Assembly (NCBI GenBank): GCA_038321975.1
Contig: JBBQFM010000015.1
Location: 5,786 to 69,785 of the forward strand
Length of the DNA: 64,000 nucleotides
Reading direction: 5' to 3'
Source of the DNA: Fimbriimonadales bacterium
GTDB taxonomy: Bacteria; Armatimonadota; Fimbriimonadia; Fimbriimonadales; Fimbriimonadaceae
Position numbers and translations under genes: made by a program. Positions within the stretch are counted from its first letter, which is position 1; each line of letters starts with the position of its first letter. Below are positions 1-64,000 of this stretch, piece by piece. The notes beneath the pieces were generated by a model. It was given only the letters and a program-made list of their open reading frames with translations. It was not told the DNA's origin and made no database searches.

Positions 1-1519
1 TCCGGTGCCAAGGCGTGGTCAAGTTCCAGAGAATTGCCAGCGAAATCCCCGTCGCCAACCGAAGCAAGATGGTCGCCGCGAGTGTCAATCCGGTCGAAGA
101 CATCCCGAGTAAAAGGGTGGGCCCCGGCTGGAATGCAAGCGGAATCGCAATGATCATCCCGAAGAAGATCACCGCCCCACCGACGCGTGTCACGAAATCG
201 CCCATTGGCACCTGAGATGCCGCCGCCGCAACAAGCCCCGCGAAAAGAAGACCTGAGAGCGTAAGCGGAGACTGCGCCAGCCCAGTAGCAACCAAAGCGC
301 TCAGGAACCCAATCGCCTTGGCCGTGGGATGAATGGATTGAAGAAATCCCTTTGATCGCGCAACCGTCTCGGAGGCGATTGTCTTGGCGATCGCACCGCG
401 CATCTTCAAGACGGTCGCCTCGAACCAAGAAGTCTTTAGGGGTGCCGCTCGACCCAATGCGACAGGACCTTCGCGAAGCCAAGCTGGCAGATCCGAAGAT
501 GCCCTCTCAATCGGTCGCTGGTCGACCGCCTCAACGCGAGGCTTTCGAAGAATGCCCCGAGTGAAGAGTGCCACCGCGCCACAACCGACAAGGGCACTGA
601 ACAAATAACCCGCGATCTCCCACGGCCTGCCACTCATGCCGGCAAAGCCGTAGTCGGGCAGAAGGGGCTTGATAATCTCGTGTGCGTTCGCCGCACCCTG
701 AGGAACATAGCCGACCAACTTCTTCAAGTCCTCAACATCCCACTCGCCAAACGCACTGCCCGTCGCGAGCAATCCAAGGGGAGTGAGAACTAGAACCCAA
801 GCCAGGCGTTTAACCAGCCGGTTGGTGACCCCAACCTTGGGTCGAGCCCGCGCCCCAAGCAACTCCGGGAAGGTTCGCCAGAGATAGCTGAGCGCCGCCA
901 CCGTGACGATCGCCTCAACCGGCGAGGCGGTCAAGAGGTGAGTCATCACCATCGCGGGCAACGTCACGTTCAGACCAAAAGGACAATACAAAGCGTGCCC
1001 AAGCACGTCGTGGGCAACCAAAGGCTGGATACCCAGGAGCAGCCCGGCACAAACCGAAGCCATCGTGGTGCCCGAGTAACCGGCGATCGCCGAAGCAACC
1101 AGCCATCGACCCGATCCGATCTCGCTTCGCCCGGAGATCAACCGAAACACGCCGTAGCCAACAAACGTCGCCACCAGCGCCATGTCGAAGCAGTTGGCCC
1201 CAAGAGACAAAATGCCCCCATCGCCAAACATCAAAGCTTGGATGGCCAAGGTCAGGGTCATTCCCAGCAGCGCCGCCCAAGGCCCCACCAAAATCGCGAG
1301 AAGCACCGCGCCAAGCGCGTGTGCCGTCGTCCCGCCGACTGCGGGAACGTTGAACATCTGGATTGCAAAGCAGAACGCAGCGCCGATGGAGAGCAGTGGC
1401 ATCTGCCGCGACGTAAGTTCGGCCGATGTCTTGCGAGCGGCGATGACCCAAACCGGCACCATCACACCCGCCATGACGGCTTCGGTGGCGGGGCTCAGAT
1501 ACGCGTCGGGGATATGCAT
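1..1519 (-). CDS. ECF-type Ni/Co transporter fusion: NikM/CbiM + PDGLE (NikN-like) + NikQ/CbiQ; 3' end runs off the window
   Basis: Not in the ORF track because it has no stop in the window. Translated by hand from ATG 1519 to position 2 with no stop (>505 aa). Starts MHIPDAYLSP, has GGTTAH67ALG and QALMFGDGGILSLGAN (CbiM/NikM), then FGEW...PLLPDYGF (PDGLE-like), then FLQSIHPTAKAIGF...LAILWNLTTPWHR (CbiQ-like). Confidence 0.9.
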   Translation of the reverse strand, partial: MHIPDAYLSPATEAVMAGVMVPVWVIAARKTSAELTSRQMPLLSIGAAFCFAIQMFNVPAVGGTTAHALGAVLLAILVGPWAALLGMTLTLAIQALMFGDGGILSLGANCFDMALVATFVGYGVFRLISGRSEIGSGRWLVASAIAGYSGTTMASVCAGLLLGIQPLVAHDVLGHALYCPFGLNVTLPAMVMTHLLTASPVEAIVTVAALSYLWRTFPELLGARARPKVGVTNRLVKRLAWVLVLTPLGLLATGSAFGEWDVEDLKKLVGYVPQGAANAHEIIKPLLPDYGFAGMSGRPWEIAGYLFSALVGCGAVALFTRGILRKPRVEAVDQRPIERASSDLPAWLREGPVALGRAAPLKTSWFEATVLKMRGAIAKTIASETVARSKGFLQSIHPTAKAIGFLSALVATGLAQSPLTLSGLLFAGLVAAAASQVPMGDFVTRVGGAVIFFGMIIAIPLAFQPGPTLLLGMSSTGLTLAATILLRLATGISLAILWNLTTPWHR

Positions 1520-1525
1520 GACCGC

Positions 1526-2902
1526 TTACTTCGAGTGTACTTTGCCCTGAACAGAGGCCAGGAGCTCCTGAGCTCGAGCCGCCGCGACTCCATCGAAATG
1601 GGGATCGATCGCAAGCGCCGCAGCAAGGTATTTTTCGGCCCGCTGATTGTCGCCTGAGGCCGCATAGATCGCTCCCGCATGCGAGTACAGGAGTGGATCG
1701 CGCGTCCCCCGTGCGAGGGCGATCCCGATCGATTTCACGGCCTCGTCGACATTGCCTGCCTTGAGGCAGACCCATGCGAGTGTGTCGTAAGAGTAAATGT
1801 CCTTGCGGCCCTCAAAGTCTCGGATGGCCGCTGCGTAAGCGCCCTCCGTATCCCGATTGTGATCGGCACAGAAAATCGCGTACTGGCGATCAAGTCGGTG
1901 ACCATGAGTGCCCGCCGCCGGCGCAACTTCGTGGAGTCCTGAGTTGATCCCGCTGGGCCGACCGACGAGCGTCGCGACCTTCGCGTACTGCTCCTCCGCC
2001 TTCGTCGGGTCGTTCAGCATCGCGTAGGCATCGCCGACCAAAGCGCGAACATCCGCCATCTGGGCGATGTCGTCCGACTTCAAACCCCACTCGATCGCGT
2101 CTTGCCAACGCCCATCCTGAAATGCAACCTTGGCAAGTCCCGCCATCGACTTATAGTCGCGAGGATACAGTCGAAGGGCGGTGAAATACTCAACCCGAGC
2201 CTCATCGTGGCGACCCATCTTCGCGAGTTGGATGCCAACCCGAGTGTGGAACCAAGCGATCGCGTCGCTCGGCATCGCCGGAGCCTGGTCGGCCTGAAAG
2301 GCCGCGTCCTTAAGGAGGGACAGCGCCCTATCCGAGTTGCCGTTGATGTCCTCAGCTCGAGAAACGATTGCCTCACCTGATGCACCGGCAAACGCCCGCG
2401 TGCTGGATTTGATCACCCCAAGCGCTTGATCGTATTGACCGATCTCGACCAGGCATTCCGCCTGCTGGCGCACTGTCTGATCGTCGTAGACATTGGCCTT
2501 TCGAGCCTCCAGGCAAACTGCAAGGGCATCCTTAAATCGGTGCTGCTGAAGCAGTGCGGAAACCAGCTTGTTGCGCGCACCAATATTGCCCAGTACGCGA
2601 ATAGATAGGCTCTTTCTTGCCGCCTTCTCTGCTCTCACTGCAGTAGCAAGGTCGTCCGATTCACGGCTGCGGGCAAGGTAGTCGCCACCCAGCGTCGACC
2701 AACCCATCGCCCCACCCGGATCAATCTTAACGGCCTGTTCGCTATTCGCGATCGCCGTATCGATGTAGGCCGAATCGTACGGGAAATGAACGATCGGTTG
2801 GGCCACTGCACGGTGCGAATCGGTGCGAAGCAAATTCGCATACGTCACCCATCCGGTAGCGATGAATGCCGCACTGAGAAAGAGGAAGGACACGGTTCTC
2901 AT
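1526..2902 (-). CDS. Exported tetratricopeptide-repeat protein of the type found beside DUF4331 genes
   Basis: ORF track 1526..3100, start trimmed to MRTVSFLFLSAAF at 2902 (signal-like). Repeated TPR-like helices and DIYSYDTLAWV. Confidence 0.8.
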   Translation of the reverse strand: MRTVSFLFLSAAFIATGWVTYANLLRTDSHRAVAQPIVHFPYDSAYIDTAIANSEQAVKIDPGGAMGWSTLGGDYLARSRESDDLATAVRAEKAARKSLSIRVLGNIGARNKLVSALLQQHRFKDALAVCLEARKANVYDDQTVRQQAECLVEIGQYDQALGVIKSSTRAFAGASGEAIVSRAEDINGNSDRALSLLKDAAFQADQAPAMPSDAIAWFHTRVGIQLAKMGRHDEARVEYFTALRLYPRDYKSMAGLAKVAFQDGRWQDAIEWGLKSDDIAQMADVRALVGDAYAMLNDPTKAEEQYAKVATLVGRPSGINSGLHEVAPAAGTHGHRLDRQYAIFCADHNRDTEGAYAAAIRDFEGRKDIYSYDTLAWVCLKAGNVDEAVKSIGIALARGTRDPLLYSHAGAIYAASGDNQRAEKYLAAALAIDPHFDGVAAARAQELLASVQGKVHSK

Positions 2903-2957
2903 TTCAGTTCTGTAAGAGGTTGCCTCGGCGCCCGAAGGCGCCGGGGCGTAGCAAACC

Positions 2958-3572
2958 CTATCGAGGATTGCCGAGGTAAGGGAAGGCGCCGAGGAAATGC
3001 TTGCCACTCGCGTCCACGTTATCCGACGTGAAAGCCGCGATCTCGTGGCCGTCGTCCGGTGCAAGGCCGAGAGCGGAGATCGTGTTTCCAAACACCACAC
3101 CTAGTGAGATGTCGACCACGTCATCGCCAAGCTTTCGCCCGCCGAACTTGCCGCCCGTGGCTCCGTTCGTTTCAGAGCCCAAATAGGCTGCCGAATCAGA
3201 CTTAGAAAGGTCAACTTTCATCATGTCGGGGACGAGAACTGCCTTGACCACATCGGTGGTTGCCTGATCTCGACCCGCCGTGCCGACCATGAACGACTGA
3301 ATGTCGTTCGCCAGCTCGTTGTGGTCGTTGCTTGGGCCGTCCTCGTCGTTGATCTTGTGGCGGTTGTTTGCAACCGTTGCGAAGACCTCATTGACGACTG
3401 GTCGGGCAAGACGGTCAACTTGGGTGTACGCGCCGCCATTGAGGGTGCTCGTAGTGGTCCAGACGCCGATGACCCCGAGGTTGCGGCTAGAGCCGCCACC
3501 GCTACCCGCGCATCCGGCAAGGACTCCGACGAACGGGATGACGACCCAGAGATTTTTGGATAGGTTCTTCAT
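2958..3572 (-). CDS. DUF4331 C-terminal-half lipoprotein, copy 2
   Basis: Lipobox VLAGC, QVDRLARPVVNEVF, GGRKLGDDVVDISL, FPYLGNP. Paralog of 4446..5084. Confidence 0.85.
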   Translation of the reverse strand: MKNLSKNLWVVIPFVGVLAGCAGSGGGSSRNLGVIGVWTTTSTLNGGAYTQVDRLARPVVNEVFATVANNRHKINDEDGPSNDHNELANDIQSFMVGTAGRDQATTDVVKAVLVPDMMKVDLSKSDSAAYLGSETNGATGGKFGGRKLGDDVVDISLGVVFGNTISALGLAPDDGHEIAAFTSDNVDASGKHFLGAFPYLGNPR

Positions 3573-4252
3573 TAGAGCAGCTTCTTCGGCAGTTCGATCA
3601 CGATCGAAAGCACGTTGTAGTTATGAGTCGAGAGGAAGTCCTGGGCAGCGCCCGGAGCGCGCCAGCCACCCGCTTTGGGGGTGTTGGGATCGGCAATCGG
3701 CGTTCCCGTAATGGGTGTCGCTCGGTCCGGGAAGATCGTGAAGAACTGCTCAAGGTCGAAGAAGAACGGATCCTCTCGGCCGCCGCAGAACACCTTCATG
3801 CCACTGCGAGGCGAAAACGTCGAGTTGATCGCGCCAATCGTCGTGTGCGGGCTCTCGAAGTGAGTCGTGGTTCCCGTCGACGAAGGGTGGACGGGGCCCG
3901 CAATCTGCACCGTCTGGTTCGCACCCGTGCCCGAGAATTTGGCTTGGATGACTTCATCCTCAACTCCGTCACCGTCCCTGTCGATCTTGAACTGATAGAG
4001 CACGTTCGGGTCGAATGAGACGGCAGTGCCTTGTCCCGCGGCAATGAGCGGGTGAACGTTCATCGCGAACACTACATTGCCTGAGGTGGTTGGGCTGGGG
4101 AAAACGTAAACGTCGGTGATGTCGGTGCCCGGGTTGGCCGCGATATCCGGCGTGTCCGCGTGGTCGGAAGCATGGCTTCGTCCAATCAGTACCACTGGGA
4201 CCGCCAGTGCGACTAGCCCAACTAGGGCGAGTCTCTTAATGTTTAATATCAA
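3572..4252 (-). CDS. DUF4331 N-terminal-half exported protein, copy 2
   Basis: TTG start, signal peptide ending SHA, then SDHADTP...TDITDVYVFPSP, YQFKID, GREDPFFFDL. Confidence 0.85.
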   Translation of the reverse strand: MILNIKRLALVGLVALAVPVVLIGRSHASDHADTPDIAANPGTDITDVYVFPSPTTSGNVVFAMNVHPLIAAGQGTAVSFDPNVLYQFKIDRDGDGVEDEVIQAKFSGTGANQTVQIAGPVHPSSTGTTTHFESPHTTIGAINSTFSPRSGMKVFCGGREDPFFFDLEQFFTIFPDRATPITGTPIADPNTPKAGGWRAPGAAQDFLSTHNYNVLSIVIELPKKLL

Positions 4253-4396
4253 CTTGGTAACTCCTGTTCAGGGGCAACTGCCCTTTGTATTGCCGAGGCA
4301 GAAGTAAATCTTCTTAGCCCCGCTCTGCTTCGACCATTGTTGCGCAGACTTGTTCCCACTTTGGAGCCAAATCGGCACTGTTCATGTAAACGTCAT
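4253..4396 (-). promoter_or_regulatory. Conserved leader/upstream region of DUF4331 pair copy 2
   Basis: Aligns with 5765..5904. Identical 17-mer GTTCATGTAAACGTCAT at 4380-4396; hairpin GGGCAGTTGCCC just upstream of a CAGGAG Shine-Dalgarno on the minus strand. Confidence 0.6.
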
Positions 4397-4445
4397 TCAG
4401 GTCAGATGCCCCGGGGTAGGGTTCCGGGGCAGCGTGAGGGCGTCC

Positions 4446-5084
4446 CTAGTAAGGGTTGCCGAGGTAAGGGAACGTGTTCAGGTAGTGGTGACCACTCGCG
4501 TCCACGTTGTCGGTTGTAAAGGAAGCGAGTTCCTTTCCGTCGTCGGGAGCAAGACCCAAGGCCGAGATCGTGTTTCCGAAGACGATGCCAAGCGAGATGT
4601 CCACGACGTCGTCGGTGAGCTTGCGCCCGCCGAACTTGCCGCCGGTTGCTCCGCCGGTCTCAACGCCCAGATAGGCAGCCGGACCGCTCTGGGAAAGGTC
4701 GACCTTCATCACGTCAGGGATGACCACTGCCTTCACCACGTCGGTCGTCGCTTGCGACCGACCGGCGGGGAAGGTCATGAACCCTTGAATGTCGTTAGCC
4801 AACTCGTTGTGATCGTTCGCAGGTCCGTCCTCATCGTTGATCTTGTGTCGGTTGTTAGCAACCGTCGCAAAGACCTCGTTGATTACGGGTCGAGAGAGTC
4901 GATCGACCTGGACATACTTGCTTCCGTTGAAGTGGTTCGTGGTCGTCCAAACTCCGATAACGCCCTGGGTGATGCCGCGAGGGTTGCCGCCACCTGCAAG
5001 CGGGGCGCTTCCGCCACCGCAGCCGGCGAGGATAGCGCCCACTACAGGTACGAAGACGCCAAGATTCTTGATACTTGATTTCAT
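4446..5084 (-). CDS. DUF4331 C-terminal-half lipoprotein, copy 1
   Basis: Lipobox ILAGC, QVDRLSRPVINEVF, GGRKLTDDVVDISL, FPYLGNPY. Confidence 0.85.
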   Translation of the reverse strand: MKSSIKNLGVFVPVVGAILAGCGGGSAPLAGGGNPRGITQGVIGVWTTTNHFNGSKYVQVDRLSRPVINEVFATVANNRHKINDEDGPANDHNELANDIQGFMTFPAGRSQATTDVVKAVVIPDVMKVDLSQSGPAAYLGVETGGATGGKFGGRKLTDDVVDISLGIVFGNTISALGLAPDDGKELASFTTDNVDASGHHYLNTFPYLGNPY

Positions 5085-5764
5085 TAGAGGAGCCTCTTCG
5101 GAACTTCGATCACGATCGATAGAACGTTCAGTTTGTTAACGGTGAGGAAGTCCTTAGCCGCTCCCGGAGCTCGCCAACCGCCCGCCTTGGGCGTGTTAGG
5201 ATCGGCAACCGGAATCCCGTTGAGCGGGGTCGCCCGATCTGGGAAGATCGTGAAGAACTGCTCGAGGTCGAAGAAGAAAGGATCTTCTCGGCCGCCCGCA
5301 AAGACCGTCATACCGGGAGTCGGCGAGAAAGGCTTGTTGATCTCTCCCGTGACGCTGTAAGGTTTCTCGAGGTTGTTGGCAGTTCCCGTCGTGCTCGGAT
5401 GAACCGGGCCCGAGATCTGAACCTTCTGGGCCAGACCGGCATAGAAGAATTTGGCCTGCATGACCTCGTCCTCCACCCCGTCTCCGTCGGTGTCGATCTT
5501 GAACTGATAGATGATGTTTGGGTCGAACCGAGTGGTCTTCCCCTTTCCAGCTCCGACGAGCGGGTGGACGTTCATTGCGAACACCACGTTCTCGGAATTG
5601 GTCGGGCTCGGGAATACATAGACATCGGTAATGTCGGCGCCGGGATTCGCCGCGATGTCGGGGGTATCGGCATGGTCCGAAGCATGACTTCGGCCGACGA
5701 GAATGATAGGCACGGCAAGTGCGACTAACCCGATAAAGGTCAACCTCTTAATATTTAGGATCAA
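5084..5764 (-). CDS. DUF4331 N-terminal-half exported protein, copy 1
   Basis: Start reassigned to TTG 5764, giving the same length and N-terminus as 3572..4252. Motifs SHA-SDHADTP and GREDPFFFDL. Confidence 0.85.
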   Translation of the reverse strand: MILNIKRLTFIGLVALAVPIILVGRSHASDHADTPDIAANPGADITDVYVFPSPTNSENVVFAMNVHPLVGAGKGKTTRFDPNIIYQFKIDTDGDGVEDEVMQAKFFYAGLAQKVQISGPVHPSTTGTANNLEKPYSVTGEINKPFSPTPGMTVFAGGREDPFFFDLEQFFTIFPDRATPLNGIPVADPNTPKAGGWRAPGAAKDFLTVNKLNVLSIVIEVPKRLL

Positions 5765-5904
5765 TAGATTCTCCTGATTGGGGCAACTCCCCTTTGAACT
5801 GCTACGGGGCAAAGTAATCCTCTACCCTCGCTACGCATCGACAATTGTCGCCCAGCAAAGACCGCAATGAAGCGGCATTGCCGCCGAGTTCATGTAAACG
5901 TCAT
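5765..5904 (-). promoter_or_regulatory. Conserved leader/upstream region of DUF4331 pair copy 1
   Basis: Aligns with 4253..4396; identical 17-mer at 5888-5904. Confidence 0.6.
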
Positions 5905-6041
5905 GTTGTCAACTCCGGTGCATCCCTTTTGCGGGATGGTCGTGCCCGGAGTGACCGGGTCATAGCGGTTAACATAAGCTCTCTACGCAGGATTCCCTCC
6001 CCATGGGGAGAGTGTCGGATTGTAAAAGGAGGCGCCTAAAT

Positions 6042-6136
6042 GTAGCGTTGGCGTCCCCGCCGACGATCCCGAAGGGTTGTCACAGGTTCAGAGCTCGCGG
6101 AATCACCGCTGCCGGCAGATCATCGGCGGGGGCGCC
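6042..6136. repeat. GTAG-type REP doublet (REPIN-like)
   Basis: Left arm GTAGCGTTGGCGTCCCCGCCGACG (6042-6065) and inverted right arm CATCGGCGGGGGCGCC (6121-6136). Same family as 37528..37664. Confidence 0.65.
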
Positions 6137-6268
6137 TGAAATAGAGTTCCGGAGTGAAGGCCTCGCCTGAAGCAAACCGTAGCGGCAGCGCGAAGTACGG
6201 GCGACCCCCGGGTCCAGTCGATGAAGCTTCGCTCAACCCTTTGCCTTTGGCCAACGTAAACTTTGTCT

Positions 6269-7027
6269 ATGGTTCTCGGTCTTGTTGCTTCCCTCGTTCT
6301 CAGCGGTCAGTCCTCAGTCAACCTCGTCTACAAGCCGCCCCTCCATAAGACCCTCAAGTACCGAATGGTCATGGACATGAAGCAGGACATGGGAGCAAGC
6401 GGGAATTTTGGATCCAAAACTCAAATGGATATGGAGTTAACCGCGACGAGCCGCAAAGGCGATGTTACGACCCTCCTCACAAAGATCACCGACGCAAAGG
6501 TAACCACCCCTCCCGGCAGTCCGATGGCTGGGATGTCGAGCCAGATGGAAAAGAGCATGAAGGGCAAGAGCTATACGTCCTCCATCGACTCTCACTTCAA
6601 GCCTCTCACAATTGGTGGCTCCGAAGTGGCCGGCATGTCGGGCCAAGGCATGGCAGACGCAATGCACAGTTTCACCTTCCCCTCGCGGCCCGTCAAAGTG
6701 GGGCAGACCTGGACGAGCAAGATGGACATGGGCAAGATGATGGCTTCGGTCGCGAAAGGAATGAAGGTCACCTCCAACGTCCCCATCGTGTGTCGTCTCG
6801 TTTCCGTTCAAGGCAATCTTGCCACCATCAGCATGACCATGAAGGGGGCCATGAACATGGACATGGGCGCCCAGAAATTCACCACCGACCTCGACTCAAA
6901 GGGCTCGATGGTCGTCGAACTCGGGAGCGGAGTGGTCCGCAGCGAACAGAACGTGATGGACTCCACTTCGAACATAGGCACCACGAAGTTCAAGCAGCAC
7001 ATGGTCCAAACCATGAAGCTCCGTTAA
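6269..7027 (+). CDS. Methionine-rich exported beta-sheet protein (DUF6263-like)
   Basis: Signal-like N-terminus, L.YKP..G..KY pattern and FPSRPVKVGQTW. Hand count 28 Met in 252 aa. Confidence 0.75.
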   Translation: MVLGLVASLVLSGQSSVNLVYKPPLHKTLKYRMVMDMKQDMGASGNFGSKTQMDMELTATSRKGDVTTLLTKITDAKVTTPPGSPMAGMSSQMEKSMKGKSYTSSIDSHFKPLTIGGSEVAGMSGQGMADAMHSFTFPSRPVKVGQTWTSKMDMGKMMASVAKGMKVTSNVPIVCRLVSVQGNLATISMTMKGAMNMDMGAQKFTTDLDSKGSMVVELGSGVVRSEQNVMDSTSNIGTTKFKQHMVQTMKLR

Positions 7028-7421
7028 GGGCACCAGTGAAACGCAGCGACCGCTCCGAAGGCGATAAGATCTCCTTCGGGTTTCGAGCGGATCCAGAACA
7101 GCGAGCTGGCCGCGGCAAAGGCTTTGACATGGGCGTTCGCAATCGGCCGCCCTTTTTGCCGAAGCTTCGTCCATCAAATCTGTCCGATTCACACCCGAAT
7201 CGTCGCACTCAAAGGAGGCGGCGTTCCTGCCACCGTTTAGCATCGCGTAGATCCTAAGAAGCACCCTGACCGTGAATGATTCGCTACCGTCAGGCGGCAA
7301 GAGCTACCTATTTCGTGGTGGGCGTACCTCTGTCGCACACAGTTGCGGCAGAAAACACTTTGCAGTTTCATGATAATTAGCCCTGGAGACGAGGGGGTGC
7401 TCCAACGAAACGGATTGTTTT

Positions 7422-7613
7422 ATGGAACTCACGGACCACTATAGGAAAGCGCTGGAAGACCAGATCGAAATTCTCTGGCGACACCGGTGCGAATGTTCGG
7501 AGATGAATCTAGGATTCATTCGAGATCACGCGACCGCAATCATGCAACTGACCGACGAAATTTTGTTCGCCGAGAAGAGCGCCTTGAGCGGCACGGACGT
7601 GAGGTACTCATGA
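7422..7613 (+). CDS. Small hypothetical protein (63 aa)
   Basis: ATG start; its stop overlaps the next start (ATGA at 7610-7613), suggesting translational coupling. Confidence 0.6.
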   Translation: MELTDHYRKALEDQIEILWRHRCECSEMNLGFIRDHATAIMQLTDEILFAEKSALSGTDVRYS

Positions 7614-8242
7614 TCAGTCGCAACGCCTACGTCAACCTAGATGGCTTCCGTTTGCTCACCGCTCGTGAAGCGCAGCTCGTGGTGCTCTCCTCCGAAGGAC
7701 TGACTGACAAAGAGATCGCCCGAGAGCTTCGGATCAGCCCTGGAACCGTGATCACAATCTGGTCCCGAATGCGGGCGAAACTGGGCATCACATCACGCAT
7801 TTCCGCGATCTCCGTCATGGTCGCCGCCGTAACCCGCCTCACCACAATCTTCGATGCTGAGTACGATCTCGATGAACCTAGTAAGAAGCTCAACGCCGTT
7901 CGCATCGTCGTCTCGTCGAACCGGGTGGTCCTCCACAGCACTCCAGAAGCAACCAAGGTCTTAGGCGTTCAGGCCGGAGATTCGCTCGTTCGCCAAAACG
8001 GACAGCCTGTGGCCCTGCTCGACCCCAACGGCGACCCATTCGATGCCGCTTCTCTCCCGTGGGATCGCCAGGACCAGAGCACGATGACCGATCGGGTTCA
8101 GCTCAAGACAGCCGACGGGACCCACGAATACGATCTCGCTGTTCGAGTGCAAGACGATGGCGTATTGGGAAGGGTGGCTTTCCTCGATTTTTTTCGTCTC
8201 GGCCGCTTGGGCCATCGTGAGTTCGCCGAATTTGTTTCGTGA
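7610..8242 (+). CDS. Transcriptional regulator with N-terminal LuxR-type HTH and PAS-like C-terminal region
   Basis: LTAREAQLVVLSSEGLTDKEIARELRISPGTVITIWSRMRAKLG; start trimmed to ATG 7610. Confidence 0.8.
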   Translation: MISRNAYVNLDGFRLLTAREAQLVVLSSEGLTDKEIARELRISPGTVITIWSRMRAKLGITSRISAISVMVAAVTRLTTIFDAEYDLDEPSKKLNAVRIVVSSNRVVLHSTPEATKVLGVQAGDSLVRQNGQPVALLDPNGDPFDAASLPWDRQDQSTMTDRVQLKTADGTHEYDLAVRVQDDGVLGRVAFLDFFRLGRLGHREFAEFVS

Positions 8243-8419
8243 TCAGTTTCGCCGACGAAGCAGGCTTTGACTGCCCATGGGAGGCCATGCGCTCGAGCCA
8301 GAACGTGGCCGAATCGGTGCGCCGATGCGCCCTTCTAGCATCCCCCATGAGAATTGAGAGGGTTGTTCGAAGGCTCTCGAAGTGGCGGCCATCGGATATG
8401 ATCCAGCCTAGGTTCAAAG

Positions 8420-10588
8420 ATGCGGCCACTTTGCATATTTCTCTTTCTTGCCAGCTTTCTAATTTCCGCAGCCGACGAAGATCCCGGACACTCTAGTCAC
8501 GGATCCGCGTTTGATTCCGGCATGCGCACCCGCCCCTGGGTGATGAAGGGAATCGGCGATACGCCATTCCCGATCACGGCGAAGAATCCCGAGGTCCAGA
8601 AGTGGTTCGACCAGGGCAACGCCCTGCTTCACTCCTTCTGGTTCGAGGAAGCCGAGCGTTCTTTTCGCTGGTGCCTCAAGCTCGACCCCGATTGCGCCAT
8701 GGCCTACTGGAGCCTGTCTCGCTGTGGCCTGAACTGGTTCACCATGCGCTCGCCGAATTTCGACGACAAGGAGTTCGATCGCTACAAGGCGTTCCTCAAA
8801 GAAGCGGTCCGACGCAAAGACAAGGTCACCGAGCGTGAGCGAATGTACATCGAGGCGTGGGAGAAGGCGACCGCTCCCGACCAGAAAGAGCATGTAAAGA
8901 CCCTCGATCGAGAACTCCAACGGATCGTCGTCAAGTACCCCGACGATGTCGAAGCCAAAGCGTTGCTCGCCTTGTTCAATATCCATGAGGGCAGCGCCTA
9001 TGCCAACCAACTGATCGTGGATCAGGTCCTAGCCAAGAACCCTCTTCATCCCGGTGCGCATCACGCCAGCATTCACAATTGGGACGGCGTCTCGTCAGAA
9101 CAGGCGATTAAGAGCTGCGAACTGTACGGCAAGTCCGCACCAAACATCGGGCACGCCCTCCATATGCCCGGTCACATCTACAGCAAGTTGGGAATGTGGC
9201 ACGAGGCGGCGATCGCGATGGACTCGGCAACCCGCATCGAGCTCGGCTACATGAACGACCGGCTCGCCCTGCCGTTCGAGAACTGGAACTACCCCCACAA
9301 CCGCAACTACCTCTGCTACATCCAAGAGCAACTCGGAATGGCCGAGAACTCCCTTCAGGGTGCCCGCGACATGATCGCCACCCCGCGCGATCCAGACCTC
9401 AATCCTAACGCAATCGCCTCCCAAGGCTACGACGCCCTGCTCCGCGCCCTCATCAAGTTCGAAAAGTGGGACGAGATCCTCAAACCGGGAGTAGTCGAAT
9501 GGGACGAAAAGGGCGATGACGGCAAGCTTGATCGGGCTATCTCTGAGACGCTCGCCTACAACGGGCTCGGCCGAATGACCGAGGCAAAGGAGCGACTCGC
9601 TGACGTCAAAGGGCTGCTCGTCAAAATCAATGGTGGAAAGACCGGCGAGGCAATTTCCACCGATGTGATGGCCACCGTTGCCGAAGGCCTCATCTCACTT
9701 TCCGAAGGTCACTTGCTAGAAGGCCAACGATCCCTGCTCAACGCATGCGATCAAGAGCAGAAGAAGCGAGACGAGGGTCATTTTCAAAACGACCCACCCA
9801 GCCAGCCCTGGCCCATCATGCGTCTCCTTGGCGACCACTATCGCAAACGAGGCGAGACCAAGCTTGCCATCGAGTGCTACGAGCGAGCGCTGAAGAACGA
9901 GCCCAATGATGGCTTCACCCTCTCCGGCCTGTCCCTCGCCTATCACGACCTGGGCAACCAAGAGCAAGCAACCCACTATGCGGGCCGCCTAGAGTACGTC
10001 TGGTCTCAAGCTGACTCCCATCTCAAGTGGCTCGAAGACGTGCGAAAGATCGTGCCCCAGGCAGTGCCCATTGGCGAGACCCCGGCAAAGGAAAGGGTGT
10101 ACCAGCCCAAGAACCTCGACCCGATTGGCCCAATGAATTGGCAACCGTTCACCGCCCCGAAGCTGCAAGTGCTGAACGTCAAAGGCAAACCGGTCTCGCT
10201 CACCGACTACAAAGGCAAAAACGTCCTCCTCATCTTCTTCCTCGGCGACGCCTGCGTTCACTGCGTGGGCCAGCTTAAGGCGATCAACGAGCGAGGCACC
10301 GACTTCGCCGCCCAAGACACCGTCGTCCTCGCCGTCTGCAGCTCGACCCCCACGAAGATCAAGGAGTCGGTTGCCCTGGAGAAAGTCAACGTCACCTTCC
10401 TCTCCGACACCGCCCACGAAAACGCCCGCCGATTCTCGTCCTACGACGATTTCGAGGACATCGAACTCCACTCAACCATCCTTATCGACAAGCAGGGAAA
10501 GGTGCGATGGAAGCGAACCGGGGGCGATCCGTTCACCAACATCGACTTCCTCGTCGGCGAACTCAAGAGGATCAACGGCGCGAAATAG
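8420..10588 (+). CDS. Exported TPR protein fused to a C-terminal AhpC/TSA (redoxin) domain
   Basis: Signal peptide; QKWFDQG...HSFWFEEAERSF, HPGAHHASIH, HALHMPGHIY; C-terminal VSLTDYKGKNVLLIFF..DACVHCV. Confidence 0.85.
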   Translation: MRPLCIFLFLASFLISAADEDPGHSSHGSAFDSGMRTRPWVMKGIGDTPFPITAKNPEVQKWFDQGNALLHSFWFEEAERSFRWCLKLDPDCAMAYWSLSRCGLNWFTMRSPNFDDKEFDRYKAFLKEAVRRKDKVTERERMYIEAWEKATAPDQKEHVKTLDRELQRIVVKYPDDVEAKALLALFNIHEGSAYANQLIVDQVLAKNPLHPGAHHASIHNWDGVSSEQAIKSCELYGKSAPNIGHALHMPGHIYSKLGMWHEAAIAMDSATRIELGYMNDRLALPFENWNYPHNRNYLCYIQEQLGMAENSLQGARDMIATPRDPDLNPNAIASQGYDALLRALIKFEKWDEILKPGVVEWDEKGDDGKLDRAISETLAYNGLGRMTEAKERLADVKGLLVKINGGKTGEAISTDVMATVAEGLISLSEGHLLEGQRSLLNACDQEQKKRDEGHFQNDPPSQPWPIMRLLGDHYRKRGETKLAIECYERALKNEPNDGFTLSGLSLAYHDLGNQEQATHYAGRLEYVWSQADSHLKWLEDVRKIVPQAVPIGETPAKERVYQPKNLDPIGPMNWQPFTAPKLQVLNVKGKPVSLTDYKGKNVLLIFFLGDACVHCVGQLKAINERGTDFAAQDTVVLAVCSSTPTKIKESVALEKVNVTFLSDTAHENARRFSSYDDFEDIELHSTILIDKQGKVRWKRTGGDPFTNIDFLVGELKRINGAK

Positions 10589-10603
10589 CATACTAAATCT
10601 AAG

Positions 10604-10906
10604 TTGTCGCCGATCGATTTCCTAAAACGCTGGACCCGCCCCCGCGCCGAGCTCCTCACCGAGCTCGACGTCCTAAGTCGCGACAACCAGTCCCTACGCG
10701 CCAAGGTTGCCGGGTTACAGCAGGCCAAAGATCAAGCCGAGAAACACGCCGAGGAACGACGCAAAGGCAAAGAAGCCCTCAAAACGAGGCTCAGCGAGCA
10801 AAAAAAATCAGCCGAGCAAGGCGTTCAAACCCAAGCCCAACTAAGCGCCCGAATCGCCGAGCTACGCGAAGAGTTAGACAAACTCAGTAAGCAAAAGCGA
10901 CGCTAA
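10604..10906 (+). CDS. Hypothetical coiled-coil protein
   Basis: 100-aa K/E/Q-rich helical ORF directly after the previous gene. Confidence 0.6.
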   Translation: MSPIDFLKRWTRPRAELLTELDVLSRDNQSLRAKVAGLQQAKDQAEKHAEERRKGKEALKTRLSEQKKSAEQGVQTQAQLSARIAELREELDKLSKQKRR

Positions 10907-10914
10907 AAATTCAG

Positions 10915-11158
10915 AACCCCTCGCCCCTCCGGGGAAGAGGGGCAGGGGTGAGGGGTCCGCTCCGGTTGCCTCCCCTTGCCGAGGATGGTTCGTGCCTCGG
11001 GAGGGGGAGGGCAGGGTGGGGGTTCGACGCCCACCTTGTCCAGAATGTCTTGGCTTCGGGGGAGAAGTGTCTGGTCCAGAGATGGTTCCCCTTTCCCAAG
11101 GCCCTGAGGAACGAAGGGGTGGGGGAGGGGGTTGCGCCCACCGACCGCCTTCCGGAGA
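10915..11158. repeat. Composite G-rich palindromic intergenic repeat (family A)
   Basis: Modules CCCCTCGCCCCTCCGGGGAAGAGGGGCAGGGGTGAGGGG, GGGAGGGGGAGGGCAGGGTGGGGG and GAGATGGTTCCCCTTTCCCAAGGCCCTGAGGAACGAAGGGGTGGGGGAGGGGG recur near 19641-19790 and 22014-22300. Confidence 0.85.
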
Positions 11159-11647
11159 CTAGTCCCCAAAGTGATGATCGTCCGGGCTTTCCTTCTGTAA
11201 ATCCGGCGACCGAAGCATCAACCGCGCACAGGTATTCCATCGCAAGATCGAGTCATCATTCCCAGCCGCACGAACTCCCTCCGCCGCCTCATAACAACCC
11301 ATCGCCTTCCGCAACCACTCGCCCACAACGTGCTTCGGTGTCCCATCTTGCAACCGAGCCCGAGCCCACCGCTCATAAGCCACCCCGCCGTAGTAAGCCC
11401 GGTCGTACGCACTCGTCAGCGTCTTAGCGATCGCCTCACATTCGGTGATGTTGATCCCGCGCTTGGTAGAAAACTGATCCGTCAGCGCCAGCAACATCAC
11501 TCGAGCCGCATCCTGATTGCCCGGGTCCACCGCGATGATGTCCCGACAAATACTAACCGCCTGATCGGGTTCGTTCAGCAACCGATACCGCTCCCCAAGC
11601 CCAAGGGCATGGGGGATAGCGTCAGCGGCAATCTTCTTCAGTTCCAT
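11159..11647 (-). CDS. Conserved hypothetical helical (TPR-like) protein at the end of the sdh operon
   Basis: MELKKIAADAIPHALGLGERYRLLNEP...WNTCAR; co-oriented downstream of sdhB. Confidence 0.75.
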   Translation of the reverse strand: MELKKIAADAIPHALGLGERYRLLNEPDQAVSICRDIIAVDPGNQDAARVMLLALTDQFSTKRGINITECEAIAKTLTSAYDRAYYGGVAYERWARARLQDGTPKHVVGEWLRKAMGCYEAAEGVRAAGNDDSILRWNTCARLMLRSPDLQKESPDDHHFGD

Positions 11648-11662
11648 GGTTTAGAGTAATGA

Positions 11663-11687
11663 GTGATGAGTGATGAATGATGAACGG
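11663..11687. repeat. Left arm of a 25-bp inverted repeat (heptamer GA[A/G]TGAT array) flanking the four-helix-bundle gene
   Basis: GTGATGAGTGATGAATGATGAACGG; its reverse complement matches 12113-12137 at 24/25 positions. Confidence 0.9.
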
Positions 11688-11700
11688 GCCGGATCAGAGG

Positions 11701-12123
11701 TTATCGCTTCGGGCGTTGCTTGGCGGTTTTGACCGATGCTACGAAAATGGACATGAGTTGATTTGCCTCGTTCATTACTTCGTGACTGCTCTCTTTTGTT
11801 GCAAGTTCAGCTTCAACTAGAAGCTCAATCCAATAAATCGTCTCGTCCAACTCTTGCAACAGCGTTTCAACTTTACTGATGAATTCCGGGACCGATCTGG
11901 CTCGGTAGGCCTCCCGATAGTGAGCTCCAATTGAGGTCCCTGATCGAAGTACCTGCCCTGCCAGAATCCGCTTAACTGGATCCTCATAGAGGCCACAATA
12001 GAACTTTACAATTTGGACTGCGAATGCTTTAGTTCGGTCGCGCAGATCACCGTAAGCGCGAAGTTCCTCCCGCAGAACGACTGGCTCAGAAGGCCGAGTC
12101 TCCTCCGCTCCGCCGTTCATCAT
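11701..12123 (-). CDS. Four-helix-bundle protein (23S rRNA intervening-sequence protein family)
   Basis: DLRDRTKAFAVQIVKF...QVLRSGTSIGAHYREA.RARS..EFISK...QELDETIYWIELL. Confidence 0.9.
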   Translation of the reverse strand: MMNGGAEETRPSEPVVLREELRAYGDLRDRTKAFAVQIVKFYCGLYEDPVKRILAGQVLRSGTSIGAHYREAYRARSVPEFISKVETLLQELDETIYWIELLVEAELATKESSHEVMNEANQLMSIFVASVKTAKQRPKR

Positions 12124-12137
12124 TCATCATTCATCAC
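12113..12137. repeat. Right arm of the 25-bp inverted repeat
   Basis: CCGTTCATCATTCATCATTCATCAC. Confidence 0.9.
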
Positions 12138-12148
12138 TTTCCGTCCCC

Positions 12149-12889
12149 CTACCTCTTCGTAATCAGCCTCAACAGCTTCTTCAGAGGGTCGTAATAAAAG
12201 TCCGCAACCTTCTCCTTCAGCGGAATAATCGCGTTGTCCGTGATCTTAATGTGTTCCGGACAAACCACCGTGCAGCACTTCGTGATGTTGCAGTAGCCGA
12301 TGCCGTGCGCTTCCTTCAGATCGGACGTCCGGTCCTCAATGTCCAGCGGATGCATCTCCAGATACGCGCTGTGGATCATCAGCCGCGGCCCGACGAACTC
12401 GTCAAACTTCTCGTGCTCTCGAAGCACGTGGCACACGTTCTGGCACAGGAAGCACTCGATGCATTTTCGAAACTCCTGCCCGCGATCGATATCCTCCTGC
12501 ATCACCGTCCAGGTGCCATCGGCATTGTCTGGATTTCGTGGCTTGAACGGCTTGATCCGCTTCTTCGCCTCGTAGTTCCAACTCACGTCGGTCACGAGGT
12601 CCTTGATAAGCGGGAACGCCTTCATCGGCTCGACGGTGACCGACTGGTTGAGGTCAATGTCGCTGCACCGCGTCATGCACATCAGCCGGGGCTTGCCGTT
12701 GATCTCGGCCGAGCACGAGCCGCACTTGCCCGCCTTACAGTTCCATCGAACCGCCAGGTCGTTGGCCTGCTCCGCTTGGATCTGCAAGACAGCGTCCAGC
12801 ACCACCATGCCCTCGGAGACCTCGGTCTGGTGGTCCTCGAAGTTCCCCTCTTTGCCCTGACCGCGCCATATCTTAAAGGTTGCCTTCAC
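12149..12889 (-). CDS. sdhB: Succinate dehydrogenase/fumarate reductase iron-sulfur subunit
   Basis: NCKAGKCGSC, CIECFLCQNVC and CNITKCCTVVCP cluster motifs. Confidence 0.95.
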   Translation of the reverse strand: MKATFKIWRGQGKEGNFEDHQTEVSEGMVVLDAVLQIQAEQANDLAVRWNCKAGKCGSCSAEINGKPRLMCMTRCSDIDLNQSVTVEPMKAFPLIKDLVTDVSWNYEAKKRIKPFKPRNPDNADGTWTVMQEDIDRGQEFRKCIECFLCQNVCHVLREHEKFDEFVGPRLMIHSAYLEMHPLDIEDRTSDLKEAHGIGYCNITKCCTVVCPEHIKITDNAIIPLKEKVADFYYDPLKKLLRLITKR

Positions 12890-14703
12890 AGCGCCATCTC
12901 CTCGATAATCGCCCGGTGCTCATCCGTCATCGGCTTCACCGGCTCCTGGACAACGGTGAGCGAACCGTCGGGATTCTTGCGAACGACCGTGTTCACCTTC
13001 CCCTGCTCGGGATCCTTGTCCGGATAGTCGTCCCGGAAGTGACCGCCTCGACTCTCTTTTCGAAGGATCGCCGACCGCGCGATCGCTTCCGAGACCGCAA
13101 GCTGGTTGTACAAGTCCATCGCGGTGTGCCAGCCCGGGTTGAAGTCTCGGTTGCCAAGAACCTGGACGCCTTCGTTTCGCTTCTTCAGCGCGTCAAGCGC
13201 CACGAGCGCCTGCTGCATTTCGCCGTCGGTTCGAACGATGCCCACCAAGTCCTGCATCATGGTCTGCAAATCCTTCTGGATCGCAAACGGGTTCTCGCCA
13301 GTAGTCCGGTCAAACGGAGCAACCGTGAACTTCGTTGCCGCGTCAATCTGGGCTGAGAGGTCGGTCGAGACCGGCCGAGCCGACTTTGAATACTCCGCCG
13401 CATACTGGCCTGCCCGCTTGCCAAAGACCAAAAGGTCGGAGAGAGAGTTACCACCCAATCGGTTGGCGCCGTGCAATCCGGCCGCCGCCTCGCCCGCTGC
13501 GTAGAGACCTTCGATGGTCGACATCTGCGACTCCGCATCCACCCGAATGCCGCCCATCATGTAGTGAGTGGTCGGCCCAATTTCCATCGGCTCGGTGGTG
13601 ATATCGATGCCCGCCAATTCCTTGAACTGGTGGTACATGCCCGGAAGCTTCTTCTGAATGTGCTCCGGTGCGTTCGCGATCTTCTCCTTGATCCAAGCGA
13701 TGTCCAGATAGACGCCACCATGCGGTGAGCCGCGACCTTCCTTCACCTCGCGCACGATGCAGCGAGCCACGTGGTCGCGAGTGAGCAACTCCGGCGGACG
13801 GTTCGCATTCTTGTCGCCCGTCACGTACCGCCAACCCTCCTCGGGGTCCTTCGCGGTCTGGTTCTTATAGTTGTCGGGAATGTCGTCGAACATGAAGCGC
13901 CTGCCCTCGCTGTTCTTGAGAATCCCGCCCTCACCGCGAACACCCTCCGTAACGAGCAGTCCCCGAACCGACGGGGGCCAAACCATTCCCGTCGGGTGGA
14001 ATTGCACGAACTCCATGTCCAGCAGATCTGCGCCAGCGTTGAGTGCCAAAGTCTGACCATCGCCCGTGTACTCCCAGCTATTGCTGGTGATCGCATAAGC
14101 CTTGCCGATGCCGCCCGTCGCGATGATCACCGCTTTGGCCTTCAGCAGCACAAACTGACCACGCTCTCGGAAATATCCAAACGCACCACAAACTCGGTCG
14201 CCATCCTTCAAAAGAGTGATGACCGTGAACTCCATGTGAAAGTCGATGCCCTGGTGAATCCCGTGATCCTGCAACGTGCGGATCATCTCGAGCCCAGTCC
14301 GGTCGCCGACGTGGGCGAGCCGCGGATATCGGTGCCCACCAAAGTTTCGCTGAAGGATCTTGCCATCCTTGGTGCGGTCGAACAGAGCACCCCAAGCTTC
14401 GAGTTCCTTCACGCAATCCGGAGCTTCCTTCGCGTGCAACTCAGCCATGCGAGGGTTGTTCAGGTACTGCCCGCCACGCATTGTGTCCGCAAAGTGCACT
14501 CGCCAACTGTCGCGGTCGTCGACATTGCCGATCGCCGCCGCCACGCCGCCCTCCGCCATAACTGTGTGCGCCTTGCCAAGCAGTGACTTGCACACAACGC
14601 CAACCTTAACTCCCGCCGCTGAAGCCTCGATCGCCGCGCGAAGTCCCGCGCCTCCGGCGCCGATGACGAGAACGTCATATTCGTGGGTCCGAAGTTCGCT
14701 CAT
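12886..14703 (-). CDS. sdhA: Succinate dehydrogenase/fumarate reductase flavoprotein subunit
   Basis: Start trimmed to MSELRTHEYDVLVIGAGGAG at 14703 (ATGA overlap). Motifs KAHTVMAEGG, QFHPTG, THYMMGG, LHGANRLGGNSL. Confidence 0.95.
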   Translation of the reverse strand: MSELRTHEYDVLVIGAGGAGLRAAIEASAAGVKVGVVCKSLLGKAHTVMAEGGVAAAIGNVDDRDSWRVHFADTMRGGQYLNNPRMAELHAKEAPDCVKELEAWGALFDRTKDGKILQRNFGGHRYPRLAHVGDRTGLEMIRTLQDHGIHQGIDFHMEFTVITLLKDGDRVCGAFGYFRERGQFVLLKAKAVIIATGGIGKAYAITSNSWEYTGDGQTLALNAGADLLDMEFVQFHPTGMVWPPSVRGLLVTEGVRGEGGILKNSEGRRFMFDDIPDNYKNQTAKDPEEGWRYVTGDKNANRPPELLTRDHVARCIVREVKEGRGSPHGGVYLDIAWIKEKIANAPEHIQKKLPGMYHQFKELAGIDITTEPMEIGPTTHYMMGGIRVDAESQMSTIEGLYAAGEAAAGLHGANRLGGNSLSDLLVFGKRAGQYAAEYSKSARPVSTDLSAQIDAATKFTVAPFDRTTGENPFAIQKDLQTMMQDLVGIVRTDGEMQQALVALDALKKRNEGVQVLGNRDFNPGWHTAMDLYNQLAVSEAIARSAILRKESRGGHFRDDYPDKDPEQGKVNTVVRKNPDGSLTVVQEPVKPMTDEHRAIIEEMAL

Positions 14704-15482
14704 ATGATTCTCAAATCCGTCCAGATGCCCATCGAAACCAGCCGCACATACACGTCGGCAAAGATGACGCCGAAGAGGCTGACCCACGCGAAGTTCATGT
14801 GGTTCTTGTTCATGTTTGAAACGCACCCGTAACAGGCGCTCTGCATCTTGTTGCCCGAGATGCACTTCTTATTGCCGCGGATCAGGTGCCGCAAGGAGTG
14901 GCAAGAGAACGTGTAGCAGCTGAGCATCGACGTGTTGAACAGCAAAACCAGCGTCCCAACCCCAATCCCGAACTTCCCGTCGAACCAAAGCGCCTTGTAA
15001 ACGTCGTGCCACAAGAAGAGAAGGAAGATGAGCGCCGCATACATGAAGTACCGGTGCACGTTCTGCAGCTTCAGCGGAAACCCGTTCTCACTCGTATAGC
15101 CTATGCGAGGCTCGCCCACCGCGCAAGCAGGCGGATCCGCCCAGAACGCCTTATAGTAAGCGCCACGGTAGTAGTAGCAGGTGAACCGGAAGAGCGCCGG
15201 AAAGGGAAGGATGATGAGCGCCGGAGAGAACGGCAAAAACCCCGGCCACCATCCTGGCCTCGGCCCAAACCAAGCCTCCGGAGAGTCGCCGAACAACACC
15301 GGCGAGTAGAACGGAGAAAGGTATCCCTTCCACTCGTAATGAGCGTTCTGCAACGCCGCCCAAGTGGCGTAAACAATGAACCCAGAGAGTACAAGGAACG
15401 TAATCAGGGGAGTCACCCACCAAGCGTCCCGTCGCGAAGTCTTCCCTAACCCTCGCTGCTTCAACACCGACATCTTTGACAT
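14700..15482 (-). CDS. Single-subunit Sdh1-type (Rv0249c-like) membrane anchor
   Basis: RRDAWW, YLSPFYSP, FRFTCYYYRGAYYKAF, QNVHRYF, YTFSCHSLRH, NKNHMNFAW; about 5 TM segments; first gene of the sdh operon. Confidence 0.85.
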   Translation of the reverse strand: MSKMSVLKQRGLGKTSRRDAWWVTPLITFLVLSGFIVYATWAALQNAHYEWKGYLSPFYSPVLFGDSPEAWFGPRPGWWPGFLPFSPALIILPFPALFRFTCYYYRGAYYKAFWADPPACAVGEPRIGYTSENGFPLKLQNVHRYFMYAALIFLLFLWHDVYKALWFDGKFGIGVGTLVLLFNTSMLSCYTFSCHSLRHLIRGNKKCISGNKMQSACYGCVSNMNKNHMNFAWVSLFGVIFADVYVRLVSMGIWTDLRII

Positions 15483-15554
15483 AGTGCGATCCGACGACGA
15501 TTCCAGGTTCGCGCGAACTCAGAATCGACCCTGGGCCGAGTATACCAACGCACC

Positions 15555-15795
15555 TCCGGAGATGGTGCCCCTTTCCGAAGGGGGAACCAACCCTCCCCCG
15601 GTTTTCACAATGTCATTCTGAGCCACCGAACTCGGCGAGCGAGTTCGCATCGAGCTAGAACAGATTCGCGACCGCCAAACCGACCCCGAAGGGGTCACAG
15701 AACCTTAGCCCCGGGTCGTCTCCGGACGCCCCGGGGTAGTGCCCCCAAGACCCCCGACCCCGAAGCGGGTCGAAGACCTCTCGGGTCGTTTCGTC
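15555..15795. repeat. Family A remnant plus family B palindromic repeat
   Basis: GGAGATGGTGCCCCTTTCC at about 15558, then CCCGAAGGGGTCACAGAACCTTAGCCCCGGGTCGTCTCCGGACGCCCCGGGGTAGTGCCC...CCCGAAGCGGGTCGAAGAC, homologous to 22317-22480. Confidence 0.85.
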
Positions 15796-15864
15796 CCATC
15801 CCTATTCGAATCTAGACCAAGGCTGTGTCCCCGGAGCAGCCGCCCGGTCAAGCAAAATAAAACT

Positions 15865-16413
15865 GTGCTCCTCCCGCTCCTCATCCTCGCAACCGCCCAA
15901 CCCAATCTCCTCAACTACAGCATCGAGCAGTGGCGGTCGACCCCGAAGATGCAAATCGAAGACGCCTACAAGTGGCTGTTCCAAGCCGCCCTCGGCGGCG
16001 AACACGCGGTCACCGACGACAGCGGCCCGAGACAATGGCTGAACAACGAATGGCCCACCCTAACCGAGCCAAAACCAAACGAGCCAGAAAGACAAAAACT
16101 AACCCCCGACGGCAAACTCATCAGAGTCAACCTCCGCCCCTACCGAGCCCGAGGCGGCGACCAAGAGTTTATGCTCGCGATCTTCGTAGCCTCCGCCCAG
16201 CAGTTCTACGCCAAGAAAAGCCTCTTCGTCAAAGAGTGGAAAGCCCTCGGCACCAAGCTCCAGCAAAACAAAGTCCAAGCCCTAACCTACAATGCCTGGC
16301 AACACCTAGACCAAGCCGCGAAGAAGCAAAACTACCCCGCCATCGACCACTCAAGGGCCTATGAGAAACAATACGACCCGGCGTACCGGGTCGTATTGGG
16401 ATCGCTCTACTAA
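15865..16413 (+). CDS. Exported hypothetical protein
   Basis: Start trimmed to GTG 15865 (VLLPLLILATAQ, signal-like), since the upstream ORF part is repeat DNA. Motifs MQIEDAYKWLFQAALGGEH and HSRAYEKQYDPAYRVV. Confidence 0.7.
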   Translation: MLLPLLILATAQPNLLNYSIEQWRSTPKMQIEDAYKWLFQAALGGEHAVTDDSGPRQWLNNEWPTLTEPKPNEPERQKLTPDGKLIRVNLRPYRARGGDQEFMLAIFVASAQQFYAKKSLFVKEWKALGTKLQQNKVQALTYNAWQHLDQAAKKQNYPAIDHSRAYEKQYDPAYRVVLGSLY

Positions 16414-16781
16414 CTAATGCGCGTCATCGAGACCGAGTAGTGATTCCCGCCGGAGTCGAAGCCCATCGTCAGCCCGTTGTTGCTGTACGTGACCGTTCCG
16501 TTCGTCACTGCAACCCCGTTGTAAGTCCCTGAGAAGGTGCCGTCGGCCGAGTTGCCCAAAGGATCCCAAGTGGCCGAGCCGTGGACAATAAACGTGTTGC
16601 CGCTAGCCTCGAAGTCGAGCGCCCCGTTAGGGCTGATCGTGCCGGAAACATCCACCGTCTGGTTGTTGCCATTGACGGTGCCTTGATACGCGCCGGTATT
16701 GGGGTTGATACCAAGGCCATCGCCTCCGCACCCAACGAGAGCCACCAACGCACAGAGGAGAATGAGTAGTCGTAAGAGCAT
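16410..16781 (-). CDS. Small beta-barrel-like lipoprotein
   Basis: Lipobox LVGC; G/T/N-rich beta strands. Confidence 0.7.
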   Translation of the reverse strand: MLLRLLILLCALVALVGCGGDGLGINPNTGAYQGTVNGNNQTVDVSGTISPNGALDFEASGNTFIVHGSATWDPLGNSADGTFSGTYNGVAVTNGTVTYSNNGLTMGFDSGGNHYSVSMTRIS

Positions 16782-16789
16782 CGTGATAG

Positions 16790-17770
16790 CTAGACGGAAA
16801 TCGAGGCGATAAGATCGTCTTCGATTTGATTTAGTTTTTCATCGACCTTCTGCCGGCTCGGATCAGCCTCATACCAAGCGATAATCTCCTCTGCTCCACG
16901 GCAGAACGGAGTCGTCGTCGCCGCAAAAGCCGGCGCAATGCGCTTGATCTTCGAGTTGTCGAACACCATGCTGTTTCCTTTGTCCCCAATCAGCCCCGCT
17001 CCCCATTGGGGGTGCCGAGCCGCGATGTAGTCAGACGGCACGTGCACCTTCTTCGCCGTCGTACCCGCTGCCTCCGCCACGATGTCGTAGATCTGGTTCC
17101 AGGTCAGCCACTCGTCTGAAGTGATGTGATACGCCTCCCCAATCGCGTGGCTATTCCCCAACAAAGGCACAAAGCCGAGAGCGAAATCGCGATGATGGGT
17201 CAGCACCCAAAGCGAAGTCCCATCCCCATGCACCACCACCGGAAGTCCGCGACGCATGCGGTCGACCACCGTCCAATTGTGGTCGAACGGCAAAAGCGTC
17301 TTGTCGTAAGTGTGCGAAGGCCGCACGATCGTCATCGGAAACTTGTGATCGCGATAGGCCGTAACCAAAGCCTCTTCGCAGGCGATCTTGTTGCGCGAAT
17401 ACTCCCAGTTCGGGTTGTCGAGGATCGTTGACTCCGTCACCGGAAGGGTCGAAGGCGGGGTTTGGTAGGCACTCGCCGAACTGATAAAGACGTATTGTCC
17501 GATGCGCCCCTTAAAAATATCGATATCCTGCTGAATATGATCAGTGGTGAAAGCAATCCAGTTGACCACCGCATCGAACTTCATATCCCCGATCGCCGCT
17601 GCTACCGATGCCGGGTCCCGAATGTCCCCGTGCAGAACCTTCGCCCCTTCTGGAACCCCTCGATGACTCTGCCCTCGATTCAAAAGATACAGGTCAATTC
17701 CCGATTCAAGGGCGAGTGGGGAACAAGCCGAGCTGATGATGCCGGTACCACCAATGAACAAGACGCGCAT
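16790..17770 (-). CDS. NAD-dependent epimerase/dehydratase (extended SDR)
   Basis: MRVLFIGGTGIISS, YVFISSASAY, YSRNKIACE. Confidence 0.9.
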   Translation of the reverse strand: MRVLFIGGTGIISSACSPLALESGIDLYLLNRGQSHRGVPEGAKVLHGDIRDPASVAAAIGDMKFDAVVNWIAFTTDHIQQDIDIFKGRIGQYVFISSASAYQTPPSTLPVTESTILDNPNWEYSRNKIACEEALVTAYRDHKFPMTIVRPSHTYDKTLLPFDHNWTVVDRMRRGLPVVVHGDGTSLWVLTHHRDFALGFVPLLGNSHAIGEAYHITSDEWLTWNQIYDIVAEAAGTTAKKVHVPSDYIAARHPQWGAGLIGDKGNSMVFDNSKIKRIAPAFAATTTPFCRGAEEIIAWYEADPSRQKVDEKLNQIEDDLIASISV

Positions 17771-17859
17771 GGCTCCGGTTTACCCCGGAACGAACCCCGC
17801 AAATGCACCGAAGTTTCGGCGGCCCTGAGACGTTGGAAACTCATTCAACGTTCAAACAT

Positions 17860-19020
17860 ATGGTGATCCACGAGCCTTCTCCACTAGTTTCGGCCGTAGC
17901 GACCTCGCTACGTCAGGGCATTCAGTCAGGCAAGTATCCCGCGGGCCGAGCCCTGCCTAGCGAGCGTGCAATGGCCGAGGAGTTCAGCGTGAGCCGAATT
18001 CAAGTTCGCCACGCGATCACCATGCTCGCCGCCGAAGGCGTCCTCACCATCAAGGCCCGGTGTCGACCCGTCGTATCCGACAACCGCCCGACCGCACGAA
18101 GAAATGGGGTGGTGAAAGACCACATCTCGGCATGGATCTGGCCCGCGCGGGCCGAGTACGCGTCCTCACAAATCTTTCGCGGCATTCAAAAAGGTCTGCG
18201 CGGTGTAGACCTCCGACTGATGGTCGGAAACGTCTCGGACGGAACCTGGGAGGCCCAGCTCCATTCGGAGGGAGAATTCCTCGAGGAACTCGCTCGCGAC
18301 CCTGGCGCAAAAGGCGCGATCATCTGGTATCTCGGTGGCGAGAGCCACCGCAATCTGCTGAATCTGGTACGGGAAACCGGCGTCCCCATGGTCTTCATCG
18401 ATCGCGAAGCTCCAGAGGGGATTGAAGCCGACCACGTGGGAACCGACAACTTCGGCGCCGCCAAAGACGCCGTCCGCCATCTCGTGCGCCAAGGTCATCG
18501 GCGCATCGCATGCATCGCGAACATGGACTACGCATCCAGCGTGATGCAGCGAATCGACGGTTGGCAAAGCGCCCTAGAAGAGGCCGGAGTTCCCGCCGAG
18601 TCCCAAAATCTCGCACGCATCGAAGTCTCCGAAACTGAGACCAGGGCCGAAGCGACCGAACGCACCATTCGCGAACTGCTCGCTGGTGAAAACGCGCCGA
18701 GCGCCGTCTTCTGCATCAACGACTACATCGCATTCGACGTCCTCGAATCCCTCTCTGCCCTCAAACTCTCCGTCCCCGCCGACGTATCGATCGTCGGCTT
18801 CGACGGCCTACTGAGATGGATCCCCGGTGGCGGCAACGTCACCACCGCGAATCAAGACTTTGAGCGAATGGGAGAAATGGCCGTGAAGCTGTTACTTGAA
18901 AGGTTCGAAAATCCCACGCGCAACGCCTTCAAGCACATCTACCTCAGCGCCCCCATCGTCGAGCACGGCTCGACCCAGGCGATCTCGATCCAAGACGCGC
19001 TAGAAGCCGGAACGCGCTAA
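17860..19020 (+). CDS. GntR-HTH / LacI-sensor hybrid regulator (AraR-like architecture)
   Basis: ALPSERAMAEEFSVSRIQVRHAI..L (GntR); PMVFIDRE, VGTDNFGAA, AVFCINDYIA, DVSIVGFDG (LacI-type sensor). Start trimmed to ATG 17860. Confidence 0.9.
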   Translation: MVIHEPSPLVSAVATSLRQGIQSGKYPAGRALPSERAMAEEFSVSRIQVRHAITMLAAEGVLTIKARCRPVVSDNRPTARRNGVVKDHISAWIWPARAEYASSQIFRGIQKGLRGVDLRLMVGNVSDGTWEAQLHSEGEFLEELARDPGAKGAIIWYLGGESHRNLLNLVRETGVPMVFIDREAPEGIEADHVGTDNFGAAKDAVRHLVRQGHRRIACIANMDYASSVMQRIDGWQSALEEAGVPAESQNLARIEVSETETRAEATERTIRELLAGENAPSAVFCINDYIAFDVLESLSALKLSVPADVSIVGFDGLLRWIPGGGNVTTANQDFERMGEMAVKLLLERFENPTRNAFKHIYLSAPIVEHGSTQAISIQDALEAGTR

Positions 19021-19601
19021 CTCTTCTTGTGCATGCGCTCGAACGCGAGATAGTCGGCGAAGACGTAGTCATTCGACTTCTCGGTCTGATGGCACTTCGC
19101 ACAGTACTCGAGCCCCTTGGTCGTCTGCGTCTTCCCGTCTCTCGATAGCACCATGTACTGCCAGTCACCGTCTTTGGGCGCAAACCCTTTCTCGCGCTTG
19201 ACCATCGCCGTCAGCAGTTCAGGCACCGCACCCTTCGGCAAGGTCACCGGATCCCACTGCTTAAGCCCCGCCGGCCGCGCATACTTCTCCTTCACGATCA
19301 TCGAACCTACCGGATACGCCCGCCCGACCTTGCCTAAGAGAGTCTTCTTGGCAAGCGGATTGGCGAAGACGTTAAAAACTCGGGGGGCGTGTGGACTGGG
19401 CGCACTATGTTGAGGCCGCGGCCCGATGCACGAAGCCGATAACGCAGGAGACATGTCGACCGGCTCTTTCGTAAGCAACGCCCAACTCCGATAGTTCTCA
19501 AACGCACCCGGCTGCCTCTGCGGAGCCCGAGACGCACGCACCTGCATCACCACCGCTCCAAGAACAAGGCACCCTAAAAAAACCGCAATCCCCCGCAGCA
19601 T
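19017..19601 (-). CDS. Cytochrome P460 / c'-beta family protein
   Basis: Signal peptide, YRSW, YPVGSMIVKEK, MVKREKGF..KDGDWQY, C-terminal CAKCH and DYVF. Confidence 0.8.
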   Translation of the reverse strand: MLRGIAVFLGCLVLGAVVMQVRASRAPQRQPGAFENYRSWALLTKEPVDMSPALSASCIGPRPQHSAPSPHAPRVFNVFANPLAKKTLLGKVGRAYPVGSMIVKEKYARPAGLKQWDPVTLPKGAVPELLTAMVKREKGFAPKDGDWQYMVLSRDGKTQTTKGLEYCAKCHQTEKSNDYVFADYLAFERMHKKS

Positions 19602-19637
19602 ATTTGCTCTAACGTTCTTGAGAGCGAAGCGTTCCGT

Positions 19638-19800
19638 TCCGGAGATGGTTCCCCTTTCCGAAGGCCCTGAGGAACGAAGGGGTGGGGGAGGGGGTCACGC
19701 CCACCGAATGCCTTCCGGAAGCCTCTCCTTGCCAAGGATGGTTTGTGCTTGGGAGGGGGAGGGCAGGGTGGGGGTCAGACGCCGAACGCGACCAGAATGC
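19638..19800. repeat. Composite G-rich repeat (family A)
   Basis: GGAGATGGTTCCCCTTTCCGAAGGCCCTGAGGAACGAAGGGGTGGGGGAGGGGG and GGGAGGGGGAGGGCAGGGTGGGGG, near-identical to modules in 10915-11158. Confidence 0.85.
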
Positions 19801-21975
19801 CTACTTCGCCGCGTTAACCGCCGCCTCAATCGTGCTCGAAAGCCGACCCAACGCCTCCGCCGCAAGCGCAATCTGCTCCTGCGCCTCCTTCCAGTCCCGC
19901 TGCTCGATCGCCTCCCGAACTCCCGGAATCGTCTTCACCCCATATCCGGTGTAAAAGCCCGGGGCGTAGACCTCGTGCCGATACCAAGGACGCCGAGGCA
20001 AACCCTCGCCGAGCATCGATCGCTCAACAGACATAAGAATGTGGTCCAACGACGAGGAACTCGAAGCCTTGGAGGCCTCGTACTTCGCCGCCGCCAACTT
20101 CAGCTTCGCCACCGCATTCTGCAAAGGTGCGAAGTTCAGGAAAGGCACCGCATCCTTTTTCTTAGGAGCGAAAAATGGTTTGGTCGGATCGGAAGCCGCT
20201 TTCAGCGACCCGTCGTCGATCAGCTTGTTCGTCTCCTCCGTTTCCACCCGCATCGTGTCGAGCAGCTTTGGAAGCTCCTCGGTGTAGCCTCCGATCGTCG
20301 AGGCCAGCCGAGTAAATTCAAACGGCAGAACATCGGCATTGGCGAGCCGCAACATCATGCGCCCCGCGGTCTGAGCCAGCGCGATGCCGTACTCCCATTT
20401 GGGGTCGCCAAACCTGCTGTACCAATCGAACGAATCGTAAGTCGAGTGATAGATTCCGCCCGGGTCTTCGCCACCGAAGCCGAGGTCGAGGGAGGCGATG
20501 CCCGCGTGCTGCAAGAACGAACTGTAGTCGGAGCCAGATCCAAGTGCGCCGATGGGCGAGTCAACTTGGCCTCTGATTTCCGCATGTCCAGAAGCGGGCG
20601 TTCCGGTTAGCTGGCGAGCCTTGTTTCGCTGCGCCAGGGTCATCTTCGTCTCGGGATCGATCACATCTCGAGAGACTTCGTTCACAAACTTCTCAAGCCC
20701 GTGCGAGCCTCCCGCCCCGAAGAAACCGCGGCCATTGGTGTCGCTGTTGATGTACGCAACTGCCTTGCGAGAAAGCTCTTCCGCATGCGTCTCCACCCAT
20801 TCGGTCGAACCGAGCAGCCCGGGCTCTTCGCCATCCCAAAGACAGTAAACAATGGTCCGCTTCGGCTTCCAACCCGCCGCCGCAAGCTTGCCCACGCCCT
20901 TGGCCTCCTCCAGCAAAGCAATCGCCCCGCTTAACGGGTCCTGCGCCCCCATCACCCAAGCGTCGTGGTGGTTGCCGCGAATCACCCACTCGTCCGGCCG
21001 CTCAGAACCAGGGAGCTTGGCGATGATGTCGCGCGCCTCCACGATCTTCCAATCGAACTCGACCTTGAGATGTACGTCCTGATCGCCCGGCCCAAGCTTA
21101 TAGGTGACCGGAATTCCCCCTCGCCACTCCGAAGGAGCCACCGGCCCTTGAAGGCTCTTCAAAAGAGGAAGCGCGTCGCCGTAGGAAATGGGAAGCGTGG
21201 GGATCTTGGTGATCGTCTTGACATCCTTTCGATCCAACCGCTTCACGCCGGGCACCGAGCCATAGCCCGGAGTCGACGGATCGCCCGGGTAAAGCGGCAT
21301 GTCCGCCACCGACCCGCGCTGAACCCCCTTGTCGTTTCGGAACGGTCCCTTCGGATACACGTCACCCTGGAAATACCCGTCATCGCGCGGGTCCGAATAA
21401 ATCAAGCACCCGATCGCGCCATGCTCCGCCGCAACCTTCGGCTTGATACCTCGCCAAGAGCCGCCGTACCGGGCAATCACGATCCTGCCCTTCACGCTCA
21501 CCCCGTTCTGCTCCAGGGTTTCGTAGTCCTTAGGGATGCCGTAGTTCACGTACACGAGCTTGCCGGTCACGTCGCCATCGCACGAGTAGGCGTTGTAAGA
21601 GGGGAGCCCGCCCGGTGCGGCCGAGGTCGGGTCTTCGCTGAGCTGAGGCTCAGCCAGCTTCGCCTTAAAGTCTCCCATCTCAAGCAGTCGAGTCTTCGGC
21701 TCCGGAAAGAGAACCTCGAACCGCTCAATCTTCGCATCGAATCCCCAACTCTCAAACAGCCCGCGCACATACTCCGCGTTCTGCAACCCATAGGGCGAGC
21801 CCACATGGTGAGGAATCGCGCTCAGCTTCTTCAGCCAAATTGGCAAATCGCTCTTCTCAAGCCCCCGATCGAACTCCGCCTCCAGCGCCCGTTGCCCCAC
21901 CGAGTGTGCAGTCGTAAAGCCCATCAAAGGGGCAATTTGAGCTTGGGCCAAAACAAGAACGAGCGACGCGAACAT
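19801..21975 (-). CDS. M28 metallopeptidase, glutamate carboxypeptidase II-like (PA and TfR-dimer domains)
   Basis: GNHHDAW, GAQDPLSG, WDGEEPGLLGSTEW, GSGSDY, YHS.YDSF, PWYRHEVYAPG. Confidence 0.92.
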   Translation of the reverse strand: MFASLVLVLAQAQIAPLMGFTTAHSVGQRALEAEFDRGLEKSDLPIWLKKLSAIPHHVGSPYGLQNAEYVRGLFESWGFDAKIERFEVLFPEPKTRLLEMGDFKAKLAEPQLSEDPTSAAPGGLPSYNAYSCDGDVTGKLVYVNYGIPKDYETLEQNGVSVKGRIVIARYGGSWRGIKPKVAAEHGAIGCLIYSDPRDDGYFQGDVYPKGPFRNDKGVQRGSVADMPLYPGDPSTPGYGSVPGVKRLDRKDVKTITKIPTLPISYGDALPLLKSLQGPVAPSEWRGGIPVTYKLGPGDQDVHLKVEFDWKIVEARDIIAKLPGSERPDEWVIRGNHHDAWVMGAQDPLSGAIALLEEAKGVGKLAAAGWKPKRTIVYCLWDGEEPGLLGSTEWVETHAEELSRKAVAYINSDTNGRGFFGAGGSHGLEKFVNEVSRDVIDPETKMTLAQRNKARQLTGTPASGHAEIRGQVDSPIGALGSGSDYSSFLQHAGIASLDLGFGGEDPGGIYHSTYDSFDWYSRFGDPKWEYGIALAQTAGRMMLRLANADVLPFEFTRLASTIGGYTEELPKLLDTMRVETEETNKLIDDGSLKAASDPTKPFFAPKKKDAVPFLNFAPLQNAVAKLKLAAAKYEASKASSSSSLDHILMSVERSMLGEGLPRRPWYRHEVYAPGFYTGYGVKTIPGVREAIEQRDWKEAQEQIALAAEALGRLSSTIEAAVNAAK

Positions 21976-22011
21976 GTCGGTAATCCTAGCAGGTCCTTAT
22001 GGCTCTGGAAT

Positions 22012-22480
22012 CTGGAGATGGTTCCCCTTCCCCAAGGCCCTGGGGAACGAAGGGGTGCGGGAGGGGGTCGCGCCAACCGAACGCCCTCCGAATATCAGAA
22101 CCCCTCTCCCCAGGAGGGGCGAGGGGTTCTGAAGCCTAAACTAAATGGCTATGAGGGGCAGGGGTGAGGGGTCCGGGAGCCGACAGACCTTCGTCTTGAC
22201 CCAAGACAAACCCTAAACTAAATGGCTATGAGAGGGGTAGGGGGTGAGGGGTCCGGTCCGGAGATGTCCCAAGGCCCTGAGGAACGAAGGGGAGGGGAGT
22301 GTACTTTTTAAACAGGGCGAGCGAATTCTAGTCGAGCCCAAACATCTTGAAGAGCCGCCAAGCCGAACCCGAAGGTTTCAAAGAATCTTAGCCCCGGGTC
22401 GTCTCCGGACGCCCCGGGGTAGTGCCCAAGACCCCCGACCCCGAAGCGGTCCCGAAGCGGGTCGAAGACTTTCCGGTCCG
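22012..22480. repeat. Large mosaic of family A and family B repeats
   Basis: Family A modules at 22014-22300, including a duplicated CCTAAACTAAATGGCTATGAG. Family B core TTAGCCCCGGGTCGTCTCCGGACGCCCCGGGGTAGTGCCC at 22388-22427 is identical to 15705-15744. Confidence 0.85.
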
Positions 22481-22541
22481 CTTCGCCAACCCAAAGGTAT
22501 ATTCGCCAATGGCTATGTCGCGGGTTGCCGCGAGATCGGAA

Positions 22542-24917
22542 ATGAACATGAAAGCGATTCTCCTTGCGTTCACCAGCCTCCTCGCAACCAGCGTCCTCGC
22601 CCAAACGATCATCGTCCACGTCGATCGTCCCCTCCACCCGATCAGCCCGACATTCTTCGGCATGATGACTGAGGAGATCAACCACGCCTACGATGGCGGC
22701 CTCTACGCAGAGCTCCTCCAAAACCGAACTCTCCAAGACGACGACAAACCGACCCACTGGTCTTTCATCGGACCCGAAGGTTCCGGCTCGGTAGACCTGG
22801 ACACCACCCACCCCGTCCCCGACACCGCCTACTCGCGGTGTCTAAAAGTGAGAAACGGGGGAGTAGCAAATGAAGGCTACTGGGGCATGGCAGTGCTGCC
22901 CAAAACCACCTATCACGGAAGCTTCTACGCGATGGCAGGACCCGGTTTTTCGGGCTCGCTCAGCGTCTCGCTGACCTCTGCGGACGGCACCCAAACGTGG
23001 GCAACCGCCCAGATCGGCGGAATCAAAAACGGCTGGAAGCGATTCGATTTCACCCTCAAGACAGCCAACATCGCGGCAAGCCAAGCCAACCGGTTCGCAA
23101 TCACCCCCACCGAAAAAGGCGGAAGCTTCTTCATCGCTGGAGCAACCCTCTTCCCGCCGACCTACAAGAATCGAGCGAACGGAAACCGCAGCGACCTGAT
23201 GGCCAAAATGGCCGATCTCAATCCTTCTTTCCTCCGTCTCCCCGGGGGCAACTACCTCGAAGGCAACAATCTCGCCAGCCGCTACAACTTCAAGGATACG
23301 ATTGGCCCGCTAAGTGGCCGAAAGGGCCACCCCGGAACCTGGGGCTATCGCTCTTCCGATGGATTGGGCTTCCTCGAGTTTCTCGAATGGTGTGAGGACC
23401 TCAAGTGCCAGCCCGTACTCGCCGTCTTCGCCGGCTACGCCCTGAACGGCGAGCACGTCGCTGCCGGTCCCGGCCTTCAGCCGTACGTGCAGGACGCCCT
23501 CGACGAGATCGAGTACGTCACCGGCGACACTCACACCAAGTGGGGCGCGATTCGCGCAGCGAACGGACATCCCAAACCTTTCCGCCTGACCTACGTCGAG
23601 GTCGGAAACGAGGACGCGTTCGACAGGTCGGGCAGCTACGACGGGCGCTATACCCAGTTTTACGACGCGATCAAAACGAAATATCCAAAGCTGCAGATCA
23701 TCGCCACCGCTCCCGTCAAAACGCGGCGACCCGATGTGCTGGACGACCACTACTACAGCCCGGCGCGCGAGATGGCGAAGCTCGCCAAGAAGTACGACTC
23801 CTATGACCGCTCCGGCCCCAAGATATTTGTTGGCGAGTGGGCATCTCTGGAAGGAGGTCCAACCCCCGACCACAAGTCCGCTCTCGGCGATGCCGCCTTC
23901 CTGACCGGACTGGAGCGGAACTCAGACCACGTGGTCATGGAGAGCTACGCTCCCCTCTTCACGAACATGAATCGCGGTGCCGCCCAGTGGAATACGAACC
24001 TCATCGGTTACGACGCCCTCAACTCGTTCGGGTCGCCGAGCTACTGGGTGCAGTCAATGTTTGGGAAGAACACCGGGGACACCGTCCTAACCACCGACGT
24101 CCTGACGCCAACCCAAACTGCAGTCCCGTTCACTGGCGGCATCGGAGTCGGATCCAACGAGACCCAGGTCGAATATAAGGACGTGACCGTCACCGACGGC
24201 ATCCGCTTTATCCCGCTCGCCGACGTTTCGAAGTGGCAGAAAAGGGGGGACTGGACGATCGATGGGAGCCACCTCACCAGTGGCCTCGGCCGAAACGACC
24301 GAGCTACCACCGGAGACCTTTCCTGGGCCGACTACACCCTCCAAGCCAAGGCGAGACGCGTCAGCGGAAAGGAAGGCTTTGTCGTCGTATTTCACAGCAT
24401 CGATGGGCGGAATTTCTGGCAGTGGAATATCGGCGCCGTTGGCAATACCGAGTCGGTGGTCCAGCGACAAGAAGTTTGGGATTTCCGAGCAGTGGCTCCT
24501 TCGACCAAGCTAAAGCTCGAGGACGACCGCTGGTACGACATCAAAGTCGAGCTGAAGGGTGAATCAATCCGCTGCTTCCTTGATGGCTCACTCGTCCACG
24601 AGATTCACTTAGATCCGGACCCAATCGATGCCGTCTATTCGTCGGCAACCCTCGTGAAGTCAACCGGCGAGATCATTCTCAAGCTGGTCAACTTCTCCGA
24701 CAAGCCAACCCAGTTGCCCGCCCGCATCGTCGGCTCTTCCGCGGGAAGCTTCCGCAGTACCGGTTGGGTGATGAGCGGGGCTTTGGGAGACCAGAACAAT
24801 CTCCAAGAGCCGACCAAGGTGATCCCGAGGGAACTGCCCGCGCGCATGTTCAAGTCGGGCGACCGGATTGATCTGCCTCCCTACTCGATCGTCGTGGTTA
24901 GGCTCAAGCCCGCTTAG
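22542..24917 (+). CDS. Exported GH51 alpha-L-arabinofuranosidase with an inserted lectin-like beta-sandwich
   Basis: FFGMMTEEINHAYDGGLYAEL, FLRLPGGNY, VEVGNED, LDDHYY, FVGEWAS, VMESYAPL. Start trimmed to MNMKAILL. Confidence 0.92.
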   Translation: MNMKAILLAFTSLLATSVLAQTIIVHVDRPLHPISPTFFGMMTEEINHAYDGGLYAELLQNRTLQDDDKPTHWSFIGPEGSGSVDLDTTHPVPDTAYSRCLKVRNGGVANEGYWGMAVLPKTTYHGSFYAMAGPGFSGSLSVSLTSADGTQTWATAQIGGIKNGWKRFDFTLKTANIAASQANRFAITPTEKGGSFFIAGATLFPPTYKNRANGNRSDLMAKMADLNPSFLRLPGGNYLEGNNLASRYNFKDTIGPLSGRKGHPGTWGYRSSDGLGFLEFLEWCEDLKCQPVLAVFAGYALNGEHVAAGPGLQPYVQDALDEIEYVTGDTHTKWGAIRAANGHPKPFRLTYVEVGNEDAFDRSGSYDGRYTQFYDAIKTKYPKLQIIATAPVKTRRPDVLDDHYYSPAREMAKLAKKYDSYDRSGPKIFVGEWASLEGGPTPDHKSALGDAAFLTGLERNSDHVVMESYAPLFTNMNRGAAQWNTNLIGYDALNSFGSPSYWVQSMFGKNTGDTVLTTDVLTPTQTAVPFTGGIGVGSNETQVEYKDVTVTDGIRFIPLADVSKWQKRGDWTIDGSHLTSGLGRNDRATTGDLSWADYTLQAKARRVSGKEGFVVVFHSIDGRNFWQWNIGAVGNTESVVQRQEVWDFRAVAPSTKLKLEDDRWYDIKVELKGESIRCFLDGSLVHEIHLDPDPIDAVYSSATLVKSTGEIILKLVNFSDKPTQLPARIVGSSAGSFRSTGWVMSGALGDQNNLQEPTKVIPRELPARMFKSGDRIDLPPYSIVVVRLKPA

Positions 24918-24947
24918 GGGCGTCGCGTGTAATATCACGAGACGCCC

Positions 24948-25814
24948 ATGCCCACTATTGAGACCCTTACCAACGCTGCTTGCCGATTGGCAGAGGGCCC
25001 AATCTTCGTAGAGGCCGAGAACGCCGTCTATTTCGTGGACATCATGGCCGGCGAGCTCCACCGCTATGACCTCGGTTCAGGCGCCCACGAGGTTGTGTGG
25101 AGTGGCCCAATGATTGGCGGGTTTACCGTCCAAGAAGATGGCGCCCTCCTCCTCTTCATGGATAAGGGCGCGATCATGTCGTGGAAGAAGGGGGTCGAGA
25201 CCAACTTCTATCACTGTCTCCCCGACGAACTCGACACCCGATTCAACGACGTCGCCGCCGACCCGATGGGCCGCGTTTTCTGTGGAACGATGGGGACCAA
25301 GAAGCGAGACGGCAGGCTCTATCGGCTCGATCTCGACATGTCCATCCACCCCGTCCTCGAGGGAGTCGGATGCTCAAATGGCATCGGCTTTTCGCCCGAC
25401 CGCAAGACGATGTATCACACCGATAGCAGCCACCGAACGATCTACTCGTTCGACTATCAGGAGGCCACCGGCGAAATCTCAAACCGCCAAGACTTCTTCG
25501 TCCTCCCCGACCCCATCGGCGTTCCCGACGGAATGACCGTCGACGTCAACGGCGAAATCTGGTCTGGAATCTGGGACGGCGGCTGCCTCCTCCACATCTC
25601 CGCTGAGGGCAAGGAACTGGAACGCATCGAAGTCGAAGCCCGCAAAGTCAGCTGCGCCACCTTCGGCGGCCCCAACTACGCAACTCTTTTCCTAACCACC
25701 GCCGGCGGAGACAAAAAGCCCGAAGAAGGGCCCGTGGCCGGCGAGCTGCTACGCCTCGACGTCGGCGTTCACGGCGTCCCCGAATTCAAGAGCCGTATCA
25801 AGTCGCCGTATTAA
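24948..25814 (+). CDS. SMP-30/gluconolactonase family protein (sugar lactonase)
   Basis: LAEGP, RFNDVAADPMGR, SNGIGFSPD, PDGMTVD, CATFGG. Confidence 0.9.
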   Translation: MPTIETLTNAACRLAEGPIFVEAENAVYFVDIMAGELHRYDLGSGAHEVVWSGPMIGGFTVQEDGALLLFMDKGAIMSWKKGVETNFYHCLPDELDTRFNDVAADPMGRVFCGTMGTKKRDGRLYRLDLDMSIHPVLEGVGCSNGIGFSPDRKTMYHTDSSHRTIYSFDYQEATGEISNRQDFFVLPDPIGVPDGMTVDVNGEIWSGIWDGGCLLHISAEGKELERIEVEARKVSCATFGGPNYATLFLTTAGGDKKPEEGPVAGELLRLDVGVHGVPEFKSRIKSPY

Positions 25815-25892
25815 GTTTTCCGTAAGCCTCCCCCTTGCGGGATGTTCGTGCCCGGTGTCGCTTGCCGAAACCCTCGTTTATTGTAAGTGCGC

Positions 25893-26286
25893 TTATGATT
25901 TCCTCTTCAGCAACCCGCGCAACTTAACTGTCGAAACCTTCCCCCGCACAACTTCGAACTGCTTCACCGCGCTCCGACTCCGGTGGTGCAACCGAACGAG
26001 CGCTGAGGGCCCAACTGTCTTGATGAACAGCACTTCATCCGAATGAAGGTGCTTCACCCCCCGCAACTGACCCCCATTTTTGAAGCACCAATTGAGTATG
26101 CGAATAGGTTCGAAACTCTTGCCCCGGACCTACTACGGCGCCAACTTTGAGGGGCTTCCACGGGCCCCCTTTTAAGGCTCGTACTGCGGCGCTGCCGTGG
26201 AGGGTTTGGACGACAAAGTAATTGTCGAACCCGGCGTGAGCCAACGAACCAACAAGAAGAAGCGCGAGCAAGAGGGCCGATTTCAT
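25893..26286 (-). pseudogene. Exported FecR-like small protein with an apparent +1 frameshift (or sequence error)
   Basis: Signal peptide and WKPLKVGAVVGPGQEFRT stop at 26035; the +1 frame continues NGGQLRG...VKQFEVVRGKVS to TAA at 25893. Span 394 nt = 3n+1; T5 and C5 runs at 26071-26081. Confidence 0.55.
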
Positions 26287-26347
26287 AGCGTCAACCGATA
26301 GACGCGCCAACCAACCGCCCGATTCGCAGACTAGGTAGAACAGGGGA

Positions 26348-27328
26348 ATGGACTACTTGCGACTTGGCGCCACCGGACTCAAAGTCTCTCGCATCTGCCT
26401 CGGCTGCATGACTTACGGTGAACCAACCCGCGGCGCCCATTCCTGGACCCTCCCCGAAGTTGAAAGCCGACCGCTGATCAAGCAAGCTCTCGAACTCGGA
26501 ATCAACTTCTTTGATACCGCCAACGTGTACTCAGACGGCACTAGCGAGGAGTTCTTGGGGCGGGCGATAAAGGACTTTGCGAAGAGGGAAGAGGTGGTGA
26601 TCGCCACCAAGGTCCACGGCCGGATGCGGAAAGATGTGAACGGGGCGGGGCTCTCGCGGAAGGCGATCATGAACGAGATCGATGCGAGTCTTACGCGGCT
26701 TGGCATGGACTACGTCGACCTCTACCAAACCCATCGGTGGGACAACGAGACCCCGATTGAGGAAACGCTTGAGGCGCTACACGATGTGGTCAAGGCGGGG
26801 AAGGCACGATACATTGGAGCCTCCTCCATGTACGCGTGGCAGTTCAGCAAAGCCTTGTACTTGGCCGACAAGCACGGCTGGACGCGGTTCATCTCGATGC
26901 AGGACCACTACAACCTGCTTTATCGAGAGGAGGAGCGGGAGATGATGCGGCTGTGCGCCGATCAGCATATCGGAGTCATCCCCTGGAGCCCCCTCGCCCG
27001 AGGGCGGCTTACCCGGGCTTGGGACGAGCAGACGGAGCGGACGCGCACCGACGAATTCGGTAAGACCCTGTACATCTCGATGATCGAGGCGGACAAGAAG
27101 ATCGTGGAAGCAGTCGCGTCGATCGCCAACGACAAGGGTGTCTCCAGGGCTCAAGTGGCGCTGGCCTGGATGCTGTCCAAGCCGGTGATCACCGCGCCAA
27201 TCATTGGCGCTTCGAAGCCGAATCACCTGGAAGACGCAGTCGCCGCCATTTCTTTAGAGCTCACAAAGGAAGAACTAGACCGGCTCGAGGCCCCGTACCA
27301 CCCCCACCCGACCGCCGGCTTCGCCTAG
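26348..27328 (+). CDS. Aldo/keto reductase (YajO/IolS-like)
   Basis: VSRICLGCMTYG, FFDTANVYS, LYQTHRWD, YIGASS, QDHYNLLYREEE, PWSPLARG, PIIGASK. Confidence 0.93.
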   Translation: MDYLRLGATGLKVSRICLGCMTYGEPTRGAHSWTLPEVESRPLIKQALELGINFFDTANVYSDGTSEEFLGRAIKDFAKREEVVIATKVHGRMRKDVNGAGLSRKAIMNEIDASLTRLGMDYVDLYQTHRWDNETPIEETLEALHDVVKAGKARYIGASSMYAWQFSKALYLADKHGWTRFISMQDHYNLLYREEEREMMRLCADQHIGVIPWSPLARGRLTRAWDEQTERTRTDEFGKTLYISMIEADKKIVEAVASIANDKGVSRAQVALAWMLSKPVITAPIIGASKPNHLEDAVAAISLELTKEELDRLEAPYHPHPTAGFA

Positions 27329-27352
27329 TTAGGTCAGCCGGCGATTCGGGGG

Positions 27353-28327
27353 TTACCGAGTAGTTGACTCCCGAATCACGAGGTTCGGGGCGATCGTGGC
27401 AGTTTGCTGCGGCACCGTGTAGTCCCGTATTCGAGTCTGCAGAAACTCGAAGCTCATCTTGCACATCTCATCCACCGGCTGCTCCACGCTGGTAATTGTG
27501 GGCACGTAACGGCTGAGAATGTCCAGGCCGTCGAAGCCGACGACCGCGCAGTCTTTGGGCACGCTAAGCCCAAGATCCGCGAGGGACCGAATGAGGGAGA
27601 TCGCGGCCGAGTCGTTGTAGCAAAAGAACCCATCCGGCTTGCCGTGCAGGTCGATGTGGGCGCGAACCGCCTCTCTAACGGAATCCAGATGTCCGTTGGG
27701 CGAGAGAATCAGTTCCGGAGTGAGGCCCTTCTTCTGCAGAACCGACTTGTAGGCGGCATACCGACCTACCGGGTCGTCGAGGTGAAACGGGAATGACACG
27801 TGGGCGATTCGCTTACAACCGATCTCGGCAAGGTGTTCGACCGCCTGGACGGCTCCCTGATAGAGGTCCACCCCGACATGATCGCCACGATCGTCGACGT
27901 ACGCACCGACCGAAACAATCGGCATGTTGAGCGGCAATTTTGCTCCCGCGATCAACTCCGCAGCGTCGACGGCGATGACCCCATCAACCGGCCAATCGTA
28001 AGGGGTCTCTGCCCCCAGAGTGAATACCGCTTCGCAGTAGATAGTCTCGTATCCCGCCGAGCGGAACATCTTGTGAAACGTGTCGAAGACCTTCCCGTAA
28101 TAAACGTTGCGAAGTGGTGGAACCCACAAAGCAACCATTTGGGTGCGACCCATGACCAAGGCTCGCGCCGCGCGATTTGGGCGATAGCCCATCTCCTTAG
28201 CGGCGGCTACCACTCGTTGCCGAGTGGACTCCGGTATTGCGACATCGTGTCTCTCGTTTAGAACAAACGACACCGTCGCGTGTGAAAGGCCCAAAGACCT
28301 TGCAATATCCCGCAATGTGACAGCCAT
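27353..28327 (-). CDS. LacI-family transcriptional regulator
   Basis: VTLRDIARSLGLSHATVSFVLN, GYRPNRAARAL, VVGFDG, TSVEQP. Confidence 0.93.
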   Translation of the reverse strand: MAVTLRDIARSLGLSHATVSFVLNERHDVAIPESTRQRVVAAAKEMGYRPNRAARALVMGRTQMVALWVPPLRNVYYGKVFDTFHKMFRSAGYETIYCEAVFTLGAETPYDWPVDGVIAVDAAELIAGAKLPLNMPIVSVGAYVDDRGDHVGVDLYQGAVQAVEHLAEIGCKRIAHVSFPFHLDDPVGRYAAYKSVLQKKGLTPELILSPNGHLDSVREAVRAHIDLHGKPDGFFCYNDSAAISLIRSLADLGLSVPKDCAVVGFDGLDILSRYVPTITSVEQPVDEMCKMSFEFLQTRIRDYTVPQQTATIAPNLVIRESTTR

Positions 28328-28452
28328 CTCTCTTTCCCCATTCCCTAAAAAAGTTATCGCCCCTGACCGGCTAAATACCGGAAGGCCATCCTAGTGTATC
28401 TACCAGGACGGTGAGAATGGTAACAAGGATGTGAGATTTACAACAAATGGAA

Positions 28453-29712
28453 CTACGCTCGACCGGCCCCGACGTAAACATCGAGGGGCCTGTCGAGTTC
28501 AATTTTTATGACAGTGGCGTTTTCGTCCAATACAGATTCAGGAACGTCGATCCAAAGCACGCCAGGGGTGTCGCCAAGCCCGCCGACCATTTTGTGGGTT
28601 AGCGTGTCGCCACTTCCTACTACAGATACCGAAGCAACACGGTTAAGTAGGCCCTTTACTGCGATTTGATCCCACGGTCGATCAAAGCAAAAAAGATAGA
28701 GAGTTTTGCGATCTTTGGAGAGCGTAGAGGCGCCATAAAACAATCCCAGCGGAAGTCGGGCTACCGTGCCATAAACCGCCTCTTCGTGCTTTCGTATCCA
28801 ATTGCCCAACCCAAGTAGCCGCTCGGCCTGTTCGGGAAGGATCGTTCCGTCTTCCTTCGGACCGACATCGAGGAGCAGGTTGCCGCCCATTCCGATGACT
28901 TCGGCGAACATTCGGATGATCTGCCGCACCGATTTGTGGTTGTGATCCTGGCCCTGATAGCCCCACGAGTCGTTGACGGTCACGCAAAACTCCCAATTTC
29001 CTTCGGGTGCGGCGGTGGGTATGCCCTGTTCGGGGGTCGCGTAGTCCCCGTAATTCGTCAGCCGGGCATTGAAGATGCAGTTCGGTTGCCAAGTGTGGAG
29101 TTGTTCGCTTAGGCCCTTCATGTCCCACTGCTCGGCGTCCCGTTCCCACTCGCCGTCGAACCACAGCACGTCGACTTGTCCGAACTGGGTGCAAAGTTCC
29201 TGAAGCTGGGCTCGATGGAATTTCAGGAAAGATTGCCATCGCGCCGGATCTTGCTTATCCGCCTCCGGGTAGGCGAAGCGGTTAGCGAACGCCTCATCTC
29301 GGTTCGGCAGGATGGATGCGTAGTCGGGGTGTGACCAGTCGAGGTGCGAAAAGTAGAAGCCAACCTTGATGCCGTGTCGGCGCATCGCCTCCACATACGG
29401 GGTGATGAGGTCGCGTGCCGCTGGGGTCTTGTTGACCGTGCTGAGATCGCTGACTTTGGTGTCCCACAGGGCAACCCCGTCATGATGCTTTGTAGTCAAA
29501 ACGGCATACTGGGCGCCAGAGCGCTCGAACAGTTCAGCCCAAGCCTCGGGATCGTACTTCGATGCGGTGAAGCCGTCGAGCTGCTTCATGTAATCCGGAT
29601 AGGAGATCTCCCCGTTGTAAAAAGCCCAAGATTCGGGAATGCCATTCACCGCGTAAATTCCGTAGTGAATGAAGATCCCGAGCTTGGCGTCGGGAAACCA
29701 GCCTTGCATCAT
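28453..29712 (-). CDS. GH29 alpha-L-fucosidase
   Basis: AKLGIFIHYGIY, LTTKHHDGVALW, LWFDGEW, GGNLLLDVGP. Confidence 0.93.
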   Translation of the reverse strand: MMQGWFPDAKLGIFIHYGIYAVNGIPESWAFYNGEISYPDYMKQLDGFTASKYDPEAWAELFERSGAQYAVLTTKHHDGVALWDTKVSDLSTVNKTPAARDLITPYVEAMRRHGIKVGFYFSHLDWSHPDYASILPNRDEAFANRFAYPEADKQDPARWQSFLKFHRAQLQELCTQFGQVDVLWFDGEWERDAEQWDMKGLSEQLHTWQPNCIFNARLTNYGDYATPEQGIPTAAPEGNWEFCVTVNDSWGYQGQDHNHKSVRQIIRMFAEVIGMGGNLLLDVGPKEDGTILPEQAERLLGLGNWIRKHEEAVYGTVARLPLGLFYGASTLSKDRKTLYLFCFDRPWDQIAVKGLLNRVASVSVVGSGDTLTHKMVGGLGDTPGVLWIDVPESVLDENATVIKIELDRPLDVYVGAGRA

Positions 29713-29722
29713 GAAGGGGAGT

Positions 29723-30931
29723 TTAGCCCTTCTTGCCGGTCTTCTTGGGGAGTCCTTGCGGCTTCACACCAGGAGGGCTTGTGGAGATTCCGGTGGCTTC
29801 TTTCGTCGTGAAGAACCAGGATTCGGCCTTGGTATCGCCGCTGTCGTCGATGTACTCGACGGACACCTTGTACTTGGTGGAAGCTTTCAGCGAATCGTTA
29901 GGGAAAAGAATGATCGCGTTCGTCAGGTCGCTATCGGTGCCGGTGTCGTTGGTAACGAATGGAACCGCGGTTCCATCCGCTTGAGTGAGCGATGCCGAGT
30001 TCAGGTGGATCTTGGGCGACTTCTGATCGAACCTCGCGAGCACGATCGGATATCCCACGATCGGGCCGATGCCGGTGTGCATTCGCAGCGGGTTCGGCGT
30101 TTCGGCGCATTTCCAATCGATGGGCACGCCTTTCTCCCCGTTGGCCGGAGACATGACGGTCGCCGTCTCGGTGGTTCCCTCGAATTCCATGATCATTCGG
30201 TTGCCGGCAAAGCTGGAGCCGAACATCAGCGAACCGGGCTGGAGGAAGGGAAGCCGGTGATACGGCGCATCGAACAAACCCACAACCGCATTCGAAACGG
30301 TGAACGACCCAAAGGTGGCGCCCTCCCAAGATGGTCCGCCGTAACCGAAGGCTTCGAGCCGTTCCATTGGGGAAGCGCCGAAGAATCCGCTGGTCCCCGT
30401 TACCTCGCCGTGGCCGGTGAGCTTGTTCTGAATTAGGTAGCTGCAGTGACGGACCGCAGCGGCGGCGAACCGTGGATCGATCTTCAATTCGGTCAGGCCG
30501 AGTTTCTTGCGAATCGAGTTAACCTTGTCCAGAGTATCGAGCTGGGCTTTTTCGGGTTCGGGGAGGGAAGAGACCGCGTCCGCGGACACGACAGTGTCCC
30601 AAGATTTCGCGAACTGGACTTTGCCGTCCACTGTGATCTTGCAATCCACCTTATAAGTGCCGGGATTTAGAGGCTTGTCGGGAACATAACTGACCGACCG
30701 GGTCGCCATATCATAAGAGGCGGCAACCGTTTCTCCATTGATCCGCATTTCAATGCTTGTCACCGGAGCGTCGTTTGTCCAGATCTCCCAGCGTAGACAC
30801 GGGCGTCGAACGAGCAGGGGAATTTTGGGTCCGTAGAACCCAGTTTTCGCCTCGTACGACCGTTGTCCGTCAGCGAGCACCAACAAGCTCGCCGCGGTTA
30901 GCATCCCCAGTGCTATGCCGCGCATTTGCAT
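29723..30931 (-). CDS. Exported CAP (SCP-like) domain protein flanked by Ig-like domains
   Basis: VNSIRKKLGL, AAAVRHCSY, GHGE, DAPYHRLPFL; signal peptide. Confidence 0.85.
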   Translation of the reverse strand: MQMRGIALGMLTAASLLVLADGQRSYEAKTGFYGPKIPLLVRRPCLRWEIWTNDAPVTSIEMRINGETVAASYDMATRSVSYVPDKPLNPGTYKVDCKITVDGKVQFAKSWDTVVSADAVSSLPEPEKAQLDTLDKVNSIRKKLGLTELKIDPRFAAAAVRHCSYLIQNKLTGHGEVTGTSGFFGASPMERLEAFGYGGPSWEGATFGSFTVSNAVVGLFDAPYHRLPFLQPGSLMFGSSFAGNRMIMEFEGTTETATVMSPANGEKGVPIDWKCAETPNPLRMHTGIGPIVGYPIVLARFDQKSPKIHLNSASLTQADGTAVPFVTNDTGTDSDLTNAIILFPNDSLKASTKYKVSVEYIDDSGDTKAESWFFTTKEATGISTSPPGVKPQGLPKKTGKKG

Positions 30932-31130
30932 TCCTCAATAAAATGTTGGAACCCTTCACTCCAAGCGAAGGCAATAATGTGGAGATTCAGTCGTAGAACT
31001 AGTATAATTACCAGGATCTTGTCCTAGGAACAGTTAGTCTTGGGTCGCACGTCTAGAGACTCTAGAACGTCTCCTACAATTAGGGAGTCACAGTTCCGTT
31101 TTAAATACGTACTTATAGTCGGCAAATCCG

Positions 31131-32795
31131 TTGAGTAGTAGTCCACCGACCACGTTAGGCCAATATCAAATCATCCGCGAGATCGCGCGCTCGAACGACA
31201 TCGTTTACGAGGCGTATGACCCGCTGATGAATCGTCGCGTCGCAGTGAAAGAACTTGCGATGCCCCAAGGTGCTACGTCCCAACAGCAAACCGAGCGCAT
31301 CAGCCGATTCAAGCGCGAGGCCCAAGCCGCGGGCACCCTGAACCATCCGAACATCATGACGGTGTACTCGTTCGCCGAGGACGCGGGCCGGACGTTCATG
31401 GCGATGGAGTATCTCGATGGCGGCACCCTGCGCAACGAGATCGATACCAAGGGCTTCGTCCCTGTGGACCGGGCTATCGATATCGCATTTGAGCTTCTGA
31501 ACGGCCTGGAGCACGCCCACAGCAAGGGCGTCATTCACCGAGACATCAAGCCGGACAACATCCAGATCCTGTCCGAGGGTCAGATCAAGATCACTGACTT
31601 CGGCATCGCCCGATTGACCTTCCAGCCGAACCTGACGATGGACGGTCAGGTTTTCGGAACCCCGAGCTACATGTCTCCGGAGCAGGTAGTTGGCAAGGAT
31701 ATCGACGCGCGTAGCGACCTGTTCAGCGTCGGAGTCGTGCTTTACGAGATGATCTCCGGCCAGAAGCCGTTTGCGGGTGACAGCGTCGTGAGCATCACGT
31801 ACGCGATCATGAACAAGGAGCCGGATCAGCCCACTCAAATGAGCTATCCGCTGTGGCAGGTGGTCAGTCGGGCTCTGGATAAGAGCCCGGCGATGCGGTA
31901 TGGCAACGCCACTGAAATGATTCTGGCCCTGAAGGATGTGATCCAGGCCCAAAGCTCCGGCGCGATGTCGATTCCTGATCCTGGGCAAACGCAATACAGC
32001 CCTTACGGCATGCCGGCGCCACCCTACGTCCAGCAGAACCCGTACATTCAAGCTCAGCCTCAAGCGGCGCCTCCCATCGTTTATCCGTACAACCCGTATC
32101 AGCAGGGCGCGCCCCAAATGGCAAACCCGCAGATGGGCTTCATGCCGCCGCCAATGCAGGGTGGGTACCCGATGCAGCAGCCGGTTTTCTATCCGCCCCC
32201 TCCTCGGCAGCCGCTGATGAAGCCGGATACGGTGATCTTCCTCAAGCGCACGTTGGTAGCGGTCATCGTGCTCGGGACTCTGTTCTTCCTCATCGTCGTG
32301 GGCGTCAATGCGATCGCGACGTCGATGAATCGAGATGCGAAGGCTAAAGAAACCTCGATAAGTAAGCAGGATGCGATTCGGCTCACGTCTCAGGCGAACA
32401 ACTACGTTCAGAACGGCAACTACGAGCAAGCGGAAAGCGCCTATAGCGACGCGGTATCAAAGGCCCCCGATTTGGTGGAGCCGCGAATCGGTCGGGCTTC
32501 GTTGCTTGAGAGCAACGCGAAGCAGCAAAAAGAAAATCCGAGTTTGAGTTATGCGCTTTGGGAGCACGCGGGCGAGGATTGGAAGGCGGCGTCCGACGGA
32601 GTAACCAGCGCACAGCTTCGTGACACCTACGCCGAGAACGGTGCCCGATGCCTGTACATGTCGGCCCTCGCAATGAGAGAGACACAAACTTCTTCTCAGA
32701 CGGTGCGGGACACCCTTTACACCGCGAAATCGATGGCACCCAACAACTCCGGTGTGCGCCAACAGATCGCAGATCTCCTCAGCGAGATGCAGTAG
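31131..32795 (+). CDS. Hanks-type Ser/Thr protein kinase with TM helix and extracytoplasmic TPR-like domain
   Basis: RRVAVKEL, VIHRDIKPDN, KITDFGIAR, GTPSYMSPEQ, DLFSVG; P/Q/Y/M-rich linker; TM segment LVAVIVLGTLFFLIVVGV. Confidence 0.93.
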   Translation: MSSSPPTTLGQYQIIREIARSNDIVYEAYDPLMNRRVAVKELAMPQGATSQQQTERISRFKREAQAAGTLNHPNIMTVYSFAEDAGRTFMAMEYLDGGTLRNEIDTKGFVPVDRAIDIAFELLNGLEHAHSKGVIHRDIKPDNIQILSEGQIKITDFGIARLTFQPNLTMDGQVFGTPSYMSPEQVVGKDIDARSDLFSVGVVLYEMISGQKPFAGDSVVSITYAIMNKEPDQPTQMSYPLWQVVSRALDKSPAMRYGNATEMILALKDVIQAQSSGAMSIPDPGQTQYSPYGMPAPPYVQQNPYIQAQPQAAPPIVYPYNPYQQGAPQMANPQMGFMPPPMQGGYPMQQPVFYPPPPRQPLMKPDTVIFLKRTLVAVIVLGTLFFLIVVGVNAIATSMNRDAKAKETSISKQDAIRLTSQANNYVQNGNYEQAESAYSDAVSKAPDLVEPRIGRASLLESNAKQQKENPSLSYALWEHAGEDWKAASDGVTSAQLRDTYAENGARCLYMSALAMRETQTSSQTVRDTLYTAKSMAPNNSGVRQQIADLLSEMQ

Positions 32796-33575
32796 CTAGC
32801 CGAAACCGGCAGTGATCCCGCCATCCACGAGCATGCTCGTTCCGGTTACGTACGACGCCTGAGTTGAGCACAAGAATGCCACCGCGGCGGCGATCTCCTC
32901 GGGGGTCGCGAGTCGGCCCACCGGAACCTCGCTGCCCTGTTTTGTGAGTGCCTCTTCGGCGGTGATCCCCTCTCGGTCGGCCCTTATGTCGGCGAGGTGG
33001 CGCTGTCTATCGGTGAGAGTGTGGCCGGGGAGGACTCCGTTTACGGTGATTCCTTTGGGCGCAAGCTCTTTCGACTGCAACTTCGTAAGGGCCATGATCC
33101 CGGAGCGAAGCGTGGACGAGATGGGGAGAACCGAAGAAGGCTGTTTGGCCACGAGCGAAGTGATGTGAACGATCCGTCCCCAGCCGGAGGCGATCATATC
33201 GGGTTGAACGAGGCGGGTGAGCCGAATGATGTTCATGAGCGTGCTGTCGAACCCCGACTGCCACTGCTCATCGGTCATCTGGTCTAGGGTCCCGGCGGGA
33301 GGTCCGCCCGTATTGGTGACAATAATGTCGACCGGACCAAGGTCTTGCCGGGTCTGATCGACCCACCACAGGAGATCCTCGCTGATCGAGACGTCGACGA
33401 CGTACGATCGGGTTTCCTCCCCTATTTCCGCCGCTGCCAACTCGAGGGTCTCCTCGGTTCGTCCACAGATTGAGACTTTGCATCCTTCCGCGGCGAGCAA
33501 CTTGGCCGTAGCCAACCCAATCCCCTTGCTCGCCGCCGCCACCATCGCCACTTTCCCTTGTAGGCCGAGATCCAT
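32796..33575 (-). CDS. Short-chain dehydrogenase/reductase (FabG-like)
   Basis: MDLGLQGKVAMVAAASKGIG, VTNTGGPP, NGVLPG, YVTG..MLVDGG. An alternative start at 33608 has a strong SD (AAAGGAGG). Confidence 0.9.
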   Translation of the reverse strand: MDLGLQGKVAMVAAASKGIGLATAKLLAAEGCKVSICGRTEETLELAAAEIGEETRSYVVDVSISEDLLWWVDQTRQDLGPVDIIVTNTGGPPAGTLDQMTDEQWQSGFDSTLMNIIRLTRLVQPDMIASGWGRIVHITSLVAKQPSSVLPISSTLRSGIMALTKLQSKELAPKGITVNGVLPGHTLTDRQRHLADIRADREGITAEEALTKQGSEVPVGRLATPEEIAAAVAFLCSTQASYVTGTSMLVDGGITAGFG

Positions 33576-33582
33576 GTGGGAA

Positions 33583-33608
33583 ATGATGAACGATGAATGA
33601 TGAATCAT
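33583..33608. repeat. Orphan GATGAA[T/C] heptamer array, same unit as the four-helix-bundle flanks
   Basis: ATGATGAACGATGAATGATGAATCAT. Confidence 0.7.
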
Positions 33609-33704
33609 GGGTATGTCCTCCTTTCAGGTTAGAACTTGCTGACTCAGAAACGCCGAACAAAAGGTGCCGACCGCCAGAGATAGTGGCTAGGCCTTAATTA
33701 CAAT

Positions 33705-33728
33705 CTCCTGCTGTGTTCTCAGCAGGAG
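33705..33728. promoter_or_regulatory. Perfect 9-bp hairpin at the left edge of the low-GC segment
   Basis: CTCCTGCTG-TGTTCT-CAGCAGGAG; function unknown. Confidence 0.4.
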
Positions 33729-33798
33729 GAGTTGTCGACCCATGCCCATGAATGGTTCCTGAATCCTTGGGGATGCAATCTACGTATGTCATTCGTAC

Positions 33799-36780
33799 GT
33801 GGATTTTCCTCGATCGCTAAGAGACGCCTGCTTCCCTCCAGAACAGAAAATATCTCCTTTCTCACGCCCATTCTGGCGGCTATCAAGGCTGGCAGGACTC
33901 TTTCAGGCTCGAAGACAGCATCGGTCCCCCGAGTCGGTAGCGTGGAGCCAAGTTCAAGGATGGTTTTTTGCTCCCCTTTTTTTGATTGTGCTTTTGGCTT
34001 GGCCGCACTTCAAATCTCCCGTCCCGCGGGATCCAAACGCGCTTGCAAGTTTCCTGATAACCCTTTGGCAGGTTCACGGGTCGATCGCCGTTGTTTCGAC
34101 AGTCGTCTTTGTGATCTTGCTTCAAACCGCCAACTTCTCGAAAAGAACAACCTCAACGGTCCTCAAACTAGCGCTTGAAGCACGGATCCTATCGGCGTCA
34201 GCCTATGGGTTTTCGACGACATGCGCGATCGGTCTCGTGCTCTTGATCGATCAGCAGTGGGGCGCACTCACTTGGGCAGTGGTCGCAATCGTAATTTCCG
34301 CGTTTCTCTCGAACGTTGGCTTCGTTCTTTTCGTGCTTACCCAGAGCATAACTTTCCTAGCGAAGTCGCGACTCGCAAGGATTGAGCGAGAAAACCTGAT
34401 CAAACAGGTTGAAAGGCTCGCGGAGTCTGAGATCCGAGAGCAAATCTCCCTCAAATGGTTGATCGAGCACTTTGATAAAACAAGCGTCACAAACTTCTAC
34501 TTTGAATTGCCTGAGGGTTTACCACGATGGTCGGTGGAGAGCCACAAGAGTCAGATGGTTTCCGACATAAACGTTGAAAAGCTCATTCAGATCGGAGAAG
34601 ATTTACAAAGACGGCTTTCCACGGACGAACCTGTAATCAAACTCTTCGCGCGATTGGAATGGTCTTCGAGAGATGATAACGTAACGATTGCGGAGATTTT
34701 AGGCTCTCACGACAAAAACCTCGAACGCGAAATCAGGGGTTGCTTAACCTGGTCGAGGAAAGACGAAGGCGATGGCGAGGAACTGCTGGCAGGAGTCCTT
34801 GATCAAGTCCAGATGTCCGTAACCACTGGTGACATCACTGCCTTCAAGGATGGCCTCAAGATTTGTTCTGATGTTCTAGAAGCCACTCTCGGCAAACTCG
34901 ACCAGTTCGGATTAGCACGAGATGAGGGCGTCGGTCAGATGTCCAGTTTTTATGCTGTACATCGAATGCTGCGATTCGCCCTTGAGGAGGCTCTAAAGTC
35001 TGGGCGACCCGTTTTCGGGCAGACCGCGGTCCACGAACTGGCGCATTTAGCCGAACTGGGAATAAAGTTCGGGAACCGCGAGGCGGTTCGACAGTTGCTT
35101 CTGATGTACCCGTTCTTACGCAAAGTAGTCCTCGCGTCTGAATGGAAATCGGATCAGAGTTACCGCGAGTTCTATTGGCGCCCATTGAAGGAACTCGCCT
35201 CCTGGACCTCGTACGGGCTAGACGTAAACTCACAAGAGTTTGCTGAGACCGCGCTAGTTGCCATCTCAGAGGCCTTTTTGGTGATGTTGAAGGACTCCAT
35301 TTTGGAAGGTGGAGAGGACCTTGACAACCTCCTAAATGGCTGGCGCTTGGCTTTCGGCGAGGATGACACTAGGAGCGCCTTGCGGACCCGCCGTTTGAGT
35401 TCTTCCGCAGAGGATCTTGCCCTTAAATCGCATTGGATCTCCTTACTTGCCTGGACAGTCTATTTAGGGATTTCAGGCCAATTGGAACCACGAAAATTCT
35501 CTTTCATTTTCTCAAAACTTGCAGCGAAGTTCACTGAATTGAATGACGTTTTAGCCGCTGCTGCACATGCAAGCAGAATGGGAGATGATGACCGTGCTGA
35601 CCTGTCTGGATGGCTATTTTCAGTTTTGGCAGAAGGACAGGTACATGGCATCGACGAACGCACACCGATCGCCCAAGCGTGCGTAATTGTCCTGCTACTG
35701 AGGGCATCGGCACCACTCAGTCGCAAGCGTTTTGTGCCAACTCGGGAGTCATCAAGCGCTGCCGAGATTGCCGAAGACGCCTTGAAAGTTGTCGAGTCTC
35801 TTCGCGGACCCAGCACGCTTGCCAATCTCATAGTCGACTCGGGACTTCTCTCGAAGGTATCGAAGAAGCCTCTTGACGACTTGCAACAAGGCTTTGAGCG
35901 CGTCCGTGAAGAGGTGAAGGAACAACTTCGAGCAGTCGTCCGCGACAGTAGTTTGGATCAGGCTGTCGTTAATACTTTTATCGAAGATGTTCGAACAGGC
36001 TATACATCCACCAATTTTTTTGGTTCAATTCCCGAAGTTGCCAAAATAGACCAGAACCTCAAGCCGTACGTAAAGGGCCAAACGTTCGTGGGAATCAACG
36101 AATTGCACGACAAGAGGTTTTTTACGACGAATGGATTTGGCGTATTTCAATTGGCAAACAACGCAGTGGAGATGTTGTCCAGGGGTGTGCAGAAGTCCGT
36201 ATTAGAGGGTTTTGCGGCTGAGTCCGAGGATCGAAGACTCGTGGACCGAGATAAGCTCCTGTTAGAACTAGTAGAGATTTGCCGATCGCAGAGGCAAGGC
36301 TGTATCGTCGTCCAAGGAGTTGACGCAAGGCTAAACATTGAGAGGCACCCCGACTTCAAGTATGTAGACGACAAGAGACAGAAGGGCGAATTGGGCACGC
36401 TTGTAGGCGTGCCTGTGTTCTTGGGCTTTGACATTCAAACATTTGCCGCACTCTATCTTCCTTATGGAAGCGTTCAGATTGCTTATGCCGCCGTGAGGGA
36501 AGGCGAATCGCATCCAGTCTCAAACGTCGTTGAATTCGTGGACAACCATAAAGCCGAAGAGATTGTGAAGTCGTGGACGCATTCCAAAGCACGTGAGTTT
36601 GCCTCAACAAAGGAGCGGGAGGAGAAGGTGCTCGAACTTCAAGAAACTGTAGCGCTCCACATCGGAGTCCGTCCGATAGCAGTTTGTACGGGGTGCACGG
36701 CATTATTGACCAGCAGACACCTAGATGATGATGAGGATGAACTTACAACAGAAGATGAACTTGCGCCGCCCCAGGACTGA
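33799..36780 (+). CDS. 993-aa hypothetical protein: about 4 N-terminal TM helices, long helical region, possible HK97-fold-like C-terminus
   Basis: Long ORF with visibly more A/T-ending codons than its neighbours; hydrophobic segments in aa ~55-190. Confidence 0.8.
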   Translation: MDFPRSLRDACFPPEQKISPFSRPFWRLSRLAGLFQARRQHRSPESVAWSQVQGWFFAPLFLIVLLAWPHFKSPVPRDPNALASFLITLWQVHGSIAVVSTVVFVILLQTANFSKRTTSTVLKLALEARILSASAYGFSTTCAIGLVLLIDQQWGALTWAVVAIVISAFLSNVGFVLFVLTQSITFLAKSRLARIERENLIKQVERLAESEIREQISLKWLIEHFDKTSVTNFYFELPEGLPRWSVESHKSQMVSDINVEKLIQIGEDLQRRLSTDEPVIKLFARLEWSSRDDNVTIAEILGSHDKNLEREIRGCLTWSRKDEGDGEELLAGVLDQVQMSVTTGDITAFKDGLKICSDVLEATLGKLDQFGLARDEGVGQMSSFYAVHRMLRFALEEALKSGRPVFGQTAVHELAHLAELGIKFGNREAVRQLLLMYPFLRKVVLASEWKSDQSYREFYWRPLKELASWTSYGLDVNSQEFAETALVAISEAFLVMLKDSILEGGEDLDNLLNGWRLAFGEDDTRSALRTRRLSSSAEDLALKSHWISLLAWTVYLGISGQLEPRKFSFIFSKLAAKFTELNDVLAAAAHASRMGDDDRADLSGWLFSVLAEGQVHGIDERTPIAQACVIVLLLRASAPLSRKRFVPTRESSSAAEIAEDALKVVESLRGPSTLANLIVDSGLLSKVSKKPLDDLQQGFERVREEVKEQLRAVVRDSSLDQAVVNTFIEDVRTGYTSTNFFGSIPEVAKIDQNLKPYVKGQTFVGINELHDKRFFTTNGFGVFQLANNAVEMLSRGVQKSVLEGFAAESEDRRLVDRDKLLLELVEICRSQRQGCIVVQGVDARLNIERHPDFKYVDDKRQKGELGTLVGVPVFLGFDIQTFAALYLPYGSVQIAYAAVREGESHPVSNVVEFVDNHKAEEIVKSWTHSKAREFASTKEREEKVLELQETVALHIGVRPIAVCTGCTALLTSRHLDDDEDELTTEDELAPPQD

Positions 36781-36804
36781 CTCGCTCGTACTACATTCGA
36801 CAAT

Positions 36805-37158
<354 letters not shown>

Positions 37159-37191
37159 TCACCGTACTCGACCGGTATCCTCCAAGACTCG

Positions 37192-37518
37192 ATGCCCGTC
37201 TTTGAATACCGCTGCGCGGACTGTAGGAAGAAGTTCTCCGCCCTCGTCGGAATGACGGCGGAGCCGGATGATAGCAAGTGTCCGAACTGTGGCTCGCTGA
37301 GAACGGAGAAATTGGTCAGTCGGTTCGCTCGGTACCGAAGCGAGGACGACCGGATGGACGAGGTGGCGGATCGTCTGGAGGCGATGGGGGAGCCGGAGAG
37401 CACGTCGGAGATGCGGGCGGCAATGCGGGAGATGGGGAAGGCGATGGACGAGGACGTTTCCGATGAGATGGAGGCGATGTTCGAAGCGGATGTGGCGGAT
37501 GACGCAGAAGAAGCTTGA
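37192..37518 (+). CDS. FmdB-family zinc-ribbon protein
   Basis: MPVFEYRCADC...CPNCGS with an acidic tail. Confidence 0.85.
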   Translation: MPVFEYRCADCRKKFSALVGMTAEPDDSKCPNCGSLRTEKLVSRFARYRSEDDRMDEVADRLEAMGEPESTSEMRAAMREMGKAMDEDVSDEMEAMFEADVADDAEEA

Positions 37519-37527
37519 CGGCTCAAC

Positions 37528-37664
37528 GTAGCGTCGGCGCCCTCGCCGATGGGCGTTGCACGATCAAACCTTTGCCTTCGAAGGTCCTATACCTGTGGCT
37601 GGGGATATCTCCGTAGATAGATGCTCGATCGTGCAGCGCTCATCGGCGGGGGCGCCGACCCTAC
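37528..37664. repeat. GTAG-type REP doublet (REPIN-like)
   Basis: GTAGCGTCGGCGCCCTCGCCGATG (37528-37551) and CATCGGCGGGGGCGCCGACCCTAC (37641-37664), 22/24 inverted match. Confidence 0.8.
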
Positions 37665-37716
37665 GGTTGGGCTGTCTCTAAGTCTGCGCTTCCTGTAAAA
37701 TCAACTCCTCTTAACA

Positions 37717-38328
37717 ATGGCCAAGACCTCTTCCAGCAAAGACAAACTCGGGAAGCTCACGGTGGTGTGCGGAAGCATGTTCGCGGGGAAGAGTGAGGAG
37801 CTCATTCGGTTGGCGAGGCGGTCGCTGTACGCGAAGAAGATCGTGCAGGTGTTCAAGCCGGAGATCGACGTTCGGTACGACCAGACGATGGTGGTGACCC
37901 ATATGGGGGTGAAGCACGAGGCGTTGCCGGTCAAGAATGTTCGAGATCTGAAGGCGAAGGTGCGCAAGGACGCCGACGTAATCCTCATTGAGGAAGCTCA
38001 GTTTTTCGACGACTCGATCGTCGAATTCGTAGTGAGTCTGGCGGACAGCGGGGTGGAAGTGATCTGTGCGGGGCTGGATCAGGATTTTCGGCGTGAACCG
38101 TTTGGGCCGATGCCGTCACTGATGTCAGTAGCGGACGAAGTGGTCAAGTTGCGTGCGATCTGTATGAAGTGCGGGCGGCCAGCGAGCCACACGTATCGAC
38201 AGATCGACGGCAAGCCGGCGCACCGGGACGACCCGATTATCTTGATCGGGGCGACTGAATCTTACGAGGCTCGGTGTCGGCGGTGTTACAAACTTCGGAG
38301 CTCTAAGGTTAAGGGAAATGAGGGCTAA
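37717..38328 (+). CDS. tdk: Thymidine kinase
   Basis: GSMFAGKSEEL, VFKPEIDVRY, ILIEEAQFF, GLDQDFRREPFG, CMKC...ARCRRC. Confidence 0.95.
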   Translation: MAKTSSSKDKLGKLTVVCGSMFAGKSEELIRLARRSLYAKKIVQVFKPEIDVRYDQTMVVTHMGVKHEALPVKNVRDLKAKVRKDADVILIEEAQFFDDSIVEFVVSLADSGVEVICAGLDQDFRREPFGPMPSLMSVADEVVKLRAICMKCGRPASHTYRQIDGKPAHRDDPIILIGATESYEARCRRCYKLRSSKVKGNEG

Positions 38329-38759
38329 ATCCGCCTTCGCACTTCTCATTGTCAACTTGACCGCTTGCTCCAGCCCTCCGGCGACGCCTGCTCTTGGGCC
38401 TAAGTCGCCCTACGTGGGCAACTACGTCGGATGGATGCCAAAAGCGAAGTCTTATCAATCTACGGGAATGGGGGAAGCAGACAGCCCGCACCTTTATGCT
38501 GCGTCGAGACAGCACCTTCATCTATGAAACTCATGCGAAAGGGAAGATCTCGGTTGACCAGGTGGTGAAGGGGAAGTGGACCGAGAAAGACGGCCGAATC
38601 AATATGAGTGGCGAGTCCGCAGCGACCAAGGATCATCCGGGCGGGATCGTTGTCTTCGAATACAAGGTCACCGACGCGGGGCTCTACGCGGAGAAGGGCG
38701 GATTTCAGATTTGGTTTCGGCGAGAAGGAACGGGGCCACCGAAGCTAGGGAAGCCCTAG
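38318..38759 (+). pseudogene. Lipoprotein with an apparent +1 frameshift (or sequence error)
   Basis: Lipobox LTAC in 38318..38527; the body continues in the +1 frame (ORF 38394..38759). Span 442 nt = 3n+1; A4 run at 38440-38443. Confidence 0.6.
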
Positions 38760-39442
38760 AATTTCGTCAGCTTGAACTCCGCCTTTGCCTCTGGCGCGTC
38801 CTCGTCGATTTTCACGCCGGTTACGTTGGCGTCGAGCTTGAAGAGGGCGAAGTCGGTGGGGTCTAGCCAGAAGTTGCCGCCGCCTTTCACCTTGCCGGGC
38901 GCCGTCTCTTTGTACGAGAAGCTGATGTGGGTGTGGTCCTTGTCGGAGCCCATCAGGCGATAGACGAGAGTGGCGCCGTTTCGCTTGATCTTCTCGTTCG
39001 GCTTGATCTCCTTGGTCCACGTATCGCCGACCTTCACCGGTTTCGGCGGAGTCGCGAGGTCGGTGATGGCGGAGAGGACTTCACTTACCTTGTCCTCCGG
39101 CTGATCGACGGGCGCGCCGATTCGGTCTCCGTGAGCGTTGTACTTCTCGATCTCGGGCTTGTCGGAGGGGCTCTTCGTCTCGGTGTCGCCGATTTTGATC
39201 GTGACGTTGGTGGTCGAGACCTCGAGATTGTAGTCACCGTTCGCTGCCACTTCCATCACCTTCACATTCAGGTCCGAGGCGAGCTTGGCGGGCGTGCCGG
39301 GAGTATTGATGTCGACGGTGACGTGGTACCGATACTCGGTGCCCTTGACGGGCTTCCAGATCAGGTCATACGTCTTGTCGCCTTGGCCCGCGAGGGCGGT
39401 GGCGGCTACCGTGAGTAGCAGTAAAGAGCGGAGCGCCTTCAT
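38756..39442 (-). CDS. Exported DUF6263-like beta-sheet protein
   Basis: Start trimmed to MKALRSLLLL (ATGA overlap). LIWKPVKGTEYRY and PPKPVKVGDTW resemble the 6269 protein. Confidence 0.75.
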   Translation of the reverse strand: MKALRSLLLLTVAATALAGQGDKTYDLIWKPVKGTEYRYHVTVDINTPGTPAKLASDLNVKVMEVAANGDYNLEVSTTNVTIKIGDTETKSPSDKPEIEKYNAHGDRIGAPVDQPEDKVSEVLSAITDLATPPKPVKVGDTWTKEIKPNEKIKRNGATLVYRLMGSDKDHTHISFSYKETAPGKVKGGGNFWLDPTDFALFKLDANVTGVKIDEDAPEAKAEFKLTKF

Positions 39443-40140
39443 TTCTCTCGGGTTAGGGTTAGCACGGCGTCGATCGGGTTGATGCTGCCCGGAACCGTCA
39501 CGTGGGTCCACTTGTATTCGGATTTGACGGTTGTGCCGTCGGTCTTATCGAGCCAGAGCGTTCGGTCGTTGGTTGCGGAGTCGGCACCGTCGTTCTCTTT
39601 GATCAGCGAGTGGAGCTTGATCGTGTCGTAGCCGTCCACTTTCTCCTCGCCGAGCACCTTGTACTCCGCTTTGTACGGGACGGCGCCGGTTTGGGTGTTG
39701 GCTTTGAAGTCGCGCGTCCATCCGTCGCCGACGTTGACCGGTTTGCCCGGGTCGATCACCGCGCTCAGGTTGCTCATACGATAAGCGTAGGGGGAGGCGG
39801 TGGGGCCGATGTTGGATACTTCTCCGTTCGCGTGATAGGTGATCTCTTTGGGAGAAGGGGCATTTGCGGTGGGATCCTTCTTGCCGTTTATTTCTTTCTC
39901 GAGTTCGGTTTGGGTGATCGTGTAGTCCCCGTTGGCGGCGATCTTCGAGGTCTTTTCTTCGGTGAGGATCTTGGCGTTAAATTTCTGCCCACCCCCGAAA
40001 TCGATCTGAATGGCGGTCCGATATTTGATCGTCTGGCCTTCCTTGGGAACGTATCGAACCGTGAACCCCTCGAGAGATGCCGCAGTGGCGGCGGCAACGA
40101 TCAACACGGAAAGGCCGGCAATTGAGAGCTTTTTGTTCAT
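39439..40140 (-). CDS. Exported DUF6263-like beta-sheet protein (tandem paralog)
   Basis: Start trimmed to MNKKLSIAG; VRYVPKEGQTIKY and PGKPVNVGDGW. Confidence 0.75.
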   Translation of the reverse strand: MNKKLSIAGLSVLIVAAATAASLEGFTVRYVPKEGQTIKYRTAIQIDFGGGQKFNAKILTEEKTSKIAANGDYTITQTELEKEINGKKDPTANAPSPKEITYHANGEVSNIGPTASPYAYRMSNLSAVIDPGKPVNVGDGWTRDFKANTQTGAVPYKAEYKVLGEEKVDGYDTIKLHSLIKENDGADSATNDRTLWLDKTDGTTVKSEYKWTHVTVPGSINPIDAVLTLTREK

Positions 40141-40210
40141 AACGCGCAGTCCCGCCAGTTTACTGGGGTCAGTTATTTTACGATTGGGAGGGGGGGAGCG
40201 TTTCCTATCG

Positions 40211-40337
40211 GGGCGCAGGGCACCGGGCACAGGGCACAGGATCGGTTTCTCGGCGGGCTAAATTCAAAGTGATTCTCGGAGGTTCTTGTGAGTCGACAAA
40301 TCGACCCTGTGCCCTGCACCCCGTTCCCTGCTCCCTG
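40211..40337. repeat. Inverted heptamer arrays (GGGCACA-type) enclosing about 64 nt
   Basis: GGGCGCA GGGCACC GGGCACA GGGCACA at 40211-40238; TGTGCCC TGCACCC CGTTCCC TGCTCCC at 40308-40335. Confidence 0.8.
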
Positions 40338-40356
40338 ATGAGTACACTTTAAGACC

Positions 40357-41385
40357 GTGAAAGCCATTGCCAAGACGCGGCCCGAGCCTGGCGTCGAGAT
40401 CATTGACGCGCCTGAGCCCCAGGTTGGTCCTGGACAAGTTAAGATTCGCCTTGAGGCCGCTTCGGTCTGCGGCACCGACCTCCACATTTACAACTGGGAT
40501 GGTTGGTCTTCCTCTCGAATTCTCCCTCCTCGCATTATCGGCCATGAGTTCTGCGGGACGATCGTCGAAGTTGGTGAGGGCGTTAACGATCGCAAGGTCG
40601 GCGACTTTGTTTCCAGCGAATCGCATATCGTCTGCGGGCATTGCCGGCAGTGTGTCAGCGGCCAGGGACACGTCTGCGTGAACACGCGAATCTTGGGCGT
40701 GGACGTGGATGGCGGCTTTGCAGAGTTCGCGGTGATTCCGGAAGCGAATGCCAGGCTGACCGACCGGTCGATTCCGAAGGAAATTGCGGCCTTTCAGGAT
40801 GCGTTGGGCAACGCGGTGCATACCGTGATGGCCGGTCCTGTGAAGGACCAGACGATTTTGATCACCGGCATGGGGCCAATTGGTCTCTTCGCGGTTTCGA
40901 TCTGCAAGGCGCTTGGCGCGGCGAAAGTGATCGTCACCGAAGTCAGCCCGTATCGGATCGACCTCGCCAAGCAGGTCGGCGCGGATGTCATCTTGTCGCC
41001 CAAAGATGGCGATCTCGCCTCGCTCATCGAAGCGGCATGTCCGGGGGGAGTCGATGGCACACTCGAGATGTCAGGGCATCCTTCGCAGCTTGAGCTCGCG
41101 GTGACGAGCACGCGGCCTGGCGGGCGGATTTCGTTGCTGGGCGTCTACGCGGAGTCTCGCCAGGCGATCGATATCAACAGCGTGATTTTCAAGGGGATCG
41201 ACATGCAGGGCATCGTGGGTCGGCGGCTTTGGCAGACTTGGGATCAGATGGCGGAGCTTTTGGGTTCGGGCAAGCTGAATCTGGCTCCGGTGATTACCCA
41301 TAAGATGCACTACACCGAATTCCAGAAGGCGATGGAATTGATGAAGGCGGGTCAGGCCGGCAAGGTTGTGTTTACGTTCGAGTAA
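40357..41385 (+). CDS. tdh: L-threonine 3-dehydrogenase
   Basis: VCGTDLHIYNW, IIGHEF, ESHIVCGHCRQC..G..HVC, DALGNAVHTV, GAAKVI. Confidence 0.92.
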   Translation: MKAIAKTRPEPGVEIIDAPEPQVGPGQVKIRLEAASVCGTDLHIYNWDGWSSSRILPPRIIGHEFCGTIVEVGEGVNDRKVGDFVSSESHIVCGHCRQCVSGQGHVCVNTRILGVDVDGGFAEFAVIPEANARLTDRSIPKEIAAFQDALGNAVHTVMAGPVKDQTILITGMGPIGLFAVSICKALGAAKVIVTEVSPYRIDLAKQVGADVILSPKDGDLASLIEAACPGGVDGTLEMSGHPSQLELAVTSTRPGGRISLLGVYAESRQAIDINSVIFKGIDMQGIVGRRLWQTWDQMAELLGSGKLNLAPVITHKMHYTEFQKAMELMKAGQAGKVVFTFE

Positions 41386-41429
41386 TTGAACTCGAATGAA
41401 GCTGAAATCGTGGCCGTATAATAATTGGT

Positions 41430-41630
41430 ATGAGCACCGTCCGGGAGATCGAACAAGCGGTCCAATCACTTACGCCAGATCGCTTAGCGGAATTTCGTGC
41501 TTGGTTTGCCGAATACGACGCGGGTCAGTGGGACAGTCAAATTGCCCGCGATGCAGCGGCAGGAAAGCTTGAAGCGCTTGCTGAAGAGGCCATCGGCGAC
41601 TTCAGATCAGGCCAGTCCCGGGCTCTGTGA
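41430..41630 (+). CDS. Putative antitoxin of a RelE/ParE-like TA pair
   Basis: MSTVREIEQAVQSL...WF...WDSQI.RDAAAGKL..LAEEA; GTGA overlap with the downstream toxin-like frame. Confidence 0.75.
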   Translation: MSTVREIEQAVQSLTPDRLAEFRAWFAEYDAGQWDSQIARDAAAGKLEALAEEAIGDFRSGQSRAL

Positions 41631-41869
41631 CGCATCACTCTTCGCGCAGGTTTTGGCAACATTACGATGCTCTACCTGCAGAGGTACGAGAGCTCGCAGA
41701 TTGATGCTATTCGACGCTCAAGTCGGACTCCCAGCACCCTTCCCTCCACTTTAAAAGCACCGGGCGTTTTTGGTCGGCCAGAGTCGGCCTGCACTACCGA
41801 GCGTTGGCGATCAGAGAAGGAGAAAACTGGATTTGGACACATGCCGATTACGACCGTTTGATCGACTAG
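41627..41869 (+). pseudogene. Inactivated RelE/ParE-like toxin
   Basis: Hand translation: VTHHSSRRFWQHYDALPAEVRELAD*CYSTLKSDSQHPSLHFK...WSARVGLHYRALA...WIWTHADYDRL, with in-frame TGA at 41702-41704. Confidence 0.8.
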
Positions 41870-41929
41870 CTAGCCCTCGGAAAGGCACCCCCCAAACTTC
41901 GCGATGCGATGCCCGGTACACTCTGCCGC

Positions 41930-43765
41930 ATGAAAGTCGCCGCGCTTCCCTTCAACGCTGCCGAAGGGACGAAACCTGCCTACGGACGTCAGTTCTCTGC
42001 TTTTGCTGCTGAGCAATTAAGAGCCCATGCGGGCGCTGAGATCAACTCCGTTAGCTTCCTCACCCAGACCCAGGAGGAAGGCGGGACGCGGATGGCGTTC
42101 GTGAACATTGCGGATGACCTCCTGCCATACGATCAGCTCAAGGACTTGTTTGAGCAGGCCGATGTCGAGCTGGTAATGGATGGCCTCCTTAAGGAGACGG
42201 AAACCGGCTTCGAACTCACCAAGAGGTTTCATGTCAAGGGCAGCGAAGAGCCGGTCCTCCTCGAGACCGACACCTTCGCAAAGAGCGAGCTTTTCGTCCA
42301 GCTCCAGAAGGTGATCAAGACTCTCGCCGCTCAGGCAAAAATCGATCTTCCCGAACTCCTCGCCGGCGACACGATGGAGTTTGGTACGGACAGCCCTACG
42401 GCGTTCCTCAACTTCTTGGAAGGCTACGATGCGCTGAACTATATTCAGCAGGCCAACGGCGCGGTTTCGCTTCAGTTCTCGCCCGAAGGCTCGATCAACG
42501 CGCTTCTCTCGGCGATTGAAGAGGACACCGAATTCGACGGACCCTATCAGGTGCTCGTCCAGCTTGCCCGAGCGTGTGCGCACTACCGAATTGGCAACTT
42601 CGAGATGCTGGAGTCGGCGCTCCAGAAAGCGGTTCAGTTGGTTCCCGACGAGTATCCCGGCTACTTCGGCTTGGGCGAGGTCTATCAGTCGGTCAACGAT
42701 TTTGGAAAGGCAGCCGAGTACTTCGAGAAGGCGGTTGCGCTTGAGCCCGAGGATCCCGCTCTCTACACTCGGTTGGGGATCGCTCAGATGTCGAGCGGCA
42801 TGCCGGTCAACGCAGAGCGAAACTACCGAAAGGCGATGTCGCTGGAGGGAGACGACAAGCCCTCGGCCGACTACTTGGCCACCGTCCTGCTCCAGACGAA
42901 CCGACCGCACGAGGTTCCTGCTCTTTGGAAGGGCCTGATCGACCAGAATCCGCAGAACGCCCAGGCTCACGCCAAGTACGCGATATCGCTGGTCCAGGCG
43001 GGGAAGGAAGCAGAAGGCGAGAAAGCGTTCGAGAACGCGCTCGAGACCCTCGAAGACAATGCGATCGTCAAGCGATACTACGCGCCGATGCTCGCTCAGA
43101 AAGGCGAGTTCGATCGCGCCATGGATTTCTATGAGGACTGCATCGACTTTGCTCCGAACGACGTGCAGCTTCTGGGCGAGTATGCCCAGACCCTGGAGGC
43201 GGCTGGCCGAGAGTTCGAGGTTCCGCAGGTTCTCAAGAACCTCCTGGCGAGCAACCCTGATCCGAACACTCGGGCAAACGCACTGGCTCGCCTTATCGAG
43301 CTTGAGCAGCCGAAGCGCGCGGAGAACGTGGAAGGCGCCCGCCAGAAGATGGAAGCCGAGGACTTCGCTGGTGCCGTTCAGATCCTCAAACCGATGCGAA
43401 ACTGGCTGGCCGACTACTGGAAGCTTTGGGCTCTCCTGAGCTCGGCTTACAATCGCCTTGAGCAGTACGCAGAGGGTGAAGAGGCGGCGCGAAGGCTGCT
43501 TGAACTTTTCCCGGGCTATGAGCCGGGCTACGGCGAGCTAGCATCCGCCCTCAGCGGACAGGGCCGCCACGAAGAGGCGTATCAGTTCCTGCGGTTCGCC
43601 GCCGCGAACAACAGCTCTTCGCTGCCCATTCACATCAATCTCGGACTCGCCGCCCACCGCGCCGGCCACATCGATGAGGCGAAGGCGTTGGCCAAACAGA
43701 TTCGAGAGGCGATCGGCCCGAACGAGGAGTTGGATCCGGTGCTGACCGAGATGGAGAAAGACTGA
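41930..43765 (+). CDS. Cytoplasmic multi-TPR protein
   Basis: MKVAALPF N-terminal domain followed by many TPRs (e.g. YFGLGEVY...AAEYFEKAVALEPED). Confidence 0.85.
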   Translation: MKVAALPFNAAEGTKPAYGRQFSAFAAEQLRAHAGAEINSVSFLTQTQEEGGTRMAFVNIADDLLPYDQLKDLFEQADVELVMDGLLKETETGFELTKRFHVKGSEEPVLLETDTFAKSELFVQLQKVIKTLAAQAKIDLPELLAGDTMEFGTDSPTAFLNFLEGYDALNYIQQANGAVSLQFSPEGSINALLSAIEEDTEFDGPYQVLVQLARACAHYRIGNFEMLESALQKAVQLVPDEYPGYFGLGEVYQSVNDFGKAAEYFEKAVALEPEDPALYTRLGIAQMSSGMPVNAERNYRKAMSLEGDDKPSADYLATVLLQTNRPHEVPALWKGLIDQNPQNAQAHAKYAISLVQAGKEAEGEKAFENALETLEDNAIVKRYYAPMLAQKGEFDRAMDFYEDCIDFAPNDVQLLGEYAQTLEAAGREFEVPQVLKNLLASNPDPNTRANALARLIELEQPKRAENVEGARQKMEAEDFAGAVQILKPMRNWLADYWKLWALLSSAYNRLEQYAEGEEAARRLLELFPGYEPGYGELASALSGQGRHEEAYQFLRFAAANNSSSLPIHINLGLAAHRAGHIDEAKALAKQIREAIGPNEELDPVLTEMEKD

Positions 43766-43824
43766 GCTAATGCAATTCCGGGTGCACCATAACGCGCCCG
43801 GGCTTACAATCGTATTTGACTGAG

Positions 43825-44436
43825 ATGGCCAAACCCGAGCGAAACGCGCCGATCTGGGTTAAGTTCTTTGTCCTCTTCCACGTGATCGCCATCACGGTGT
43901 GGGCGCTGCCTCAGCCACCGGACACCAAGAAGACAGATCGTCTACCTTGGTACAACACTCAGCGACTGCTCGTTTTTAACCAGGAGCATCTGCACAACTT
44001 CCCGCTGATCTCCGACTACGTTTTGGTCACTGGGTTCTGGCAGTACTGGGATATGTTCGCGCCGAACCCGGTTCAGCGTGACCAGTGGTGTGACGCCGAC
44101 GTGGTTTACAAGAACGGCCAGACGAAGAAGTATCAATATCCCCGGATATTCGACTTGCCGATCCCCACGAAGTACATCAAAGAGCGGTATCGCAAGTTCT
44201 ACGAGCGAGCTCAGGACAGCAACTATGCCTTCCTGTGGGCTCGCTCAGCTCAAAATATTGCCTTACTGAACTACGACGATCCCAATAATCCGCCCGTCGA
44301 GATCCGAATGCACCGGCACTACCAGTGGGTCGCCGCACCCGGAAAGCTGCAGGCGAAGGACTACGGGGATGAAAACTATTTCAACTACACCGTCGATCAG
44401 AAGCGCCTGAAGGCGGAAAAGGCGGAGCCTCTTTGA
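43825..44436 (+). CDS. SdpA/DUF5819-like membrane-anchored protein
   Basis: N-terminal TM helix and the WQYWDMFAPNP motif; overlaps the HTTM gene. Confidence 0.7.
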   Translation: MAKPERNAPIWVKFFVLFHVIAITVWALPQPPDTKKTDRLPWYNTQRLLVFNQEHLHNFPLISDYVLVTGFWQYWDMFAPNPVQRDQWCDADVVYKNGQTKKYQYPRIFDLPIPTKYIKERYRKFYERAQDSNYAFLWARSAQNIALLNYDDPNNPPVEIRMHRHYQWVAAPGKLQAKDYGDENYFNYTVDQKRLKAEKAEPL

Positions 44437-45683
44437 GCAAGCCGCAGCCTGAGGAGAGCGTTCTTCGTGCCTTGGATCGATATTGGTTCGACAAGGGTTC
44501 GGCCACCACGATGGGTGTGTTTCGGATCTTCATGGGAACGCTGTCCTTCATCAACCTCCTGCTGATGCTATTTGATTGGGACGCCTGGTTCAGCGAAAAA
44601 GGATTCCTCCCCTCGTGGATCGGTGCGATGTTTCTGCCTCCCACGATTCATGTCGTGAACGTGCCGTTCTGGCCTCATGGCGTACCGATCTCCAGGTTGA
44701 ACGTGTTGAGCGGGATCTCCGACCCGCGCGTCGAGCTGGCGTTCTATCTGTTCCTCATCGTGTGCTCCATTTTCACCACGATCGGCCTGTGGACCCGCGC
44801 CTCCTCCCTGCTACTCGCGATCGGAATGGTCTCCTTGCACCATCGAGATGCGGCGCTCCTCCACGGTGGCGACACCGTTCTTCGGGTCTGCATCCTGTAC
44901 ATGGCGATTGGCCCGTTTGGGCGAGCTTGCTCGGTAGATCGCCTTATTCGGCTTTGGAAGGGCAAGGAACCGAGCGGGCCTGTCTTGGTGTCCTTGTGGC
45001 CGCAACGGCTGATCTGTTATAACGTCGCCCTCATCTACTTCACCACGGTTTGGCTCAAGAGCTTCGGCGGCCTTTGGAAGAACGGGACCGCAACTTGGTA
45101 TCCGGCTCGTCTCAACGAGTTCCACCGCTTCCCGGTTCCGGATTTCATGAACAACATTCCGATGGTTTATGTGACGACCTACGGAACGTTGGTGACGGAA
45201 CTCTCCCTCGCCACCCTGGTGTTCTTCAAGCCGTTCCGCAAGTACGCGCTCCTCGGCGGCATCATGATGCACGCTTTCATCGAGTACAGCATGAACATTC
45301 CGCTGTTCTCGTACCTGATGGCGGCGATGTACATTTGCTTTTACGAGGGCGAAGAGGTGTCGGGTTGGTTCGAGAGGCTGGGAAGACGGTTTACGAAGTG
45401 GCATGCCACGATTCGCCTTCCCCACGACACCCGACTCAAGCCCCAATCTCTCGCGATTTTGGATGCGGTTGACCCGTTCAAGGTCGTGACTTACCTACCT
45501 GGTGACACTTCTGAGTGGGGAACTGAGTCAGGTGGCGATCCGATGCGCGTCTCTTGGACGCACAGTTTGGGCGCGTGGACCTTTGGCTGGATCCCCGGGT
45601 TGTGGAGGAAGCTGCTCACGAATTCGATTGAGCCGATTGCGGTGACCGAGCCCGCTCCCGTGAAGGAGCGAGTGAAACAATGA
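44433..45683 (+). CDS. HTTM-domain (SdpB / vitamin K-dependent carboxylase-like) membrane protein
   Basis: GVFRIFMG, HGGDTVLR, CSVDRL, LIYFTTVWLK..G.LW.NGTA, YGTLVTEL, MHAFIEYSM.IPLFSYLM. Confidence 0.85.
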   Translation: MSKPQPEESVLRALDRYWFDKGSATTMGVFRIFMGTLSFINLLLMLFDWDAWFSEKGFLPSWIGAMFLPPTIHVVNVPFWPHGVPISRLNVLSGISDPRVELAFYLFLIVCSIFTTIGLWTRASSLLLAIGMVSLHHRDAALLHGGDTVLRVCILYMAIGPFGRACSVDRLIRLWKGKEPSGPVLVSLWPQRLICYNVALIYFTTVWLKSFGGLWKNGTATWYPARLNEFHRFPVPDFMNNIPMVYVTTYGTLVTELSLATLVFFKPFRKYALLGGIMMHAFIEYSMNIPLFSYLMAAMYICFYEGEEVSGWFERLGRRFTKWHATIRLPHDTRLKPQSLAILDAVDPFKVVTYLPGDTSEWGTESGGDPMRVSWTHSLGAWTFGWIPGLWRKLLTNSIEPIAVTEPAPVKERVKQ

Positions 45684-46462
45684 TCGCCGCCCAGTTCTAC
45701 ACCCTTCGAGAATTCACCAAGACGGGACCTGGTTTCCGCGATTGTCTTCGCAAGGTCTCGGAGATGGGTTACACGGGCGTTCAGCTATCGGCCGTCGGCT
45801 GCATGAACGGAGACGACCCCGAGGTGAGCGCCGCTCTGGCGCGTGAGTGGCTCGACGAATATCGCCTGAAGTGCGTGGCCACCCACCGGAACTGGCAAGA
45901 TCTCGCTCGCAAGACCCACGAGGAAATTGAGTTTCACCACACCCTCGGCTGTGACTACACCGCCATTGGCGGGCTCAGCTCGGACTATGGCGACGGCATC
46001 GAGGGATTTCGTCGCTTCCTTCGCGACTCGGCTCCGGTGATCACTCGATTGAAAGCAGATGGCATCCGATTCGGATATCACAATCACGCTCACGAGTTCA
46101 TTCGGGAGAACCGCGGTGGCCCCACCCACTACGATTTATTCATCGCGGAAGGCGGGCCGGATTTCTATTTGGAGATCGACACCTACTGGGTCAACCACGC
46201 AGGGGTGGGGGTCGCTGAGCTGTTCGAGCGGTGCCACGGTCGTGTGCCGGTGATCCATGTGAAGGATAAAGAAGTCGTGCCCGGTGACGGTCCCGTGATG
46301 GCGCCAGTTGGCGAGGGGAACCTGCCCTGGGATGGGATTCTGGCCGCTTGTAAGGCGGCGGGAGTCGAGTGGTATGTGGTCGAGCAAGACACCTATCGCC
46401 GAGATCCGTTCGACTGTCTCGAGTCGAGCTTTGGGTATCTCGCCAAAAAGCTTGGTGTCTGA
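45680..46462 (+). CDS. Sugar phosphate isomerase/epimerase (xylose-isomerase-like TIM barrel)
   Basis: [40 protein letters not shown]. Confidence 0.9.
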
Positions 46463-46485
46463 GAAAGTACAATAGCGCTTGCCGC

Positions 46486-46573
<88 letters not shown>

Positions 46574-46587
46574 ATATTTTTAGGGTT

Positions 46588-46610
46588 CTGGAGATGGTTC
46601 CCGTTTCGAC
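46588..46610. repeat. Family A repeat remnant
   Basis: TCTGGAGATGGTTCCCGTTTCG matches the GGAGATGGTTCCCCTTTCC module. Confidence 0.55.
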
Positions 46611-46640
46611 AGGGTAACCGATGGGGGGCTCTGTAGCCAA

Positions 46641-49064
46641 CTAGTCATGACCGTCGACCGCACCCCGATCCAACTTCAGACCCTTCTTTGCCAGCCCCTT
46701 TCCGTGAGCGCCAGCGAAGGCAGACGGATAGCGCTCTCCCGGTCGCGTTGCTTCCCAGATCGCTCGGTTGAGCCGGTCCATGTCTCGACTCTCCACCTCG
46801 TGTCGCGTAATGTCGACGTCAGCGACGAAATTGGCGTAAAGGCTCTTCGCGGAAGCGGAGCGGTCAAGGGGGGTTGTTTCACCCTTGACCATGAAGGGCG
46901 TCATGTTTGCACGAGACGTAAATAGGTCACCCATCGGGGGAGCAAGCGCGGTTTTGGCGTTTAGAGGCGGGAGTCCGAAGATTTCGCAGATGGTTCGAAG
47001 CACGGACGACTGGTCGTAGAAGTGGCTGATCGTCTGGCCTCGTTTCACGTAGGGCCCAGCTACTAGGCAGGTCGACCGGTGCCCGTCGACGTGATCCGTG
47101 CCTCCCGAGGGGTCGTCCTCGTTAACGAAGACGACCATGTCTTTCCAGAAGCGGCTATGACTTAGAAGGCTCAGCAATCGACCCACCGCCAAATCGTTGT
47201 CGGCGACGTGGGCCTGGGGCGAAACTGGTCCGCCGGTATGGTCTTGGGGGAGGTAGACGATGGTGAAATCGGCCATCTTCCCAGACGCTTGAGTCTGCTT
47301 GAAGTCTTCTTCGAATCGATCCATTCGGTATTGATCCGAGATCGCCATGTTCCATCCGGGATAGTTTCGGACTGAGTGGGTGCGTACATTGGCGATGCCG
47401 ATGTTCTGCTTGAACGCAATCTTCGCTCCGGACAAGGTCTTCTTGTAGAGTTCGACCCCTGACATCTTCTCTCCGGACTCTGCATAGTCGAACTCGCCGT
47501 AGTTCTTGAAGGTGAGGCCCTTTGCAAGGAGGGCGTCCCAGATGAAGCCGGTGGAGGAGTAGGTCAGCGGGTCGTCGCCAAACGTGTAGCTGCGCTGGAA
47601 TCCGCCAAAGGCTCTCTCGAGATAGGGAGTGGTGCTGCCTTCAGTTGCCCAACTGTGGCCATCGGCGGAGAGGACACCACTGCAATAGTAGTTGTCGAGC
47701 GAGACGAATTGACGCGCGATAGCGTGCTGGTTGGGGGTGATGGCCTGGCCAAACTGGCACAACTTCGGGTCGCCGTCGGCCGAAGGAACGTCCCCGAACA
47801 CTTGGTCGTAGGTTCGGTTTTCTTTGATCACATAGACTACGTGTCTCATGGGCGGCAAACTTGAATCTGACTTTGGATTCTCGGCCAGCGACCGCCTGCC
47901 AAACTGGGCCGGGGTCAGCTCTCGAATCGTGCCCGTGAAGTCACCCGAGTTGTACGTGTCCGGCTTCTTTGGAGAGCGCGTCCCCAAACCCTTCACGTTG
48001 GCGGCCAGGATGCCCCTCGCGGTGCCTGCGACGGCAACGGGATACCAGTCTGTCTTTGCCCAAGCCTCGGGCGACCAACTGCTTCCGTTCCATTGAAAGC
48101 GGCCCACCTCGTTTGTCCCGGCCACCGCGACGTAGAGCTTGTGGTCGATCAGGGCCAACCCAGTTGGAAGGGAGCCCTTGTACGGCCCCGCGGAGATGTC
48201 GATGACCTTCTTGCTTCCCGAAGCAGGGTCAATCGACAGTACTTGGTCGCCGTTTGCACACGCGACGAGGACCTGGTCGTGCTCTGCGTCGTAAGCCACG
48301 GAAGAGGGAAGGGTAGGGGTAGGAATCTCTCGCACCAACTTCCAGTTCTGCAGGCTAACCTCGGCAACCGCGCCGGCAAGCGCAATACCCCTCTTGTCGA
48401 CTCCGACCCGAGTCCCCGCCGACGAGGCAGTCAGGGTGCCTGGGGATGGGCGCATGCCGCCCTGCTCGCTTAAGAAGATTCGCCCTTTGTTCTTGTCCAG
48501 GGTTAGGGCGAAGGGGGCGATGCCGACATCGAGGGTCCGTACGACGCTCATTGTGCCCAGGTCGACTTCGGCGAGTTGATTCTTCATCGAAAGAGCCACG
48601 AACGCGTGATCTCCGTTGATGACGAGCCCATTGGGATAACTTGCGGTACCCAGGTCGATCTGGCCCTTTGCAGTTGGCTTGCCGCCGTCGTCCAGCGACA
48701 GGTGGACCAGTAGCTTGCCCGCGGTTGTCGCCCACACGTCTTTGTCGCCGCTGAAGGCAATCCCGATGGCCGACATCCCGTCAGTCGACTTCCAAGCCCC
48801 GATTTCCTTCATGGACGCCAGATCCAGGATTCGAATGCCCGTGTTGTCTTTGATCGCGGCGATAGCGCCGGACGGTGACACGGCAAGATCGACGGGGCGG
48901 GTGTTGGTTTGGAGGAATCGACCGGTTGCGGAAGTTGTGGAGCCGTCGGCCTGGACCCAGATCCCATCTGCGGGGCCGACCTTGGCGTCATTGAGGCGGG
49001 GGCCGAAAACCGCGGTAAGGCCTATGCCAGCGGCGACGCCGACGGCGAGCGTGCGTTTCATCAC
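46641..49064 (-). CDS. Exported YncE-like beta-propeller fused to an alkaline-phosphatase-superfamily phosphoesterase domain
   Basis: Propeller repeats; HVVYVIKENRTYDQVFGD, DNYYCSG..SADGH, PQDHTGG, DNDLAVG, EDDPSGG.DHVDGHR. Confidence 0.88.
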   Translation of the reverse strand: MMKRTLAVGVAAGIGLTAVFGPRLNDAKVGPADGIWVQADGSTTSATGRFLQTNTRPVDLAVSPSGAIAAIKDNTGIRILDLASMKEIGAWKSTDGMSAIGIAFSGDKDVWATTAGKLLVHLSLDDGGKPTAKGQIDLGTASYPNGLVINGDHAFVALSMKNQLAEVDLGTMSVVRTLDVGIAPFALTLDKNKGRIFLSEQGGMRPSPGTLTASSAGTRVGVDKRGIALAGAVAEVSLQNWKLVREIPTPTLPSSVAYDAEHDQVLVACANGDQVLSIDPASGSKKVIDISAGPYKGSLPTGLALIDHKLYVAVAGTNEVGRFQWNGSSWSPEAWAKTDWYPVAVAGTARGILAANVKGLGTRSPKKPDTYNSGDFTGTIRELTPAQFGRRSLAENPKSDSSLPPMRHVVYVIKENRTYDQVFGDVPSADGDPKLCQFGQAITPNQHAIARQFVSLDNYYCSGVLSADGHSWATEGSTTPYLERAFGGFQRSYTFGDDPLTYSSTGFIWDALLAKGLTFKNYGEFDYAESGEKMSGVELYKKTLSGAKIAFKQNIGIANVRTHSVRNYPGWNMAISDQYRMDRFEEDFKQTQASGKMADFTIVYLPQDHTGGPVSPQAHVADNDLAVGRLLSLLSHSRFWKDMVVFVNEDDPSGGTDHVDGHRSTCLVAGPYVKRGQTISHFYDQSSVLRTICEIFGLPPLNAKTALAPPMGDLFTSRANMTPFMVKGETTPLDRSASAKSLYANFVADVDITRHEVESRDMDRLNRAIWEATRPGERYPSAFAGAHGKGLAKKGLKLDRGAVDGHD

Positions 49065-49098
49065 GCTTCTGTGTTAGCACTTCTTTGTTGCGGGTTGA

Positions 49099-50073
49099 TT
49101 AACTAACTTTCAAGACCGTCCGACCGCGAATCCGCCCGGCCAGGATTTCCTCACTCAGATCGACCACATTGGCCAGCTCGCGGGTTACGGTGATTGGCTC
49201 CAAGTCTGCCCGGGTCACCAGCGAGGCTAGCCTTTCCCATGCCCTCTCACGGCGGGGTCGAGGACAGGCGCTTGAGTTCAGTCCGGTCAAGGTCACTCCG
49301 CGCAGGATGAAGGGCATCACGGTCGTGGACAGGTCTCCTCCCGCCGCCATGCCGCACGCGGCGATGCAGCCGCTATAGGTCATTTCGGCGAGGACGTGGG
49401 CTAGGGTGGAACCGCCGACCGTGTCGATCACGCCGCCCCAGCGCTCCGAGAGCAGTGGCTTTGCGGGCGGATCGGAGAGTTCGGACCGATGAATGATCTC
49501 GCTAGCGCCGAGGGATTTGAGATAGTCGCGTTCCTCGGGGCGGCCGGTGGAAGCGGTTACCTCATAGCCGAGGCGGGAGAGGAGCAGGACGGCGACGCTG
49601 CCAACGCCTCCGGCGGCGCCGGTTACGAGAACCTTGCCGGAGACTTCGTGGTCCTCGAAGGCGAGCACGCCGAGCATCGCGGTGAAACCAGCCGTTCCAA
49701 GCGCCATCGCCGACCAATCGTCCAGGGGGGCGGGAATGCGGAGGAGGTTGGCGGCATCGCATCGGGCGAATTCGGCATAGCCACCCCACCGAGTCTCGCC
49801 GAGGCCGGTGCCGGTTCCGAGCACCACGTCTCCGGGTGATAGGTCGGGAGAGGACGAGGCCTCCACGACTCCGGCGAGGTCGATGCCGGGCACCATGGGG
49901 TAGGTGCGAAGTACTTTGCCTTTGCTCGTCACGCCGAGGGCGTCTTTGTAGTTGAGGGACGAGTACGTGAGGCGGACCAGCACCTCGCCTGCGGGCAGGT
50001 CATCCGTGTGAAGGTCGACAAAGGAACCTGGCGTTCCGAAGGAAGGGATGACGAAAGCGCGAAAGGTGCTCAC
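49099..50073 (-). CDS. MDR-family NADPH oxidoreductase, AcuI/YhdH (acryloyl-CoA reductase-like)
   Basis: Start trimmed to GTG 50073 (GTGA overlap with lnt). YSSLNYKDAL, VPGIDLAG, GTAGFTAML, VTGAAGGVGS, PFILRGV. Confidence 0.9.
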   Translation of the reverse strand: MSTFRAFVIPSFGTPGSFVDLHTDDLPAGEVLVRLTYSSLNYKDALGVTSKGKVLRTYPMVPGIDLAGVVEASSSPDLSPGDVVLGTGTGLGETRWGGYAEFARCDAANLLRIPAPLDDWSAMALGTAGFTAMLGVLAFEDHEVSGKVLVTGAAGGVGSVAVLLLSRLGYEVTASTGRPEERDYLKSLGASEIIHRSELSDPPAKPLLSERWGGVIDTVGGSTLAHVLAEMTYSGCIAACGMAAGGDLSTTVMPFILRGVTLTGLNSSACPRPRRERAWERLASLVTRADLEPITVTRELANVVDLSEEILAGRIRGRTVLKVS

Positions 50074-51542
50074 TTCTCTTCTAGCGGCTCGGGCGCGGCC
50101 GAGTTTCGTGGCTTGATCCACGGGGAAATGATGAGGAAGATTCCGACGAACACGGCGCCGAGGGGGAAGGCGGGGAGCCAAGGGACTACCTGACGGGTTT
50201 TCGGAATCTCGAACTCGACGCGAAGGCCGGTCGGCTTTCTGAGGGGAGCTTGATCCAGCACGTTCCCCTTGCCGTCGATGGCCATCGTGTATCCGAGCGA
50301 TGCGGATCGTGCGACGGGGAGACCGGTCTCCACGGCCCGCCAAACCGCAGCCGCTCTCAGCTGCTCGGGGGCGTTGCTGGTCATGTACCAGTCGTCGATG
50401 CTCATCACGGCTAGGAGCCTCGAACCTTGCATGGCGTGTCGGTAGGCGATATCGGGGAAGAGCCCCTCGAAGCAGAGAATCGGGCCAATCTTGATTCCCG
50501 CAACGGTGAGTGACTGGACGCCATTGGTGCCCGCAGATAGGTCTCCCTCCGGAAGCTTGAACGCTTCGAGCGGCAGCCATGAGCGGCCAGGGACGAACTC
50601 ACCGAAGATAACGAGGCGCGTCTTGTCCTCGTGCTGCCACTTGCCGTCGTAGGCAAATGCGGATTGATAAATCGGACCTTCGCCTCTCTGTCCGCCGAAG
50701 ATGAGGGGCACCGGGGGCGGGAGAGCGAATGGGGCGGTGGGGGGCGCCAATCCGGGCTGGCGAGACACTCCTTCGGGCAAGATCGCGAGTTGGGTTCCGT
50801 TGAGCATCGCGCCGGTGAGGATGTCGGTGACATTTGCCTTCAGGCCGGCCTGCTGGGCTTCTTCAGTGCCGAACGCCATGTCCACGCCCGGCTGACCAAT
50901 CGTCACGACCAACTTGTCGGAGTCGGGGTGGTTGCCCAGTTGGTAGAACGATATGGCAAGCACGGTGATCCAAGCGGTGACTAGGGGGCGCACCTTTGCG
51001 CCGTCGCCCGACATGAGCATTGCGACGATGAGGTTCATCGTCACCACCCAAGCTGAAACGAAATAAATAGCCCCGAAGTGGGCACCCTGAATCAGCGGCG
51101 CGTAGGGCCACAGGGGATTCGCGAGGAGGCCCCAAGGGAAGGAGATGACCGGGATGTAGGAGCGAAATGCCTCGATGCCCGCCCATGCGATGGGGATCAT
51201 CCATATCCAACCGCGGGCAAAGCAACGGTTCGCTAGGACGGCAAAGAGTCCAAAGTAGATGGCATACAGCAGGGCAACCACGAGATATGGGAAGAAGGCG
51301 AGGAGTTGACTGCCCGTCCACGTAGCGGTTAGCTGTTCTAGCCAGAAGACTTGGCCGAGGCCGTAGATGAACCCGAATCCATATCCCGATTTCCACGCGC
51401 CTTTGGGGGTGTCCTTGCGCACGCTGATGAACCAGGGTACGAGCGCGGCGAAGACGAGTAGCCCGAGGTTGAAAGGGGGGAACGCGAGTAGGGCCAGCAA
51501 CGCGCTGGCCACTTGGGGCCAGGCTTTAGCGATGCGTGCCAT
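50070..51542 (-). CDS. lnt: Apolipoprotein N-acyltransferase
   Basis: LAFPPFN, FPWGLL, ILPE, KTRLVIFGEFVP, ILCFEGLFP, RAVETGLPVARSA. Confidence 0.92.
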   Translation of the reverse strand: MARIAKAWPQVASALLALLAFPPFNLGLLVFAALVPWFISVRKDTPKGAWKSGYGFGFIYGLGQVFWLEQLTATWTGSQLLAFFPYLVVALLYAIYFGLFAVLANRCFARGWIWMIPIAWAGIEAFRSYIPVISFPWGLLANPLWPYAPLIQGAHFGAIYFVSAWVVTMNLIVAMLMSGDGAKVRPLVTAWITVLAISFYQLGNHPDSDKLVVTIGQPGVDMAFGTEEAQQAGLKANVTDILTGAMLNGTQLAILPEGVSRQPGLAPPTAPFALPPPVPLIFGGQRGEGPIYQSAFAYDGKWQHEDKTRLVIFGEFVPGRSWLPLEAFKLPEGDLSAGTNGVQSLTVAGIKIGPILCFEGLFPDIAYRHAMQGSRLLAVMSIDDWYMTSNAPEQLRAAAVWRAVETGLPVARSASLGYTMAIDGKGNVLDQAPLRKPTGLRVEFEIPKTRQVVPWLPAFPLGAVFVGIFLIISPWIKPRNSAAPEPLEEK

Positions 51543-52167
51543 CGAGGCTCCCGCTCAGCGGGCGAGCCGCTACCAAATGGTTGGTGTCGTTGTATCGAAT
51601 GATTCGGAAGAGTCCGTCTCGGGCGAGTTCGAGTTCGGTCACGCCAGTGTTGCCGAATCGGAAAGATCGCGAGGTGTCGAGGGTTCCAAGGACGAGTTTG
51701 GCGAGGAGGAGGGAAAGGGTCCCGCCGTGACTTACGACCACCAAGTCGCCATCAAAGTTGCGGATCGTTTCAATCACGTCGTCCAGTCGCGTCCACACAT
51801 CTAGGTACGACTCTCCGTTGGGTGGTCGCACTTCTTGGGGAGAAATACCTTTGGCGCTCGCGCGCTCGGCGAGGTTGGCGGAGACTTCGGCGAAGGGCAA
51901 TCCTTCCCACGCGCCGAATGTTCGTTCCCTGAGGTCGGTGCGCAGTTCGAGGGAAGCACCGCTGACAATTGCGATGGGTTCGGCGGTTTGCTTGGCCCGG
52001 CTCAGGTCGCTGGAGAGAACGAGGTCGACGGGGTAGTCCTGGAAGACGTCTCCGATCTTGGCCGCCTGATCGAGGCCGATGGGATCAAGTGAAATATCCG
52101 TGTGCCCCTGCGCCTTTCCATCGAAGTTCCACGCCGTCTGCGCGTGCCGGACCAGGTAAAGCCGCAT
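51526..52167 (-). CDS. Histidine phosphatase (phosphoglycerate mutase family)
   Basis: LYLVRHAQT, SSDLSRA.QTA, LRERTFG, VVSHGG. Confidence 0.93.
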   Translation of the reverse strand: MRLYLVRHAQTAWNFDGKAQGHTDISLDPIGLDQAAKIGDVFQDYPVDLVLSSDLSRAKQTAEPIAIVSGASLELRTDLRERTFGAWEGLPFAEVSANLAERASAKGISPQEVRPPNGESYLDVWTRLDDVIETIRNFDGDLVVVSHGGTLSLLLAKLVLGTLDTSRSFRFGNTGVTELELARDGLFRIIRYNDTNHLVAARPLSGSLDGTHR

Positions 52168-52190
52168 TGGTTAGAGGGTACCCCTGTTGA

Positions 52191-53150
52191 TTAGACCTGC
52201 CAGGGCCTCACCTCGCCCAGTTCCCTTCCCGCAGTGTCGATCCGCAACGACCCTAGGCGTAGGATGCGCACGGGTGCGGGGGCGACGGCGGTGCAGAGGA
52301 TGGACGCGCGACGATTTAGCCAATCGATCCGGTCGATGAGGCCCATGCCGAAGTCTTCGCCGCTCTGGCGCGCGAAACTGCATAGCAGGCCTTCAAACAG
52401 ATGGGGCGAAACGAAGTTGGCCCGGTGGGTGCCCGTCATGTCTTGGGCGTGCGCTACGGCTCGGTCCTCGGGGTCGTCTTCGGAGACGATGAAGAGGGAG
52501 CCGCCGATTTTTTCCACGTGGAGGGCGTCTTCCAGTCCGACCTTCTTCTTCTCTTCCTCATTCAGCCGAACCCCCGACCCAAGGCGGGTGCCCTCGATGG
52601 AGAGGGTGGCGAGGTCGATATCGTGATCGTCGCAATCCTCGACGAGTTTTAGCCACTGGGCTTTGCGTTGCGCATCCTGCACCATCGGGAGGAACGCCTT
52701 CTCTAGCTCTACTGATTCAGGTCCGATGGGGAAGCCGGATTGGTCGATTTCGGTGCCCTCGGCGATGAGGATCTGGTCGGGCTGCATCACCTGCGCCACT
52801 AGCATGAGAGTGTGCCGCAGCAGGGGAGTGGCACGATAGGGGAAGAGCTGGACGAGGGCGTCGGGCTCGGCGATTTGGAGGGCTTGGGCGAGGGTCGCGA
52901 GCAAGACATGGGGGAACCGCGACGGATCGAGACTGCCGTAAAAGCGGACGAAGACGGGGCGGCTTTTTTTGAAGACGCTGAACCGGGTCGGGGTGCCGTG
53001 GACAGGGTCGGAGGGGTCGAGGCAAATGAGGTCGCGATTACCGCGGTGCTCTTTGAGCCACTCACGCCAAGAAGTATTGGGATTACCGATGAGAAGCGTG
53101 CCGGCCACAAGAAAAAGACGCGGGAAATGGGTGGTTTGGCGCAGCCCCAA
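52191..53150 (-). CDS. Clp1/Nol9-like polynucleotide-kinase-fold protein with a degenerate P-loop
   Basis: FYGSLDPSRFP region and C-terminal GLLCSF...FGMGLI..ID...LRLGSLRID..GRE resemble Clp1-family proteins. No GxxxxGK[ST]. The start may be GTG 53108. Confidence 0.6.
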   Translation of the reverse strand: MGLRQTTHFPRLFLVAGTLLIGNPNTSWREWLKEHRGNRDLICLDPSDPVHGTPTRFSVFKKSRPVFVRFYGSLDPSRFPHVLLATLAQALQIAEPDALVQLFPYRATPLLRHTLMLVAQVMQPDQILIAEGTEIDQSGFPIGPESVELEKAFLPMVQDAQRKAQWLKLVEDCDDHDIDLATLSIEGTRLGSGVRLNEEEKKKVGLEDALHVEKIGGSLFIVSEDDPEDRAVAHAQDMTGTHRANFVSPHLFEGLLCSFARQSGEDFGMGLIDRIDWLNRRASILCTAVAPAPVRILRLGSLRIDTAGRELGEVRPWQV

Positions 53151-53269
53151 GAGGGGCTAGCGCGGAGGGAGCATCATGCTCCGACCTCCGTTTCCACCTA
53201 ACTCCGTGGTGTCTCCGCTCTTCCAATATACCCGGTTGAGATTTTTAAAGGGCCGTTGGCCCCAGTGAC

Positions 53270-54112
53270 TCAGGGGTTACGCGTGACCTTGGACGACGTC
53301 CGAATCTGCTGCAATAACAGCGATTTGCTCGCGTCGGAATACTGTTTCTTCAGGTCGGCCAGGGCCTGACCCGTGAGGTCTTTTCCGAGGCCTTGGACCA
53401 AGAACATCTGGATTCCGAACGACGTTTGCACTGGCTTGGTGACCTCGTTCATCTTCAATGTCACGATCTCCTGCTGAACGGTTACCGGGAATGCGGATAG
53501 CTGGCGCCAACCGAGGAGGCCACCGTTGCGTTGGAGGTTGGGGTCGTCGGTCGCGGAGTTCACGATGTCCGCCCACTTGTCGCCTTTCTTCGCGCGATCG
53601 TAGGCGACTCCCGCCTTTCTGATCGCCTCGGCCACGTCGGTTGCGGAATCGGTTCTTGGCTTCACGATCAGGGTGGAGACGCTCACGAAGTTCTCCTGCT
53701 TGAAGTCTTGGGCGACGAGCTTGTCGAGGAGTAGGTTTCGCCGAACGAGGAGGTAGAGGCGCGATTTCGTGACGCCGGCGTTTCGCATCGCGGTGTCCGG
53801 ATCTTGGTCGGGCGGCATGCTCTTCCTGATCTTCGCCAGTTCGACATCGAACGACTTCTGGACGTCCGCCTCGGTCACCGAGACGTTATGTTTTTTGGCG
53901 TACGCGAGGATCTGTTGATGTGAGATCAGGTCGGTGACGACGTCATTCGCCCGCCAGTCCCAGAGGAATCCCTCAACTTCCCCCGCAGTAATCGACACCC
54001 CGTCAACGGTGGCCATCACCTTGGTGAGCGGCGGTCTCTTGACGACCGGCTTCTGCCCGGCAGCGACGCCTTGCCAGACGAGGAGAGGAAGGATGAGAGG
54101 GTAGGGGTTCAT
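53270..54112 (-). CDS. Exported PpiC-type peptidylprolyl isomerase (SurA/PrsA-like)
   Basis: Signal peptide, ATVDG, NGGLLGW, PVQTSFG. Confidence 0.88.
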   Translation of the reverse strand: MNPYPLILPLLVWQGVAAGQKPVVKRPPLTKVMATVDGVSITAGEVEGFLWDWRANDVVTDLISHQQILAYAKKHNVSVTEADVQKSFDVELAKIRKSMPPDQDPDTAMRNAGVTKSRLYLLVRRNLLLDKLVAQDFKQENFVSVSTLIVKPRTDSATDVAEAIRKAGVAYDRAKKGDKWADIVNSATDDPNLQRNGGLLGWRQLSAFPVTVQQEIVTLKMNEVTKPVQTSFGIQMFLVQGLGKDLTGQALADLKKQYSDASKSLLLQQIRTSSKVTRNP

Positions 54113-54152
54113 ATTCTTTTAGACGGGGGAGGGAGAGGTGAACACCTCCGCG

Positions 54153-55100
54153 CTACCTGGGGACGATTTGGGCGTCGAGAATGCTGCTTAGGACCTGGTC
54201 CACCGTGAGTCCCTCGACTTCCGCTTCGGGGCGGAGAAGGACTCGGTGGCGCAGGACGGGCAGCGACAATTCTTTGACGTCGTCCGGGATGACGAAGTCT
54301 CGTCCCCGCAAGCGGGCGATCGCTTTGCTGCAGTTCAGGAGGGCGATTCCCGCTCGGGGGGATGCGCCGACCAACATGTCGTTCGACTTACGCGTCGACT
54401 GGACGACTTCATAGATGTAGTTGAAGACCTTGTCCTCAACCGTGGTCTGCTGGACTTCCAGTTGAATTTCCGCGAGCTCGGCGGCGGTTACCACGGGCTG
54501 AATCCCGGCGGCTTCCAAATCCTGCGGCTTGAATCCGGCGTGGTGACGCTGCAGCACCGCGATCTCGGCTTCCTGCGACGGGTAGCCGACGATGACCTTC
54601 ATCAGGAAGCGGTCTTGCTGGGCTTCCGGCAAGGGATAGGTGCCCTCGAAGTCAATTGGGTTTTGGGTCGCGAAGACGAGGAAGGGGGGCGGAAGGGTGT
54701 GGGGCTCGCCGTCGATCGTGACGCGTCGCTCTTCCATCGCTTCCAGGAGGGCAGCCTGGGTCTTTGGGGGAGTTCGGTTGATTTCGTCGGCAAGAAGGAT
54801 GTTGACGAAGACCGGTCCCTTGCGGAGTTCGAATTCGTTGGTCTTTGCGTTGAAGATGGTGGTACCGACCACGTCACTCGGCATGAGGTCGGGTGTGAAC
54901 TGAATTCTTCCGTAGTCGAGGTTCAGGGCTTTGGCCATTGCGCGGACGAGCAAGGTTTTGGCGACACCGGGGACGCCCTCAAGAAGGACGTGACCATTCG
55001 CGAGGATCGCGATGAGCGATTGCTCGATGGTCTTTTCCTGGCCGGAAATGGCTTTTGCGAGCTCGGTGCGGATTCTCTGGGCGACTACTTCAACGCTCAT
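54153..55100 (-). CDS. MoxR-family AAA+ ATPase
   Basis: HVLLEGVPGVAKT, RIQFTPDLMPSD, DEINRTPPKTQAALLEAMEE, GTYPLPEAQQDRF. Confidence 0.95.
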   Translation of the reverse strand: MSVEVVAQRIRTELAKAISGQEKTIEQSLIAILANGHVLLEGVPGVAKTLLVRAMAKALNLDYGRIQFTPDLMPSDVVGTTIFNAKTNEFELRKGPVFVNILLADEINRTPPKTQAALLEAMEERRVTIDGEPHTLPPPFLVFATQNPIDFEGTYPLPEAQQDRFLMKVIVGYPSQEAEIAVLQRHHAGFKPQDLEAAGIQPVVTAAELAEIQLEVQQTTVEDKVFNYIYEVVQSTRKSNDMLVGASPRAGIALLNCSKAIARLRGRDFVIPDDVKELSLPVLRHRVLLRPEAEVEGLTVDQVLSSILDAQIVPR

Positions 55101-55130
55101 AACGACGCGCGGAGCGTACCCGAGACATCG

Positions 55131-55610
55131 TCAGCTCAAGTAGCGCTGGATCTGCTGGGTCGGCGCCTCGAGTGTGCGGTTCAGATTCAGCCAGTAGTGG
55201 GTCGCGGTCCGAAACATATCCATGTACTCATCCATGTCCACCGGCTTGACCAGATAGCTGTTCGCACCGGCCACAAAACAGTCGTGGATCACCGTTTCGT
55301 CAAGCGATCCGCTGAGCATGACCACTGGAATTACACGGGAACGGGTGTCGCCGCGGAGGATACGTAGGAGGTCCAAGCCGCTAATCGCGCCGAGCTTTAC
55401 GTCCACGAGGATGAAGTCTGGATCGGGAGAAATTCGGCCTTCGAATTCTCCACGGCTAAAGACGTAGTTGAGTGCCTCTTCAGAATTTCGGGCAACCACT
55501 ACCACTGCCGTCGTCCCAGATTTTTGGATGGCCCTCACGGCCAACCTCTCATCCTCCTCGCAGTTCTCTACAAGTAGAACGAGACCCTGTGTGCCAGATG
55601 TGCTCCCCAT
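55131..55610 (-). CDS. Single-domain response regulator receiver (Rcp1-like)
   Basis: LLVENCEED, PDFILVDVKL, PVVMLSGS, GANSYLVKP; start trimmed to ATG 55610. Confidence 0.88.
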   Translation of the reverse strand: MGSTSGTQGLVLLVENCEEDERLAVRAIQKSGTTAVVVVARNSEEALNYVFSRGEFEGRISPDPDFILVDVKLGAISGLDLLRILRGDTRSRVIPVVMLSGSLDETVIHDCFVAGANSYLVKPVDMDEYMDMFRTATHYWLNLNRTLEAPTQQIQRYLS

Positions 55611-55686
55611 TTGCTTATACGATATACCTCTCTTAAAGGGTCGTCGGCCCGCATATCTACAGGTTTGGGTAAAACCTAGTTCCTCA

Positions 55687-56436
55687 ATGCTCCAAGTCGT
55701 TCGTCTCGTGAAGCAGTACAAAAAGCAAACGGCGGTTGCTGATCTAAGCTTCGAACTCAGACGCGGCGAAATCGTGGGTCTGCTTGGACCTAACGGTGCC
55801 GGAAAGACAACCGCCCTGCGTTGCATCGCCGGCATCCTCCGTCCCACCAACGGTCAAATTCTCATCAACGGCTTCGATGTGGTGAGCGAACAGGCAAAAG
55901 CAAAGGCGGGACTTGCCTTCGTACCCGAGGTTCCCTCCTTGTATGAGCTTTTGACGGTAGATGAGCATCTCAAGTTCGTTGCAATGTGCTTTGGGACTCT
56001 CGATGTGTACGAACGCTTGCGCGAAGAGCTGCTCGACCGGTACAGCCTCACCGACAAGAAAGACGAGCTCGTCGCGACCCTCAGCAAGGGCATGAAGCAG
56101 AAACTTTCGGTGGCGTGCGCCCTCGTTCATAACGCCAACGTGATGCTGCTGGACGAGCCGCTCATCGGAATTGACCCCGAGGGAGCCAGGGAGCTGAAGC
56201 AAGAAATCATTCGTGCCCGAGACAACGGGGCGGCCGTTCTCATCTCCACCCACCTGCTGGACACTGCGGAGAAGCTTTGCGACCGGCTCATCATTCTGCG
56301 CAAGGGAAAGAAGATCGAAGAGGGGACGGTCCAGGAGCTCCAGGATAGGCACGGCATGGCAGGCCAAAGTTTAGAGGACGTATTCCTGAAGCTGACGTCG
56401 GAGGACGAGCATGAAGCCCCTGCTGTTTCTCGCTAG
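55687..56436 (+). CDS. ABC transporter ATP-binding protein
   Basis: GPNGAGKTT, LSKGMKQ, LLDEP, STH; start trimmed to ATG 55687. Confidence 0.93.
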   Translation: MLQVVRLVKQYKKQTAVADLSFELRRGEIVGLLGPNGAGKTTALRCIAGILRPTNGQILINGFDVVSEQAKAKAGLAFVPEVPSLYELLTVDEHLKFVAMCFGTLDVYERLREELLDRYSLTDKKDELVATLSKGMKQKLSVACALVHNANVMLLDEPLIGIDPEGARELKQEIIRARDNGAAVLISTHLLDTAEKLCDRLIILRKGKKIEEGTVQELQDRHGMAGQSLEDVFLKLTSEDEHEAPAVSR

Positions 56437-58099
56437 CCGCACCTTCATCAATAGCATTCGGCGAGCGTTCAGCTCCCCCAAGAGGCTGATCAGCCTTTTG
56501 ATGTTCGTCGGTTACTATTGGTGGATTTTCATGGGTCGGTTGGGTAGAAGCTCGGCGACCGCTCCGGCGATGCCCGCTGGTGGAATGCACTGGACGATGC
56601 CTCCGGTTCAGGTGCTAAACGCGATCGTATTCGGGCTCTTTTCGGTGGCATCGCTGTTTCTGGCAGCCGGTGTGATGAGCTACCGGGGCTCGTTCCGTCC
56701 GGCGGATGTCGACGTTCTCTTTCCGACCCCGGTCAGCCCAAAAACGGTGTTGGCCTTTCGGCTTGCGAGGGACTACCTCATCACCCTCTTGCTGCCCTTG
56801 GTGTTGGCGGTTTTGGGTTGGCGAGGCACTTCGGTGGGGGTTCAGTCGATCCTGACCAACTTCCCAAAAGATGGGGCCCTTGTGTTTCGGGCGTTCATGC
56901 TCGCCTGGGTTCTCATGTCTCTTGCGTGGGTGAGTATCGGTTACGCGATGAGCCTTTTCGTGAGCCGCAGCGATCTTAAGAGCGATCGGAACCGCCTCAT
57001 CATCGGCGCTACCTTGACAACTGTCATTACCCTTGTCGCCGTTTACATCACAGTCGCGGTTAGAGAAGATCCAAGGGTCGAGACTGCGCTCGCCCTCTCA
57101 AACTCGGGCTTTCTACATGCCGTATTCTTCACGGCAACGGCGGCGACGATCGCGGTTTCGGCACCGCTCAATCCGGCGGGCATGGACTACCTGCGGTTTT
57201 CCCTCGGCCTTGGCAGCCTTGTACTGATAAGCGTAGTGGCGATCCAAGTCGCGATGACCCAGGTGGAATACCTTTACGATCAGGCGGCCGCCCGAGGGTT
57301 CGATTCCCTCAACCTTCGCTCGCTTCAGCGGAAGGGTGATACCTACGGGATGGTCGCCGAGCGTGCGAGACAGGGCAAGATGCGACGTGGCCGTCTCTCG
57401 ACTTGGATCGCCTCCTGGCGAGTGCAAGGCGCAGGGGCGCTCGTGTGGAAGGAGGCGTTGCTCCAAGCTCGTGGTTCGATCAGTCAGTACGTCATCTTCG
57501 GACCGCTCGTGCTGTTCATGGTGCTCATGCCGCTCTACATCGGCCACGGTGGCGACCTGGACGGCTATGCGGTGCTATTCATGAGTGCGTTCGGAGTTTG
57601 GATCATGTCACTTGGAACGGCTCAGGGTGGGTTTATCGAATTCTTGCGGCGGGTGGATGTCCAAAAACCGCTGCCGTTCACGCCAACTGCGGTGGTCTTT
57701 TGGGAAGTGGCTGCGAAGGCGGTGCCGTCCATCGTCGTGATCTCGGCATCGTCCATCGGGGTGATTCTGCTTCGGCCCGGGCTCGCCGAGTATGCGGGGG
57801 CGGCAGTCCTGATGATGCCCACTTTGGCATGCTTGCTTGTTTCGATTGTGCTGCTTGTGACGCTCTTGTTTCCCGACGTGGATGATGCCACTCAGCGAGG
57901 TTTCCGTGGCCTCATGATGCTGATCGGAATCGCCATCTCGGCGTCCCCCGGAGTGGCGGCCGCGATGGTCCTGATTGGGGTGCTGAAAGTGGATCCGGTG
58001 CTCTCTGCATTACCCGTGGTTTTGATCAATCTCGGAGTGACTTTCGGCGTCTCCTTGGTTGCGGGAATGCTTTACGCCGCCTATAACCCCTCTGAGTAG
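56411..58099 (+). CDS. ABC exporter permease
   Basis: More than 12 TM segments, DVDVLFPTPV and PLPFTP; overlaps the ATPase gene. Confidence 0.85.
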   Translation: MKPLLFLASRTFINSIRRAFSSPKRLISLLMFVGYYWWIFMGRLGRSSATAPAMPAGGMHWTMPPVQVLNAIVFGLFSVASLFLAAGVMSYRGSFRPADVDVLFPTPVSPKTVLAFRLARDYLITLLLPLVLAVLGWRGTSVGVQSILTNFPKDGALVFRAFMLAWVLMSLAWVSIGYAMSLFVSRSDLKSDRNRLIIGATLTTVITLVAVYITVAVREDPRVETALALSNSGFLHAVFFTATAATIAVSAPLNPAGMDYLRFSLGLGSLVLISVVAIQVAMTQVEYLYDQAAARGFDSLNLRSLQRKGDTYGMVAERARQGKMRRGRLSTWIASWRVQGAGALVWKEALLQARGSISQYVIFGPLVLFMVLMPLYIGHGGDLDGYAVLFMSAFGVWIMSLGTAQGGFIEFLRRVDVQKPLPFTPTAVVFWEVAAKAVPSIVVISASSIGVILLRPGLAEYAGAAVLMMPTLACLLVSIVLLVTLLFPDVDDATQRGFRGLMMLIGIAISASPGVAAAMVLIGVLKVDPVLSALPVVLINLGVTFGVSLVAGMLYAAYNPSE

Positions 58100-58206
58100 T
58101 GTCGGGCGGTACACTTTATGCCTAGAGAAGCGTTCCCGAGGGCAACGCATAGGCCACCAAGCGAACCTAATTTGGGCCGATCTTGTTAGCTCATTCAGGT
58201 GAAAGT

Positions 58207-59340
58207 ATGAAAAAACAGGGATCCGTGAAGATAGCGATCGGTTTCGTGTTAGCAGTCGCAATTTTATTTGGTGGAAATTATCTCTACACCCAGTGGTCCG
58301 TCGGCAGCTTGAAGTTCGCTGAGGTGACGCCTGGCGACGTCAATATCGTTGGAGTCGATGCGGGCGCGGGTTACCGCGTGATCGTCGCGAACCAGATGGC
58401 CCAGCTGGTGGAAGCATCGGACCAATTTGGCGCTCGAGAAGATCAGAATTCAGGCGCAACCTCGGGGGCGATTAAAAAGCGCATCCCAGTTCGAGAGATG
58501 CTCGACTCGCTCAAGGGCGACGAAAAGGCGCTCAGCCAGTTCGTGATGATCATGAACAACATGGCGGAGAACGATGATTGGCCCGCCGTTCGGGTTATTT
58601 GGAAGGCAGAAGAGCTTCGAAGGGCTCTCGATGGCGACAAGGTCAGCGAGGCAAAGCTCATTAAGGATCTCAATGTCAAGCTTGATGGCTCGCCCCTAAA
58701 GACCCTCCGGTTCGAGTCCCTCGAGAACGGCATCATGGTTGAAACTCCGGTACAGGTGAAGGTGAGCGTGGGCGGAGTGCCCAAGGTGCTCACCGCGCGA
58801 GTGCTCGAGCCTTACAAGCCGCGACTGCTTAAGTCGGTCGAGCAGAGCTACGCGGGCAAGTCGGCGAACGTCGATCAAAACGCCCAGTCGGGCTACTACA
58901 AGCTCGAAGCGGAAAGAGTGGCCGCCGATCCGAAACTGCGTGAAAACGTGCGCAAGTCGCTTGAGGGTCTCATCTCGCCAGGCCCCGCAAAAGAGCGGGC
59001 AGTTGCACCGGAGCGAATTCTTGGCAGTGCACGAACCGTCGTAAACGAGAGCTACATCACAAAGGCGAGCTACCGAGGGTACGAATCGACGCGAGGAAAA
59101 ATGTTTGACATCACCGTCGATCTCACCAACGAGGGCCGGCTGCGCTTGTGGCAGTACTCGCGCAATCGCAAGGGATCCCAGTTGCTCCTTTGTGCAAACG
59201 GAGTTGCGATCGCCGCACCACGAATATCGACCGAGTTATCTCAAGGAGAGTTGACGATTACTCAGATGCAAAACGAAGGACTAGTTCGCGACGCCGTGAA
59301 TCTGTTGAATGAACGCCATGGGAGGACCGCCGAGAAGTGA
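58207..59340 (+). CDS. Membrane-anchored protein with a C-terminal SecDF P1-head-like domain
   Basis: One N-terminal TM; C-terminal ITVDLTNEG...KGSQLLLCANGVAIAAPRISTELSQGELTIT. Confidence 0.7.
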   Translation: MKKQGSVKIAIGFVLAVAILFGGNYLYTQWSVGSLKFAEVTPGDVNIVGVDAGAGYRVIVANQMAQLVEASDQFGAREDQNSGATSGAIKKRIPVREMLDSLKGDEKALSQFVMIMNNMAENDDWPAVRVIWKAEELRRALDGDKVSEAKLIKDLNVKLDGSPLKTLRFESLENGIMVETPVQVKVSVGGVPKVLTARVLEPYKPRLLKSVEQSYAGKSANVDQNAQSGYYKLEAERVAADPKLRENVRKSLEGLISPGPAKERAVAPERILGSARTVVNESYITKASYRGYESTRGKMFDITVDLTNEGRLRLWQYSRNRKGSQLLLCANGVAIAAPRISTELSQGELTITQMQNEGLVRDAVNLLNERHGRTAEK

Positions 59341-60065
59341 CGAGAAAGTCGCTTTGGATCGCGCTCCCCTTATCGCTCGTGCTTGGCGGCTGCCTCCACG
59401 GAGGCGCGACCGGCTATGAGCGCCAACCGGTCGCTGAGATCGAGCCCGTGAAGCTGTCTACCGGTCAGGATGCAAACCTGATCCCGCTAGACAAGGGCAG
59501 CATCTGGAATTACTCATTCGAGTCAGAGCAAGAATCGAACGGGAAGGTCGGTCAGGGTCAGGGCGCGATCCTCACCTATCAGGTGACGGAGTCGGAGACC
59601 GCCAACAACTCCACGCACGCGACCTTCGAACTGCTCCAAGAGAAGACGGTGATTGAGCGTCAACGTTGGATTGAAGATACAACGGGCGTCTATCAGGTCT
59701 CAGTGGGACCCAAGGAAACTGCCTTCTCCACGCCGCAGCCCGTAATGATGTTTCCCGTAAAGGACCACCAAACCTTTGAGTGGCGAGGGACCGGTATCTG
59801 CCCCGACGGCAATTGGGGCCAAATTGTCGCGAAATCGAAAGTTCTCGGATCACAGGATGTCGATACCGACGTAGGACGCATATCCGCGATCGCGGTGGAA
59901 ACTAACGTGACCTTCACGGTCAGCGGAAAGGCAGGATCGGCGATCAGCACCACCTGGTTCAAGCCCGGGGTTGGTATTGTAAGATTTAAGCAAGAAACGC
60001 TCGGCGACAAGATCAAGACCATCAGCATTCTCCGGCTGAAGAATTACAGCCTCAAGAGCAAATGA
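59337..60065 (+). CDS. Beta-rich lipoprotein (DUF3108/TapB-like), paralog 1
   Basis: Lipobox LGGC, IPLDKGSIWNY, TWFKPGVGIVR. Confidence 0.75.
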   Translation: MTRKSLWIALPLSLVLGGCLHGGATGYERQPVAEIEPVKLSTGQDANLIPLDKGSIWNYSFESEQESNGKVGQGQGAILTYQVTESETANNSTHATFELLQEKTVIERQRWIEDTTGVYQVSVGPKETAFSTPQPVMMFPVKDHQTFEWRGTGICPDGNWGQIVAKSKVLGSQDVDTDVGRISAIAVETNVTFTVSGKAGSAISTTWFKPGVGIVRFKQETLGDKIKTISILRLKNYSLKSK

Positions 60066-60820
60066 AACTTCGAACTCTTCTCCCTCTCTTCGTCGTTCTC
60101 GCAGGCTGTGGCGCTCCGAAAGGCCCGGACACAACGACCACCCCATCAGGGTCGCCCTCCACCACCGCGGTAGGAGAGAAGCCCGGCACGACGGGGTCGC
60201 CAACGGTAGAGACTCCGCCCGCCCCGGCTCCTGAACTGCCCACCGAACTGAAGAACGCGGCCTACGACTACTACGGCCTCGCCACTACGAGCTCGATCAA
60301 TCTCGAAATCGAGATTGCCGGTCGACCGGGCCTGGCAACCGGAACCCAGGTCACCCGCTTCAAAGAGATGAAGGACGGCAAGGCGGTCTACGCAGTCGAG
60401 CGGACCGGCGATGTTGCTGCCGACCTAGGAGCCGCCGAGGAAGTGTCGCTGGAGAAGGACGGCGTGTACATGCTCAAGTCCGACGTGGCCAAGATCGGAA
60501 CCCACGACCTTCAACTCCCCGCCGATCTTGCACCTGGAAAGACTTGGTCCGAACACACGGAGGCGGAGAAGGACAGCCAAAAACTGAATCTTGACAACAA
60601 TCTAAAGGTTGTCGGCCCCCAGAAAGTGACGACAAAGCTCGGCGACTTCGATGCGCTGCTGGTCACTTCGAGCGGCAAGGGAACGGTCGGATCTCAGAAG
60701 GTAACCATCAACACTAAGATGTGGTACGCGAAGGGACGCGGAGTCGTAAAGATGGAGATGACCACCATCGTTCCCGGCCAAAAAGTGAACGGCAAGATCG
60801 TCTTCCAGCAGGTGAAGTAA
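60062..60820 (+). CDS. Beta-rich lipoprotein (DUF3108/TapB-like), paralog 2
   Basis: Lipobox LAGC, P/T-rich linker, VTTKLGDFDA, MWYAKGRGVVK. Confidence 0.75.
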   Translation: MKLRTLLPLFVVLAGCGAPKGPDTTTTPSGSPSTTAVGEKPGTTGSPTVETPPAPAPELPTELKNAAYDYYGLATTSSINLEIEIAGRPGLATGTQVTRFKEMKDGKAVYAVERTGDVAADLGAAEEVSLEKDGVYMLKSDVAKIGTHDLQLPADLAPGKTWSEHTEAEKDSQKLNLDNNLKVVGPQKVTTKLGDFDALLVTSSGKGTVGSQKVTINTKMWYAKGRGVVKMEMTTIVPGQKVNGKIVFQQVK

Positions 60821-60824
60821 TCCC

Positions 60825-61481
60825 ATGATTGTCACGCTCCTCCTCGCCTCCTACAGTTTCGCGGGCATCAACGCCGCCGACTACTTTCCTCTAGTGCCGG
60901 GAATGAAGCGGACTTACACCGAGACTGGCGCAAACGGAGGGGTTACCGAGGACGTAGTAGGGAAGCCGATTATGATCAACGGGAAAGAAGCCTTTCCCGT
61001 CTCGACCATGGTCTATGGAAAAAAGGTCTCCGGCACTTTCTATAGTGCCGATCAAGGCGGCGTGTACATGATCGCCAGCATCCCGGCCAGGGAGAAAGAT
61101 CCGATCGCCCCGATGCCGTCTCCGATCCCGGTATTCCTCGTACCCTCCGGCGACAAGCCTCAATGGGATTTCAGAGGCTCGATGGAGCCGATCAATGCCC
61201 TCTTTCACGATCCGAGCAAGATCGGTGAAGTTGTGACGATTGCCGGTGAGACGAGAGTTGGAAAGCCGCGCGACGTGCTTGGCAAAAAGGTCGACACCAT
61301 CGAGATTAAACTCGACGTCCTCGTTGGTTCACCCAAGCTTGGAGAGCGAACCCAAACGACCGCGGTTTACGGAAAAGGGATCGGACTCATCGAAACGACT
61401 TCGAAGACTCGCCTTGGTAAGCAAACGGCCGAAGCCAAGGCCGTCTTAACCGCTATAGAAGAGCTTAAGGGAGGCGGTTAA
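60825..61481 (+). CDS. Beta-rich exported protein (DUF3108/TapB-like), paralog 3
   Basis: DYFPLVPGMKRTY, VYGKGIGLIE. Confidence 0.75.
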   Translation: MIVTLLLASYSFAGINAADYFPLVPGMKRTYTETGANGGVTEDVVGKPIMINGKEAFPVSTMVYGKKVSGTFYSADQGGVYMIASIPAREKDPIAPMPSPIPVFLVPSGDKPQWDFRGSMEPINALFHDPSKIGEVVTIAGETRVGKPRDVLGKKVDTIEIKLDVLVGSPKLGERTQTTAVYGKGIGLIETTSKTRLGKQTAEAKAVLTAIEELKGGG

Positions 61482-61504
61482 TCCGCCACTTTGCGCTTCT
61501 TGGG

Positions 61505-62089
61505 TTGCTCTGTCTGGCTCTGATCGGATGCACTGGGCATGGTTCGGCTGCCCTTGGCAAGCCGTTGGTTGGCAAGTCGACTCTTCAGCCCGCGGCTCTT
61601 CCCGGAGAGAACGCGAATCTGATCATGGCCGGAGTGAAGGTGCCAGTGAAGGTGATTCAGTCCAATAAGGACGGAGTCGAAACTCTCGACTTCGTTGCTC
61701 ACGGGGCGACCATCGAGACCGAGGTGTATCAAGACGTCAAGGAAGCTTTCCGCGTGCTGCGGGCCGGCGAGGAAGAATTCAAGCCGGGCATCGACTTGCT
61801 CCACGAAGAGCTTCACCAAGGCGATACCTGGACCTGGACGGGAGAGATTTCGAATGCCGGCAAAGGCAAGCCGGCCAAAGCCAAGATCACCATCGATACC
61901 GCTAACCTGGTGATCGGCCAGGATAATATCCGTACCGTCAATGCGGTCGTAGATTTGTCACTGAACGCCGACCCCGGGATGCCGCCCGTGCTGCGCCGGC
62001 TCACCTTCTGGTTTGCCGAGGGCAAGGGCGTTATCAAGCGAGAATTCGGCAAAGAGATTTCCACGAGCCGCGAACCCGTCAAGCCTTAA
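61505..62089 (+). CDS. Beta-rich lipoprotein (DUF3108/TapB-like), paralog 4; start uncertain
   Basis: Lipobox LIGC, GDTWTWTG, FWFAEGKGVIK; the signal peptide appears to extend upstream to about 61481. Confidence 0.72.
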   Translation: MLCLALIGCTGHGSAALGKPLVGKSTLQPAALPGENANLIMAGVKVPVKVIQSNKDGVETLDFVAHGATIETEVYQDVKEAFRVLRAGEEEFKPGIDLLHEELHQGDTWTWTGEISNAGKGKPAKAKITIDTANLVIGQDNIRTVNAVVDLSLNADPGMPPVLRRLTFWFAEGKGVIKREFGKEISTSREPVKP

Positions 62090-62093
62090 GCAA

Positions 62094-63245
62094 ATGGCAA
62101 GCATCGCCCGTCCCGTCATGGGCTCATCATCGAACTCCGAGACGCGCACCCTCGCGCATCGGACGGATTGGTGGTTGGTGCTGGCATCGCTGATGCTGAT
62201 GGCGTTCGGGCTAATGTCGCTGCTCAGCGTTGGCGGGGGCCTCTCTGGGCACGATTTCAAAAAACAGTTGGGCTTCGCCGGCATCGGGGTCGCCCCTTTT
62301 GCGATCTTTGCCTTCGTTCACCCGAAGTTTTGGAGCAAGGGCGTCAATACGTTGTACGTCCTAAACGTCTTGCTTCTCGTTGCGGTCTTCTTTATTGGGA
62401 AGCACACGAAAGGAGCAGAACGTTGGATTCAATTACCCGGTGTGCAGTTTCAGCCGAGTGAGCTTGCGAAGCTTCTCACCGTCCTGACGGTTGCTTCCTT
62501 CTATGCGGCAAGGCAGGAGTCGATCCAGAAGCTTTCAACTTTCCTACTGGGCTTGGCGCACGTGATTGTTCCGGTGATTCTGATCCGGCTCCAGCCTCAC
62601 TTGGGCGCCGCGGTGGCCCTTCTCATTATTTGGTTTGGCATCTCGATCGTCGCTGGTGTGCCAGCCAAGTACTTGGGCGCGTGCGTCGGAATCGGCCTGG
62701 CCCTATTAACGATCGCATGGAATGTGCCTGCGCTCAAAGCCAAAGTTTTCCCCGCTTATCAGCTTCAACGAACGGATGGCTTCGCTGGCACGAAGGATCA
62801 CAAAGGCAAGAACTACCAAACCGACCGCGCGGAAATCGCATTCGGAGTGGGCGGCGTCCTCGGATCTGGCTTTATGAAGGGCGAGCAGAAGGCGGGCGGG
62901 TTCATTCCCGAACAGCAAACCGACTTCATCGTCTCGGTGGTCGGAGAAGAAGGCGGCCTGATCGGGTGCTCAATCCTTCTGCTTACTTACGCTTTCTTTT
63001 TCTACCGAGTCTTCCTGGTGATGTTAAATGCCCAAGAGCTCTACTACAAGATGATCGCGGCGGGCATCTTCGCGGTGCTCGGATTCCACACGATTGTGAA
63101 CATCGCGATGGTGCTGCAGCTTGTGCCCGTGGTGGGCCTATGGCTGCCGTTCTTGAGTTACGGGGGCACTGCGATGTGGCTATGTATGGCCTCGGTGGGG
63201 CTGCTATTGAACGTGCGAAGGCGCGAGCGACCGATCCTCTTCTAG
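62094..63245 (+). CDS. rodA: SEDS peptidoglycan glycosyltransferase RodA (FtsW/RodA/SpoVE family)
   Basis: GAERWI, FQPSELAK, LQPHLG, FIPEQQTDFI...GEEGG, LPFLSYGG; start trimmed to ATG 62094. Confidence 0.88.
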   Translation: MASIARPVMGSSSNSETRTLAHRTDWWLVLASLMLMAFGLMSLLSVGGGLSGHDFKKQLGFAGIGVAPFAIFAFVHPKFWSKGVNTLYVLNVLLLVAVFFIGKHTKGAERWIQLPGVQFQPSELAKLLTVLTVASFYAARQESIQKLSTFLLGLAHVIVPVILIRLQPHLGAAVALLIIWFGISIVAGVPAKYLGACVGIGLALLTIAWNVPALKAKVFPAYQLQRTDGFAGTKDHKGKNYQTDRAEIAFGVGGVLGSGFMKGEQKAGGFIPEQQTDFIVSVVGEEGGLIGCSILLLTYAFFFYRVFLVMLNAQELYYKMIAAGIFAVLGFHTIVNIAMVLQLVPVVGLWLPFLSYGGTAMWLCMASVGLLLNVRRRERPILF

Positions 63246-63667
63246 TCTTTCGCTTCCTCGATGCGCCACTCTGAGCAGATCGCGGGCGAACTCCTCAACG
63301 TGGCGATCACGGAGCAATACTTTGCGTCGCTTAGCTCTACCGATCGCTCGACTGCCGCAGCGTCCAGGTCTTTGCCAGTTACGATGTGCCGGATCACCAG
63401 AGACAGAAATGGCCGTGGCCATTCTCCCTCGGGAGCCCGAACTCCTTCGACCTCGATGCGATAGCCGGTGACCACTTGGCGCTTCTTTTCTAGGATCGAA
63501 ATGACGTCCATCGCGCTGCAAGCTGCAATGGATCCCATGAGCGCCTCTACCGGAGTCGGCCCTTTTGCCGCGCCGGGTGTCTCGTTGTACGTATCGAATG
63601 TGATGCCGAGCCCACTTGGGCCAATCGATTCGAAGACCATGTCGCCGGTCCAAGTCACTGAAACCAT
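63242..63667 (-). CDS. OsmC-family protein
   Basis: GPTPVEALMGSIAACSAMDV...KYCSV. Confidence 0.9.
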   Translation of the reverse strand: MVSVTWTGDMVFESIGPSGLGITFDTYNETPGAAKGPTPVEALMGSIAACSAMDVISILEKKRQVVTGYRIEVEGVRAPEGEWPRPFLSLVIRHIVTGKDLDAAAVERSVELSDAKYCSVIATLRSSPAICSEWRIEEAKD

Positions 63668-63681
63668 TGCCTAAAGGCTAC

Positions 63682-64000
63682 CTAGAAGAGCGAGCCTACG
63701 ACCTCGGGAGGTGCATCGCTCGCCATAACCGCGCGGGTATCCGGGTTGCGGCGGAGGTAGATCGCCTGGTCCGCGACCTGGTTGATTTCCTCGATGTGGC
63801 TGATGACAAGGATTTGGCTGAACCGACCCTTGAGGGCGGTGAGTCGATCAAGCACGCTCTGCCTTCGGTCGGTGTCGAGCGAGCCGAAGACCTCATCCAG
63901 GATCAGCAAGGACATCGGGCGGCCTTGGCGTTCTTGGATTAGTTCGCTCAGCGCTAGCCGCAGGGCGAGGGCGACGACGTCTTCTTCTCCGCCTGAGATG
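63682..64000 (-). CDS. SbcC/SMC-family ATPase, C-terminal fragment (5' part outside the window)
   Basis: SGGEEDVVALALRLAL, LILDEVFGSLD, LVISH. Confidence 0.88.
   Translation of the reverse strand, partial: ISGGEEDVVALALRLALSELIQERQGRPMSLLILDEVFGSLDTDRRQSVLDRLTALKGRFSQILVISHIEEINQVADQAIYLRRNPDTRAVMASDAPPEVVGSLF

What the first reader, a model, noticed from the sequence alone, without database searches (positions are those of the whole stretch)
1..1519. NikM + PDGLE + NikQ/CbiQ in one uninterrupted ORF, missed by the ORF track
Seen: no stop in frame from ATG 1519 to the window edge, with S-component, PDGLE and T-component motifs in one chain; Met1, His2 and His67 are present. Established: in the NikM2 structure Ni is held by Met1, His2 and His67, and ECF S and T components are usually separate polypeptides. 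Inference: an uncommon S-N-T fusion, with the nikO/cbiO ATPase probably just outside the window. The MHIPD start favours nickel.
Basis: partly seen in the sequence, partly recalled or inferred. Interest (0 to 1): 0.65.

Follow-up and report, generated by a model that had tools for sequence, protein, structure and literature searches.

The report
Single-chain NikM-NikN-NikQ nickel/cobalt ECF importer
The three membrane parts of a nickel/cobalt uptake pump, normally two or three separate proteins, are here joined into one real 623-residue protein; the fusion recurs in four soil-bacterial phyla, is not unique, and could help structural work on this transporter class.

Summary
The minus-strand frame from ATG 1519 has no stop up to the window edge. 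On the contig it runs on to a 623-aa protein with three domains: CbiM/NikM (aa 2-220), PDGLE/NikN (240-323) and a complete CbiQ/NikQ T component (392-594). A 252-aa ABC ATPase gene follows and overlaps it by 11 nt.

It is not an assembly artefact:
- More than 120 homolog clusters at 37-69% identity keep the same architecture.
- At least 57 of 401 Armatimonadota genomes have it in one frame.
- Single-ORF fusions also occur in Acidobacteriota, Actinomycetota and Chloroflexota.
- An M-domain tree needs at least 5 gains or losses.

The "linker" is the native N-terminal tail of NikQ, so the fusion is a lost stop between coupled genes.

All metal-site residues and both T-unit arginine signatures are conserved. 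The AlphaFold model matches TtNikM2 (TM 0.93) and EcfT/CbiQ.

Nickel is favoured over cobalt (about 60:30). The M domain is NikM2-like, N is the PDGLE type, and there is no B12 riboswitch and no corrin synthesis. However, this genome shows no known nickel enzyme.

It is a modestly interesting new variant of a known kind. The fused proteins are already in databases, labelled "CbiM".

The parts
1..1519 (-). nik(MNQ) fusion gene. The part inside the window encodes aa 1-506 of 623. The gene continues 353 nt beyond the left window edge, to the stop at contig C15:5433-5435. nikO (C15:4685-5443, minus strand, 252 aa) follows with an 11-nt overlap, then a DUF4440 gene (C15:4215-4691, minus strand).
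845..1519 (-). M domain (aa 1-225), the CbiM/NikM S component. It carries the Met1-His2 N-terminus, His67 and the supporting residues T65, Q94, G101, G102, N109, H194 and E202.
   Evidence: Pfam CbiM 175 bits. 220 bits to TtNikM2 4M58. Foldseek TM 0.93, rmsd 2.1 A to 4M5B. Residues checked.
530..844 (-). N domain (aa 226-330), PDGLE/NikN-type. Two predicted TM helices (231-249 and 298-324) flank an acidic extracytoplasmic segment with an invariant G-E-W and P-D-Y.
   Evidence: Pfam PDGLE 33.3 bits against a cut-off of 27. Invariant columns. Helices. Charge distribution.
347..529 (-). The apparent linker (aa 331-391), which is the native cytoplasmic N-terminal tail of NikQ. It holds the conserved L-P-x-W motif (aa 344-347, window 479-490) and an amphipathic helix (aa 365-388).
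   Evidence: Stand-alone NikQ proteins of unfused operons begin with the same motif and helix. P345 and W347 are invariant or nearly so. The region 325-397 has 13 K/R, which fits a cytoplasmic location.
2..346 (-). Start of the CbiQ/NikQ T-component domain (aa 392-506 inside the window; the domain runs to aa 594). The coupling helices with the signatures A544-R545-T546 and S586-R587-G588 lie beyond the window edge.
   Evidence: Pfam CbiQ 104.9 bits. It is the only CbiQ-family gene in the genome. TM 0.69-0.77 to EcfT/CbiQ chains. The arginines are invariant. The signatures are defined in PMC3246461.
1526..2902 (-). TPR protein gene. Its stop lies 6 nt upstream of the nik(MNQ) ATG, so it is probably co-transcribed.
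   Evidence: The orthologue sits at the same position in F. ginsengisoli. A TPR homolog lies beside the fused transporter in Bryobacterales locus L027.
2958..4252 (-). Split DUF4331 pair a. The N-half gene is 3572-4252; its signal peptide ends ...SHA and is followed by SDH. The C-half lipoprotein gene is 2958-3572.
   Evidence: Pfam DUF4331, profile positions 1-97 and 221-421. Same pair in F. ginsengisoli.
4446..5812 (-). Split DUF4331 pair b, a tandem paralogue of pair a. The N-half ORF is 5084-5812 at most and the C-half is 4446-5084.

Best explanation
This is a functional two-gene, group-I (dedicated) ECF-type ABC importer for Ni(II), possibly Ni(II)/Co(II). One 623-aa chain carries three parts. 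The first is the substrate-capture S component (NikM), which binds the metal in a square-planar four-nitrogen site formed by the Met1 amino group, the His2 backbone and side chain, and His67. The second is the auxiliary two-helix N component (PDGLE/NikN), whose extracytoplasmic loop sits over that site. The third is the scaffold T component (NikQ), whose two cytoplasmic coupling helices dock a homodimer of the downstream ATPase NikO. ATP binding and hydrolysis by NikO2 would drive toppling of the M domain against the Q domain, as in CbiMQO. The only difference is that S, N and T are held at a fixed 1:1:1 ratio by covalent links. The fusion arose when the stop codon between translationally coupled nik(MN) and nikQ genes was lost. 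The 'linker' is simply NikQ's own cytoplasmic N-terminal tail. Shown here: the ORF, the domains, the conserved ligands and coupling motifs, the folds, the adjacency of the ATPase, the conservation and recurrence of the fusion, and the origin of the linker. Inferred: the transport activity, the direction of transport, the metal preference, and that the chain stays uncleaved.
For: ORF and domains. ATPase adjacent, overlapping by 11 nt. More than 120 clusters of 600-720 aa with the same architecture, down to 37% identity. At least 57 of 401 Armatimonadota genomes have M through Q in one stop-free frame. Single-ORF fusions also occur in Acidobacteriota (L021, L026, L027, L035, L046), Actinomycetota (L025, L029, L030, L034, L042) and Chloroflexota (L032). 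The M-domain tree needs 6 label changes, at least 5 of them forced by well-supported branches. About 44 fused representatives at the 50% clustering level. Metal ligands and H-bond network conserved. T-unit Arg signatures invariant. AlphaFold model with pLDDT 83.6 and pTM 0.78. It matches TtNikM2 (TM 0.93) and EcfT/CbiQ (TM 0.69-0.77). This is the only CbiQ-family T unit in a 97%-complete genome, so NikO has no other partner. The linker equals the NikQ N-tail, and gene gaps in unfused operons are -44 to +27 nt in nine of ten loci. The K/R distribution fits the required topology. For nickel over cobalt: 220 against 57 bits to NikM2 and CbiM; PDGLE-type N rather than CbiN (classification in PMC2667541); no cobalamin riboswitch before this operon or before any of 22 fused homologs; no CbiC; 20 of 31 other fused-gene Armatimonadota genomes encode [NiFe]-hydrogenase; and in Bryobacterales a NicO-family Ni/Co permease lies beside the same DUF4331-TPR module and a fused transporter.
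Against: No transport, expression or protein-level data exist. This genome has no urease, [NiFe]-hydrogenase, LarC or NikR, so no nickel client or nickel regulator is identified. Within the same family, carrying the fused gene does not track with hydrogenase: 0 of 4 carriers (plus this genome) against 1 of 20 non-carriers. TtNikM2 binds cobalt as well as nickel, and CbiMNQO systems also move nickel (PMC3945884), so sequence cannot settle the metal. The hydrogenase comparison is confounded by phylogeny.
Confidence: 0.88

Rival explanations
1. The architecture and mechanism are the same, but the physiological substrate is cobalt, or cobalt and nickel equally. That would make it a Cbi-type importer serving non-corrin cobalt enzymes.
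For: NCBIfam names the best-matching models 'cobalt transporter CbiM', and NF008873 scores above its cut-off. TtNikM2 co-crystallises with Co with no structural change, and the Cbi and Nik systems overlap in substrate (PMC3945884). No nickel enzyme or NikR was found in this genome.
Against: There is no CbiN domain, only PDGLE. No cobalamin riboswitch precedes this or any of 22 fused loci. There is no CbiC, so no de novo corrin synthesis. The genome's only cobalamin riboswitch precedes a pilin-like and a DUF4465/PEP-CTERM gene, which suggests B12 capture rather than synthesis (the B12-binding role of DUF4465 is from my memory). The M domain is about four times closer in bit score to NikM2 than to CbiM.
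Confidence: 0.28
2. The fusion is an assembly or sequencing artefact, for example a missed stop or a frameshift between nik(MN) and nikQ in a draft genome.
For: The genome is a draft of 85 contigs. Unfused operons have tiny gene gaps, so a single-base error could mimic a fusion. Reads could not be checked.
Against: The same single frame occurs in the complete F. ginsengisoli genome (61% identity), in a same-genus genome at 68%, and in dozens of independent assemblies. The linker region is conserved at the protein level in frame.
Confidence: 0.01
3. The fused gene is a decaying or non-functional relic. Alternatively, it is cleaved after translation, so that the working transporter is the ordinary multi-subunit complex.
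For: The gene is patchy: only 5 of 14 genomes in the genus carry it. One same-genus copy (G269) has an in-frame TAA.
Against: Every functional residue tested is invariant across 105 fused homologs at a mean column identity of 48%. It carries the only T unit in the genome. The fusion has been kept across whole families. No cleavage motif or low-complexity spacer is present, and the linker is conserved NikQ sequence.
Confidence: 0.04

Closest known systems
Rhodobacter capsulatus / Geobacter Nik(MN)QO, an ECF nickel importer with a natural NikM-NikN fusion (PMC3945884; PMC545781)
   Same: It has the same components in the same order: M with the Met1-His2/His67 site, a PDGLE-type N fused to the C-terminus of M, then Q and O. 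It is also a dedicated group-I ECF module with a single ATPase gene. Most homologs found here have exactly this ~335-aa MN plus separate Q form.
   Different: Here Q is also in the same chain, so three membrane components form one polypeptide and the transporter is encoded by two genes instead of three. No NikR is present and there is no neighbouring nickel enzyme.
Thermoanaerobacter tengcongensis NikM2 (PDB 4M58/4M5B)
   Same: 52% identity over 213 aligned positions, TM 0.93, rmsd 2.1 A. All metal ligands and second-shell residues are identical.
   Different: TtNikM2 is a stand-alone S component. Its N, Q and O partners are separate proteins.
Rhodobacter capsulatus CbiMNQO / the CbiMQO structure (PDB 5X3X, 5X41)
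   Same: The overall S-T-A2 architecture and the presumed toppling mechanism are the same. The Q domain matches 5X3X_Q at TM 0.75-0.77.
   Different: The sequence relation is only distant: 57 bits for M and 23 bits for Q. CbiN is a different family from PDGLE, and it does not co-purify with CbiMQO (PMC7689651). Cbi operons typically sit in B12 clusters under riboswitch control, which is not the case here.
Known fusions in ECF transporters: A-A' in one chain, and M-N (PMC6828968; PMC3945884)
   Same: The principle is the same: neighbouring ECF subunit genes are joined.
   Different: I found no S-T fusion described in the literature I could search. The founding surveys, Rodionov 2006 and 2009, are not held, so an earlier mention cannot be excluded.

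Membership tests
CbiM/NikM S component of metal ECF transporters (PF01891) | Profile match above the curated cut-off | tested here: met
   175.4 bits against a cut-off of 23.1, aa 2-220, full profile
CbiM/NikM S component of metal ECF transporters (PF01891) | Unprocessed Met1-His2 N-terminus plus His67 as the four-nitrogen metal site, with T65, Q94, G101, G102, N109 and the H190/E198 equivalents | tested here: met
   All are present. H67, Q94, G101, G102, N109 and H194 are invariant in 105 fused homologs, and M1, H2, T65 and E202 are at least 90% conserved. The features are defined in PMC3945884.
CbiM/NikM S component of metal ECF transporters (PF01891) | S-component fold with the extra N-terminal helix | tested here: met
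   AlphaFold model against 4M5B: TM 0.93, rmsd 2.1 A
NikN / PDGLE auxiliary component (PF13190) | Profile match, and two TM helices around an extracytoplasmic loop | tested here: met
   33.3 bits against a cut-off of 27. Helices 231-249 and 298-324 flank an acidic loop. The model confidence here is only 56-89.
ECF T component (CbiQ/EcfT, PF02361) | Profile match over the whole domain | tested here: met
   104.9 bits against a cut-off of 25, profile positions 4-212 of 216
ECF T component (CbiQ/EcfT, PF02361) | Two three-residue signatures with a central Arg in cytoplasmic coupling helices (consensus Ala-Arg-Gly/Ser) | tested here: met
   A544-R545-T546 and S586-R587-G588 lie in helices 518-548 and 555-586. 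R545 and R587 are invariant. The definition is in PMC3246461.
ECF T component (CbiQ/EcfT, PF02361) | EcfT fold | tested here: met
   TM 0.69-0.77 to 7NNU_D, 4HUQ_T and 5X3X_Q
Group-I (dedicated) ECF transporter | S, T and A are encoded together, and the module is not shared | tested here: met
   The ATPase gene overlaps the fusion gene. This is the only CbiQ-family gene in the genome. No M, N or Q paralogues were found by tblastn.
Nickel-specific NikMNQO | NikN-type N component rather than CbiN | tested here: met
   PDGLE hit and no CbiN hit. The criterion is in PMC2667541.
Nickel-specific NikMNQO | NikR control, or co-localisation with urease or hydrogenase genes | tested here: not met
   NikR_C, urease alpha and the [NiFe]-hydrogenase large subunit are all absent from this genome. 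At family level, 20 of 31 other carriers have hydrogenase, but the test is confounded by phylogeny.
Nickel-specific NikMNQO | Measured Ni(II) uptake | not testable with these tools
   Needs a 63Ni uptake assay
Cobalt-specific CbiMNQO | CbiN component, B12 riboswitch control, or location in a cbi/cob cluster | tested here: not met
   There is no CbiN. No riboswitch lies near this or 22 other fused loci. CbiC is absent.

The most novel reading that the evidence does not exclude
In Fimbriimonas-like bacteria the single-chain Nik(MNQ)O importer works with dedicated extracytoplasmic partners encoded in the same operon. These are split DUF4331 proteins, whose predicted mature N-terminus is Ser-Asp-His (an ATCUN-type X-X-His Ni/Cu site), and a TPR protein. 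They would capture Ni(II) outside the membrane and hand it to the Met1-His2 site of the M domain. That would make this an ECF transporter with a binding-protein-like partner, which the ECF class is defined as lacking.
Probability: 0.3. Interest if true: 0.7.

Novelty: new variant of a known kind. Interest (0 to 1): 0.38.

Why it matters
ECF transporters are described as assemblies of separate S, T and A subunits. For the metal systems, the small N subunit binds so weakly that it has never been captured in a complex structure (PMC7689651).

- **A tool for structural work.** A natural, conserved chain that ties M, N and Q together at 1:1:1 is a ready-made construct. It could allow the complete metal ECF complex, including the N loop over the metal site, to be solved by cryo-EM.
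- **A mechanistic point.** The fusion has arisen or been lost at least five times and is kept across whole families. This is natural evidence that, in dedicated ECF systems, the S component need not leave the T scaffold during the transport cycle.
- **An annotation point.** These proteins are labelled 'CbiM' or 'CbiQ' in databases, which hides the fact that a two-gene locus encodes a whole transporter.

Tried and rejected
- **Assembly artefact:** rejected, because the architecture is conserved in independent assemblies, including a complete genome.
- **B12-riboswitch control:** none found near the operon or in 22 fused loci. The one hit, in L042, lies downstream of the transporter genes.
- **NikR control:** NikR is absent.
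- **Search for the metal's client enzyme in this genome:** urease, [NiFe]-hydrogenase, LarC and CbiC are absent. The Ni-SOD and nitrile hydratase searches found nothing, but their controls did not ring, so they are uninformative.
- **Inter-domain contacts in the AlphaFold model:** coordinates are not exposed to the Python box. Only the pTM, helix list and fold matches could be used.
- **A fusion-specific designed linker:** rejected, because the LPxW motif and the following helix are the normal N-terminus of stand-alone NikQ.
- **Literature on S-T fusions:** five full-text searches and six papers gave none. Rodionov 2006 and 2009 are not held.
- **The 17-bp motif shared by the two DUF4331 leaders** (ATGACGTTTACATGAAC): it is not a palindrome and does not resemble the published NikR boxes. 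I left it unexplained.

Full report
**Observation.** On the minus strand, the frame that starts at ATG 1519-1517 is open to the first base of the window: 506 aa, 3'-open. An ORF that runs off the source is listed only when open ends are allowed, which explains why an ORF track would miss it. The window is contig C15:5786-69785 of a 4.7-Mb, 85-contig, 97%-complete genome. I fetched the upstream 5.8 kb. There the frame continues to a stop at C15:5433-5435, giving a 623-aa protein.

**Domains and neighbours.**
- Pfam places CbiM at aa 2-220 (175 bits), PDGLE at 240-323 (33 bits against a cut-off of 27), and a complete CbiQ domain at 392-594 (105 bits, profile positions 4-212 of 216).
- A 252-aa ABC ATPase gene follows at C15:4685-5443. 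It overlaps the fusion gene by 11 nt.
- A DUF4440 gene with a signal peptide comes next.
- Upstream on the same strand, the stop of a TPR gene lies 6 nt before the ATG.
- Further upstream lie two tandem pairs of split DUF4331 genes.

**The fusion is real and conserved.** A word-indexed search returned more than 120 clusters of 600-720-aa proteins with CbiM+PDGLE+CbiQ, at 37-69% identity. They include the complete genome of Fimbriimonas ginsengisoli (636 aa, annotated 'cobalt transporter CbiM') and Chthonomonas calidirosea (654 aa).

In 401 genomes sampled across the phylum, 163 have a homolog. At least 57 of these have residues 1 to about 600 in one frame without a stop, across several families. 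Many others have only M-N fused, or all three separate. The gene is patchy: 5 of 14 genomes of the same genus carry it.

In a scan of one genome per species, tblastn joined adjacent genes, so I re-tested every locus for a single ORF. True fusions of 579-683 aa occur in:
- Armatimonadota;
- Acidobacteriota (5 loci);
- Actinomycetota (5 loci: Acidimicrobiia and Thermoleophilia);
- Chloroflexota (1 locus: Dehalococcoidia).

All other phyla in the list had the familiar ~335-aa Nik(MN) plus a separate Q.

An exhaustive HMMER search of 1.84 billion representatives found 2,221 family members at E<=1e-10. About 44 of the best 150 are at least 570 aa long. The fusion is therefore a minority form, roughly 2%, but it has many members.

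**Origin of the fusion.** A maximum-likelihood tree of the M domain (82 rows, quick search, SH-aLRT support) needs 6 changes of the fused/unfused label, and at least 5 are forced by well-supported branches.
- The 12 Armatimonadota rows form one all-fused clade (support 97).
- Four Acidimicrobiia rows form another (support 99).
- Fused Acidobacteriota and Dehalococcoidia sequences sit among unfused relatives from their own phyla.

Two caveats apply. The rows are the best-scoring hits, which favours fused sequences. Some 'split' states in metagenome bins could be frameshift errors.

The 60-aa 'linker' is not a spacer. Stand-alone NikQ proteins of unfused operons begin with the same L-P-x-W motif and the same following helix. 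In nine of the ten unfused loci examined, the gap between the MN stop and the Q start is only -44 to +27 nt; the tenth, L028, has +72 nt. Losing one stop codon is therefore enough to make the fusion, which explains its recurrence.

**Is it built to work?** Every feature I could test says yes.
- **Metal site.** Met1, His2, Thr65, His67, Gln94, Gly101, Gly102 and Asn109 are present, as are the equivalents of His190 and Glu198 of TtNikM2. They are invariant or at least 90% conserved in 105 fused homologs. Their roles are described in PMC3945884.
- **T-unit signatures.** T units are defined by two Arg-centred signatures in cytoplasmic helices (PMC3246461). Here they are A544-R545-T546 and S586-R587-G588, and both arginines are invariant.
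- **Fold.** An AlphaFold model built on 105 sequences has mean pLDDT 83.6 and pTM 0.78. Its M part superposes on TtNikM2 (TM 0.93, rmsd 2.1 A). Its Q part matches EcfT/CbiQ chains from folate, pantothenate and cobalt ECF complexes (TM 0.69-0.77).
- **Topology.** NikM is N-out, C-in (PMC3945884). The segment after M is K/R-rich, the PDGLE loop is acidic, and the segment 325-397 has 13 K/R. Four TM helices then precede the cytoplasmic coupling helices. The C-terminus of N and the N-terminus of Q therefore lie on the same, cytoplasmic side. This step is inference, because I could not inspect the model coordinates.
- **Only partner available.** The fused Q is the only CbiQ-family gene in the genome, so the adjacent ATPase has no other partner.

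The first nine residues are conserved in both NikM and CbiM, and TtNikM2 binds cobalt too. Other evidence leans towards nickel:
- The M domain scores 220 bits to TtNikM2 against 57 bits to R. capsulatus CbiM.
- The N domain is PDGLE/NikN-type, not CbiN (criterion in PMC2667541).
- No cobalamin riboswitch precedes this operon or any of 22 fused homologs.
- The genome lacks CbiC. Its single, borderline cobalamin riboswitch precedes pilin-like and DUF4465/PEP-CTERM genes, which suggests B12 capture rather than synthesis (the DUF4465 role is from memory).
- 20 of 31 other Armatimonadota genomes carrying the fusion encode [NiFe]-hydrogenase.

Against nickel:
- This genome has no urease, [NiFe]-hydrogenase, LarC or NikR.
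- Within the family, carriers have no hydrogenase either: 0 of 4, plus this genome.
- The hydrogenase comparison is confounded by phylogeny.

I put nickel at about 0.6, cobalt or a mixed substrate at about 0.3, and leave the rest to another metal or no function. The client enzyme is unknown.

**Operon partners.** The gene order DUF4331 pair - TPR - MNQ - O - DUF4440 is the same in F. ginsengisoli at 64-77% protein identity. More distant Armatimonadota have only MNQ-O.

Independently, a Bryobacterales locus has a fused MNQ-O next to a divergent operon. That operon encodes a full-length DUF4331, a TPR protein and a NicO-family Ni/Co permease.

Both DUF4331 N-halves here have a signal peptide ending ...SHA, followed by SDH. 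The predicted mature N-terminus would therefore be X-X-His, an ATCUN-type Ni/Cu motif. This is an inference from the -3/-1 rule, which I noted before consulting earlier notes. Earlier notes from this scan make the same suggestion for other genomes and for this window. They are unverified and not independent evidence. No paper mentions DUF4331. Secreted N-terminal-His proteins that feed nickel permeases have recently been described for other families (PMC12537917).

**Comparison with the known, and verdict.** The system works like Nik(MN)QO and passes every membership test for the S, N and T families and for a dedicated ECF module. It fails only the contextual criteria that assign nickel (NikR or a neighbouring nickel enzyme) or cobalt (CbiN, riboswitch).

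The new element is architectural: S, N and T are in one chain. I found no description of an S-T fusion in the literature I could search. The reviews I read mention only A-A and M-N fusions, and one states that importer core subunits are individual chains. The founding surveys are not held. The proteins are already in public databases under plain CbiM/CbiQ names.

I rate the finding as a new variant of a known kind, real and well supported. It is of modest interest in itself, with practical value for structural work on metal ECF transporters.

Noticed in passing
window 2958-5812 (minus strand): There are two tandem paralogous pairs of split DUF4331 genes. Each pair has an N-half with a signal peptide ending SHA|SDH (a predicted X-X-His mature end) and a C-half with a lipoprotein-type signal (..LAGC). 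The two genes of each pair are joined by an ATGA-type stop/start overlap. A Bryobacterales relative (L027) has the same domain unsplit, at 516 aa.
   Followed up: partly
window 4380-4396 and 5888-5904: An identical 17-bp motif (ATGACGTTTACATGAAC, read on the minus strand) lies in the leaders of both DUF4331 pairs. It is not palindromic. It may be a promoter or operator kept by the duplication.
   Followed up: partly
L027:558-5880 (Bryobacterales MAG): A divergent operon encodes an unknown 230-aa protein, a full-length DUF4331, a TPR protein and a 491-aa NicO-family (PF03824) protein with a DsbD_2-like region. It lies directly beside a fused MNQ-O transporter.
   Followed up: partly
contig C15:4215-4691 (minus strand, just outside the window) and L008:5416-5835: A secreted DUF4440/SnoaL-like protein is linked to the transporter in three genomes. 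It lies downstream of nikO here and in F. ginsengisoli, and directly upstream of MNQ in a Fimbriimonadaceae MAG. Its role is unknown.
   Followed up: no
contig C15:2442-2530 (L002 coordinates, outside the window): An ~89-nt near-perfect hairpin scores equally on both strands against a microRNA model (a chance family match). It lies in an intergenic gap and may be one of the hairpin repeat copies noted elsewhere in this genome.
   Followed up: no
genome G269, contig C2:209819-211663 (same genus): The orthologous MNQ frame carries one in-frame TAA. It is either a pseudogene, a secondary split or a sequencing error.
   Followed up: no
window 6263-7027 (+) and 8420-10588 (+): A Met-rich 254-aa protein is transcribed divergently from the DUF4331 operon. 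Further on is a 722-aa secreted TPR protein with a thioredoxin-like CxxC domain and an N-terminal His-rich stretch (GHSSHGS). Both could be metal-related.
   Followed up: no
contig C24:52509-52634 (L088 ~510-635): The genome's only cobalamin riboswitch (31.6 bits, at the cut-off) precedes a prepilin-type N-methylation protein, a DUF4465 protein with a PEP-CTERM anchor and an unknown 295-aa protein. This is a candidate B12-capture operon.
   Followed up: partly

What the first reader, a model, noticed from the sequence alone, without database searches (positions are those of the whole stretch)
33799..36780. Horizontally acquired 993-aa membrane protein whose C-terminus reads like an HK97 capsid fold: candidate anti-phage decoy or sensor
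Seen: lower GC than flanks by eye, about 4 N-terminal TM helices and about 550 aa of helical sequence. The last ~300 aa run: helix (LDQAVVNTFIEDVR...FFGSI), beta-hairpin (KGQTFVGINELHDKRFF), long helix (LANNAVEMLSRGVQKSVLEG), alpha/beta segment (KLLLELVEIC..QGCIVVQG..RLNIERHPDF), GELGTLVGVPVFL, terminal strands (TVALHIGVRPIAV). Established: HK97-fold capsids and encapsulins have this order of elements and often a G-x-[LI]-x-G-x-P-V motif. Inference, by eye only: a membrane-tethered capsid-like domain could co-assemble with or sense phage capsid protein and trigger a membrane effector. I know of no named system with this architecture.
Basis: inference. Interest (0 to 1): 0.8.

Follow-up and report, generated by a model that had tools for sequence, protein, structure and literature searches.

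The report
Membrane protein with capsid-fold domain
A rare, horizontally acquired bacterial gene encodes an inner-membrane protein whose cytoplasmic end is predicted to fold like the head (capsid) protein of tailed phages, an architecture not described before and a plausible new way for bacteria or their mobile elements to interfere with phage assembly.

Summary
The 993-aa ORF (33799-36780, +) is real, intact and compositionally foreign: GC 50.9% against 58.4% for the genome. It is absent from 60 related genomes and abuts a truncated proline-iminopeptidase gene.

No Pfam, NCBIfam, PADLOC or PHROG model matches it. Only 27 cluster representatives among 1.84 billion proteins are related; all 20 clusters looked up hold one or two sequences.

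An AlphaFold2 model built on 25 relatives (pLDDT 85.6) shows four parts:
- a 4-TM module plus small α/β domain, homologous to the N-terminal two-thirds of DUF2254 (hhalign 95.8%);
- a ~390-aa α-solenoid;
- a ~250-aa C-terminal α/β domain;
- an acidic tail.

In Foldseek the only α/β matches are HK97-fold major capsid proteins (probability 0.96-1.0, TM 0.3-0.47). A weak colinear profile match to Pfam Phage_capsid (P=0.006; 0 of 25 shuffles reach it) agrees.

Relatives have no conserved partner gene. They sit beside integrases, transposases, ArdC, a type II RM system, a Thoeris-like TIR protein and Shedu.

The likeliest function is a stand-alone phage or mobile-element conflict protein using capsid mimicry. 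That function is inferred, not shown.

The parts
33609..33798 (+). Upstream intergenic region. It holds the left boundary of the acquired segment (not mapped) and a 9-bp-stem hairpin at 33705-33728.
   Evidence: The SDR gene starts at 33608 on the minus strand. The hairpin was found. No flanking direct or inverted repeats were found. The ATGATGA-type low-complexity stretch at 33578-33609 only attracts unrelated contigs.
33799..36780 (+). Complete gene, 993 aa, GTG start. It is a singleton accessory membrane protein.
   Evidence: establish the ORF and the conserved N-terminus. Composition outlier. Present in 1 of 61 related genomes.
33916..34368 (+). Membrane module, aa ~40-190. Four TM helices, N-in, so the remaining ~800 aa are cytoplasmic.
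   Evidence: Hydropathy and positive-inside charge. AF2 helices 44-67, 79-110, 130-154 and 159-186.
34030..34773 (+). DUF2254-like region, aa 78-325: TM2-4, the juxtamembrane stalk helix 189-225, and a small beta-beta-alpha-beta-beta-alpha-beta domain at 243-320.
   Evidence: hhalign of the N-terminal family profile against a PF10011 profile gives probability 95.8%, E=7.6e-9, covering columns 44-281 of 377 (profile of alignment A7); the reversed control scores 19. Two distant family members pass the Pfam gathering cut-off for DUF2254.
34774..35943 (+). Alpha-solenoid (helical-repeat) arm, aa 326-715.
   Evidence: The AF2 model is all-helical here with pLDDT mostly above 90. Foldseek and HMMER match only designed helical repeats, importin and CNOT1-type solenoids.
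35944..36714 (+). HK97-fold capsid-protein-like domain, aa 716-972. In order: N-helix, E-loop-like hairpin, 26-residue spine helix, A-domain helix and strands with the G-x-L-x-G-V-P-V motif, then long C-terminal P-domain strands.
   Evidence: Secondary-structure order. Foldseek hits: 8zdh_A, 8gta_A, 8zdk (PDB) and at least 10 named HK97 MCPs in the BFVD top 22, probability 0.96-1.0. hhalign against a PF05065 profile scores 26.5, P=0.0064, with 0 of 25 shuffles reaching it. Weak Linocin_M18 and ENCP4 hits. The domain is conserved in all full-length relatives.
36715..36777 (+). Acidic C-terminal tail (…HLDDDEDELTTEDELAPPQD), disordered in the model.
   Evidence: pLDDT is below 50 for 978-993. 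D/E-rich tails are present in nearly all close relatives.
36781..36858 (+). 3' flank of the acquired segment, running up to the recombination breakpoint.
   Evidence: Homology of the neighbouring pip fragment to full-length pip ends at its residue 97, which is window position ~36859.
36805..37149 (-). Truncated proline iminopeptidase gene: a 114-aa ORF of which residues 3-97 match the first 95 residues of a 312-aa enzyme. This is the scar of the insertion or rearrangement.
   Evidence: full-length 312-aa copy in G006; 61% identity over residues 3-97, then none.

Best explanation
**What it is (shown or predicted).** This is an intact single-gene accessory locus acquired by horizontal transfer. 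It encodes an inner-membrane protein with these parts:
- a four-helix membrane module and small juxtamembrane alpha/beta domain, homologous to the N-terminal two-thirds of DUF2254;
- a roughly 390-aa alpha-solenoid arm;
- a roughly 250-aa C-terminal domain with the HK97 major-capsid-protein fold, most probably exapted from a tailed-phage head gene;
- an acidic tail.

Everything after TM4 faces the cytoplasm.

**How it most likely works (inferred).** It is a stand-alone phage or mobile-element conflict protein. The capsid-fold domain would act as a capsomer mimic and engage the head-assembly machinery of an infecting phage (coat protein, scaffold or portal). Two outcomes are possible:
- it co-assembles with the phage proteins and tethers or poisons procapsids at the membrane; or
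- capsomer-like clustering of five or six copies brings the DUF2254-type membrane modules together, permeabilises the membrane and aborts the infection.

**Rough odds.**
- The four-part architecture is as described: 0.8.
- The C-terminal domain is truly HK97-fold: 0.8.
- It descends from a phage capsid gene: 0.65.
- Its role is in phage or mobile-element conflict: 0.45.
- The specific capsid-mimic mechanism is right: 0.3.
For: **Gene and start.**

**Foreign origin.**
- GC, GC3 and codon usage are all outliers.
- The gene is in 1 of 61 related genomes.
- A truncated pip gene lies next to it, with the breakpoint about 78 bp past the stop codon.
- FmdB-TK adjacency is conserved in a relative, but the DNA upstream of it differs.
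- Assembly continuity is confirmed.

**Rarity.** There are 27 representatives at E<=1e-3 among 1.84 billion; all 20 clusters looked up hold one or two sequences. There is no hit in the phage or plasmid collections.

**Architecture.** The AF2 model with the 25-sequence alignment has pLDDT 85.6 and pTM 0.69, and all five models score 82.7-85.6. DUF2254 homology has hhalign probability 95.8%, and two members exceed the Pfam cut-off.

**Capsid fold.**
- Foldseek against PDB: 8zdh_A (Douge capsid; E 9.7e-3, probability 1.0, 247 columns, rmsd 6.2) and 8gta_A (R4C capsid; TM 0.41).
- Foldseek against BFVD: at least 10 named HK97 capsid proteins in the top 22, for example Gordonia phage Trax (267 columns, rmsd 5.3, TM 0.40).
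- Apart from capsids, every PDB hit and every BFVD hit with probability >=0.9 is a helical-repeat protein, matching the solenoid.
- hhalign against a PF05065 profile is colinear (spine helix, A-domain helix and strand, GxPV motif) with score 26.5, against a shuffle maximum of 14.6 and a reversed score of 13.4.
- hhalign against an encapsulin profile scores 22.4.
- Weak Linocin_M18 and ENCP4 hits appear in hmmscan.

**Conflict-system context of relatives.**
- Type II REase (1.6e-133) plus MTase 1.2 kb away in Micromonospora.
- A TIR protein matching PDC-S66/ThsB (2.4e-36) plus a Schlafen/AlbA_2 protein.
- Shedu SduA_C plus an ImmA/IrrE-XRE regulator.
- PLDc_2, DUF87 and a large serine recombinase.
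- A tyrosine integrase 5 bp away plus a DnaB-like helicase.
- ArdC plus an IS element.
- IS1595, IS1 and a Cas4-like nuclease.
- ORF6N.

**No conserved partner gene**, so this is a single-gene system.
Against: - No experiment or solved structure exists. The fold rests on one AF2 model from a shallow alignment of 25 sequences.
- Foldseek E-values are modest (1e-3 to 1e-1) and TM-scores are 0.3-0.47, below the usual 0.5 same-fold mark.
- The tool does not report which query residues aligned. I inferred the C-terminal domain from aligned lengths and from it being the only alpha/beta region of that size.
- No HMMER-level similarity to any capsid family was found in Pfam, PHROGs or PDB.
- hhalign probabilities are low in absolute terms (5.9% and 1.9%). 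One of 25 shuffles matched the encapsulin score.
- There is no PADLOC hit for the protein.
- The window has no recognised defence or mobile gene next to it. The only PADLOC hit nearby is a Hanks-type kinase matching the generic PD-T4-6 models.
- The context sample is small (13 loci), with no computed background rate. Four contexts show nothing suggestive.
- DUF2254 has no known function, so the proposed membrane-effector role is pure inference.

Confidence: 0.4

Rival explanations
1. The protein belongs to a non-defence membrane complex. The HK97-like domain would be only a self-oligomerisation module, forming pentamer or hexamer rings as capsomers and encapsulins do. That ring would assemble or gate a DUF2254-type membrane channel or sensor for the benefit of the host or of a mobile element (for example ion or solute handling, or stress sensing), with no phage protein involved.
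For: - DUF2254 proteins are ordinary chromosomal membrane proteins, found in 17 of 151 genomes of the phylum and in Corynebacterium and Haloferax controls.
- The N-terminal homology is the strongest sequence signal in the protein.
- HK97-fold proteins are intrinsically self-assembling (established knowledge).
- Several contexts, including this window, contain only housekeeping genes.
Against: - Extreme rarity, clusters of only one or two sequences, and patchy spread across Armatimonadota, Actinomycetota and Alphaproteobacteria.
- Absence from all 60 relatives and foreign composition.
- Frequent placement beside integrases, IS elements and defence genes.

All of these are atypical for a housekeeping transporter or sensor.
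Confidence: 0.27
2. The capsid resemblance is not homology. The C-terminal domain would be an unrelated or convergent alpha/beta domain, or the model is partly wrong. The protein would then be a long DUF2254-family membrane protein with a solenoid extension of unknown regulatory role.
For: - TM-scores are below 0.5 and Foldseek E-values are around 1e-2.
- hhalign probabilities are below 6%.
- No capsid family is detected by HMMER in Pfam, PHROGs or PDB.
- The alignment behind the model is shallow.
Against: - Capsid proteins from many unrelated phages are the only alpha/beta hits in two libraries, each with Foldseek probability 0.96-1.0 and covering 85-90% of small capsid proteins.
- The secondary-structure order is the HK97 order.
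- The hhalign alignment is colinear motif for motif and beats 25 of 25 shuffles and the reversed control.
- Two of the seven best weak Pfam hits are encapsulin families, out of 24,736 models.
Confidence: 0.18
3. The gene is a decaying passenger or relic of a mobile element, for instance a fused or rearranged prophage head gene, with no current function in this host.
For: - It lies at a rearrangement scar next to a pseudogene.
- One relative (P0005) is itself 5'-truncated beside an IS1595-like fragment.
Against: - The 2,979-nt frame is intact.
- The alignment to a 49%-identical relative is colinear with a single gap over 971 aa, including the N-terminus.
- All four domains are conserved down to about 16% identity in ~1000-aa relatives from other phyla.
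- No portal, terminase or protease genes are nearby, and the genome has no PF05065 hit.

Together these indicate purifying selection on the whole architecture.
Confidence: 0.07

Closest known systems
HK97-fold major capsid proteins of tailed phages (Pfam PF05065 Phage_capsid; e.g. mycobacteriophage Douge gp8 in PDB 8zdh, siphophage R4C in PDB 8gta)
   Same: The predicted fold and element order of aa ~716-972 are the same: N-helix, E-loop hairpin, long spine helix, A-domain helix and strands, C-terminal P-domain strands. The G-x-P-V strand motif is followed about 10 residues later by a hydrophobic strand. The hhalign match is colinear.
   Different: - No HMMER-detectable similarity.
- The domain is the C-terminal quarter of a 993-aa membrane protein.
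- The gene is not in a phage and has no portal, terminase, protease or scaffold neighbours.
- A two-helix insertion (916-947) precedes the last strands.
Encapsulin shell proteins (Pfam PF04454 Linocin_M18; PF08967 ENCP4)
   Same: These are cell-encoded, exapted HK97-fold proteins. There is a weak hmmscan hit (E 0.048 and 0.14, one member each) and a colinear hhalign match with score 22.4.
   Different: Encapsulins are soluble 260-300-aa proteins that form closed shells around cargo encoded next door. Here the domain is tethered to the membrane through a ~500-aa arm and no cargo gene is present. PDB encapsulin structures were not among the top 50 Foldseek hits.
DUF2254 (Pfam PF10011), predicted membrane proteins of unknown function
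   Same: The N-terminal TM helices, stalk helix and small alpha/beta domain are homologous: hhalign 95.8%, E=7.6e-9. Two family members pass the Pfam cut-off.
   Different: Only columns ~44-281 of the 377-column DUF2254 profile (alignment A7; on the Pfam model two distant members match positions 40-264 and 40-287 of 368) are matched. The conserved DUF2254 C-terminal third (…RT..QD.EFG…SPGINDP…) is replaced by the solenoid and capsid-like domain. P0001 itself does not reach the Pfam threshold.
Capsid-sensing abortive-infection proteins (CapRel-SJ46, PifA of F plasmid, Lit protease)
   Same: The proposed logic is the same: a single-gene or small system that responds to the phage major capsid protein late in infection. 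PifA is membrane-associated. CapRel is directly activated by a capsid protein (bioRxiv 10.1101/2022.05.30.493996, found). The points about PifA and Lit are from my own knowledge.
   Different: None of these uses a capsid-fold domain as the sensor, none has this architecture, and no sequence or PADLOC similarity exists. For the present protein the function is not demonstrated.
Satellite capsid-remodelling proteins (Sid, CpmB, TcaP)
   Same: These are mobile-element proteins that interfere with phage head assembly by binding coat-protein lattices (TcaP: PMC10945586, found).
   Different: They are small external or internal scaffolds without the HK97 fold or a membrane anchor, and they lie inside satellite genomes with packaging genes.

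Membership tests
HK97-family major capsid protein (Pfam PF05065) | Sequence matches the family HMM above the gathering score | tested here: not met
   No PF05065 hit for P0001 at E<=1, nor for 19 C-terminal domains at E<=10. Only hhalign detects it, at P=0.0064.
HK97-family major capsid protein (Pfam PF05065) | HK97 fold: E-loop, spine helix, A-domain and P-domain in canonical order | tested here: met
   Met at prediction level only. The AF2 secondary-structure order and Foldseek probability 0.96-1.0 to many HK97 capsid proteins, TM 0.3-0.47, support it.
HK97-family major capsid protein (Pfam PF05065) | Encoded in a head-morphogenesis module (portal, terminase, protease or scaffold) | tested here: not met
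   The neighbours are an SDR, a Ser/Thr kinase, a pip stump, FmdB and thymidine kinase. The genome has no PF05065 match. No relative context shows head genes.
HK97-family major capsid protein (Pfam PF05065) | Assembles into capsomers or an icosahedral shell | not testable with these tools
   This needs multimer prediction or purification with EM.
Encapsulin (Pfam PF04454 / PF08967) | Match to an encapsulin HMM above the cut-off | tested here: not met
   Best results are E=0.048 (Linocin_M18) and 0.14 (ENCP4), one member each. hhalign gives P=0.026, and 1 of 25 shuffles equals it.
Encapsulin (Pfam PF04454 / PF08967) | Soluble shell protein of ~260-300 aa with an adjacent cargo gene | tested here: not met
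   This is a 993-aa protein with 4 TM helices. No conserved neighbour exists.
DUF2254 (Pfam PF10011) | Match to PF10011 above the gathering score (28.8 bits) | tested here: inconclusive
   P0001 has no hit. The distant relatives P0021 and P0028 score 36.9 and 36.0 bits. The family N-terminal profile against a DUF2254 profile gives hhalign 95.8%, E=7.6e-9.
DUF2254 (Pfam PF10011) | Full domain, including the conserved C-terminal third | tested here: not met
   The alignment covers only columns 44-281 of the 377-column DUF2254 profile (A7); on the Pfam model itself, two distant members match positions 40-264 and 40-287 of 368.
Known anti-phage defence systems (PADLOC-DB 2.0) | Protein matches a model of a known or candidate defence system | tested here: not met
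   The only hit is a chance-level PglZ match, E=0.032.
Defence-island / mobile-element cargo gene (operational class) | Homologues recurrently lie next to defence or mobility genes, and the gene is variably present among close relatives | tested here: met
   Of 13 contexts, 7 show mobile-element hallmarks and 3 show clear known defence genes (RM II, TIR/ThsB-like, Shedu; plus domain-level hints in a fourth). The gene is absent from 60 relatives. No background rate was computed, and this window itself lacks such neighbours.

The most novel reading that the evidence does not exclude
A previously unrecognised class of single-gene anti-phage or exclusion protein built on molecular mimicry. A phage major-capsid-protein domain, captured by bacteria or their mobile elements, is fused through an alpha-solenoid arm to a DUF2254-type membrane module. 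It would co-assemble with, or be nucleated by, the invader's head-assembly intermediates. It would then either trap procapsids at the membrane or convert capsomer-like clustering into membrane permeabilisation. If so, this would be the first example of the HK97 capsid fold being exapted for immunity, and it would give DUF2254 its first functional handle.
Probability: 0.3. Interest if true: 0.9.

Novelty: categorically new. Interest (0 to 1): 0.74.

Why it matters
**Known uses of the fold.** To my knowledge the HK97 capsid fold has three settings: virus heads, gene-transfer agents and encapsulin nanocompartments. All three are soluble, closed shells. A membrane-tethered, single-copy fusion of this fold would be a fourth and qualitatively different use.

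**What it would add to phage defence.** If the protein acts against phages, it would introduce a new sensing principle: recognising a viral structural protein through a captured copy of that same fold. Known capsid sensors such as CapRel, PifA, Lit and Avs use unrelated folds.

**A handle on DUF2254.** It would also offer a way into DUF2254, a widespread membrane family with no known function.

**Testability.** The family is very small, with 27 representatives among 1.84 billion proteins. It spans at least three phyla and travels with integrases, IS elements, RM, TIR and Shedu genes. Its biology is therefore likely conflict-related and could be tested by heterologous expression.

**A note on method.** A by-eye secondary-structure reading of raw sequence correctly predicted a fold that no sequence-family library detects.

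Tried and rejected
1. **Family libraries on the full protein.** Pfam, NCBIfam, PADLOC and PHROGs gave nothing meaningful. PDB sequence search returned only designed helical repeats.

2. **Single-sequence AF2.** The model was unusable, with pLDDT 41. I replaced it with the alignment-based model.

3. **Word-indexed homologue search.** It found only one relative, plus one more when given a profile. The exhaustive representative search was needed.

5. **Conserved partner gene.** ORFs of about 200 aa recur next to four relatives, but they are unrelated to each other. The unknown ORFs upstream in L001 have no Pfam or PADLOC hit. I rejected a multi-gene system.

6. **Boundary repeats or att sites.** None found around the insert.

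7. **An apparent alternative junction at 33578-33589.** It appeared in the read layout but turned out to be ~30-nt matches to an ATGATGA-type low-complexity stretch from unrelated contigs. Rejected.

8. **The 295-aa minus-strand ORF 36639-37526 that overlaps the gene's 3' end.** It is Ser-rich antisense noise lying over the FmdB and pip-fragment genes. Rejected as a gene.

9. **Synteny of pip.** The full-length pip of relatives lies in a different context, so the ancestral empty site could not be reconstructed. Only FmdB-TK adjacency is conserved.

10. **A soluble variant lacking the membrane module (P0005).** It is a 5'-truncated copy next to an IS fragment, not a natural soluble form.

11. 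**Phage and plasmid collections.** No homologue found.

12. **Literature searches.** Searches for a membrane-anchored or defence-related HK97-fold protein, and for DUF2254 function, found nothing relevant.

Full report
**1. The observation**

The ORF is at 33799-36780 (+), starts with GTG and encodes 993 aa. The start codon is credible. The closest relative (P0003, Fimbriimonadaceae MAG GCA_035545155.1) is annotated 83 residues too short. Extended to its own GTG, it aligns with the window protein from residue 1: 49% identity over 971 aa with a single gap.

Composition is clearly foreign:

| Measure | Gene | Genome reference | Rank |
|---|---|---|---|
| GC | 0.509 | 0.584 +/- 0.0165 (3-kb windows) | 0.07% of windows as low |
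| GC3 | 0.545 | 0.718 +/- 0.058 (long ORFs) | bottom 1.1% |
| Codon-adaptation-like index | 0.546 | 0.698 +/- 0.049 | bottom 0.6% |

Hydropathy gives four TM segments at about 47-68, 85-110, 130-150 and 156-186. Positive-inside charge puts the N-terminus and the ~800 C-terminal residues in the cytoplasm.

The locus is not an assembly artefact. One Logan contig of the source sample (6154 bp, depth 17.5, no differences) spans both junctions. A contig from a second sample spans the right junction.

**2. Horizontal acquisition**

The gene is present in the window's own genome only. It is absent from 36 same-genus and 24 same-order genomes.

Immediately downstream, on the minus strand (36805-37149), lies a 114-aa ORF. 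Its residues 3-97 are 61% identical to the first 95 residues of a 312-aa proline iminopeptidase. The similarity then stops, at about window position 36859, which is 78 bp beyond the target's stop codon. So the segment carrying the gene replaced about two-thirds of a resident pip gene.

To the right, the FmdB-type zinc-ribbon gene (37192-37518) and thymidine kinase (37717-38328) are core genes. They are adjacent in a relative too, but what lies upstream of them differs.

No flanking repeats, integrase or transposase are present. The acquired segment is at most 3.25 kb and carries this one gene.

**3. Relatives**

No Pfam, NCBIfam, PADLOC or PHROG family matches the protein, and no PDB sequence does.

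An exhaustive phmmer scan of 1.84 billion cluster representatives found 27 proteins at E<=1e-3. Seven are full-length or nearly so, at 25-49% identity. About ten more are ~900-1100-aa proteins at roughly 16-24% identity.

All 20 clusters looked up hold one or two sequences, all labelled hypothetical. They come from Armatimonadota, an Alphaproteobacteria MAG, Micromonospora sp. WMMD998, an Actinomycetota MAG and various soil or sediment metagenomes. There is no homologue in 50,697 phage or 72,556 plasmid records.

**4. Architecture**

Single-sequence AF2 failed, with pLDDT 41. With the 25-sequence alignment A1 the model is confident: pLDDT 85.6, pTM 0.69, and all five models score 82.7-85.6. 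It shows:

- TM helices up to residue 186;
- a stalk helix at 189-225;
- a small beta-beta-alpha-beta-beta-alpha-beta domain at 243-320;
- an all-helical solenoid at 326 to about 715;
- an alpha/beta domain at about 720-970;
- a disordered acidic tail.

The N-terminal part (aa 78-325) is homologous to DUF2254 (PF10011):

- Two distant family members pass the Pfam cut-off.
- The family's N-terminal profile aligns to a DUF2254 profile built from 13 genomes, with hhalign probability 95.8%, E=7.6e-9 and score 69, against 19 for the reversed control.
- Only columns 44-281 of the 377-column DUF2254 profile are covered. The DUF2254 C-terminal third is replaced here.
- The literature holds nothing on DUF2254 function.

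**5. The capsid-like domain**

*Foldseek.* With the whole model as query, the helical-repeat hits belong to the solenoid. Apart from capsids, every PDB hit, and every BFVD hit with probability >=0.9, is a helical-repeat protein; the only alpha/beta proteins found are HK97-fold capsids.

- PDB:
  - 8zdh_A, mycobacteriophage Douge capsid: E 9.7e-3, probability 1.0, 247 columns, rmsd 6.2.
  - 8gta_A, siphophage R4C capsid: probability 1.0, TM 0.41.
  - 8zdk chains.
- BFVD:
  - At least 10 named HK97 major capsid proteins appear in the top 22, with probability 0.96-1.0.
  - One example is Gordonia phage Trax (267 columns, rmsd 5.3, TM 0.40).
  - Two "Gp5" proteins score TM 0.42-0.47.

The aligned lengths are 235-334 columns and cover 85-90% of small capsid proteins. 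They fit only the 720-970 domain together with its preceding helices.

*Secondary structure.* The order of elements is the HK97 order:

- helix 721-738;
- hairpin 748-755 / 764-771 (E-loop);
- 26-residue helix 783-808 (spine helix);
- strand 811-814;
- helix 817-831 and strand 835-839 (A-domain);
- strands through 913, including the invariant G866-x-x-x-x-x-P872 of G-x-L-x-G-V-P-V;
- long terminal strands 950-970 (P-domain).

*Sequence level.* The signal is weak but consistent.

- hhalign of the C-terminal family profile (A3, 19 sequences) against a PF05065 profile built from 16 prophage capsid genes of the phylum gives score 26.5, P=0.0064.
  - The alignment is colinear: spine helix to spine helix, A-domain helix and strand to helix and strand, G-x-P-V to G-V-P-V.
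  - Column shuffles reached at most 14.6 (0 of 25). The reversed profile scored 13.4.
- Against an encapsulin profile the score is 22.4, P=0.026. One of 25 shuffles equalled it.
- hmmscan of the isolated domains gave Linocin_M18 (E=0.048) and ENCP4 (E=0.14) among its seven best weak hits.
- PHROGs and PDB sequence searches found nothing.

*My estimate.* The HK97 fold is likely (about 0.8). Descent from a phage capsid gene is probable (about 0.65). Neither is proven. TM-scores are below 0.5, and the tool does not report query ranges.

**6. Context of relatives**

No partner gene is conserved. Look-alike ~200-aa neighbours in four loci are unrelated to each other, and unknown neighbours have no family hits.

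| Locus | Relative | Neighbouring genes |
|---|---|---|
| L001 | P0003 | ArdC, IS (DDE_Tnp_1) |
| L017 | P0004 | XRE repressor, IS1595, IS1, Cas4-like nuclease |
| L018 | P0005 | IS1595-like fragment; the gene itself is 5'-truncated |
| L020 | P0006 | TIR protein matching PDC-S66/ThsB (2.4e-36), Schlafen/AlbA_2 |
| L071 | P0018 (Micromonospora) | type II REase (1.6e-133) plus MTase, 1.2 kb downstream |
| L092 | P0027 | Shedu SduA_C, ImmA/IrrE-XRE |
| L090 | P0029 | ORF6N |
| L109 | P0021 | tyrosine integrase 5 bp away, DnaB-like helicase |
| L110 | P0014 | PLDc_2, XRE, DUF87, large serine recombinase |
| L021, L091, L072, window | P0007, P0030, P0013, P0001 | nothing clear |

In the window, the only PADLOC hit nearby is a Hanks-type Ser/Thr kinase matching the generic PD-T4-6 models.

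The family therefore behaves as a mobile accessory gene that often lands in defence or mobile-element neighbourhoods. The sample is small, and I did not compute a background rate.

**7. Mechanism**

*Shown or predicted:*
- a cytoplasmic capsid-fold domain on a long solenoid arm, anchored by a DUF2254-type four-helix membrane module;
- a single-gene unit;
- horizontal mobility.

*Inferred.* HK97-fold proteins make capsomers through conserved lateral interfaces. The domain is therefore suited to do one of two things:
- join or cap the assembling head lattice of an invading phage, tethering or poisoning procapsids at the membrane; or
- be nucleated into pentamer- or hexamer-like clusters, bringing the membrane modules together to breach the membrane (abortive infection).

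The conserved acidic tail might mimic scaffold or DNA contacts, but that is speculation. I put the specific capsid-mimic mechanism at about 0.3 and any phage or mobile-element conflict role at about 0.45.

*Rivals:*
- a non-defence membrane complex in which the domain merely oligomerises (0.27);
- a resemblance that is not homology, or a flawed model (0.18);
- a functionless relic (0.07), which the intact frame and four-domain conservation across phyla argue against.

**8. Comparison with known systems, and novelty**

- The protein is not a member of PF05065 or of the encapsulin families. The HMM thresholds are not met, there is no head module and no cargo gene.
- It is only a partial relative of DUF2254.
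- It matches no PADLOC system.
- The capsid sensors I know of (CapRel, PifA, Lit, Avs) do not use a capsid fold.
- Satellite capsid remodellers (Sid, CpmB, TcaP) are not HK97-fold and are not membrane proteins.
- Full-text searches found no description of a membrane-anchored or immunity-related HK97-fold protein.

I therefore rate the architecture as categorically new, with the function still to be established.

**9. Verdict**

| Question | Result |
|---|---|
| Observation | confirmed |
| Interest | 0.74 |

Noticed in passing
window 36805-37149 (-): A pseudogene stump of proline iminopeptidase. It is a 114-aa ORF of which residues 3-97 are 61% identical to the start of a 312-aa enzyme in a same-genus genome. 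It is cut off next to the 3' end of the target gene.
   Followed up: yes
window 37192-37518 (+) and 37717-38328 (+): An FmdB-type CxxC…CxxC zinc-ribbon protein with an acidic tail is followed by thymidine kinase. The pair is adjacent in a relative too (L086), and TK is present in 35 of 37 genomes of the genus.
   Followed up: partly
window 31131-32795 (+): A Hanks-type Ser/Thr kinase (554 aa) 1 kb upstream hits many PADLOC PD-T4-6 models (best 3e-81) and mad6. These models are generic for the kinase domain. I did not test whether this kinase is core or defence-related.
   Followed up: no
window 36639-37526 (-): A 295-aa ORF overlaps the target's 3' end by 141 nt. It is Ser-rich low-complexity antisense of the FmdB gene and pip fragment, so it is not a gene.
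   Followed up: yes
window 33578-33609: A tandem AATGATGA(A/T)CGATG-type low-complexity stretch at the 5' end of the SDR gene attracts ~30-nt matches from many unrelated metagenome contigs, with apparent depth up to about 250x. In read layouts this mimics an alternative junction.
   Followed up: yes
L001 9752-12715 (GCA_035545155.1, DASZYX010000023.1): The public annotation of the closest homologue (904 aa) starts 83 codons too late. The upstream GTG gives a 987-aa product whose N-terminus is conserved with the window protein and includes the first TM helix.
   Followed up: yes
L018 2292-4712 and 2-607: Homologue P0005 is a 5'-truncated copy. The reading frame upstream still encodes the end of TM4 before a stop codon. 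It lies downstream of an IS1595-type transposase fragment.
   Followed up: partly
L071 14065-16118 (Micromonospora sp. WMMD998, CP120740.1): A type II restriction enzyme (PADLOC REase_II, 1.6e-133) and its methyltransferase lie 1.2 kb downstream of the family member WP_282283844.1. This is the only homologue found here in a complete genome (Micromonospora sp. WMMD998), so it is the best candidate for experiments.
   Followed up: partly
P0001 aa 243-320 (window 34525-34758): The small juxtamembrane domain shared with DUF2254 has a beta-beta-alpha-beta-beta-alpha-beta order and a 'G-Y-V..ID...L..LA … G.FV..G.PL' pattern. This is reminiscent of RCK_C/TrkA_C-type regulatory domains. The comparison is from memory and was not tested.
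   Followed up: no
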